Origin: Eledone cirrhosa
Lineage: Eukaryota
Direction: 5' to 3'
DNA: 64,000 nucleotides
NCBI GenBank assembly: GCA_964016885.1
Contig: OZ024763.1
Span: forward strand, 9,052,001 to 9,116,000
The translations under genes and the position numbers were made by a program. Below the pieces are notes generated by a model that ran no database searches, had not been told where the DNA came from, and saw only the letters and a list, made by a program, of their open reading frames with translations. This document shows, one piece after another, positions 1 to 64,000 of the stretch. Within the stretch, counting starts at the first letter, position 1. Each line of letters begins with the position of its first letter.

Positions 1-1270
1 CGTAGGTAGAAACTCCATTTTATGTCCCAAATGCAAAGTATGGGTGCATAAAAGATGTAGTGGGATCACAGGTAAGCTAACTAAGAACATAGATTTTACA
101 TGTGGCCGGTGCTCTGGTGCAATAAGTAGCAGCAAGTGCCCACAAAATACTAGCTCCTTCAACTGCGCAGAGGGTTCTATAGAAATAGTGGACAGCTTCC
201 GTTATCTGGGTGACAAAATCAGCAGTGGGGGAGGGTGCTCTGAAAGTACAGTAGCTAGAGTCAGAACTGGATGGAAAAAGTTCAGAGAGCTTATACCACT
301 ATTAGCCGCTAGAGGGTTCTCCCTAAAAATGAAAGGCAGGTTATACGATGCCTGCATACGAACAGCAATGCTGCATGGCAGTGAGACCTGGGCATTGTGT
401 GCAGAGGATATACGCAGACTAGAGATGAACGAAGCTTGCATGCTCCGCTGGATGTGCAATAGTAATATACGTGAACGGCAAAGCATAAACGAACTAAGGA
501 AAAAATTAGAAATAAGAGGGATCAGATGTTGTTTACTCGAGAGAAGGCTACGTTGGTACGGTCACGTGATGCGCATGAAAGACAGCTGTATAACAAAGTG
601 CAGGGCAATAAAGATAGACGGTAGCCACGGAGTAGGCAGACCCAGAAAAACATGGGACGAGCTGATAAATTCCGACCTCACACGCTTACACCTCTCCAAG
701 ACAATGTCACTGGACCGAGACCTTTGGCGGTACTCAGTAATAGAGAAGACCCGCCTTACCTAAATACAAAGTAAAAACCTACTACAGTCAGTAGGCATCT
801 CTATCAAAACACACCCCCGTCCCACCACCTCCACCCCACCCACACCGCCCCTTTCAATGTAAAGTTATGTTGGTCCCACAACATCCAGGCCGAAACAAAT
901 GAGATCGTGTAGGTGTCACGACAAAAAACACAGTCCACGCTGTAAATGTGGCCGTGTAGGCAACACGGTAAAAACCTCCCAGCCCCACACTGTAAATGTG
1001 GTTGGTGTTAGGAAGGGCATCCAGCTGTAGAAAACCCGCCAGACAGTCCACGCTGTAATGTGGCCGTGTAGGCAACACGGTAAAAACCTCCCAGCCCCAC
1101 ACTGTAAATGTGGTTGGTGTTAGGAAGGGCATCCAACTGTAGAAAACCTGCCAGACAGTCCTATGCGAGCAAGACAACCACTCTTGCCTCAAGTGGGAAA
1201 ACCCCCGTCCAAACCCATGCAAGCGTGGAACACGGACGCTAAACCTGATGATGATGATGATGATGATGAT
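1..1270 (+). mobile_element. RTE-clade non-LTR retrotransposon, 3' part (RT thumb/C-terminal ORF to 763, 3' UTR, (GAT)n tail)
   Basis: ORF 44-763 has FRYLG, KGRLYDACIRTAMLHGSETW, RRLRWYGHVMR, GRPRKTW and DRDLWR motifs typical of RTE ORF ends. The UTR ends in (GAT)n at about 1247-1270. Confidence 0.9.
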
Positions 1271-1279
1271 ATATATTAC

Positions 1280-1315
<36 letters not shown>

Positions 1316-1330
1316 TACATATATATATAT

Positions 1331-1449
1331 CATCATGATCATCATCATCTTCATTTAACGTCCATCTTCCACGCTAGCATGGGTTAGACGGGAGTTGTCC
1401 CACTTGAGGCAAGGTTGGTCGGGTGACCGTGTCTCGCTCATATAGGACT
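1331..1449 (-). mobile_element. Short 3' end of the same RTE/SINE family, tail-to-tail with the previous copy
   Basis: Reverse complement resembles 1157-1270 (cctcaagtgggacaac...aacccatgctagcgtggaagatggacgttaaa). Confidence 0.75.
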
Positions 1450-1529
1450 ATATATATATATATATATATACTGCCAATACTGGAATTGAATAATCAAGAC
1501 CGTAGCGGTATGTCATATATCAAATCATA

Positions 1530-1598
1530 TATTTTGTCTCATGAAAACGTACTGAAAAAAACAGCCTAGTACCTTTGAAATATATATAATAAAGTATA
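1530..1598 (+). ncRNA. Degenerate hammerhead ribozyme (family A-like; CTCATGA core)
   Basis: tattttgt-CTCATGA-stem II (gtact/agtac)-GAAA-tatatat-a-ataaagta; G5 is mutated. Confidence 0.5.
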
Positions 1599-1904
1599 TA
1601 TTTTAATTATGCGAATATTTTTCATTTGTTAACATTCTGAATAATATATATAGCCGTCGAAGCGGCTTGAGCTCTGCCGTCAGGGTCATACTTTTTCCTA
1701 TGTATATATATATATAAAATGAAATGATGATATATATATTATATATACACTGCTGTAACTAACCCTACATAGATCGATAACGAAATATGTGTACAATATA
1801 TTATCACCTAGAAACGTTCGTAAAGCAGTGAAGTATATTTCTAATGACTTGATTTTTTATTTCATTGTTTTAACTTATATATATATATATATATATAATA
1901 TATA

Positions 1905-2272
1905 AGTACAAAGCGAAACCTACAGTCAGTAGGCACCTCTAACAAAAATACACCCCCGTCCCACTACCCCCACCCCATCCACACCACCCCTTTCAATGTA
2001 AAGTTATGTTGGTACCACAACATCCAGGCCGAAACAAATGAGATCATGTAGACACAGTCCACGCTGTAATGTGGCCGTGTAGGCAACACGGTAAAAACCT
2101 CCCAGCCCCACACTGTAAATGTGGTTGGTGTTAGGAAGGGCATCCAGCTGTAGAAAACCCACCAGATAGTCCTATGCGAGCAAGACAAACACTCTTGCCT
2201 CAAGTGGGAAAACCCCCGTCCAAACCCATGCAAGCGTGGAACACGGACGTTAAACGTTGATGATGATGATGA
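1905..2272 (+). mobile_element. 5'-truncated copy of the RTE 3' UTR
   Basis: Near-identical to 764-1270 and ends in (GAT)n. Confidence 0.85.
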
Positions 2273-2329
2273 TATATATATATATATACATACATATATA
2301 TATTATATATATATATAGATACATACATA

Positions 2330-2362
<33 letters not shown>

Positions 2363-2521
2363 CATACATATATATATAATATAAGTAGAAGGGATATTCA
2401 ATTTGTTGGTAATTCAACAAATATAAATATTTATAACTGATTCAGAGCACTCGACAGATTTTCTGGAGTATAATATTCAATGATATTAAATAAATGGAAA
2501 CTCTATTTATAAAACCATATT

Positions 2522-2582
2522 TATTCTATTATACATATTTCAAAGGTACCAAAACTTTGGTACGCTATCATCAGATGAAATA
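2522..2582 (-). ncRNA. Hammerhead ribozyme, minimal type I (family A)
   Basis: Minus strand: tatttcat-CTGATGA-stem II gtaccaaa/tttggtac-GAAA-tatgtat-A-atagaata. Confidence 0.75.
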
Positions 2583-3368
2583 TGAAGTGTGTTTTATAAA
2601 TTTTGACATAACCAAGGAAAATATACCTTAACAGTTCAAGTTTTCCTTGGATAGTGAAGGGATAAGAGAAGAAAAGTCAGATATTTCAAATTATTAAGAT
2701 GAGTATGCAAATATGGAGAATTTAAATAATTATGATAATCTATATAACTTTGCTAAATTAACAATATTCTGAAAACATTTTCAATGTTGAACAAAATTTT
2801 CGAATCCACAAATTGTTCTACTCACAACTTGAACCACCTATTTTTTTAAGTAAAATACAAAATCAACGTCCTTCGTAACTCATATTAGATATATAAACAA
2901 CTAATAATTGTAAATTATTTCTATCTCTATAATACTAATAATATATATAGATATTTATATACATATAACCTATCATAATGTAATAAGATAAAAATACTTA
3001 CAACCATAATTCTTCATATAATCTAATTGATTATATATACAATATTATAACTCATAATATAGGTAAATAAATTTAAATTTAAACTCTGGAATCATATTCC
3101 ACTTTTTCCCCTCAAATTAACGTAAATGCTAGCTCTTCTTCCTTTCTTTTCTTTCCAATGCATACAAAAACTTATAATTATTTAAATTCTCCATAGTGTC
3201 TAAAATAACGTTTTTTTCAGCCCTTTTACCTAAACCTTATTTGCATATTTATCTTAATAATTTGAAATATCTTACTTTTCTTCTCTTATCTCTTCACTAT
3301 CCAAGGAAAACTTGAACCATTAAGGTATATTTTTCTTGGTTATATCAACATTTATAAAACACACTTCG

Positions 3369-3429
3369 TATTTTATCTGATGATAGCGTACCAAAGTTTT
3401 GGTACCCTTGAAATATATATAATAAAATA
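3369..3429 (+). ncRNA. Hammerhead ribozyme, minimal type I (family A)
   Basis: Stem I tattttat/ataaaata, CTGATGA 3377-3383, stem II gtaccaaa/tttggtac, GAAA 3410-3413, palindromic stem III ATATATAT, UH site at 3420-3421. Confidence 0.85.
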
Positions 3430-3586
3430 AATATGGTTTTATAAATATAGTTTCCATTTATTTAATATCATTGTATATATATATAATATATATTTACATA
3501 ACTTTACATTGAAAGGGGCGGTGTGGTGGGACGGGTGTGTGTTTTGATAGAGATGCCTACTGACTGTAGTAGGTTTTTACATATAC

Positions 3587-3617
<31 letters not shown>

Positions 3618-3656
3618 CATATATATTTATATATGCATATATACATATATATATAC

Positions 3657-3771
<115 letters not shown>

Positions 3772-3783
3772 CATATAAATATA

Positions 3784-3827
<44 letters not shown>

Positions 3828-4104
3828 TATTATATATATATTATACATGTTTTTCTATATAAATCTTGCCTTGAGTGAATTATTTTCATATATACATACT
3901 CTGATGTGTTGACCAGTGGTAAAGAATGTATTGGAGATCGATTGACGCAACCTCAAGCAATTAGCGAACTCTAGACGGACCTGCTCAATGAAACAATTGT
4001 CAGTACTTTAAATAAAGCCCTTATTGTACAGCCAACCATGTTACTCTTCTTTCTTTAATATATATATATATATATACATTATATATATATCTCTCTCTCT
4101 ATCT

Positions 4105-4440
4105 AAGGCGAGTAAAATTCCCGAGATCCATGGACGAGTTCTCTCCAGCGGTCTCTGTCCCTCATTATCGCTGCCATGTCCTGCATCTCCAACAGACCAG
4201 TGTCTGTCCTTAGGGCATCAACATATGTTAACCTTGGTCTTCCTCTTCTAGTGTGTCCATGTAGGGGCTCCCACAGGAGCACTGAGTGCTATGTCAACTC
4301 TGGATGTCGGTGAGCATGTCCAGCCAACCTCAGTCTCCTCTGTGTCACTTTGGAGCTGACTTTTGGGATGCTCCCATACAGCTCTGAGTTTTTCATCCTC
4401 AGTGTATACACGAGAATGCTGAGGATGGCTCTGAACATTA
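4105..4440 (-). mobile_element. RTE-like LINE 3' fragment
   Basis: Minus-strand frame resembles RRLRLAGH...LLWEP...GRP..TY..MRDRD.WR. Second copy at 23697-23945 (+). Confidence 0.7.
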
Positions 4441-4445
4441 ATCAG

Positions 4446-4512
<67 letters not shown>

Positions 4513-4551
4513 TCATCATCTGTCCATCTTCCACGCTTGCATGGTATATAC

Positions 4552-4582
<31 letters not shown>

Positions 4583-4584
4583 AT

Positions 4585-4616
<32 letters not shown>

Positions 4617-4932
4617 ACATATTATATATATATATACATATATATATATTATATATATATATACATATATATTATATATATATTATATATATATATATAC
4701 ATTATATATATATATATATATATATATACATTATATATATATATACATTAAATATATAAATATATATATATTATATATATATATATATACATTATATATA
4801 TAAATATATATACATTATATATATATATATATATATACATTATATATATAAATATATATACATTATATATATAAATATATATACATTATATATATAAATA
4901 TATATATACATTATATATATATATATATATAC

Positions 4933-4971
<39 letters not shown>

Positions 4972-4978
<7 letters not shown>

Positions 4979-5877
4979 TAAACGGAATAGAAAATGCTGA
5001 CAAATTGTTCACAGTTGAAAAATGGTTTAATTAGGAATAAAAGAGTATTAGTGATTGTATGGGTTAATATTCAGTTGTGGTTTAAAGTTTTTAAGTTTTT
5101 ACCGGTTGCGCATTTCTAAATGATTTTCAAAAATAATTTTGAGATAGAGTGTCCGTGCTGTTTGCTCTGATCTGATTAGTTTTGGGAATTCTACCTGTTT
5201 TTATGTTAAAAAAATGGCTCCAGCGTTATTTTAGTGTTGCAAAAATGCTTGTGGTCAAAACAATTTTGATTGGTCGGTAGAGGTCATGTGAATGTAAAAA
5301 GTTGATTTTGCGCCAAGACTGTTTTTATGTTAAAATGTTAGAAAAGTGGCTCCAGCAAAAATTATGGTCAAAACAATTTTGATTGGTCGGTAGAGGTCAT
5401 GTGGATAAAAAATTGGTTTTGCGCCAAGATTGAGAAATGACTCTTTCACAACAAATGTGTGTGTGTGTGTGTGTGTGTGTGTGACGCATGACTGTCCATA
5501 GATCCCAAATTAAAATACGGGAATACAGGAAAATACCACTGAGTGAACACATTGATACCTGCGCCGCCCAAAATCATCCCAACTTCAGAATCTTTCCCCT
5601 CTACAAATTTAAAGATAATGCCACCCACACCCAGCGCATCAGCAAGGAATCTTACTTCATTAACAAATACGGACCCCGTCTAAACACTTCTCCCTAAGAC
5701 GAACCCACAACATACACACGTCAACATACATACCTACATCAGCACACATCTCTACCCACATATAAACACAATGACACACGTAAACACACATGCTCTATGG
5801 TGCAATACAAAAAAATATATGTGCATATACATGTATGTATATATGTATATATATATATATGTATATATGTAGTGAAA

Positions 5878-5926
<49 letters not shown>

Positions 5927-6311
5927 GTGAATATCATTTCACACCTTTTATTGTTAAGATTGTTGATGTTCTATTAAGAGAACCGATTTTACTGAAAAAA
6001 TCGAATAATGTACACCATTTTACAAGGGGGGGAAAAAAATACTGGTCCACCCACACACGCACACACACACACACACACATATATACACAAACACATACAC
6101 ACGCGTACATCAACATACAAAGAGACTTATACACACACACACACACACGCACTTCTCCGTATAAGACAAAAGCTGAAAAATATCTTTTGACCTTCGAATG
6201 ACTCTGCTGTGTGTATGTACGCACACACACACACACACACTTATCTTAATAGCCATTTGACACACATCGCTGGTGGCTATTGTCGCAGCATCGAACACCT
6301 TACTACTACTA

Positions 6312-6373
<62 letters not shown>

Positions 6374-6892
6374 TTGTTGTGAAAGAGTCATTTCTCAATC
6401 TTGGCGCAAAACCAATTTTTTATCCACATGACCTCTACCGACCAATCAAAATTGTTTTGACCATAATTTTTGCTGGAGCCACTTTTCTAACATTTTAACA
6501 TAAAAACAGTCTTGGCGCAAAATCAACTTTTTACATTCACATGACCTCTACCGACCAATCAAAATTGTTTTGACCACAAGCATTTTTGCAACACTAAAAT
6601 AACGCTGGAGCCATTTTTTTAACATAAAAACAGGTAGAATTCCCAAAACTAATCAGATCAGAGCAAACAGCACGGACACTCTATCTCAAAATTATTTTTG
6701 AAAAGCATTTAGAAATGCGCAACCGGTAAAAACTTAAAAACTTTAAACCACAACTGAATACTAACCCATACAATCACTAATACTCTTTTATTCCTAATTA
6801 AACCATTTTTCAACTGTGAACAATTTGTCAGCATTTTCTATTCCGTTTACCAATATATAATAACTTGTGTGTTACACCTCTATTCTTTTAAC

Positions 6893-6893
<1 letters not shown>
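4972..6893 (+). mobile_element. Penelope-like element remnant: inverted pLTR arm (4972-5455), GIY-YIG C-terminal fragment, 3' pLTR (6370-6857) plus tail
   Basis: About 480-bp inverted arms enclose an ORF fragment with PLE endonuclease end motifs. The right arm has an extra tail. Confidence 0.8.
5488..5697 (+). pseudogene. GIY-YIG endonuclease C-terminal fragment (Penelope-like)
   Basis: H..QI...PLSEHIDTC...R..KESYFINKYGPRLN matches the EH...KE..FI...P.LN end of PLE GIY-YIG domains. Confidence 0.7.
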
Positions 6894-6944
<51 letters not shown>

Positions 6945-7009
6945 CATATATACATATATATATATACATATATATATACATATATACATATATATATAAA
7001 TAAATATAC

Positions 7010-7374
7010 ACAGGTGTGTATGATTGTGTATAGAAGATTAGATTAATAAAAGGAATTCCAACTTTGTCTGATTTACTCGTTTTATTTACAATCCTTTAAA
7101 ATTTATAATGGTATTAGAATGAAAAAGTATGGTAGAATATTAAATGTTAATTGAACAAGTACTTTCATGCTTTCGCAATCTTCAGGTTCATTGCAAACTT
7201 GACTGTCACCACACATTATGAACCTGAAGATTGCGAAAGCATGAAAGTACTTGTTCAATTAACACTTAACATTTAATATTCTACCATACTTTTTCATTCT
7301 AATACCATTATAAATTTTAAAGGATTGTAAATAAAACGAGTAAATCAGACAAAGTTGGAATTCCTTTTATTAAT
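7010..7374. mobile_element. Fold-back Penelope-type element family B
   Basis: Inverted arms 7042-7191 / 7218-7374 around a 26-bp spacer, with a hammerhead at the inner end of each arm. Confidence 0.8.
7219..7257 (+). ncRNA. Minimal hammerhead ribozyme (family B); mirror copy at 7152-7190 on the minus strand
   Basis: tgaac-CTGAAGA-tTGC gaaa GCAt-GAAA-gtac-TT-gttca; palindromic stem III AGTACT. Confidence 0.85.
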
Positions 7375-7636
7375 ATATATATATATATATGAACAATGAA
7401 CAAATAAAATTATTTCATATAACCTACTTCTTCCCTAAAGTAATCCTTCATTCATAATACTCTTTTCCATCCAAAACTGAAATCTACCTTCCTCTACCCA
7501 TAATTTAAGATTCTCCTAATATCACTATCTTGACCCTCACTATCTCCTGATTGGTCAATTCAAAACCTGTTCCCAAACAGACCTATTGTATTGAATCTTT
7601 GTTCTTATCAATAAACAAGTATCATTATTTCTGAAG

Positions 7637-7821
7637 GGCGGTGGATTGGCAGTATCGGTAGCGGGTCGGACGCCATGCTTTCCAGCATAGTTACGTCCCT
7701 TTACGATCTGAGTTCAAATCCCGCCGAGGTTGACTTTGCCTTTCATCCTTACGGGGTCGATAAAATAAAGTACCAGTAATGCACTGGGTAATTTGCTGGC
7801 CTTGTGCCTAAAGTAGAAACA
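7637..7821 (+). mobile_element. tRNA-derived SINE with 13-bp target-site duplication
   Basis: A box tggcagtatcgg, B box gttcaaatccc, conserved gcctttcatcc..ggggtcgataaa..agtacc core. TSD attatttctgaag at 7624-7636 and 7822-7834. Confidence 0.9.
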
Positions 7822-7959
7822 ATTATTTCTGAAGACAGCATATATATGTGAAGGTATGTATATTCCCTCTGATAGTTTGTATAAATATTGTACATAGATC
7901 TATAGAATATGCATACCAACTCTAACACATATATATCCTAGAAACGATCGTAAAATAAT
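7822..7959 (+). ncRNA. Hammerhead ribozyme with very long stem II (family C)
   Basis: attattt-CTGAAGA (7829-7835), stem II atatatatgtg/cacatatatat and ggtatgtatattc/gaatatgcatacc, GAAA (7941-7944), cgatcg-TA-aaataat. Confidence 0.75.
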
Positions 7960-8235
7960 GAATTTTTTTAATATAAGGAACTGTTTCTTTGTTTATTCAT
8001 TATTTTTTAAATATTTTATATATATATATATATACATACATATGTATATATATATATACATATATACACACATATATATATATATACATACATATATACA
8101 CACATATATATATATATACATACATATATACACACATATATATATATATACATATATACACATATATATATATATATATATATACATACATATATATACA
8201 TATATATACATATATATACATATACATACATATAC

Positions 8236-8318
<83 letters not shown>

Positions 8319-8347
8319 CATATATATATATACATATATATATATAC

Positions 8348-8430
<83 letters not shown>

Positions 8431-8535
8431 TATATACATATATATATACATATATACATTTTTATATACATATACATATATATATATATACATACACATA
8501 TATATATATATACATACATATATACATATACATAC

Positions 8536-8571
<36 letters not shown>

Positions 8572-8605
8572 ACATATATATATACATATACATAGATATA
8601 TATAC

Positions 8606-8736
<131 letters not shown>

Positions 8737-8752
8737 CATGTATATATATATG

Positions 8753-9514
<762 letters not shown>

Positions 9515-10023
9515 GGAGGTCCAGCTGAAAAAAGTTCATAGTGTGACCAAGATACTCTGATGGAATGACCAAATGAGGTTTATTTTTCAACATAGTTCCT
9601 GAAAAAAAAACATTGCAGTTATTGATTAGAAGAGTTGAAATTAATGCATGCAAGATTTCACAGCTCTAACACCACTCCCTCATAGTCAGCCTATGAAAAT
9701 TTCAGCCCATCCTTGTATGTGTGTAAATATATATACATATATATATATAGGTAAATATATGTGTGTGAGTGTGTATATACATATATATATATAGGTAAAT
9801 ATATGTGTGTGTGTGTGTTTATATATGTGTGTATATACATAAATATATATGAAGGGGTCAGCTAAGCTCTTGCCATTTCAAAAGCTAGTTCCAGACATTG
9901 CTGTTGAAACAGCAAGAGCTCAGCCGTTGGGGTTCCGACTTTTTCATATAACCATACTCTACTACCCCAAGTATTGAGTACTCTGGTGATTAATGGTCTA
10001 AGTGGTTTTTACTGCATCCATAT

Positions 10024-10091
<68 letters not shown>

Positions 10092-10261
10092 GCATATATA
10101 TATATATATGCATGTATATATATATATATATGCATATATATATATATATATGCATATATATATATATGTATATATTTATATATATATGCATATATATATA
10201 TGCATATATATATGCATGTATATATATATATATGCATATATTTATTAAAATAACAGATTAA

Positions 10262-10312
10262 AGTTTAAGCAAAGAATCGCTGCTTTCACCCTTAACGGGA
10301 TCTTCTGAAACT
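10262..10312 (-). ncRNA. Hammerhead-like motif with U4A variant (family E)
   Basis: Minus strand: agttt-CAGAAGA-tccc/gggt-GAAA-gca..tgc-TT-aaact. Confidence 0.55.
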
Positions 10313-10612
10313 AACAAAGTCAATCTGTAAACGCAGAACTGGATATTTCAAAAAACGTTGCATCTTTGGATTTTAGTCTTCAATTTTATTATTATTACTA
10401 TATATGCATATATATATATATATATGCATATATATATATATATATGCATATATATATATATATATATGCATATATATATATATATGCATATATATATATA
10501 CACATATATTCATATACATATATATATATATATATGTGTGAGAGAGATATGTGTGTATGTATATGTATATATATGTATATAAATATATATATATATGTGT
10601 GCGATATGTATA

Positions 10613-10652
<40 letters not shown>

Positions 10653-10767
10653 TAAACGTTGGGCTACTTTTTAAGCCACTAATATAATTTATCGTTCGTT
10701 TGAAAGGAATATGGAAAATTCATTGTTTTTTCAAATGTAAAATTGAAAAAAAAACAGCATAATGAAA

Positions 10768-11065
10768 TAATTGTTTCCACTTTAGGCACAAAGCCAGCAA
10801 TTTAGGGGTGGGTTAAAGTTGATTAAATCGACCCCAGTACATTACTGGTACTTTATGTTATCGACTCCGTAAGGATGAAAGGAAAAGTTAACCTTGGCGG
10901 GATTTGAAGAGGTTAGCTTTGCCTTTCATCCTTATGGCAAGGGGAGTGGGGGTAAGGTGTTAATAAAATATAGCATCAGTAATGTACTGGGGGTTCAATT
11001 TAACTGACTTTCCCCTCCTCCCACCAAATATTGTTGGCCTTGTGCCTAAATTAGAAACCATTATA
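10768..11065. mobile_element. Two SINE fragments in inverted orientation
   Basis: Same core as 7637-7821 on both strands. Confidence 0.75.
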
Positions 11066-11110
11066 TAATAATAATGATAATATTAATAATAATAATGAAG
11101 CAAATATGGA

Positions 11111-11416
11111 TCAACCAATGAGAATGCACGATTCTTGCAGTCGGCTGAATTCTTCAATAAGAGACTTAATGATTGGATGGTTAGCTTCTCGTATTATAAT
11201 CACATTTTCACGGTTGATATGAGCAGCTGACCATGTGTAATTGTAAGAGCCGATAACTGCGGTAGTCTCGTCACAGATGAGGAACTTCTCGTGAGCGATG
11301 CCCATTGTGGCGCCAGTTTTCCTCTGGTAAGGTCCGGTTCCGCTGTTTTGACAGATGGTCACTTTCTCCGGAATAATCAGGTCGTTCTTGCCAAGCATCT
11401 CCAAAAATTTGTCCAC
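11111..11416 (-). CDS. FAM83/DUF1669-like PLD-fold protein, exon 2 (catalytic HKD motif, stop)
   Basis: AG acceptor at 11417-11418, phase 0. VDKFLEM...HEKFLICDETTAVIGSYNYTWSAAHINRENVIII...EEFSRL, TGA at 11111-11113. Confidence 0.85.
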   Translation of the reverse strand: MDKFLEMLGKNDLIIPEKVTICQNSGTGPYQRKTGATMGIAHEKFLICDETTAVIGSYNYTWSAAHINRENVIIIREANHPIIKSLIEEFSRLQESCILIG

Positions 11417-11650
11417 CTGATGATGACGACGGTGAAGATGTTCGTTGATGTTGGCGATGGTGATGATGATGATGGTGGTGGTGGTGATGGCGGCGATGGC
11501 GATGGTGATGATGATGATGGGGTTGATGATGATGGTGGTGGTGGTGATGGTGGTGTTGATGATGATGATGGTGGATGATGATGATGGCGGTGGTGATGGT
11601 TGTGATGATGATGATGGTGGTGGCGATGGTGATGATGGTGGTGGTGGTGG

Positions 11651-11682
<32 letters not shown>

Positions 11683-12034
11683 ATGATTAATGATAATGAT
11701 GATGGTGGTGGTGAAGATGTTCATTCGTTGATGTCGGCAGTGATGATGATGATGATAATGGTGATCATGGTGATGTTTGTTCATTCATTGATGTCGGTGG
11801 CAGTGGTGATGTCAATAACGACGTAGACGTAGGTTCATTTGTTGATGTCGATGGTGATGATGAATGCAGAGGTAGAGGAGGATGCAGAGGAGGTGGAGGC
11901 GAAAGTTTGATGTGAGATAAACATTTGTCAGGAACATATTTGGGTATTTTGGTTAATGGTGTCAACAGCAGCAGTGGCAGGCAGACAGGCAGACAGGTCA
12001 AGGGAATGAAAGAGAGAAATACAATGAAATGTTA

Positions 12035-13310
12035 ATAATAATAATAATAATAATGATAATAATGGTTTCTTTATCGGCCACAAGGGCTGACATCAAGAAA
12101 AACATTACAGACGGCACAGGACGGTACGATGTGGGTTTTGTGCGTGTAAAGATTTTTATTATTTATATAAGAAACGAAAAAGAAAAAAAGACATAGAAAC
12201 ATATAATAATAATAATAATGGTTTATTTATTAACCACAAGGGTTGACATAAAGTATAACATTAAGGGCAACACAGGGCGGTACAGGATGGTATAGGACGG
12301 TACAGGATGGTATAGGACGGTACAGGATAGCACAGGACGGTACAAATGGGCATTTCTGCATGTAAAGATAATAATAATAATAATGGTTTCTTTATTAACC
12401 ACAAAGGGACCACATCAAGAAAAACATTATGACAGTACAGGATGGAAACAGAGTGTGTGTGTAGGTGTGTATGTGTGAATGGGTTTTGTGTGTAAACAAA
12501 TTTTCACAATGTTAAAAACAATGATAATATAAAATTAAAACAAAGAAGGTTGCTCAATAGGGAGGAGACGTTCGAGGGTCATTTGTGAAAAAAAACCCAT
12601 AAAACCACAGATACCGTGATCTTTAGGGCAAGTGCCCTGTCCCAGTTGTACTCCTCCAATCTACAGGCTTACACTCAGAGGGGCCCATCCACCTGAGCCA
12701 CTCTCACCCACCTTTCAACAAACTGGTTGGAAAGCAACACTTCCCTCTCCACCCTGATTTTCCTCCCCAAGTGAAACCTGAAAAGGTCGAAGAGGACAAT
12801 GGCTGTCTTCAACCCTAATAATAATAATTTTTTTAATGGCCACAAGGGCTTATATGTAGGGGACAATACAACAGACAGGGACAGTGGGGGTTTACCAACA
12901 ATGATAATTCCCCAAAAAGGGATATAACCACCCAGGGGCGACTCAGGTACCCCACCAATAGTAAAAAAGAAAAATAACATAAAAATATAATGATAAATAT
13001 AATAATTTCTTTATTAGCCACACAGGGCTTACATTAAGAGGACAATAAGGATAGGACAGTGTGGGGTTTTGTGTGAAAAGGAAAGGTTTATAAAGAAAAC
13101 TAAAAAAATAAACATTTAAAAAATCAAAACATAACAAAATATCCCCTCCCATCCCAAACGGGGATACCTCCGAGGGTCACTCGTGGAGAAAGCCGACGAA
13201 AAAGCCATGGTAACCTTGACTGCTAGGGCAAGTGCCCTCTCTCAGTTGTACTCCCCACTCAGACCATGCTCACCTCTCTCACTCACCTTTCAATAAACTG
13301 GTTGGAATAC
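12035..13310 (-). mobile_element. Cluster of about 6 truncated 3' ends of a Tx1/L1-like element
   Basis: Repeated ccttgtggc(c/t)aataaa+(TTA)n termini. 12675-12790 encodes FRFHLGRKIRVEREVL, matching the ORF end at 17490-17540. Confidence 0.75.
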
Positions 13311-13486
13311 ACAGTATACAGAAAATAGAACTACTAGGTACTGTATATATATTATATAGAGTACTCTCAATACAATAGAAGAAACACTACCAAAAACTAC
13401 ACTGCACATACCCAAGGCACATAGAGCTGTGCTCGGTAATGCTGTGATAATGCACAAATAATAATAATGTTGAAAATAATAATAAT

Positions 13487-13885
13487 AATTGTTTCTACTT
13501 TAGGCACAAGCCAGCAATTACCCAGTGCATTACTGGTACTTTATTTTATCGACCCCGTAAGGATGAAAGGCAAAGTCAACCTCGACGGGATTTGAACTCA
13601 GATCGTAAAGGGACGTAACTATGCTGGAAAGCATGGCGTCCGACCCTCTACCGATACTGCCAATCCACCTCTGATTTAGGCACAAGGCCAACAATTTTTT
13701 TTTGTGGGGAGGGGAAAGTCGATTAACTCAACCCCAGTGCATTACTGGTACTTTATTTTACTGACCCCATAAGGATGAAAGGCAAAGCTAACCTCGGCTG
13801 TATTTGAACTCAGAAAGTAAAGAGCTGTAACTCTATGCCGCTAAGCATGGTGTCTGATGCTCAACTGATTACTGCCAATTTATCT
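13487..13885 (-). mobile_element. Two tandem tRNA-derived SINEs
   Basis: Reverse complement of the 7637-7821 SINE, twice. Confidence 0.85.
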
Positions 13886-13920
13886 AATAATAATAATGCT
13901 CTAATAATTGTTTAATTAAT

Positions 13921-14080
13921 AAGGTATAGAGTAGGTGTAGTAGAATGGATAAAAGTAGAGTTGGCTGAAATTCATTGGAAAACAAGGAAAAGGCTCACTA
14001 TCTATCGAAGTATGGTCCAAGAAGGTGATATTGAGAGGCTGTATTGGAATAGAAAGAAGGGAGGTAGGGGATTGTTGAAT
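13921..14080 (+). mobile_element. R4/Dong-like non-LTR RT fragment
   Basis: YRVGVVEW...ELAEIHWKTRKRLT...DIERLYWNRKKGGRGL motif. Confidence 0.6.
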
Positions 14081-14620
14081 GTAAAGTGGTCATGTAGGTG
14101 TCATGACAAAAAGTCCCCAGTCCACACTGTAAAGTGGTCATGTAGGTGTCATGACAAAAAGTCCCCAGTACACACTGTAAAGTAGTCATGTAAGTGTCAT
14201 GACAAAAAGTCCCCAGTACACACTGTAAAGTCGTCATGTAGGTGTCACAACAAAAAGTCCCTAGTCCACACTGTAAAGTGGTCATGTAGGTGTCACAACA
14301 AAAAGTCCCCAGTCCACACTGTAAAGTGGTCATGTAGGTGTCACAACAAAAAGTCCCCAGTCCACACTGTAAAGTGGTCATGTAGGTGTCACAACAAAAA
14401 GTCCCCAGTCCACACTGTAAAGTGGTCATGTAGGTGTCACAACAAAAAGTCCCCAGTACACACTGTAAATGTGGTTGGTGTTAGGAAGGCCTCCAGCCAT
14501 TGAAACCAAGCCAGAAACAGTTCTGTGTGAGCAAGACATGGTCACCTGATCCAACTTGGGACATCCAGTCTAACCCATGCTAGCAGGGAAGATGGATGTT
14601 AAAAGATGATGATGATGATG
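14079..14620 (+). repeat. 48-bp tandem repeat (about 8 units) amplified within an RTE-type 3' UTR ending in (GAT)n
   Basis: Unit tgtaaagtggtcatgtaggtgtcacaacaaaaagtccccagtccacac, related to 908-950. Followed by ggttggtgttaggaagg and the family tail. Confidence 0.85.
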
Positions 14621-14769
14621 TGACTGTACATTGTTTTATTTCCTTTTTCATGAGCTATATATATTTTTGTTGCTGTTGTTATCTTTTTAAACATACATTT
14701 ATTAAACGAAAACTAATATTATCGTCATCATCATCATCCAGTTTTTGATTATGCAGGACACAATTAATC

Positions 14770-15210
14770 CCTAAGAAGGGGTGGTCCTGCCTGGCAGCCC
14801 TCCTTAGCGTCCAGTTCTACATGTTTCTGTCCACTGGTCTCATTTGGGCCAGGCCTAGCCTAGCTTGATCCCGACAGACATCCATCCAAGTCCTTTTTGG
14901 TCTTCCTAGGCAGTTACTGCCTCCTGGATTGACATTCATCACTTTGTTGATCCAGCCCTCACTGCGCTTGACATGGCCGTACCAGCTCATGTGTCTCGTG
15001 TGAAGCACAACCTTGAGGTCATTGATCAGCAGTTTTTCCAGGAGCTCAGTTGAGCTAACATCATCATCAGTGGTCACACAGGACATCCAGCGGATCATAG
15101 CTCTGTCATTTCTTCTGAGCTGATTCAGATAGTCGGATGACAAGGTCCAGGTCTTGCTGGCATGGAGCAACACACTTCTCACACAGGCGTTGTAAATCTG
15201 CCCTTTGTGA
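14770..15210 (-). mobile_element. RTE LINE C-terminal fragment
   Basis: KGQIYNACVRSVLLHASKTW...WYGHVKR...GRPKRTW. Confidence 0.8.
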
Positions 15211-15467
15211 CATTATTACATATAACTATGAGATATAAATAGAAATAAGAATTAAGTTTGGTTATTTGGAAGCTGGACAATCCATGTTTGGTAAAAATGC
15301 CAAGGTAATAAAACTTTAGGCAAACTACCATACCTATATTATTTGACAATCCCTACAAGGCATGTCTCTGTTTTAAATATATACATAAATAACATAAAAA
15401 ATTTGTCAATATAACCCTCATCATAATATTACAAATAAAAAAAGAAAGGAGAAAGGAAAAAGAAAAA

Positions 15468-15709
15468 AACACACAAGCAGGTAATACACACATCTAGGAC
15501 CACATACAACACACAAGCAGGTAATACACACATCTAGGACCACATACAACACACAAGCAGGTAATATATACATCTAGGACCACATACAACACACAAGCAG
15601 GTAATATATACATCTAGGACCACATACAACACACAAGCAGGTAATACACACATCTAGGACCACATACAACACACAAGCAGGTAATACATACATCTAGGAC
15701 CACATACAA
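15468..15709. repeat. 40-bp minisatellite x6
   Basis: Unit aacacacaagcaggtaatacacacatctaggaccacatac. Confidence 0.9.
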
Positions 15710-16337
15710 GAAAAGGCAGGAGAAAGGGGTGGACAAACGAACCGCTGCCAGAGCAAAAGATAATATCGCGAGGAACACTGAGAAACCTCTCTAATAAATT
15801 TTTAGGTAAGCCAGCATGTTCACAGTGTTGCTTTGGGTGATGGCGAGGCTGATGCATTGGAACAGTCAAGCACCTTCACTAGCATCACCAATTAACTCAG
15901 TTAGCAGCCCAACTCCCCCAAACGTCTTGAACGCCACAGGCTGGAAAAGTAGTTAACTGAGAGATCTTGGTACTAAATATATATTTGCTAGAATTTGCAA
16001 CGCAGGCATTTAATAAAACATATCCTTAGACATTATTATCGCGGTGAGGTTAGCTTTGACTTTCATCATTATGAGGGGGTCGATAAAATATAGTACCAGT
16101 AACACACTGGGGGCGATTTGACTTCTCCTTCCCTCTCTGGACTTGTGCCTAAACCAGAAGCTATTATTATTACCAGCAGACCTGCCAACTTCTAACAACC
16201 CAAACGGGGAGAACCATGAAAAAAAAATGAGGCAAAATGGGGAGATTTTACATAATGAAAGCTATACCCAGACATCTCTCACCCACCCCAAAGTAGGTGG
16301 GAGATCTTCCATGTCAGATGGGGAGAGTTGACAGGTT

Positions 16338-17927
16338 TCTACCAGTAATGCACTGGAGTCAATTTAATCGGTGGGCTTACATCTCGGAACCTGGAGAGGC
16401 AAGCCCATGCCGTCCAACAGCGCCGTGGGGCTCTGGGCGGACGGGTAAAGTTGCTCGGGGTTTGTTTCGGACCAGACCTCCAGGTGGAAAAGAATTGGGA
16501 TGAGGTAACGAGCAGAGTAGCCAGTCTCACCCAAAAATAGGCTGGGAGGAAGCTATCACTGAAAGGTCGCGTGGAGGTGGCGTATGCGTACATCGCGTAC
16601 GTCATCTACTACCGCCTGACTGTCGTGCCTTGCCTCCATCCATGCCTCGTCAAGTTGGAACGGCTCCTCTTCAAATTCTTGTGGAGGGGACAAGTTCCGT
16701 TGGTGAGTTGGTCCATCTGCTGCCAGCACCCTCTACGCGGAGGGCTGGGCATGCCGTGGCTAATGATGCGCAGACATGCGTTGAGGCTGCAACATCTCCA
16801 GATATTCTGCCTAAACGGTGAACAGGTGTGGTCGCCGTTTATCAGACGGGTCTTTCCGCAGCTCGTTTCTTTGACTGAGCTGCAGTCCTGGGTCAAGAAG
16901 AGACCGAGACTGGGTGACTGGCACCTGGAATGTTGCAGGCACTCACTGCCCTCTACCAAGCGGGGAATGCGATCAGTGGAACTTCCACTCTCGAGTTCTA
17001 TAGAGGATTAGTGGTGGGCAAGTGCGATGATGCACTCGGAGAAGCTTTGGGCCTCGATGAAGTTGAACTGACCAGTCTGTACTGGAGGACTTTCGAGCCG
17101 GGGACGATGGACAATTTCCAGAAATCCCTCGCTTGGCAGTGCTACCGGGGGGCCCTGCCGGTTCGAGACAAACTCTACAGGCACGGAAGTGCTGTCAGAT
17201 GGACCTGCCCAAGATGCGCACAGAACGACAAAACCGTTCTGCACGCACTTGTCCAATGTCCGTGCATTACTGACTTGTGGAGTTATGTCAAACAGCTACT
17301 GTCGCGTGTGGAACGAATCCGGCTATCGGCCGAGTCCATAGTGAAGATCGACCCGCCGCCTTCCTTAGGTCAGGAAGAGCAGGACATTTTCCTCTGTCTG
17401 GTGGCAGTTGCGAAAGAGGTTATATGGTGGACCAGATTAAAAGGACTGAAGACAGACACTTTTCTCTTCGGCCAATCCCTCATCAACTTCTTCAAGTTTC
17501 ACCTGGAAAGGAAGGTGAGGGTGGAGAGAGAAGTGCTGCCCCCCCCCCCCCCAGTACATTTGCTAAAAGGTGGATGAATGTGGCGAGAATGGCCTGTGTG
17601 AATGGGCCTACTCTGACCATGCGCCTATAGGCTAGCTAACTCGAGGAGAGGGGTGCTCGCCCTGGGTGCCCTAAAAGCACAGGGGGGTTCAGGATTAGTG
17701 GGTACCCGAGTCACCCCAGGGTCGTCCACCCCCTATCGGGGAATTTATTTTGTTATATTTATGCATAGTTTATTTTATATTTTTATATCTTCATTGTTAA
17801 ATTAGTCTTACCATTGTGCACTTTTACTCGACCTTATTGTAAACCCCCACTGTCCCTGTCTTTGTATTGTCCCCTACATGTCGGCCCTTTTGGCTAATAA
17901 ATGAAATCATTATTATTATTATTATTA
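16338..17927 (+). mobile_element. Tx1/L1-clade LINE, 5'-truncated and degenerate (RT thumb + zf-RVT)
   Basis: FKFLWRG...GGLGMP; ALPVRDKL...CPRC...TVLHALVQC zinc knuckle; stops and frameshifts; AATAAA plus (ATT)n tail. Confidence 0.85.
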
Positions 17928-18589
17928 TATACTCGCATTAATTAAACAAAATTTAGAACATTTTGTACGTAAAATTAGAAATACTTGGAATAGAATAACA
18001 ATGCTTGTTACAATTACCAAATTATTATTATATATAAAAAAATTTTTTTATATTAAGCATCTAAATATTGATCTGAATCTTAAATATGATTTTTAACGAA
18101 TGAATATTTGTATAAATTGATTTCCTTCTATCGAAAAATCTTCATTCAACAAAAAAAAAAAAAATGTTGAATGAAAAGATGAGTATATGAAAAACTAAGA
18201 ACGGACTGAAACGAAACCAAGCCTCAATCTATTCGCGCACTCACCTTAATAAAGTATTTTATATATATTTTTTAATAAAAATTGAATTTTAATGACAAAT
18301 AACTGCCCGAAGTGTTAATGTTGTACCGGATATCTATACTTAAATAAAGTATTATACATTTGTGTGTGTGTATATATATATATATAATGTGCATGTATGT
18401 TTTATATATATAAAAAACATGTAATGCACAGCGTATAATGTATGCATGTGTTACACACACATACATTATATATATACGCACCTTAAACCGATAAACTATT
18501 TATATAATAATATATAAGATACACGAATGACATATTGTGATAATTTTGCATAGAAAAACATACAGGATGTAATGTCATATATACACACG

Positions 18590-18621
<32 letters not shown>

Positions 18622-18813
18622 CAGGATGGAATGTCATATACACATACACACGTATATATATATATATACATATTAGAGACACACACCCGCAATAATTAAA
18701 ACTGGGTATATACCCTTACTGTTTAATGGGGTACCCCACAATGAAACCAGTGTCTAATGGAGTGTAAATCTATATTCAGCCATCCAACCATATATATATA
18801 TATCATGTTTCAT

Positions 18814-18924
18814 GTTTAATATAGAAATGACTTCTACGGGGCTAGAACTGTTTCATTCGAAGGAAATCATCAGGAAAGACCCTGATTATTTCCTTTGAAT
18901 GAAACAGTTCTAGTCCTAGAAGCC
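18814..18924. mobile_element. Small fold-back element family F with degenerate hammerheads
   Basis: Inverted ctagaactgtttcattc...aaatcatcagg / cctgattatttcc..gaatgaaacagttctag. Homologous to 54188-54388 and 21516-21640. Confidence 0.7.
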
Positions 18925-19104
18925 ATATATATATATATATATATATACATATATATATACATATATTGTATACATCTGTGTGTGTATAAATATATATATA
19001 TATATGCACACATATATTATGTATATGTGTGCATATATGTGTGTGTATGTAAATGTATATATATTTATATGCATATATATGTGTGTGTTATTAGCTGTAC
19101 CTAC

Positions 19105-19923
19105 CTGTGCAGCATCCAATAATATATCAACAGAGACGAGAGCATTTGAGGCCGCCTCACACAGGGCATTATATATGAAGATGTCTGTGAAGAGGTACAT
19201 GGCTATTTTAATGGAGAGACGAGCTTGGCTTATTGTATTTAATATAACATCGTGGATATGGGGTTGCGAGTCCATTAAAGGTGGTTGGAACAACACACAA
19301 ACTCCGGATTCGGGCCAATGTAAGGTCGATCCTTGTTGTAGGCGATTTGGTGTGGGTAGCAGACAGCGACGGCTGTCTGTTGTGTCTCCTTCGAGTTTTT
19401 CGTCCTCGCTTAGATTAGATAGGGGTAGATCTGAGGTGGTATTGGTGTTAGTAGTGTTGGTTGTAGTTGTGGTGGTGGTGGTGGTGGTGGTGAGGGCGGT
19501 GGCTGTGGTCTCGTCGCGATCGTGACAGCGGTCGGTGTCAGCAATTAGAAGATTGTAAACATCCAAATCCTTCTTCTTATCTAATCCTAATTCTTCATCA
19601 CCAACATCAGCTTCACCCTCAGCCCCACAAACACCATCATCACCCTCAGCAGCCTCACCATCATCATCATCGTCATCTGTGGTGTGTTCAACGTCCCTCC
19701 ATTGATGAATACGGCTGGTTTTTAAGATAAACTGGAGACGTTCGCTGGTCGAAATAGTTCCTTGGTCCTGGAAATATTTCTCTTCTTCGTCACTAAGGAA
19801 TAAAGGGATGTTATGGCTCTCTAAATAATTAAAATAAGCCTCTAAACCTTCGTTTGCAAGAATAAAAACTGCTTCGTATTGGTATTGAAGCATGTTTTCT
19901 GATGTGGCTGCTGGAGTCGACAT
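19105..19923 (-). CDS. FAM83/DUF1669-like PLD-fold protein, exon 1 (273 codons)
   Basis: EGLEAYFNYL..FLSDEE, WP, VLFQPP..PHIHDVI..I..A...I.IAMYLFTD..I...L.EA.....V.ILLD match the FAM83 N-terminal domain. Donor CAG|GTAGGT at 19105/19104, phase 0; joins exon 2 as ILLDAAQ-VDKFLEM. Confidence 0.85.
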
Positions 19924-19944
19924 TGTGTAGTCTTTCTCTCACTG

Positions 19945-20830
19945 CAGCTGCTACTACTGACACTACCACTACAGCTACTACCACAGCTGCTGCTGCTGAC
20001 ACTACCACTACAGCTACTACCACAGCTGCTGCTGCTGACACTACCACTACAGCTACTACCACAGCTGCTGCTGCTGACGCTACCACTACAGCTACTACCA
20101 CAGCTGCTGCTGCTGGCACTACCACTACAGCTACTACCACAGTTGCTGACACTACCACTACAGCTACTACCACAGCTGCTGCTGCTGGCACTACCACTAC
20201 ATCTACTACCACAACTACTGCTGCTCGCACTACCACCACAGCTGCTGCTGACACTACCACTGCAGCAGCTACTACTACGACAGTTACTACAGCTACTGCT
20301 GTTGTTTCTACCACTACTGCTACTACAGCTACCACTACTACTACGACAGTTACTGCTGCTGACACTACCACTACAGCAGCTACCACTACTACTACTACTG
20401 CAGCTACCACTACTACTACTACTACTACTGCAGCTACCACTACTACCACCACAGCTACTACTGTTGTTACTACCACTACTACTACGACAGCTACTACTGC
20501 AGTTACCACTACTACTACGACAGTTACCACAGCTACTACTACTACTACTATTATGACAGTTACTACAACAGCTACTACTACTACTACAGCTACTCCTGCT
20601 GTCACTACCACCACTACTACTACAGCTGCTACTACTACTACTACTACAGCTACTGCTGCTGCTACTACCACCACTACTACTACTACAGCTACTGCTACTA
20701 CCACCACTAATACTACTACAGCTTCTGCTACTGCTGCTGCTACTACCACCACTACTACTACTACAGCTACTGCTACTGCTACTACCACCACTAATACTAC
20801 TACTGCTACTGCCACTACTACTACTACTAC
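19945..20830. repeat. (ACT/ACC/GCT)n trinucleotide-derived array, with about 39-bp higher-order units at the start
   Basis: gacactaccactacagctactaccacagctgctgctgct units decaying into (ACT)n, directly upstream of the FAM83-like ATG. Confidence 0.85.
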
Positions 20831-21009
20831 AAAAAAAAAAGATTTGGATCGATAAGGAGTTCTCTCCCTTCCTTCCTTCTTATAACATGTACCTCCCGAG
20901 AGGGAGTTTTCGTATTGAAATTGCGAGGATAGACTTAATTGATTAAAGATTATTATTCTATGTGATTACATGTACACATACACACATATATACACATATG
21001 TGCTATAAA

Positions 21010-21200
21010 TAATTGTTTCTACTTTTGGCACAAGGCCAGCAATTAAACCAGTGTATTACTGGTACTTTATTTTATCGACCCCGTAAGGATGAAAGGCAAA
21101 GTTAACCTCGGCGGGATTTGAATTCCGACCATAAAGGGCCGTAACTCTTTGCTGCAAAGCATGGCGTCCGACCCTCTACCGATACTACCAATCCACCGCT
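21010..21200 (-). mobile_element. tRNA-derived SINE
   Basis: Reverse complement of the 7637-7821 family. Confidence 0.85.
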
Positions 21201-21232
21201 TATATGTACTATAAATAATATTTATATATATA

Positions 21233-21265
<33 letters not shown>

Positions 21266-21442
21266 CTTGAGGTTGTGAGTTCCATTCCTGGACCGGGCGA
21301 TGCCTTATGTCCTTGAGCAAGACACTTTATTTCACGTTGCGCCTTCTACTTGGAGTTGCGGCCGATAGATAGTATTAGCAACGGGAAAGACCAACGGAGA
21401 CATTGTTTCCTCGGTCCGATTTAACGAAAGTCGATCGATCCT

Positions 21443-21517
<75 letters not shown>

Positions 21518-21662
21518 GTTATTCCGGGTTGAATCGGAGGTAACCACAGTAAGTAAGGTAAAAAATACATAGAGTATAAAAGTTTTAATATAGAAGAGAT
21601 TATACAGGACTAGAACTGTTTCATTATTTAGAAATCATCATATATATATAGATATATATATT

Positions 21663-21990
21663 CCAGAGTGGGTCGTGGGGGCAGAGTCCTCAAACACTCC
21701 CTCCACTGGGTCCTGTCAGAAGCAACGATCTCCAACTGATCCAGCTGATCCCCAAGCAAGACCAGCCAAATTCATGGATGTTATCCAAACATCTTGCTCA
21801 GAGTCTACCCCTGGGTCTCCTGCCAGTTGGTTTTGTCTGTAAAATCTGTCCAGTGATTCTTTCCTGAGACATTCTAACCACATGTCCATAGTATCAGAGC
21901 TGTGATCTCTCAATTGGGAGAAGTAGCAGCTCTGCTTGGAGTGACTCCCTGATCTCTGAGCTACACACTTTTCGGTCATTACCCAAGATT
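21663..21990 (-). mobile_element. RTE-like 3' fragment; related copies at 42725-43145 (+)
   Basis: Shared agtcactccaagcagagc..ttgagagatcacagctctgata..gagacccaggggtagac; encodes a degenerate GHVVRM...RPRGRP..W. Confidence 0.65.
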
Positions 21991-22446
21991 CATGACTATA
22001 GGGAAGGACAATAAATGCCATAAATGAGAAGACGAGGGAAAGAGCAAGGAGTGTAAAGCAACAGAAGAAAGAGAGGGGAGTAGGGGGGACGGTGACAAAA
22101 CTTCAAAGGTATTTCCGCGGAGAATGGTCAGCGATACCTGCTGCAACAGCCACCAAACCTCACTAGATTTCCACCTTGAAAGGGAATTTATATAGGGAGA
22201 GAACTCTTAAAATCTTTAACTTGCAAGTTGTCTCCCCTTGACTATATAATATATCAATTAAATGTTTTTTTTTAGTTTAGCGATCACAGACGTGGTTGGA
22301 ATAGCAACCAAATTTCCCTCAAATTTTATCTTATTGTATTTAAAATAAAAAAACGATGGTATACATTTAAAGAGGTAGTTGAAGGTATAGTAATTCCTCT
22401 CCCACACCCCGCTGTGTGAGTGTGTGTGTGTACTTATGCATGTGTG

Positions 22447-22487
<41 letters not shown>

Positions 22488-22714
22488 AAGGAATTGTGGT
22501 AAGGAACCAGATGGACAATAAGGCACCAGAGTACTCAATACTTAGAGTAGTAGAGTGGGAAATAGGAAAAAGTATGACCCTGACGGCAGAGCTCAAGCCG
22601 CTCCGACGGCTATTTCTGGACTAAATTAGAATTTTTAGCCAGGCTAAAGATTCTAATTTAGTCCAGAAATAGCCGTCGAAACGGCTTGGGCTCTGCCGTC
22701 GGGGTCATACTTTT

Positions 22715-22767
<53 letters not shown>

Positions 22768-22893
22768 ATAGAGTGTGGTAAAAAGCAGCCAGACTGTAAC
22801 TCACCAGAGTACTTGATACTTGGAGTAGTAGAGTACTTCGGATCTAGCGGTCGAAACGGCCGGAGCTCAGCCGTCGGGGTTCTGAATCTATTC

Positions 22894-22895
<2 letters not shown>
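22488..22895. mobile_element. Fold-back family I carrying the 3' halves of hammerhead ribozymes
   Basis: Palindrome 22562-22720 with GAAA-cggc-loop-gccg-TC-gggg. Relatives at 1651-1700, 9860-10020, 22770-22895 and 37790-37925. Confidence 0.65.
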
Positions 22896-22929
<34 letters not shown>

Positions 22930-22993
22930 CGATACTGACGTAAATATAAAGATCGAGTGCTCACCTGGGTGAACCTACACTAACTATTACACT

Positions 22994-23052
<59 letters not shown>

Positions 23053-23141
23053 CATATATAGATATACATACATATATATATATATATATATACATACATA
23101 TATAAATATATACATGGGTACATATATATATATATACATGG

Positions 23142-23182
<41 letters not shown>

Positions 23183-23195
23183 CATACATACATAC

Positions 23196-23627
23196 AATGA
23201 TATTAAATAAATGGAAACTATATTTATAAAACCATATTTATTCTATTATATATATTTCAAGGGTACCAAAAACTTTGGTACGCTTTCATCAGATAAAATA
23301 CAAAGTGTGTTTTATAAATTTTGACATAACCAAGGAACATACCTTATCAGTTGAAGTATTCCTTGGATACTTCAACTGATAAGGTATGTTCCTTGGTTAT
23401 ATCAAAATTTATAAAACACACTTTGTATTTTATCTGATGAAAGCGTACCAAAGTTTTTGGTACCCTTGAAATATATATAATAGAATAAATATGGTTTTAT
23501 AAATATAGTTTCCATTTATTTAATATCATTGAATATTATACTCCAGAAAACTGTCGAGTGCTCTGAATCAGTTATAAACATTTATATTTGTTGAATTACC
23601 AACAAATTGAATATCCCTTCTGCTTAT
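23196..23627. mobile_element. Penelope-type fold-back element family A with hammerheads at 23239-23300 (-) and 23426-23487 (+)
   Basis: Near-perfect palindrome 23196-23359 / 23367-23530 plus a 3' tail. Intact CTGATGA (23434-23440) and GAAA (23468-23471). Confidence 0.85.
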
Positions 23628-24454
23628 ATACATACATATGTATATATATACACATACATATGTATATATATATATACATACATACATATATATGTCAAAA
23701 GTGACACAGAGGAGACTGAGGTTAGTTGGACATGCTCACCAACATCCAGAGTTGACATAGCACTCAGTGCTCCTGTGGGAGCCCCTACATGGACACACTG
23801 GAAGAGGAAGACCAAGGTGAACGTATGTTGATGCCCAAAGGACAGGCACTGGCCTGTTGGAGACGCGGGAAATGGCAGCGATAATGAGGGACAGAGAGCG
23901 CTGGAGAGAACTCGTCCACGGATCTCGAGAATTTTACCCGCCCTAGATATATATATATACATATGTATGTATATATATATATATATATACATACATATAT
24001 ATATATATATACATACATATATATATCTATATACATACATATATATATATATACATATACATACATATATATATATATATACATACATATATATATCTAT
24101 ATACATACATATATATATATATACATATACATATATACATATATATATACATATACATATACACATATATATATACATATACATATATACATATATATAT
24201 ACATATACATATACACATATATATATACATATACATATATACATATATACATATACATATATACATATATATATACATATACATATATATATACATATAC
24301 ATATATATATATATATACATATATACATATATATATACATATACATATATATATATATATACATATACATATACATATATATACATACATATATCTATAT
24401 ACATACATATATATATATATACATATACATATATACATATATATATACATATAC

Positions 24455-24517
<63 letters not shown>

Positions 24518-24578
24518 CATACATATATATATATATATACATACATATATATATACATATACATATATATATGTATAC

Positions 24579-24627
<49 letters not shown>

Positions 24628-24642
24628 CATATATATATATAC

Positions 24643-24673
<31 letters not shown>

Positions 24674-24932
24674 CATATACATATATATATACATATACAT
24701 ATATATATATATACATACATATATATATACATACATATATATATACATACATATATACATACATACATATATATATACATACATATATATATACATACAT
24801 ATATATATATATACATACATATATATATATATACATACATATATATATATATACATACATATATATATATATACATACATATATATATATATATACATAC
24901 ATATATATATATATACATACATATATATATAT

Positions 24933-24985
<53 letters not shown>

Positions 24986-24987
24986 CA

Positions 24988-25019
<32 letters not shown>

Positions 25020-25201
25020 CATACACATATATATATATATATACATACATATATATATATATACATACGTATATATATATATATACATACATATATATAT
25101 ATATACATACATACATATATATATATATACATACGTATATATATATATATACATACATATATATATATATACATACATATATATATATATATATGTACAT
25201 A

Positions 25202-25241
<40 letters not shown>

Positions 25242-25322
25242 CATATATATACATACATATATATATACATACATATATATATATATATACATATATATAT
25301 ACATACATATATATATACATAC

Positions 25323-25389
<67 letters not shown>

Positions 25390-25471
25390 CATACATATAT
25401 ATATACATACATATATATATACATACATATATATATACATACATATATATATACATATATATATATATATA

Positions 25472-25533
25472 TGATGGCTGCCCCCTCGTTATCGAGTATG
25501 GCCATTGCACAAAAAAAAAAAAAAAAAAAAAAA

Positions 25534-25603
<70 letters not shown>

Positions 25604-25682
25604 GCAATAATAATAATAACGACAACAACAATAATAATATACATATTCATATATATATACACACACACGCACGCACATAAGC

Positions 25683-25726
<44 letters not shown>

Positions 25727-28700
25727 GATAGCAACTAACAGTGCTGCGATCGAATGTGGCTTTTTAGCCCAGCCAATGATCCAAAATGTCTTGCACAGAG
25801 TCGGCAACCAAAACATTTACTGGGAATAGTCGGCTGTGGTTGGAGTTCGTGTACTTTTGCATGTCGCTTGAGTCCTCCTGCTGATTTACATTCTCTACCA
25901 CATGTTTGGCAAGCATGATGAGTAGCATCTCCAACAGCAGCCTGGTAGTCAACCACTGGTCTTACTTTATGACTGCGAAGATGACTTTCGAGTCCAGCTT
26001 TGCTTAGGCAGAGTCTCGCACAGACGCTGCATGTCAGAAACATAGGAGGACCCTCGCCGTCTGGAAGTGCAACAGCAATACCCTTCCTCACGTCCCGCTT
26101 TACTTTCTCGTGTGCGATTCGAGATGCCTCAAAGGCAACTTTTCCCTCATATACAGTCTTTCTCCATTTATTACGATCAGCAGCAATATTTTCCCATGTA
26201 TCAGCAGAGATGTTAGCGTCTTTCAGAGAGGCCTTCAAGGAATCCTTATACCTCTTTTTTGGTTTATGTGGCGGTCGTTTTCCTTTAACCAACTCTCCAT
26301 AGAAGAGTTGTTTTGGTATTCTAGAATCCTTCATCCTGGCAAGGTGACCACTCCAACGGAGTCGCTGCTTAAGCACAAGAGCTTCTATACTGTCACACAT
26401 AGAGCTTTCCAAAATCTCGACATCACTGATGTGGTCCCTCCAGCGAACGCCATGTATCCGTCTGAGACACATCTGATGGAAACGCTCCAATTGCTTAAGG
26501 TGGCGTCGATATGTGACCCAGGTCTCGCAGGCATAAAGAAGACAAGAGAGTACACATGCCCTGTACACCTTTACCTTTGTCCTCCTGCATATGTCTCGCC
26601 GACCCCAGAGTCGCCTTTCTAGCTTTCCGAAAGCATCACTTGCTTTCCTAATCCTAAGTGAGATTTCACTGTCAAGGTTGCCGTATCGATTGACAGTGCT
26701 TCCCAGGTAGACAAACTGATCAACCACTCCAAGTCGTTTGCCATACACATAGATGTTTGGTTCAGTGTACTGCCTACCAGGTGCAGGTTGGTACATGACG
26801 ACGGTTTTCTTGAGACTGACAGTCAAACCCAGGGCAGTGCAAGCGTCAGAAAATACATTCAAAATGTGCTGCATATCACTCTCTGTGTGCGCTACAAGAT
26901 CGCAATCATCTGCATACAAGAGGTCTCTTATGACTGATGTAAATACTTTTGTCTTCGCAGCAAAGCGCCTGATGTTAAATATGCTGCCTGAGGTTCGATA
27001 TCGGATGTAAACACCATGCTCGCAATTCCTGAATGCAATACAGAAAACCATTGCAAAGTATATGGCAAACAGGGTCGGTGCTGGAATATCCCCCTGTTTC
27101 ACTCCATTTTTTACTGAGATAGGCTCCGACATGTTACCTCCGACATTAACCCAAGCCTTCATGTCGTCATGGAAAGACCTAACTAAAGCAAGGAACTTAT
27201 CAGGGCAACCAAGTTTCTGGAGAACCTTCCATAATGCATCTCTGTTGACAGTATCGAAAGCCTTTGTCAGATCGACAAAAACCTGATACAGATCCAAGCC
27301 CTGTTCAATGCACTTCTCCTGGAGCTGTCTAGCTGAGAAGATCATATCAGTAGTGCCGCGTCCAACACGAAAACCAGATTGACTTTCAGGAAGGACACAA
27401 TCTGCAATGTGTGTCAGCAGACGGTCCAGAAGCACCCTACATAAAACTTTCCCCACGACAGAAAGCAATGATATACCTCTGTAGTTCCCACAATCATTCC
27501 TGTTACCCTTTCCCTTGTACAAGACCACCATTACTGCATCTCTCCAGTCCTCAGGCACGGATTCATTAGCCCATATCCTTCCAAACAGAGAGTGAAGATG
27601 TTGCAGGAGTCTCTCACCACCATATTGTAGGAGCTCAGCATGTATGCCATCCATACCTGGAGATCTTCCACTGTTCAGCTTCGAAATAGCCACTGCAACC
27701 TCCACAAGTGTCGGAGGCTCTGCGAGAGCTACTTTCACAGGACTTTCCGGAATGAGATTGAGGAAATCTTCACTGACGACAGACGGCTGATTCAAAAGAT
27801 CATCAAAGTGCTCCCGCCACCTTCGTAGAATTCCCTGTGAGTCACGAAGAAGTTCTTTGCCATCCCTGCTGCGAATCGGTGTCACCAGAGAAGAAGACGG
27901 TCCATAAACCTCACGCAAGAGACTGTACAACAGCTTTGTGTTATTGCAATCAGACGCAGTTTGTATCTCACCAGCCTTCTCACTCCACCACTGATCCTTC
28001 ATCTGAGAAAGACTCCGCCTAACACGTGATTTTACATCCCTGAGCTCCTCATGCAACGTATTCCTCTCCTGTGGTCTTGCCGTCAAGTAGCGTGACAGAG
28101 CGCGCCTCTTATCAGCCAACAAGTCATCTATATGCACATCTTTCTCATTAAACCAGTCCTGATGTTTTCTCTGCACCAATCCCAGAACACGTCTGCCTAC
28201 ATCATAAACCGACTTTTTAAGGGTCGGCCAATCCTCACCAAGATCTGCAGCCTGCATCTCTTCTTCCAATGTCCTCTTCACATTTTTATCCTTAAGACGA
28301 GCAGCATTCAATCTTTTGGGCAGGGTAACACCAGGAGCCCGGATTTTACGTTTGGTGATTAGATTCACTTTTGCGCGTACCAGGCGGTGGTCCGTCCAGC
28401 ACTCAGCTCCACGAAGAACACGAACACACCGCACATCCTGTCTGTCACGCATCCTGACTAGGACGTAGTCCAAAAGATGCCATTCCTTAGATGCAGGATG
28501 CATCCATTGTGGTCTTGAATTTGTTCTTTTGTTGGAACATGGTGTTGGTAACACACAGATCCAGCTCCTCACACATCTGCAGCAAGAGCATACCATTGCT
28601 GTTACACTTTCCCACCCCATGCCTTCCGATTACATTCCATGTGTTAAAATCCCTACCCACTCTAGCATTAAAGTCACCAAGCACGATGACTTTGTCTGCC

Positions 28701-29321
28701 TGAGGGATATTTCTTAAAACACCTTTCAAGGCATGGTAAAAGGACAGTTTTTCTTCATCGACAGAATTCATAGTTGGAGCATACACACTCACCAGGGTAG
28801 CATATCTTCCCTTGTCCAGCGGAACTCTCATGGACATAAGACGCTCACTAATCCCCACTGGGAATTCTTCCAATTTATTCACCAGTACAGTCTTAACAGC
28901 AAATCCTACCCCAGCCTCTCTTCTGGTTCCTTCATCTCTTCCTTTCCAGAAGAATGTATATTCTCCACAAAATTCCGTAAGATGACCATCTCCAGCTAAC
29001 CTCGTCTCAGACAAAGCCACGATGTCAAGATCGTAACGTCGAAGCTCCTTCGCAACAAGAGCGGTCCTTCGTTCAGGACGCTCCAAAGAATCCCTGTCAA
29101 GCAGCGTCCGTACGTTCCAGCAGCCAAGACTAAATGCCCTGTTTGCTCTATTACAATGGCACGATGACGGGCGGGCCCAGGTTGTGATAACTTGGGGCCC
29201 CTGCCCTTATTGCCAATGATCTTTTTTGTTCCAGAACCCAAATTGGCAATTATCTCGTTTACATTGTTCTGGAACATCATTGAATTGGGAAAAAAAAAAA
29301 AAAAAAAAAATAATAATAATA

Positions 29322-29356
<35 letters not shown>

Positions 29357-29640
29357 ACACTATTAATAATTATTAATGCACTCGTGCAATGCCTGTGCGT
29401 GACGAATATTTTTAAAGTGAGGAAAGACTGTGCACTGAACCAATCCCACTCTCTGAGCGACAGTAGCTATAACCCGAAAAGAAGAAAAGATCAACATCAT
29501 CGGTAACTACTGAGCCGCAGGTTTTATATCGGAGTTAACCCAGTTTCCTGAGATGCCTTCTCCTAGAAGAATACCCTGACATGGGCTAGGGGTTCTTCAC
29601 TCCCAGTGGTTTAACTGCGCGATCGGGCATCCAGCCCGAT
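25472..29640 (-). mobile_element. Near full-length RTE (BovB-like) LINE
   Basis: APE endonuclease (WNVRTL, ALSETR, SVYAPT, GDFNA, LDY, TDH), RT (YRGISLL, QSGFR, DLTKAFD, KQGD, YADD, YLGS) and three C2H2 fingers. 3' end gccatactcgataacgagggggcagcc abuts (TA)n. Confidence 0.95.
25735..29130 (-). CDS. RTE ORF (APE-RT-3xC2H2) interrupted by a single +1 frameshift near 28507
   Basis: ORFs 28487-29086 and 25735-28620 join as [17 protein letters not shown] if one A is removed. No in-frame ATG seen just upstream of the endonuclease start. Confidence 0.85.
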
Positions 29641-29657
29641 TATTTCTATGTCCCCGC

Positions 29658-29693
<36 letters not shown>

Positions 29694-30206
29694 ACTTATT
29701 GACACTTATACGTACGACATACACACACACGCATACATATGCGTGCACACAGCAACACTCACACACACAACAAACACACACACACGCTACTCTACTCACT
29801 TACACGCACACACACACATATATATATATATATTACCGTCATTACTGATACAAGATTACCAGATTATGTCAACTGTTGACTTTCAAGAGTTTGTATAGTT
29901 GAAGCCGATCGTATTACAGTCCAGTATTACTATAATTGCTTTACAGCATAGAGTTATGGCTCTCCACGGAGTCAACAAAAGAGAGTACCAGTGATGCGCT
30001 GGCCAGTCGCTGGATCCGTGCCAAACGCAGAAAAATTATTATTAAAGTTGTTCTTAAGGCCAGGTCGCTGGTGATGGTGATGGCGACGGCGGTGGCGGTG
30101 GTGGTGGTGGTGGCAGTTGATGTTGTTGTTCTGTTGTGTGTGTGTGTGTGTGTGTGTGTTTTGTTATTTTGAGTTTTTTTTTTTTTTTTTCCTTTCTTTT
30201 TTTTCT

Positions 30207-30239
<33 letters not shown>

Positions 30240-30910
30240 CCCCTTCCCTTTTCTTTTTTCTTTTCCCTTCCTTTTTTTATGTTTTGATGCCGCTGTTGTT
30301 GTTGTTGTTGTAATTGTTGTAAATGTTCATTTCAGTTCATTCTGAAGCTGTTGTTGCTGTAAACATTAGGGCCGGTGTTGTTGTTGTAGATGTTGGGGTT
30401 GAAATCTGGTTGTTTGACTGAGTGATGTATATACACACATATACATACACACACATATATATATATACATTCATCAGAGAGTAGAGAGTTTGACAACAGG
30501 TCGATGACTTTAGTCTCGATAGGGTATGGTATGGTAATGACATGTGATGGTGGGGAGAGAGTGTAGACGTTATTGTGGTGGTGTGGACAGTGAGATGTAT
30601 CTAGTTCATTTGACCGTTTTCTTCTCTTAGCAAAATTTGAATTCTAGCCATGTTATATTGAGATGTAAGTAAATGTAAAATATAAATAAGGATTGCTCTG
30701 CTAAAATATACTAAAATATTTGTGTAACTTCCACAAAAACTTCTGTCGTGACATTCCCGAGACCAGTAACCAACAAATTGTTGTATTTTGATGTTTCAGA
30801 ATACAAAAATTAATTAAAAACTTACCCCACGAAGAGACATATATATATACATACATATATATATACATATATATATACATACATATATATATACATATAT
30901 ATATACATAC

Positions 30911-30957
<47 letters not shown>

Positions 30958-30967
30958 CATACATATA

Positions 30968-31007
<40 letters not shown>

Positions 31008-31923
31008 CATACATATATATATATACATACATATAAATATATACATACATATATATATATACATACATATATATATACATACATATATATATACATACAT
31101 ATATATATACATATATATATACATATATATATATACATACATATATATATACATATATATATATATATACACATATATATATATATATACACATATATAT
31201 ATATACATACATATATATATACATATATATATATATATACACACATATATATATATACATACATATATATATACATACATATATATATATACACATATAT
31301 ATATATATACATATATATATACATACATATATATATACATACATATATATATATACATACATATATATATATATACATACATATATATATATATATATAT
31401 ACACATACATATATATATACATACATATATATATACACATACATATCTATATACATACATATATATATATATATACACATATTGTTATACTTTGGGAGGG
31501 TCAAATTCAGAAACGAAATATATACACATACATATATATATACACATACATATCTATATATATATGTATATACATACATACATACATATATATATATACA
31601 TATATATATATAAACATATATATATATAAATACATATATATATATAAACATATATATATATAAACATATATATATATACATACACATACATATATAAACA
31701 TATATATATATAAACATATATATATATACATACACATACATATCTATATATATATGCATATACATACATACATATATATATATAAACATATATATATATA
31801 CATACATATATATATATACATACATATATATATACATACATATATATATATACATACATATATATATATACATACATATATATATATACATACATGTATA
31901 TATATACATACATGTATATATAT

Positions 31924-31956
<33 letters not shown>

Positions 31957-31991
31957 CATATGTATATATATACATATATATATATACATAC

Positions 31992-32038
<47 letters not shown>

Positions 32039-32572
32039 CATATATATATACACATATATATATATATACATATATACACATATATATGTATATATATATA
32101 TACATTTATATATATATATACAGATATATATATATATATACATACATATATACAGACATATATATATATACATACATATATACAGACATATATATATATA
32201 TACATACATATATACAGACATATATATATATATATATACATACATATATACAGACACATATATATATACATACATATATATATATACAGACATATATATA
32301 TATATACATACATATATATATATATACAGACATATATATATATATACATACATATATATATATATACATACATATATATATATATATACATACATATATA
32401 TATATATATACATACATATATATATATACATACATATATATATATACATACATATATATATATATATACATACATATATATATATATACATACATATATA
32501 TATATACATACATATATATATATACATACATATATATATATACATACATATATATATATATATACATACATA

Positions 32573-32613
<41 letters not shown>

Positions 32614-32629
32614 ATATACATACATTTTT

Positions 32630-32981
32630 CTGGCGTAGGATAGAAGAAAGGAAAGGCACAGAAACAAAGAAAGGAATCCCCAGTCACTGAAGAGATCACA
32701 GAGTGTGTGACGAAAGGACTATGACTATATATAAACAACTATCTGGTTGTGGACCCAACCAACCAACCAGAAATTTATAAGTTTGTAGATTTGTAAATTT
32801 ATAAATTTATAAATATATAATAAATTGAAGTGAAAGCAACTGGTGCGTGTGTTTCTTATTGGCAACATGACCCTCCCAAAGTATAACAATATATATACAT
32901 ACATATATATATATATACATACATATGTATATATATATACATATATATATATATACATACATATATATATACATACATATG

Positions 32982-33015
<34 letters not shown>

Positions 33016-33040
33016 CATACATATATATATATATACATAC

Positions 33041-33073
<33 letters not shown>

Positions 33074-33088
33074 CATATATATACATAC

Positions 33089-33120
<32 letters not shown>

Positions 33121-33691
33121 TGTTATACTTTGGGAGGGTCATGTTGCCAATAAGAAACACACGCACCAGTTGCTTTCACTTCAATTTAATTTAATATATA
33201 TTTATAAATTTACAAATTTATAAATTTCTGGTTGGTTGGTTGGTTCCACAACCAGATAGTTGTTTATATATATATAGTCATAGTTCTTTCGTCACACACT
33301 CTGTGACCTCTTCAGTGACTGGGGATTTCTTTCTTCGTTTCTGTGCCTTTCCTTTCTTCTATCCTACGCCATTTTGTTTGGCGTAGGATAGAAGAAAGGA
33401 AAGGCACAGAAACGAAGAAAGAAATCCCCAGTCACTGAAGAGGTCACAGAGTGTGTGACGAAAGAACTATGACTATATATATATAAACAACTATCTGGTT
33501 GTGGAACCAACCAACCAACCAGAAATTTATAAATTTGTAAATTTATAAATATATATTAAATTAAATTGAAGTGAAAGCAACTGGTGCGTGTGTTTCTTAT
33601 TGGCAACATGACCCTCCCAAAGTATAACAATATCGGTTTCAACACACGATTTCAGATAAAGAATCTTGCTAAACAAATTCAGAAACGAAAT
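32630..33691. mobile_element. Penelope-type element family D, three arms (+/-/+) with hammerheads at 32682-32726, 33276-33320 and 33430-33474
   Basis: agtca-CTGAAGA-gtcaca/tgtgac-GAAA-gaac-TA-tgact. Palindrome centred near 33375; tail 33633-33691. Confidence 0.85.
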
Positions 33692-33759
33692 ATATATATA
33701 TACATATATATATATACATACATATATATATATACATATATATATATACATATATACAT

Positions 33760-33806
<47 letters not shown>

Positions 33807-33992
33807 CATATATATATATACATACATATATATATATACATATATATATATACATATATATATATACATATATATATACATATATACATATATACATATA
33901 TATATATATACATATATACATATATATATATACATATATATATACATATATACATATATACATATATATATATATACATATATACATATATA

Positions 33993-34029
<37 letters not shown>

Positions 34030-34043
34030 TACATATATATATC

Positions 34044-34106
<63 letters not shown>

Positions 34107-34468
34107 CATATATACATATATATATACATATATATATATATACATATATACATATATATATATACATATATATATATACATATATACATATATATATATA
34201 TACATATATACATATATATATAATATATATACATATATACCTATACATATATACATATACATATATATACATATATAATATATAATATATACATATATAC
34301 CTATACATATATACATATACATATATATACATATACATATATACATATATATATATATACATATATACATATACATATATATACATATATACATATACAT
34401 ATATACATATATATATATATATACATATATACATATACATATATACATATATATATATATACATATAC

Positions 34469-34501
<33 letters not shown>

Positions 34502-34518
34502 CATATATACATATATAC

Positions 34519-34549
<31 letters not shown>

Positions 34550-34713
34550 CATATATATACATATATATACATATATATACATATATATATATATACATAT
34601 ATATACATATATATATATACATATATATATATACATATGTATATATATATATATACATACATATGTATATATATATATACATACATATGTATATATATAT
34701 ATACATACATATG

Positions 34714-34747
<34 letters not shown>

Positions 34748-34829
34748 CATACATATGTATATATATATATACATACATATGTATATATATATATACATAC
34801 ATATGTATATATATATATACATACATATG

Positions 34830-34905
<76 letters not shown>

Positions 34906-34939
34906 CATACATATGTATATATATATATACATACATATG

Positions 34940-35013
<74 letters not shown>

Positions 35014-35249
35014 CAGACATATATATATATACAGACATATATATATATACAGACATATATATATATATATATATACACATACATATATATATATATATAT
35101 ACACATACATATGTATATATATATATACATATATATATACAGACATATATATATATATATATATATATACAGACATATATATATATCTATATATATACAG
35201 ACATATATATATATATATATACAGACATATATATATATATATATATACA

Positions 35250-35287
<38 letters not shown>

Positions 35288-35382
35288 CATATATATATAT
35301 ATATATATATATACAGACATATATATATATATACAGACATATATATATATATATACAGACATATATATATATATATATATAC

Positions 35383-35914
35383 ATGGTGGCTGCCAACTCG
35401 TTTTTCGAGTACGGCCACTACTTTATATCCATGTAGCAGAATACCTACCGATGCGCTGAACGACTGTGACTTTTTAGTCCAGCCAGCGACTTGAAAAACT
35501 CTGGTACAAACACTACACCTGTGACAATTATTGACACATAGTCCTAGGCCCATGGTACCATGGGACGACAAGTGCAGAGAGATCTCTAGATATAAAGCAA
35601 TGCCTGTGCCGTGAAGCTTTTATAGTGAGCAAAGGCAGTCCCCACTCTCTTAACCACAATGATATTTACCAAAAAGAACAAGTCAACATCATTGGATACC
35701 ATCAGGGTTGCAGGTGTTTATATCAGAGTTTTCCTTCTCCTAGAATTCTGCCTTGACAAAGGCTAAGGGGGTCATCTCTCCCGGTGATTTTGGATGGCCA
35801 TTGACTCTTAAGGGCTCCTTTGCCCTTTGACAGGTTTTGTTTTTAGTCCTGCAGGATGTCCAAAGTCACCCTCCTTACCAAGAAACCTTGGTGGGGTTGC
35901 CAGTTTAGTTGCCA

Positions 35915-35945
<31 letters not shown>

Positions 35946-36357
35946 AATACATATATATGGTGGCTGCCAACTCGTTTTCGAGTACGGCCACTACTTTATA
36001 TCCATGTAGGAGAAACCCCTACCGATGCGCTGAACGAGTGTGACTTTTTAGTCCAGCCAGCGACTTGAAAACTCTGGTACAAACACTACACTTGTGACAA
36101 TTATTGACACATAGTGCTGGGCCCATGGTACCATGTGATGACAAGTGCAGAGAGATCTGCAGATATAAAGCAATGCCTGTGCCGTGAAGCTTTTATAGTG
36201 AGCAAAGGCAGTCCCACTCTCTTAACCAAGATGATATTTACCAAAAAGAAGAACAAGTCAACATCATTGGATACCATCAGGGTTGCAGGTGTTATATCAG
36301 AGTTTTCCTTCTCCTAGAATTCTGCCTTGAAAAAGGCTAAGGGGTCATCTCTCCCGG
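35383..36357 (-). mobile_element. Two tandem copies of a non-autonomous RTE derivative (5' UTR + 3' end)
   Basis: 35383-35915 and 35957-36357 are reverse complements of 48327-48932. Confidence 0.85.
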
Positions 36358-36389
36358 AGATAATAGATACATATATAGACATACATATA

Positions 36390-36420
<31 letters not shown>

Positions 36421-36830
36421 TTATACATATATATATACACATATATTGATACATATATATATATACATACATATATTGATACATATATATATATACATAT
36501 ATTTATACATATGCATGTATATATTGTTGTTTTCGGTGACATTGAAGAGAGTTCGAGGGGCCAACTGAGCCAAAAAGCGTGACTGGAACGAAAAGGGACG
36601 AATGAATTAAAAGCACACAGACACACACACACAAACATATATATATATATGTACATACCCGTACATATACATATGGTCATAGTGGTTGTGGGGGATGGAT
36701 TTCACTGGCTCAGCTCCAACAAACACCTAAAGAATAATTCGCAGGTTACATTATATTGTGTGTCATCACACTCACACACGCACGTATATATACATACATG
36801 TGTGTGTGTGTCTGATTATATGTATATATG

Positions 36831-36868
<38 letters not shown>

Positions 36869-36916
36869 CATATATATATATACATACATACATCCATATA
36901 CATACATACATATATA

Positions 36917-37710
36917 CAGTGGTGGACTGGGTCTAAAAATATTGGTTGCCAGGAGATGAAGGGGGCCCACCTACATATAGAATGCTAGCATTTAATTTTT
37001 ATAATGAATAAATAACATTCTCGGAAAATACATAAGTGGAAACAAAACGGTGCAATCAAATTTTTGTGGGAAAATATCTTACCTTCTACAATAAAAAATA
37101 TTATGTATTTTGGGAAATCCAGAGACTTTCAATAATGACCAGAAGTCGACCCTAAATATTACTAATAGCTCTAGGAAAGTGATGAATGACAACACATCTT
37201 TTTAACTTTGATTTTGAAAATAGGTTTATAATTATCAATTTTCATCATACTTTTGTAGCTGTCTCGGTGGCCTAGTTGGAAGAGTCATAGGCGGTGGTGA
37301 TCCTGGTCTGAAGTTCAATCCTGGTCGGGAGTAGGGTTCCTGGTAAACCTTTTCAGATTTTTTCTATTGGTTGTAAAATAAAAACTGAAAAAGTTTACAT
37401 GTACTTCTTGGCCAGGGTTGAACCCAACTCCAGATCCCCACCGTCTCTAGTACCTACCGCTAGGCCACAGAGACGACTACGTAAATCTTCGGAAAATTCA
37501 TACTTATAAACCTACTTTCAAAATAAAGTGTTGTGGTGTCGTTCATGTCTTTCTTAATGTTATTGCTCCTACTTAAGGTCGACTTCTAAATCATTTTGGT
37601 GTTCCATAAACCACATCCTCGTTTTGTTTCACATCTATCTAGACTATATTTTAACCCGTAATCCATGTTTCATTTCTGTTGCACCTCATTTCTCCTCCCC
37701 TCTCTGTCTC
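36917..37710. mobile_element. About 790-bp repeated element with internal inverted tRNA-like arms; second copy 50031-50780
   Basis: Two copies in the window. Starts CAGTGGTGGACTGGG (hAT-like end); internal arms aagtcgacc...ggtggcctag / ctaggccac...ggtcgactt. Confidence 0.7.
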
Positions 37711-37969
37711 TCTTCTTTTTTTTTGTGTGTGTGTATGTATATATATTCATCCTGTGTGAATTCCGTCCCGAATATATATATATATAACGAAGGAAATGTG
37801 GTAAGGAACCAGATGGACCATAACGCACCAAAATACTCAATACTTAGGGTAGTAGAGTGGGTAATATGAACGAGTAGCACCCCAACGGCTGAGCTCAGCC
37901 GTCGGGGTCCTACTCGTTCATATATATATATATAATATAAGATTAAAAGATGGTTAAAAGAGGGCCAAG

Positions 37970-38040
37970 TATTTAATTATGCGCATTTCAAAAACAAATA
38001 TCATCATGGGATGATATCTGCGTTTTCATCAGATAAAATA
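37970..38040 (-). ncRNA. Hammerhead ribozyme (family A variant, long stem II)
   Basis: Minus strand: tattttat-CTGATGA-aaacgcagatatcatc/gatgatatttgttttt-GAAA-tgcgca-TA-attaaata. Confidence 0.8.
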
Positions 38041-39026
38041 GGGATACATGATATGAAGCTTAAAAAACACTTGTGAATAGTGGTTTTAAATCAACATATG
38101 AAAAATAATTTAAGATTGATGTATGAGATTGGGAAAATGTGAGGGGGGTTGGAAAAGGTAAGGAAGAGGAGGGGATGAGAGTAAAGAATAGTGGGGGAGG
38201 AGTATAAGAAGGAAGGATGAGAGAGGAGGAGAGATGGGTGATAGAGAGAGAGAGAGAGATAGCCTTTACGACTGAGAAAAAAATATATATTATCTCACAG
38301 AGAGAAGTTAAAAAGCCGTTGGAAGATAATAGATAATTTAAAAGAATTTGAAATTAAAAGTTAATGAGGTTTATACATGAAGAGAAAAAGGGATTAAGAA
38401 TAATATTAAATTAAGGTTTGTATATTGAAGGGTTTAATAATATGTGCGAGGAAAAGAAATTATTAATATGTATTATTAAAATAAAAATATTAATGTTATT
38501 AAGGATATAATGTGAAAAGAAGTAGAAGAATGAATGAGTTATGAATTTAGAGGAATTAGTTAGTGTTTAAGTTTGTGTTTATGTAATGTAATATGTGTGC
38601 GTAAATAGTTTGTTTAAAAATGAGTGCAGAAAGCAAAGAAGAAAAGAATGTTTAAGGAAGAAAATATCTAACATCTACTTATCCGATATTTGCATTGCTT
38701 TATTGTGCTACAATAAAACTCACCTCCTACATATATATATATCATCATCATCATCATTTTACGTCCGCTTTTCCCTGCTTACAAGGGTGGGACGGGTTTT
38801 ATTCAGCACAGCATCTCTCCACTCGTCACGGTCCCTCGTCATCTCCACCGTGAGCATATATATATATATATATATATATATTGTTATACTTTGGGAGGGT
38901 CATGTTGCTAAACAAATTCAGAAACGAAATATATATATATATTTGTGTCTGTGTATCTATCTATCTATCTATATATATATATATATATATATATATGTCT
39001 ATATATATATTTATATATATATATAT

Positions 39027-39302
39027 GTCTGGGAGCTTCCAAACGACATGGTCGCATTCTTTAAGGGTATGTCAATATTTGTTTATAAAACTGATCTATA
39101 TTATATTTTATCTGATGAAAGCGCACCATAATTTGCTTTGGTGTCCTTGAAATATGTATAATGAAATAAATATGGTTTTATAAATATAGTTTACATTTGT
39201 TAATATATTGTATTTTTACTCCAAAAATTTGTTGAGTGCTTTATATCAGTTATAAAAATATTTGCTTCTTGCACCCCAACAAATTAAATATAACTTCTAC
39301 AC
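39027..39302 (+). mobile_element. Family A subfamily pLTR + tail with hammerhead 39104-39168
   Basis: tattttat-CTGATGA-gcacca/tggtgt-GAAA-tatgtat-A-atgaaata. Sister copy at 53725-54115. Confidence 0.8.
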
Positions 39303-39341
<39 letters not shown>

Positions 39342-39453
39342 TATATATATAAATATATATCTATCCATATATATATATATATATATAGACATATATATAA
39401 ATATATATCTATCCATATATATATAAATATATATATAGACATATATTATATAG

Positions 39454-39487
<34 letters not shown>

Positions 39488-39879
39488 CAAAACGTTCCAC
39501 TTCTTCTTCGAATCAACTACTACTACAACAACATCAACAACAACAAGGGTGCCACAGTCGTAATATTATGAGATATGGGTATGTTCCCGGGAGAAGGGGT
39601 GCCTCACAATACTTACACGTCATCATAGTAAAGGTCCTTGCGGCGCCAGAGGGTGTGGTTGTGGAGGAGGGGTAGGGGAAGAGTGTGAAAGGGGGTTGAT
39701 GTTGTGCCTGTTGTTGTTTTTACTTGAACTTAATGACCCCGGCCGGTGACACTGTCAATAAAAATGTACCGAATGACCCCAAGCTCTCTGGAGACGTAGG
39801 TGGGGGCTCCTTTTTCACACACACACCTATAAAACAGACAGAGACCGACTAGATTGCATAAACACAGGTAGAGATACAG

Positions 39880-39929
<50 letters not shown>

Positions 39930-40020
39930 ATATATATATATACATCTCTCTCTCTCTATATATATATATGCATATATATATAAATATATGTAATATATAT
40001 TTTATATATATATATATATC

Positions 40021-40058
<38 letters not shown>

Positions 40059-40449
40059 TCGCTCTCTCTATATATATATAAATATATGTAATATATATTT
40101 TATATATATATATATATATACACATATGCATATATATATAAATATATGTAATATATATTTTATATATATATATATATATACACATATGCATATATATATA
40201 AATATATGTAATATATATTTTATATATATATATATACACATATGCATATATATATAAATATATGTAATATATATTTTATATATATGTATGTATGTATGTA
40301 TGTATATGCATATATATATATATATATACATATGCATATATATATATGCATATATATATATATATATACATATGCATATATATATATATATATACATATG
40401 CATATATATATATATATACATATGCATATATATATATACATATATATAC

Positions 40450-40481
<32 letters not shown>

Positions 40482-40547
40482 GCATATATATATATATATA
40501 TATATACATATGCATATATATATATACATATGCATATATATATATGC

Positions 40548-40605
<58 letters not shown>

Positions 40606-40689
40606 GCATATATATATATATATATATACACATATGCATCTCTCTCTCTATATATATATATATGCATATATATATAAATATATGTAATA

Positions 40690-40729
<40 letters not shown>

Positions 40730-43554
40730 GCATCTCTCTCTCTATATATATATATGCATATATATATATATATATAAATATATGTAATATATATTTTATA
40801 TATATATATGTATTTTTATATATACATATATAACGTGTGTTTGTTTATATATATATATATATATACAACAGACAAACATATATAGATAAAGAGACAGATA
40901 GACAGGCACAAATCCCCAAATATGATTGGATTAGACAGGGGTGGCGGGGGGGGGGGGTAGATTAAGGGAAATGAACAAAATAGGGATCTTCAGCAGTGAG
41001 AGTAAACATTGTCTAATTACAGCTAGGGTGGAGGTGGGGTGGTGAGGGTGTTCTATAGAGGTGATGGTGGGGGTTTTGGGGGTAGGCGTGGGGGTGTCCG
41101 AGAGAGAAGATGAGGGGGGGTAGGGGTGTGTCAGAGAAAAAGGGGATTCTGGTTGTTACTTGGATGGGAGGAGGGCGTCTTGAGTGGGGGTTTCATGATG
41201 AATCTCCCTGAGAATTATGTTAAGGCTACACGTGTCTGTGGAATGCTCAGCCACTTGCAATATAATACAACTTAGACTGTACCTCAATTCCTTATTTAAG
41301 ACTACAAGATGGGGGAGATTTGGTTACAGTTTGTAGGAGATCGAGTAATATTGTGGGAGTATCCCTCTTCACCACAGGCAGACACACACACACACAGGTG
41401 CAGACACACACACACAGGCAGACACACATACACAGGCAGGGACACACATACACACAGGTGCAGACACACACACACAGTGCATTGTGAAGTGTGTCCTGAG
41501 TACCTGGAAATCCCACATGCAACATAATGACAGCCTCCACTTCACTGATGTCTCAGCAGATGACTGTATGGTATGTGTATGTGTGTATGCATGTGTGTGA
41601 GAATGTGTGGTATGTGTGTGTCTGTCTCTGTGTGTGGGGGGTGGTTCGATTAGTTTAACGAGGGAGGAAGGTCAATTTGATGGAACCTGACGCTGTACCA
41701 AATGGTAAATAGTGCGAGAAGACAGGAGGCAGTGTTGCGAGAAATATCACGTCCACCCCAGACCCTCCTCGCCACCTCTCCCCCCGGGGGTGAGGGGAAA
41801 GTTGGTTATATTTACCCCAGTATTTAACTGGAACTTTATTTTTATCGAGCCCTCCCCTCCGATTCTCACCCACCCCTTCAGAAAGGTAGAATGCAAAGTT
41901 GACCCTAGCTGGATTTGAACTCAGAACCTGAAGAAGAGGGTGTTTAACGGTGCCCAAGATCGGGGGGAGGCGTGTGTGTGACATACCTTAACTGTTGAAG
42001 TCCCTAAACTGTAATTGCCAGCCAGACAGACAGATAGATAGACAGCCAGACATACTAACCATTAACACCGTGTGAATTAAATGGACGAAAGGAGTGTCTG
42101 TATTTATTACGAGTGTATAATGCATTATTTCTGTAGCCACGCATCGCTGCTCTCTCATTATGTATACACACACAATATATGTGTGTGCGTGTATGTATAT
42201 ATATATTTTCATTTATATATATAATATATATATATGTATGTGTATGTATGTGTGTGTGTGTGTTTTTATTTAAGTAATTTGTGTATGTGTAAGTATATAC
42301 ATACATTCACACATGCATATTTGTGTGTATGTACGTGTAAGCATATATATATATATACATACGTGTGTGTATCTGTATGAATGTGTATACATCGTTTCGA
42401 GGTCGATACCGAAAAGTACGAGTCTAGTACTGGGTTCGATTTTTCCTCATATACCTTTCTCAGTCGTTCTATCTTTCTGAAAAAAGAAATCTGCTGTGTT
42501 AGAGAAGAGGTGGGTTCCACTAAGTTTTTTTTTAAATGCCCTAGAACTGCTGTATGTCGCTACAGCACATTTACAAGACCCTCAGGAGTTACGGAACCAT
42601 ACATACATGTATGTACTTCTATTTAATCTTATATATTTGTTATGTGAAATATAAATGAGTAATGACCATAAGAATATGATCGCGGACACAAGCGGCCGAA
42701 ATGGGATTCCCCCGAAGGGTCTTTGTAGTAACGTAACTCTATAGAGTGCGTAGCTCGGAAAGTCACTCCAGGTAGAGCGGCTGCTCCTCCAAATTGAGAG
42801 ATCACAGCTCTGATATTATAGACACGGGGTTAGAATGTCTCAGAAAAGAATCACTGGACAGATTTGTAGCTCAGACATCAGTGAGTCACTCCAGGTAGAG
42901 TTGATACTTCTCTGAATTGAGAGATCACAGCTCTGATATTATGAACATGTGGTTAGAATGTCTCAGGAAAGAATCTCTGGAGTGATTTCACGGGCAAAAC
43001 CAGCCAGCGGGAGACCCAGGGGTAGACCCTGAGCAGATGATTGGATAACATCCATGAGTTTGGCTGGTCTCTCTTGGGGATCAGCCGGAGACGGTTGCTT
43101 CTGGCTGGACCCACTGGAAGGAGTGTTTGAGGTCTCTGCCCTCTCAAGAATGCGAAGAAGAAGAAGAATGCGAAGAAGAAGATTGCGAAGAAAAAGAAGA
43201 AGAATGCGAAGAAGAAGAAGAAGAAAATATATAGTGAATATCGAATATTGAATATTATAGCAGTTTTATTTTGTTTTAATATATTTTTTTTTACTCTTCT
43301 TAAATAAATTTTATTGTAAAATAAAAAAAAAAAATAAAGAAAAACAAACAAACAAACAGTGAAGACAAAATAAAAAAAAAGAAATAGATTTTTAAAAACA
43401 GAATGTTTAGGGATTAAATTCCCCTGGGTCCGCATTGTGGCAATTGTGGTATGGGTTGGATTAGGGGAAACCATATATGAAAGTTTATAAATACTGACTT
43501 TTAGCTACGGACTTTGTCATTGAGCCTCTTCACACTTGTGGGAAACTGGTTTGT

Positions 43555-43638
<84 letters not shown>

Positions 43639-44314
43639 GTGTGTATATAACAAATATATATATACATATATATGTATATATATATGTATACATATATATA
43701 TATATATGTATGTATCTATATATGTATAATTATGTATATATGTATATATATATAATGATGCATATATGTATATATAATAATGTATATATGTGTATATATA
43801 CATATATATATTTTTTTTCGAATCAATTAATTACACATTCACAGAAATGATATTGATTGACAGAAAATAGTTTTAAATTGCATTTGTATAAACATATTCA
43901 TGTATTTATAAAACCGAAAGCCTTTTAAAGGAAAGAGTATCAGAAACGTTTATAATCCAATGATAACGTTTTCTGCCACGCCTCATCCAATATGTTCATG
44001 GCAGTCTTTTGTTGAAATTTATGCAGTAAACTTTGTTATTCATTATTTCAAGAAATTAATGTAAAAATCAGAAATGTTATCTCATGGCAGACACGCTTCG
44101 AAGTATTTACTTACCAAATAAAGTATTTCCAAATGGCTACTTGAAGCAGCAAAATCTATTTTGTATAGTATGGTTGGATATTGGGAAACCTTACAATAAT
44201 ATAGCATTTTTTTTATCTCAGACTTCAAAAGATTTCAAAGACACAGAAAGTTTTGAGTTATTTCCCTTGCTCTGTTAAATGTTTTACACACATACCCAAC
44301 AGAAACCATTTTTG

Positions 44315-44355
<41 letters not shown>

Positions 44356-45171
44356 GTGTGTGTGTGCATCTATATATGTACATATACACTTATACACACA
44401 CACATATATTAATTATAAGGAGAGGGAAAAGTCGACGAACAAACGTTACCAACTACAACATCTAAGAACAGATATTAATGTTGGGGGGGGGGGTAGTGAC
44501 AATAAGGTTAGTGTGTATGGGGGGAGTAGTGATGTTGGTGGTGGTGGCGGCGGAGGTGGTGAGGTTGAGCGGGTGAGGTGGGGGATAGTAATGCTGGTGG
44601 TGGTGGCGGTGGTGGTAGTGGGGTTGAGCGGGTTGGGGGTATGATAATAAGTTTAGTGTGTTGAGGTGGTGATGGTGGTGGCGACTGTTGGTAGTAGTTG
44701 TGATGTATGCGATAGTGATGATGGCAGGCATACCCCATTAGTGAGGGAGTGGGTGCGTGAATTATGGGCTAAAAGGCATTAAATATAGACACACAGACAG
44801 ACAGATAGACACACACATGTATGTATGTATATATATAAGTATATGTATACATATATATATATATATATTATATATGTATCATCATCATCGTTTAACGTCC
44901 ATCTTCCACGATTGATATGTATATGTATACATATATATATATATGTATACATATATATATATATATGTATACATATATATATTTATATGTATACATACAT
45001 ATGTATGTATGTATGTATATATATATGAGTGTGTGTTTCATGTTTATTTTGATTTCTTTCTCTTTGTTTATTTTCAATTTCAAATGTGTGTATATATATG
45101 TATGTATATATATATATATATAAATATATACATATATATATAAATATATACATATATATATAAATATATAC

Positions 45172-45222
<51 letters not shown>

Positions 45223-45330
45223 AATATATATAAATATATATATATAAATATATATAAATATATATATATAAATATATATATATAAATATATATATATATA
45301 AATATATATATATATAAATATATACATATA

Positions 45331-45364
<34 letters not shown>

Positions 45365-45417
45365 AATATATACATATAAATATATATATATAAATATATA
45401 TATATATAAATATATAC

Positions 45418-45452
<35 letters not shown>

Positions 45453-46058
45453 CATACATACATTTATATATATATAAATATATACATATATATATATATA
45501 TACATACATTTATATATATATATATATACATACATACATTTATATATATATATATATACATACATTTATATATATATATATATATACATACATTTATATA
45601 TATATATATATATATATATACATACATACATTTATATATATATAAATATATACATATATATACATACATACATTTATATATATATAAATATATACATATA
45701 TATACATACATACATATATATATATATACATACATACATTTATATATATATAAATATATACATATATATACATACATACATATATATATATATACATATA
45801 TATATGTGCGTGTGTGTGTGAGTGTATATAGTGTATATATTGTGTATATATAGGGTATATAATCATACAGTTTTCTTTAATCATCATCATCATCACCGCC
45901 GCCGCCACTCTCAATATAACAGTTCTATCTCAATCGCCATCGTTTTATTATTTTTCATTTTCGAGAGAAATTCTTTAATTGTATCTCATGTTTTCTCTTT
46001 CAAATCTCGTTGCAGTCTCATCGTCACAGGCTGGTTCCTTTTTTTTTTTTTTTTTTTT

Positions 46059-46183
46059 TCAAAAAGTATTCGGCACTCTCGATATCTCGCCGACCAATCC
46101 CAGGGCTGCTGCGTGTTCACGTGAGCGCATGCGCAGTGCTGCAAGGCTCTCGTCTGCTGTACATCTGTCAACATTTGGCGTTC
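46059..46183 (-). CDS. Paired-type homeobox gene (probably Pax3/7), terminal coding exon with OAR/PHT motif
   Basis: tttacAG acceptor, phase 1: GTPNVDRCTADESLAALRMRSREHAAALGLVGEISRVPNTF*. Resembles OAR (SIAALRLKAKEH) and the Pax7 tail EHSAVLGLL. Confidence 0.8.
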
Positions 46184-46232
46184 CTGTAAAGAGTTACAAC
46201 AGATTACAATTAGATACATCATGTTATAATAA

Positions 46233-46940
46233 TAATTGTTTCTACATTTGGCACAAGACCAGCAATTACCCAGTACATTACTGGTACTTTATTTTATCGA
46301 CCCGTAAGGATGAAAGGCAAAGTCAACCTCCATCATGTTATAATAATAATTGTTTCTACATTTGGCACAAGGCCAGCAAATAACCCAGTACATTACTGGT
46401 ACTTTATTTTATCGACCTTGTAAGGATGAAAGGCAAAGTTAACCTCGGCGGGATTTGAACTCATACCATAAAGGGCAGTACTCTTTGATGTAAAGCATGG
46501 CGTCCGATTCTCTACTGATACTGCCAATTCACTGCCCTTGTTATAATAATACTAATAGTAATTGTTTCTACTTTTGGCACAAGGCCAGCAAATAACCCAG
46601 TATATTACTGGTACTTTATTTTATCGACCCCGTAAGAATGAAAGGTAAAGGTAACCTCGGTGGGATTTGAACTCAGACCATAAAGGGCCGTAACTCTTTT
46701 TTGCAAAGCATGGCCGATTCTCTACCGATACTGCCAATCCATTCTAGAATAGGCACAAGGCCAGTAATTTGGAGGAAGGGGACTGTCGATTAAATCGACC
46801 CCAGTGCATTTCTGGTACTTTATTTTATCGACCCCGTAAGGATGAAAGGCAAAGTTAACCTCGGTGGGATTTGAACCCAGAACGTAAAGGGCCGTAACTC
46901 TATGCCTCAAAGCATGGTGTTCAACACTCTACCGATTCTA
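46233..46940 (-). mobile_element. Four tandem tRNA-derived SINEs filling an intron
   Basis: Repeated SINE core at about 46233, 46348, 46560 and 46747. Confidence 0.85.
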
Positions 46941-46961
46941 ATAATAGTAACATTATCTCAC

Positions 46962-47142
46962 CTGTTGTAATGTGATGAGGGTTGTAAGGAAAAGTGGTCT
47001 TCATTTCACCATAAGGGTAGTGACTGCTTGAGGGATATGCAGCGCTTAAGCTAGCAATAGTGGTGGTAGCTGTGGCTGTTGGTGGAGACCATGTTGAGGA
47101 GTGCATCGTGTCGGCCGTGGAAAGGCTTTGGAATCCTGGCAT
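46962..47142 (-). CDS. Same gene, penultimate exon (Ser/Thr/Pro/Tyr-rich)
   Basis: ttttatttcttAG|ATG...ACAACAG|GTGAG; 181 nt, phase 0 to 1, in frame with both neighbours. Confidence 0.75.
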
Positions 47143-47297
47143 CTAAGAAATAAAATAAAAAAGGAAATATTTTACATTTCAGAATCTGACGCCAGAAATG
47201 AAAAATAATTATAATTAAAAAAAAAAAAAAAAATGAGAAATTTGAAATAGAATGAAAGAAAAAAAACTACACAAGTCTTGCGAGACTATTTTCTCCC

Positions 47298-47609
47298 TTG
47301 CGAGACCTATGACAAGCTCTATACATCATTTTAAGACTATTTTCTCCCAGTTAAAGAAAAGGTGGACCTTGCGAGACCTATGATAAGCTCTATACATCAT
47401 TTTAAGACTATTTTCTCCCAGTTAAAGAAAAGGTGGACCTTGCGAGACCTATGATAAGCTCTATACATCATTTTAAGACTATTTTCTCCCAGTTAAAGAA
47501 AAGGTGGACCTTGCGAGACCTATGATAAGCTCTATACATCATTTTAAGACTATTTTCTCCCAGTTAAAGAAAAGGTGGACCTCGTGAGACCACTTTTCCA
47601 ACTCCACTG
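47298..47609. repeat. 71-bp tandem repeat x4
   Basis: Unit ttgcgagacctatgataagctc...gaaaaggtggacc at 47298, 47369, 47440 and 47511. Confidence 0.9.
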
Positions 47610-47700
47610 CTTATTCCACGCCTACCTCCAATTATTTGGGATCCGAAAGTAGGAAGAAGAAAATAAAAGCAAGAATTCAGATATCCAGTTAGAATTTTAC

Positions 47701-48000
47701 CTGGTTTGTATGAGGGAAGTATGAATCGACCAGGGCCGAGTAATGTCCATCAGCTTTTATAAAAGGAGGGTAGGAAGTGTCGGTTTTAGGTAGACTTGGA
47801 TAGTTATCTGGTCGAACAAGTCCTGGGTAGTGTGCCGCGTGTGCTGCCACGTCAGGTTTCAAAGATGTCTGACTATGGAATGGTGCAGGGAATGAAGGAG
47901 CCGACGGCTGCGACGACCGGTGCCAAAAGGAATCTGAAAAATGAGGACGAAAATTAATGTTGTTATGTGTAGGGATGGTCATGTAGCCAGGACTGGCAAA
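47701..48000 (-). CDS. Same gene, upstream exon (Pro/Ser/His/Tyr-rich transactivation-like region)
   Basis: ttctcAG|TTT...AACCAG|GTAAAA; 300 nt, phase 0/0, FASPGYMTIPTH...YFPHTNQ. Confidence 0.75.
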
Positions 48001-48115
48001 CTGAGAACATGAACATCACTATATATAATACTCTCTCTCTCTCACACACACACACACATATATATATATACATACAGAGGGAGGGAGGGAGGGAGGGAGG
48101 GAGGGAGGGAGAGAG

Positions 48116-48171
<56 letters not shown>

Positions 48172-48226
48172 TGATAATGTGTGTCTGTATATCTTCTTTC
48201 TCTGTCGGTGGCTATGTATGTGTGTT

Positions 48227-48281
<55 letters not shown>

Positions 48282-48326
48282 GTATGTATATATATATATA
48301 TGTATGTATATATATATATATTATGT

Positions 48327-48929
48327 CAGGTCACCAGTTGGTGCTACTGGTAACATGTATCCCAGTACAACCTGTCTCATGGTCGGGTCGTTGGCGACTA
48401 AACTGGCAACCCCACCAAGGTTTCTTGGTGAGGAGGGTGACTTTGGACATCCTGCAGGACTAAAAACAAAACCTGTCAAAGGGCAAAGAGCTCTTAAGAG
48501 TCAATGGCCATCCAAAATCACCGGGAGAGATGACCCCTTAGCCTTTGTCAAGGCAGAATTCTAGGAGATGGAAAACTCTGATATAACACTTGCAACCCTG
48601 ATGGTATCCAATGATGTTGACTTGTTCTTCTTTTTGGTAAATATCATCTTGGTTAAGAGAGTGTGACTGGCTTTGTGCAGTGTCTTTGCTCACTATAAAA
48701 GCTTCACGGCACAGGCATTGCTTTATATCTAGAGATCTCTCTGCACTTGTCGTCACATGGTACCATGGGCCTAGCACGATGTGTCAATAATTGTCACAGG
48801 TGTAGTGTTTGTACCAGAGTTTTCAAGTCGCTGGCTGGACTAAAAAGTCACACTCGTTTAGCGCATCGGTAGGAGTTCTCCCATATGGATATAAAGTAGT
48901 GGCCGTACTCGAAAACGAGTTGGCAGCCA

Positions 48930-48932
<3 letters not shown>
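48327..48932 (+). mobile_element. Non-autonomous bipartite RTE derivative (longest copy)
   Basis: Middle part is similar to the RTE 5' UTR 29385-29610. 3' end gtggccgtactcgaaaacgagttggcagccacc resembles the RTE terminus at 25472-25508. Confidence 0.8.
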
Positions 48933-48981
<49 letters not shown>

Positions 48982-48984
48982 TAT

Positions 48985-50030
48985 TTACGTATCGAGAGAG
49001 AGAAAAAAAGGGGAGGAAAGGTGATACATATAGTTATTTGCCAAGTAGCGTATGCCAAAGGTGCTGGATACTAGTGCCGGCAATATTAAATATTCGAAGT
49101 GTTAATATTTAGTGGGCTAGAAAGTTAGCAGAGCGTAAGCACGTGGGAAAGTAAGAAATCGGAGAATTGACCGTTAAAACATGTTTATTTAAAACAGCAC
49201 CTACGTACGTTTCGCCCAGTTGGGCTTCTCAAGGGCATAAATAATCAAAAGTGTTCCTTACATTGCTCGGAAAGAGTTTTTGGGGTTAAATCCACGTCAA
49301 GGTTCATTGCTCGCAAAAATAGCTTGTTTTGATTTTGCAGCAGGTCAAGGGAGGTAACTCTGTCCGGTGTTAGGGCAGTCTTTCCCGGACACATTTTTTA
49401 TCCGCTACGAGATGAGGTTACAACCTTACCATTGTCGATACGCATGTAATCAACGCTTAATTTGAGAGTTTTTTTTGCCGCATCTGTTTGAGGCTGGGTC
49501 TGGTATGCAAGGATAGTTTCCTGGGTGTTATTTTGCAGCGTCTGCCCGCCGGGGTGTTAAGACTTGTTGCAGGGAGATCCGGTGCACGGTTTCACTCCTC
49601 ATACTTAACCCATCTGAAGAAGGATATTTTTAAGCGATGTGTACAACTTATCGCTGTTTCAGCTCTGCTGTTGATGAGCTCGTGGGGTGCAGTTATGATG
49701 TGGTAGAGCTCCATGAGACAAAGATCGCATTTCCTCTTGAAGTTGTACGGTGCAGCCCTGCCGACAATATCCCAGTGCGTGGAGAAGCTGATGTTTAAGT
49801 CCTTTAGTGATGTGATGTAGTCCGCGAGCGAAGTGGAGTGTTTTAGTTTTTTATTTGTGAAAGGGTGGAGATGTGTTCGAAACCTAATTTTGAACGGGCC
49901 GGAGGTAGCTCCTATATAATGTTTAACGCTATTGTGGCTAGTTATAGTGCATCTATATATAACCCTATCAGTCAAGCAGTATCCTCTAAGGGGGCAGCGT
50001 CCTCTGTCGCGGCAGTTGCAATTTCTGTCG
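48985..50030 (-). mobile_element. Penelope-like element 3' part: GIY-YIG endonuclease ORF end (49592-50030) and 3' pLTR with hammerhead
   Basis: CNCRDRGRCPLRGYCL..VIYRC...YIGATSGPFKIRF..H...CDLCLME...NSRAE...CTH. Confidence 0.85.
49197..49236 (-). ncRNA. Minimal hammerhead ribozyme with U3-A8 core variant
   Basis: Minus strand: gccc-TTGAGAA-gccca/tgggc-GAAA-cgtacg-TA-ggtgc. Confidence 0.7.
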
Positions 50031-51069
50031 CGGACTGGGTCTAAAAATATTGGTTGCCAGGAGATGAAGGGGGCCCACCTACATATAGAATGCTATCATT
50101 TAATTTTTATTATTTTCGAAAAATACATAACTGGAAACAAAACAGTGCAATCAAATATTTGTGGAAAAATAAAAAATATGTATTTTGGGAAATCCAGAGA
50201 CTTTCAATAATGACCAGAAGTCGACCCTAAATATTACTAATAGCTCTAGGGAAGCCATGAACGACAACACATATTTTTAACTTTGATTTAGAAAGTAGGT
50301 TTATAAATATCAATTTTCATTATACTTTTGTAGCTGTCTCGGTGGCCTACTTGGAGGAATCGTAGACGGTGGTGATCCTGGTCTGAAGTTCGATCCTAGT
50401 CCGGAGTAGGGTTTCCGGTAAACTTTTTCCGTTTTTTTCTATTGGTTATGAAATAAAAACTGAAAAAGTTTACTTGTAACTCTTGAGCAGGATTGAACCC
50501 AAGACCAGGATTTCCACCATCTCTAGTACTTACCACTAGGCCACAGAGACAACTACGAAAAACGTCTGAAAATTCTTACTTATAAATTAACAAAAGAAAG
50601 TGTTGTGGTGTTGTTCATGTCTTTCTTAATGTTATTGCTCCTACTTAAGGTCGACTTCTAAATCATTTGAGTGTTCCAGAAACTACATCCTCGTTTTGTT
50701 TCACATCTATCTAGACTATATTTTAACCTGTAATCCATGTTTCATTTCTGTTTCACCTCATTTCTATCCTCCTCTCTGTGATATTTCAATCTACAATGAT
50801 TTGTACTTACTCTATTCATATATATATATATACATGTGTGTGTGGTGTGTGTATGTATGTATTTAGTGCCGACATAGTAACAATACCCAAAACATATGTC
50901 CTGCTTGTGGGTCGGGGGTTGGGGTGTGAAGTGAGGCCCTGTGAGTGAGAGGGGAGGTGTTTGTGAGGTGGTGGTGGGGGACACTAGAAGAAAAGTAAAA
51001 AAACAGGAAAAGAGGAGAAAAAGAAGCCAGCGAAGAGATTGGAAGAAAGCAGACGATAACAGATGTGAA

Positions 51070-51100
<31 letters not shown>

Positions 51101-51105
<5 letters not shown>

Positions 51106-51722
51106 TTAATTTTATATATATACAGATATGTGTGTATGTCTGTGTGTCTGTGTATTACCTATAGGGGCCTACATCTTACGACCGATTTTCATGAAACTTT
51201 ACAGGCTCATAGATTAGTCATCGGGGAGTGTTTTCTATATATCAGCGTATCATTTTTTTTTATTCCGGGGTCATTCTGCAGATAAAAATCGATAGGGGGA
51301 GGGGGTAACCTTTTTTTAGGTAACGAAAAATAAGATTTTGGGCTCTAGCTCCCACATTTTGCCACCAATTTCGTTCAAATTTTAAAGCAAAATAGAATTT
51401 ATCATTGCACATCCTGTAATGGTTTTATATTTTGCATTTGTTGTTCAGGGACGGCGTGTCAGCCGCTTAAATATTCAAAAATACCACTTTTAGACTCAAA
51501 TTTCCACTTTTTCGGCTCTCGCTCCCACATTAATCAACCTACTATATTCAAAATTTTCACTACGCTAGATCTGATTATTTCACGTCTTAAAGTGGCTTTA
51601 CATTTTGGATTGCTGTGTGTGGCCATAGATGAGTCATCGAGAAGCAGTCGCTAAGATCAACACCTTTTCATAAAAGCAGATATTATTTTACCTACCCAGA
51701 CAACGCTGGGTACTGCTGCTAG
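51101..51722 (+). mobile_element. Non-autonomous Helitron
   Basis: 3' hairpin tacccag/ctgggta (51693-51712) followed by CTAG|T. 5' region has tgtctg repeats and accgattttcatgaaacttt, as in Lep1-like Helitrons. Confidence 0.65.
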
Positions 51723-51771
51723 TATGTATATACACAGAGATGCACAGACAAATAGGTGTGTGAGTATATGT

Positions 51772-51911
<140 letters not shown>

Positions 51912-52138
51912 ATGTGTGTGTGTCTCTCTCTCTATATATGTGTGTGTGAGTGTGTCTCTCTCTATATATATGTGTGTGTGTGTCTCTCTCTATATATATG
52001 TGTGTGTGTGTCTCTCTCTATATATGTGTGTGTGTGTGTGTCTATATATATATGTGTGTGTGTCACTCTCTCTCTCTATATATATGTGTGTGTGTGTCAC
52101 TCTCCCTCTATATATATATGTGTGTGTGTGTGTGTGCG

Positions 52139-52171
<33 letters not shown>

Positions 52172-52591
52172 GTGTGTGTGTGTTATTGTTACTGTAAGAG
52201 ACGCCGCTGGCTCACGCCTCATTTACTCACAACAACAAGTAAAACTGTTGTTGTTGTTGTTACTTAGCATCGCTGGTTTCACCTTAACTGGCTGTCATCA
52301 CGTTTACACTTCACACACACACATATATACACACACACACACACGCACACATATATATATATATATACACACACACATATATATATATACATATATACAC
52401 ACACACATATATACATACACACACACATATATATATACATACACACACACACACATATATACATATATTACACATACATACATATATTACACATACATAC
52501 ATATATTACACATACACATATATATATATATATATATTACACATACACACATATATATATATACACACATATATAAACATATATACAAATG

Positions 52592-52623
<32 letters not shown>

Positions 52624-52651
52624 CACACATATATAAACATATATACAAATG

Positions 52652-52740
<89 letters not shown>

Positions 52741-53069
52741 ATAAGAACACCATCACAACACACCAGCACTACCGCCACCACATCTCCCCTACCACCACCA
52801 CTACTACCATCATTACAACAACAAGGAGTCAGTCAAGTGACTGACTCCGCCCACTCGTCATATAAACCACGCCCACTATTCACTGTCACTTTTATAAACT
52901 GTTGGTTGTTGGTATCGTATCTCTAACGTCATTGCTGATGATGATGATGTGATGAGGGGTGTAGTGGTGTGGTGGTGGTGGTGGTGTGGTGGTGGTGGGG
53001 TAGCAGTGTTGTTGTTGCTGTTGTTGTTGCTGCAGCTACATCTGATTTTGTTGTTGCTGTTATTCTTTT

Positions 53070-53640
53070 CAACCCTTTCAAGGGCCTTGCTAAAACCAAC
53101 GTTTATACATCATCGGAGTTGGAGCCCTCTCCCAAAACATTTTAGGATGTCAGCATCAAAGTGAGCAGAAACTGTATTAGGCGGACCCTACCATCAGGGT
53201 CTATGAGAGGAGTCCCAGCCGGTACTTTGTTCCGAGGCCCCAAAAGCCAAGAAGGCTCCGCAGCAACCATGCAACATCCATTTTGAGAACATTCTTTGCT
53301 TGCTTTGGGCCACCAAATTTCTCTTGGAGGCCTTCCCTGTCCTCTGCCATCTTGGAAACCCTGTTGGTTAGAGTTTAGGGTATTGTTCCTTTCGAGAAAG
53401 GGAGACATTTGTGATATCATCTCCCTAATTTAATGATATGAGGAGGGGTCAGAGAGATGACGATAATTCACTGTAAAGGGACTTATTTTAACCCTTTTTT
53501 GAAACCTGGGAGGAAAAACTGGGACAGTAAATGTTGAGGGATTTTAAAGCCAGGTTCTAGAGAGTTCCTCTATAGATTAACTCGAGGAGATGTTTGTGAG
53601 GACCTTCAGGACATTTACAGGGAACCTATGGGGAACCTAC
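53070..53640 (-). mobile_element. Highly degenerate CR1/L2/Jockey-type RT fragment
   Basis: Remnants resembling P.FKKG...PISL, FLERNNTLNSNQQGF and EGSNSDDV...A. Confidence 0.55.
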
Positions 53641-53660
53641 TGCTCAGTTGTGTCTAATTT

Positions 53661-53719
<59 letters not shown>

Positions 53720-54111
53720 TATATAAAAAAATGGAAACTATATTTATAAAACCATATTTATTTCATTATACATATTACAAGGACACCAAAGCAAATTATG
53801 GTGCGCTTTCATCAGATAAAATATAATATAGATTAGTTTTATGAACAAATATTGACATACCCTTAAAGAATGCGATCATGTCGGTTGGAAGCTCCTGGAT
53901 AGTGGGGTTACTAATTTTATTATTGGTCTATTATGCAAATTAGTGTCGGAGAGGTTTAAATCCCGTACATTTAAATTAAGCCGTTGAAATAGGGAAAGAA
54001 ATAGTTTCCATTTGTTAATATATTGTTTTTACTCCAAAAATTTGTAGAGTGCTTTATATCAGTTATAAAAATATTTGCTTGTTGTGTCCCAACAAATTAA
54101 ATATAACTTCT

Positions 54112-54180
<69 letters not shown>

Positions 54181-54187
54181 TAAATAT

Positions 54188-54388
54188 AGTTTTAATATAG
54201 ATGAGATTCTACAGGACTAGAACTGTTTCATTCATTAGAAATCATCAGGAATCAGATTCCTGATGATTTCTAATGAATGAAACAGTTCTAGTCCTGTAGA
54301 ATCTCATCTATATTAAAACTGTTATACTCTGCTATGTATTGAGTACCTTACTTACTGTGGTTACCTCCGATTCAACCCGGAATAACGT
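54188..54388. mobile_element. Fold-back element family F with hammerheads at 54254-54304 (+) and 54205-54253 (-)
   Basis: Perfect palindrome centred at 54254. agattc-CTGATGA-ttc/gaa-GAAA-cag ttctagtc ctg-TA-gaatct; tail 54321-54388. Confidence 0.85.
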
Positions 54389-54730
54389 AAATATAAATAT
54401 ATATAGAAATATATATAAAAATATATATATGTAAATATAGATATAAATATATATAAAAATATATATATAAATATATATATAAATATATATATAAATGTAT
54501 ATATAAATATATATAAAAATATATATAAAAATATATATATAAATATATATATAAATATATATATAAATGTATATATAAATATATATATAAATATATATAT
54601 ATATATAGATATAAATATATAAATATATAAATATATATATATATAGATATAAATATATATATATAAATATATATATATAAATATATATATATAAATATAT
54701 ATATATAAATAAATATATATATATATAAAT

Positions 54731-54761
<31 letters not shown>

Positions 54762-54772
54762 AATATAAATAT

Positions 54773-54805
<33 letters not shown>

Positions 54806-54874
54806 AATATAAATATATATATATAAATATAAATATATATATATATAAATATAAATATATATATAAATATAAAT

Positions 54875-54905
<31 letters not shown>

Positions 54906-54990
54906 AAAATATATATATATATAAAAATATATATATATATAAAAATATATATATATAAATATATATATAAATATATATATATAAATATAA

Positions 54991-55031
<41 letters not shown>

Positions 55032-55109
55032 TATATATAAATATATATATATAAATATATATATATAAATATATATATATAAATATATATATATAAATAT
55101 ATATATATA

Positions 55110-55181
<72 letters not shown>

Positions 55182-64000: not shown

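Follow-up and report, generated by a model that had tools for sequence, protein, structure and literature searches.

A tail-less SACK1/FAM83-domain protein of coleoid cephalopods is a candidate homodimeric phosphodiesterase

A two-exon gene for a SACK1-domain protein

The window analyzed here, a 64,000-nucleotide stretch of Eledone cirrhosa DNA (GenBank assembly GCA_964016885.1, contig OZ024763.1, positions 9,052,001 to 9,116,000), carries a two-exon gene on its minus strand. Coding exon 1 (19105..19923; residues 1–273), also found by tblastn of orthologs, runs for 819 nt, or 273 codons, from an ATG at 19923 and is followed directly by the phase-0 donor GTAGGT. The 7,688-nt phase-0 intron (11417..19104) is N-free, contains microsatellites and LINE fragments, and ends in CATCAG, the acceptor immediately upstream of coding exon 2 (11111..11416), which encodes 101 amino acids (residues 274–374, the second half of a PLD core without a C-terminal tail) and then TGA. 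Conceptual splicing of both exons gave a 374-residue product with a single, terminal stop codon, in agreement with the initial annotation of two minus-strand exons, phase-0 GT..AG sites, and about 374 residues. That annotation had also called the protein tail-less, and the stop codon indeed lies 11 residues past the last phenylalanine of the domain, with orthologs ending alike. A scan of 22 ORFs in the neighborhood of the locus found Pfam matches in three, all to retrotransposon domains, and gave no clue to function.

Orthologs from Octopus vulgaris, O. sinensis, O. bimaculoides, Argonauta, and Sepia matched 104–153 of 168 residues of the PLD core, and the gene is therefore not a chance ORF. 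Three unspliced ortholog read-through forms break between LLDATQ and V, the site of the Eledone intron. Full-length ortholog forms of 312 and 319 amino acids come from contigs no longer than 1,105 and 1,120 bases, which have no room for a long intron, and thus are probably spliced transcripts. The cephalopod gene is single-copy and has two exons. Its description as an invertebrate gene holds for coleoid cephalopods and is otherwise too wide, as the named invertebrate taxa among the 150 matches listed (of 3,144) are all coleoid; a second word-index protein search added no further matches. Databases automatically name the gene FAM83-like. A literature search found no paper on this cephalopod gene, and passages of PMC3417536, PMC5500323, and PMC7226759 gave nothing on invertebrate FAM83.

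The protein begins with the three-helix region of the SACK1 domain (approximately residues 14–75; 19699..19884), which was matched by an HMM of FAM83 N-termini (iE 5e-7) and has helices with pLDDT >90 in an ortholog model; in the alignment register, A18 and F42 correspond to A34 and F58 of FAM83G. An acidic, Thr-rich, low-complexity linker (residues 76–206; 19306..19698) occupies the position of the disordered loop of FAM83G (74–128; bioRxiv 2025.06.25.661481), has pLDDT <50 in the ortholog model, and is poorly conserved, with 2–39 of 131 residues identical to orthologs. The first half of the PLD-fold core (19105..19305) includes FQPP, MYLFTD, and VDILLD, and places D266 at the position of FAM83G Y204. 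Exon 2 supplies an HxK(x)4D motif (H315, K317, D322; 11270..11293), the aspartate of which aligns with FAM83G D262; a GSYN motif (S330, N332; 11240..11251) six residues past that aspartate; an NREN motif (N341, E343, N344; 11204..11215) identical to the aligned NREN of mouse PLD6; and the segment LIEEF (11147..11161), in which L359 and F363 align with FAM83G F296 and F300. All of these features lie on the minus strand, and the FAM83-type motifs reported earlier (GLEAYFNYL..FLSDEE, FQPP, MYLFTD, ILLD..FLEM, HEKFLICD-x6-GSYNYTWS, NREN, and LIEEF) are all found in the translation.

The Pfam SACK1 (DUF1669) model matched exon 1 as well as exon 2 (E 2.4e-14 and 3.8e-10; 54 and 40 bits, cut-off 21.4), so the proposed similarity extends to the first exon; PLDc_2 matched exon 2 (4.6e-12). 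Because the SACK1 model also scores bacterial PLDs, it is insufficient alone as a test for FAM83. An HMM of the three-helix region, built from vertebrate-type FAM83 N-termini only, matched 17/17 proteins tested with intact active sites and 0/49 outgroups. The maximum 19-residue hydropathy is 1.34, and the N-terminus is not signal-like. The Eledone product is thus a SACK1/FAM83-domain protein with a three-helix region, an acidic linker, a PLD core, and no tail.

The catalytic set and the predicted homodimer

All six residues of the Nuc/PLD6-type catalytic set (H, K, D, S, N, and E) are present in 8/8 cephalopod sequences and are invariant although identity in the core falls to ~62%. The degenerate HKD motif that is a trait of FAM83 proteins is absent: the Eledone protein has the complete HxKx4Dx6GSxN and downstream NxEN noted at first, whereas none of the 113 vertebrate-type FAM83 sequences keeps the full set of catalytic residues. 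In our alignment, H, K, D, N, and E were also all kept by 44 of the 49 Nuc-like/PLD6 rows and by 10 of 11 members of a second group, a set of short SACK1 proteins encoded without introns in unannotated assemblies; rows were assigned to classes by an M-D versus M-Y/F position, which we therefore left out as evidence. The presence of every active-site residue makes a functioning enzyme likely, and with it a likely picture of the role of the family before scaffolding.

The second group is tandemly duplicated, and one cluster of paralogs (P0192, P0193) lacks the histidine. Searches for its source gave 250 candidate stretches in genome contigs, the best 80 of them Nuc-like with 28–36% identity in the core only; Nuc-like matches near 30% only in phages and plasmids; generic PLD clusters only in the ESM Atlas; a best match of 18% identity in a viral fold library; and no source in viral or metagenome scans. 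The sole viral match, L086, was dismissed as a chance match. A scan of one bacterial class (401 sampled genomes; E 1e-20) returned 0 matches and, lacking a positive control, was uninformative.

Structure predictions were made on the Sepia ortholog rather than the Eledone protein. After an initial model from 6 sequences was discarded (pLDDT 44.6), a fold model with pLDDT 79 matched FAM83B (Z 25.3, rmsd 1.6, 161 residues aligned), FAM83A (Z 24.0), NucT (Z 21.8), Nuc (Z 20.2), and mouse Zucchini (Z 17.4). The predicted Sepia homodimer scored 0.76, compared with 0.01 for the best of 3 controls, although similar dimers have been solved and may have been remembered by the predictor; the mark used for such scores was passed by 17/29 eukaryotic homodimers and 0/30 single chains. 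Contact agreement was at least 86% and pLDDT at least 71. The catalytic residues of the predicted dimer lie at the interface, where His258 (equivalent to Eledone H315) faces the NRE segment of the partner and contacts its S273, N284, R285, and E286.

Relation to FAM83, PLD6, and Nuc proteins

A cephalopod profile scored best against FAM83B (7.6e-21), followed by FAM83A (5.3e-13), PLD6 (4e-7), and Nuc (1.5e-6). In our tree, the cephalopod proteins and the second group formed one branch (80/86), vertebrate FAM83 (100/100) was its sister, and the joint branch had support of 82/91; a separate tree gave an SH-aLRT of 90 for the branch joining the intact-site groups with vertebrate FAM83, again as sister and not nested. 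When motif columns were dropped, this branch lost resolution and long bacterial-type rows entered it. With moderate support, these sequence comparisons place the cephalopod proteins and the second group jointly as sister to all vertebrate FAM83 proteins.

FAM83A-H (SACK1A-H; Pfam PF07894; PDB 5LZK, 4URJ; PMC6008594) are the best match in sequence and fold, and share with the cephalopod protein the three-helix N-terminal region, the disordered loop, the D262 equivalent, a PLD-fold core with FTD and a KTGA-like loop, one HKD-type motif, and the predicted homodimer. The cephalopod protein differs in being tail-less, in combining the His, the GSxN Asn, and the NxEN Glu, and in having Asp at the Y204 position and Leu at the F296 position; its gene also lacks two intron sites seen in medaka FAM83B. 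The catalytic set and fold are also those of bacterial Nuc and NucT (PDB 1BYR, 6EHI), but identity is only ~20–23%, and the cephalopod protein has no signal peptide, extra N-terminal helices, FAM83-type insertions, and a more acidic core. PLD6 (Zucchini/MitoPLD; PDB 4GGJ, 4GEL) shares the single HxKx4Dx6GSxN motif, the NREN motif, and a homodimeric active site of the type predicted here, and its C-terminal EEF helix aligns with the Eledone protein. The protein was rejected as a PLD6 ortholog, however, as it lacks the mitochondrial membrane anchor and the Cys/His finger and falls in another clade.

Could the gene instead have diverged from PLD6/Zucchini as a paralog, or have come from fish as a vertebrate FAM83 gene whose active site was then rebuilt? 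Exon 2 by itself scores best against PLD6 (E 5e-7), and the best match of the full profile is FAM83B. Approximately unbiased (AU) tests, however, rejected both the grouping with PLD6 (p 0.024), leaving the protein outside that family, and the grouping with FAM83B and cyclostome sequences (p 1.8e-6). PLD6 has no three-helix region, and elsewhere the Eledone genome encodes two separate, canonical PLD6 proteins that do carry the membrane anchor and the Cys/His finger. Reversion from FAM83 would mean the simultaneous regain of His, Asn, and Glu. These origins are largely refuted, and we regard them as highly improbable. The trees also put PLD6 elsewhere among Nuc-like proteins, at odds with the original proposal of a link between FAM83 and PLD6; the cephalopod protein would instead be a sister lineage retaining the ancestral state.

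Proposed function and evolution

We consider it reasonably probable, from sequence and models, that this tail-less SACK1/FAM83 protein is catalytically active as a soluble, homodimeric phosphodiesterase, retains the ancestral FAM83 state, and probably is no CK1 anchor. In a mechanism modeled on Nuc and PLD6, a single active site, built by both subunits, would lie on the two-fold axis. There, one His315 would attack phosphorus to give a phosphohistidine, with the His315 of the partner subunit as general acid; Lys317, Ser330, and Asn332 would hold the phosphate. Glu343 would position the His of the partner subunit, which we take to be the role of Glu in Nuc-type enzymes. Having neither signal peptide nor membrane anchor, the protein would be expected to work in the cytosol or nucleus. 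Nuclease activity is typical of single-HKD homodimers (PMC10783504). We consider single-stranded nucleic acid the most likely substrate, at roughly even weight if the enzyme is active; a phospholipid or a small phosphodiester are alternatives. The net charge of the core is –7 in Eledone and ranges from –2 to –6 among the other cephalopods, whereas three Nuc-like rows have +3 to +4; this acidity counts weakly against nucleic acids.

The acidic core also fits a pseudo-enzyme that binds phosphate or another ligand and keeps these residues for binding or dimer geometry rather than turnover, as do the loss of His in P0192 and P0193 and the precedent of FAM83D, which keeps HKD yet showed no PLD activity (unpublished finding in PMC6008594). 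FAM83D lacks the Asn and Glu that the cephalopod protein keeps, however, and the complete set, including both, is conserved in octopods and cuttlefish and also in the distant second group, whereas every vertebrate-type pseudo-enzyme row is incomplete; inactivity therefore seems distinctly unlikely. The FAM83G mutations Y204A and F296A each abolish CK1 binding; the Y204 position has Tyr in 113/113 vertebrate-type rows and Asp in 8/8 cephalopods, and the F296 position has Leu in 19/19 proteins of the intact-site group. LIEEF is present as first described, but its reading as an altered hallmark of CK1 docking did not stand: the first Phe of FxxxF is Phe or Tyr in 46/49 Nuc-like/PLD6 outgroups and thus is a feature of the fold. 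Leu at that position is derived in the sequence comparison, and Asp at the Y204 position appears the stronger sign against docking. CK1 binding remains conceivable because equivalents of A34, F58, and D262 are kept, the I206 position holds a hydrophobic Leu as in other members, and FAM83A shows weak CK1 binding even though it has no such Tyr. A protein that combined full or weak phosphodiesterase activity with CK1 binding by way of its three-helix region and D262 pocket, with scaffolding preceding the loss of catalysis, would fit those retained residues, the conservative nature of Phe-to-Leu at F296, and the presence of the region in which the CK1-disrupting disease mutations A34E, R52P, and F58I fall. 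The R52 position, however, carries Ser, and with the Asp and Leu substitutions so uniform we think such bifunctionality rather doubtful.

According to a review, FAM83 genes are restricted to vertebrates, no member has a known activity, and how and why the family lost PLD activity is an open question (PMC6008594). A short relative of this family is present in octopuses, argonauts, and cuttlefish, in the preferred reading as a retained phosphodiesterase. Both the cephalopod protein and the second group likely preserve SACK1 in its ancestral, active form; the vertebrate stem would have lost His, Asn, and Glu and gained tails and the CK1-binding Tyr. It is possible, although we hold it unlikely, that SACK1/FAM83 began as an active phosphodiesterase that passed by patchy horizontal transfer from a lineage like the second group to coleoids and to the vertebrate stem separately, becoming a scaffold only in vertebrates; repeated loss accounts for the same patchy pattern too. 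No other named invertebrates occur among the matches listed, and intron sites are unshared, both of which fit transfer.

A small, tail-less SACK1 protein with a whole active site makes the question of lost PLD activity testable, and its CK1-binding status would order the loss of catalysis relative to the gain of scaffolding. The ancestral substrate, once found, may turn out to be what the vertebrate pseudo-active site binds as well. For cephalopods, the genome gains a third candidate single-HKD enzyme beside its two PLD6 genes.

Gene structure and surroundings

The window is rich in repeats and belongs to an animal genome of 3.0 Gb; the gene occupied positions 11111..19923 of its minus strand. 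The two-exon, phase-0 structure proposed in the initial annotation was borne out: exon 1 (19105..19923; 819 nt) ran from an ATG at 19923 to a GTAGGT donor past 19105, and exon 2 (11111..11416; 306 nt) began at 11416, behind an AG acceptor, and ended with a TGA at 11111. Splicing of the 7,688-nt phase-0 intron between 19105 and 11416 gives a protein of 374 residues, which contained every motif that annotation had quoted and carries catalytic positions H315, K317, D322, S330, N332, and E343. In the suggested comparison of DUF1669/FAM83 with PLDc_2, Pfam SACK1 matched exon 1 and exon 2, and PLDc_2 matched exon 2, all above the cut-off. A genome scan returned at least one SACK1 match and at least one match to exon 2, and found this gene alone for both.

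A trinucleotide-like repeat (19940-20900) adjoins the ATG on its upstream side; the Ser-rich N-terminal extension of the O. bimaculoides model (P0012) may derive from a similar repeat. Candidate AATAAA polyadenylation signals at about 10385-10390 and 10241-10246 (minus strand) lie 720 and 864 nt past the stop, and the intron holds a LINE fragment with a zf-RVT domain, antisense to the gene (16541-17574, plus strand). Elsewhere in the window, the endonuclease frame (PF03372) of a non-LTR retrotransposon (25738-29206, minus strand) overlaps a 964-aa reverse-transcriptase frame with C2H2-like fingers at its end. Exon-like, Pro/His/Ser/Tyr-rich open frames at 46924-47142 and 47692-48015 (minus strand) had no Pfam match. 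An open frame at 49595-50092 (minus strand) had no match in a Pfam search at 0.01; we take it to resemble a Penelope GIY-YIG endonuclease. About 742 CCCTAA copies (59568-64000) lie past an N gap, about 40 kb from the gene and oriented like a chromosome left end; at 9.1 Mb into contig C24, they either form an interstitial array or mark a join made in scaffolding.

Orthologs and a second intact group

A protein search yielded seven relatives out of 1,107 candidates. Named orthologs came from Octopus vulgaris, Argonauta hians, and Sepia (Acanthosepion) pharaonis; O. sinensis and O. bimaculoides were represented within the clusters. The gene is already in databases under automatic names (FAM83A-, B-, F-, or G-like), and we found no paper describing it among the open-access papers listed on FAM83 beyond vertebrates, on SACK1 structure, and on pseudoenzyme evolution. 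Gene structure and residue conservation were directly observed: of the 68 residues of the N-terminal helices, 43-57 were identical to those of five orthologs, whereas the linker shared 2-39 of its 131 residues with them and the core 104-153 of 168. In relatives P0005-P0007, the family sequence ends directly past LLDATQV, the junction of the 374-aa gene model. P0009 (312 aa) and P0014 (319 aa, 15 contigs) are probably spliced transcripts, because each is contained in full within short contigs (at most 1,105 and 1,120 bases, respectively).

At E 0.001, 3,144 proteins were retrieved by an exhaustive profile search; the best 150 of these, classed by motif, comprised 3 cephalopod proteins, 4 other short proteins, 113 vertebrate-type FAM83 proteins, and 30 Nuc-like or two-domain PLDs. 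Species names were checked for 11 of the 113 vertebrate-type proteins, all from vertebrates (lamprey and hagfish among them), and the others were assumed to be vertebrate. No named invertebrates beyond coleoids appeared among the matches listed and named (150 listed of 3,144 found). The best non-cephalopod matches among those listed, P0017 and P0018, belong to the second group, which consists of short, intronless SACK1 proteins (P0017, P0018, P0021, P0099, P0164-P0169, P0180-P0184, P0190-P0193) that are catalytically intact apart from one cluster lacking the His. These 250-280-aa proteins have the SACK1 helices, HxK, GSYN, and (I/L/V)NRE, have neither tail nor signal peptide, and are predicted as single ORFs on ENA, NCBI, JGI, and Logan contigs of up to 2.18 Mb. 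That P0018 and P0181 each lie on a contig of 7,077 bases suggests that they are tandem paralogs. One copy, P0184/P0192, is split.

Placement in the SACK1-domain lineage

Exon 2 alone matched PLD6 best. A profile of six full-length orthologs gave much stronger matches to FAM83B (7.6e-21) and FAM83A (5.3e-13) than to PLD6 (4e-7) and Nuc (1.5e-6). In a fold model of the Sepia ortholog, built from 48 sequences in an alignment rich in FAM83 rows (mean pLDDT 79), helices at about 20-75 and the core were confident and residues 88-145 were disordered, a layout also reported for FAM83G (bioRxiv 2025.06.25.661481). The modeled core was closest to FAM83B (Z 25.3, rmsd 1.6, 161 residues aligned), followed by FAM83A (Z 24.0), NucT (Z 21.8), Nuc (Z 20.2), and mouse Zucchini (Z 17.4). 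A three-helix HMM, trained on the N-terminal region in 97 of the 113 vertebrate-type sequences, matched 17 of 17 intact-site proteins tested (iE ≤0.001, Z 100; two N-terminally partial ones excluded) and 0 of 49 outgroups. By domain, the protein is placed with SACK1 proteins.

Core-domain trees (LG+C20) moderately supported this family placement; PLD6 was represented in them only by the two genes of Eledone cirrhosa itself, and unnamed outgroup rows were presumed bacterial. In a quick tree of 92 rows, a single branch (SH-aLRT 90) united the cephalopods and the second group with 45 vertebrate-type rows, the latter being monophyletic (100). In a careful tree of 50 rows, cephalopods and the second group (80/86) were sister to vertebrate FAM83 (100/100), with a joint branch at 82/91 and PLD6 placed elsewhere. 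AU tests rejected a grouping of cephalopods with PLD6, as represented by those two genes (p 0.024), and a position within the FAM83B/cyclostome group, which was picked once the tree had been seen (p 1.8e-6). When 22 motif columns were removed, the joint branch was no longer resolved and long outgroup rows intruded; hence, the three-helix region is the firmest character common to intact-site proteins and vertebrate FAM83. Read-through fragments of medaka FAM83B have introns past QEARE and inside GTYS-YSW, both exonic sites in the Eledone gene; to our knowledge, the cephalopod intron is missing from vertebrates.

The two PLD6-like genes elsewhere in the genome have a hydrophobic N-terminus and a Cys/His finger, and the one compared with the PDB matched PLD6 at E 1.5e-17. 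These PLD6/Zucchini-like paralogs are loci L087/L091 and L088/L092 (G000:C5), the second with NHEH instead of the usual NxEN. Further exons, judged by characteristic motifs, are presumably PLD1/2-like and PLD3-like.

Active site, predicted homodimer, and CK1-binding positions

The claim of a complete catalytic motif, unlike FAM83A-H, held in a census of 181 core domains (one low-coverage locus left out): all five of H, K, D, N, and E occurred together in 8/8 cephalopod, 10/11 second-group, and 44/49 outgroup rows versus 0/113 vertebrate-type rows. By analogy with Nuc and PLD6, the Glu would position the His of the partner subunit. Four vertebrate-type rows of the FAM83D type kept the His, all without Asn and Glu, which fits the lack of PLD activity reported for FAM83D (PMC6008594). 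Other papers describe a PLD3 active site made of His, Lys, and Asn and single-HKD homodimers as typical of nucleases (PMC10783504). The protein has the GG/GS motif in its GS form, as do Nuc and Zucchini (PMC8004604).

A homodimer was predicted for the Sepia ortholog (residues 14-319 in each of two chains), with at least 86% of contacts in agreement between runs and pLDDT of at least 71. Its score of 0.76, versus 0.01 for the best control, shows likeness rather than binding, because FAM83A/B, Nuc, and Zucchini dimers have already been solved; the score mark was reached by 21/30 microbial and 17/29 eukaryotic homodimers and by 0/23 and 0/30 single chains. The lowest-error contacts joined residues 256-260, a stretch containing His258 and Lys260 of the catalytic motif, to residue 273 and residues 283-287 in the partner, so that the model places these residues at the interface in the arrangement that a composite active site requires.

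CK1-binding positions were numbered by rhinoceros FAM83G (P0027), which matches human numbering at A34, Y204, I206, D262, F296, and F300. The Eledone protein kept the equivalents of A34, F58, and D262 and had Leu at I206. Position 204 was Tyr in 113/113 vertebrate-type rows and Asp in 8/8 cephalopods. The LIEEF noted at the CK1-docking FxxxF stood insofar as position 296 was Leu in 19/19 intact-group rows, but FxxxF itself is an old fold feature rather than a docking signature, because this position was Phe or Tyr in 111/113 vertebrate-type and 46/49 outgroup rows. CK1 binding is reported to be lost in the Y204A and F296A mutants, and the weakest CK1 binder is FAM83A, in which this Tyr is absent (PMC6008594; bioRxiv 2025.06.25.661481). 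Judged from these residues, CK1 anchoring would be weak or nil, and binding of CK1 by the protein seems unlikely. We infer that the protein is enzymatically active and works like Nuc/PLD6. The tail-less FAM83-type protein of the initial annotation is a member of the SACK1-domain lineage set apart from FAM83 proper, because two defining features of the latter, the pseudo-motif and the tail, are both missing.
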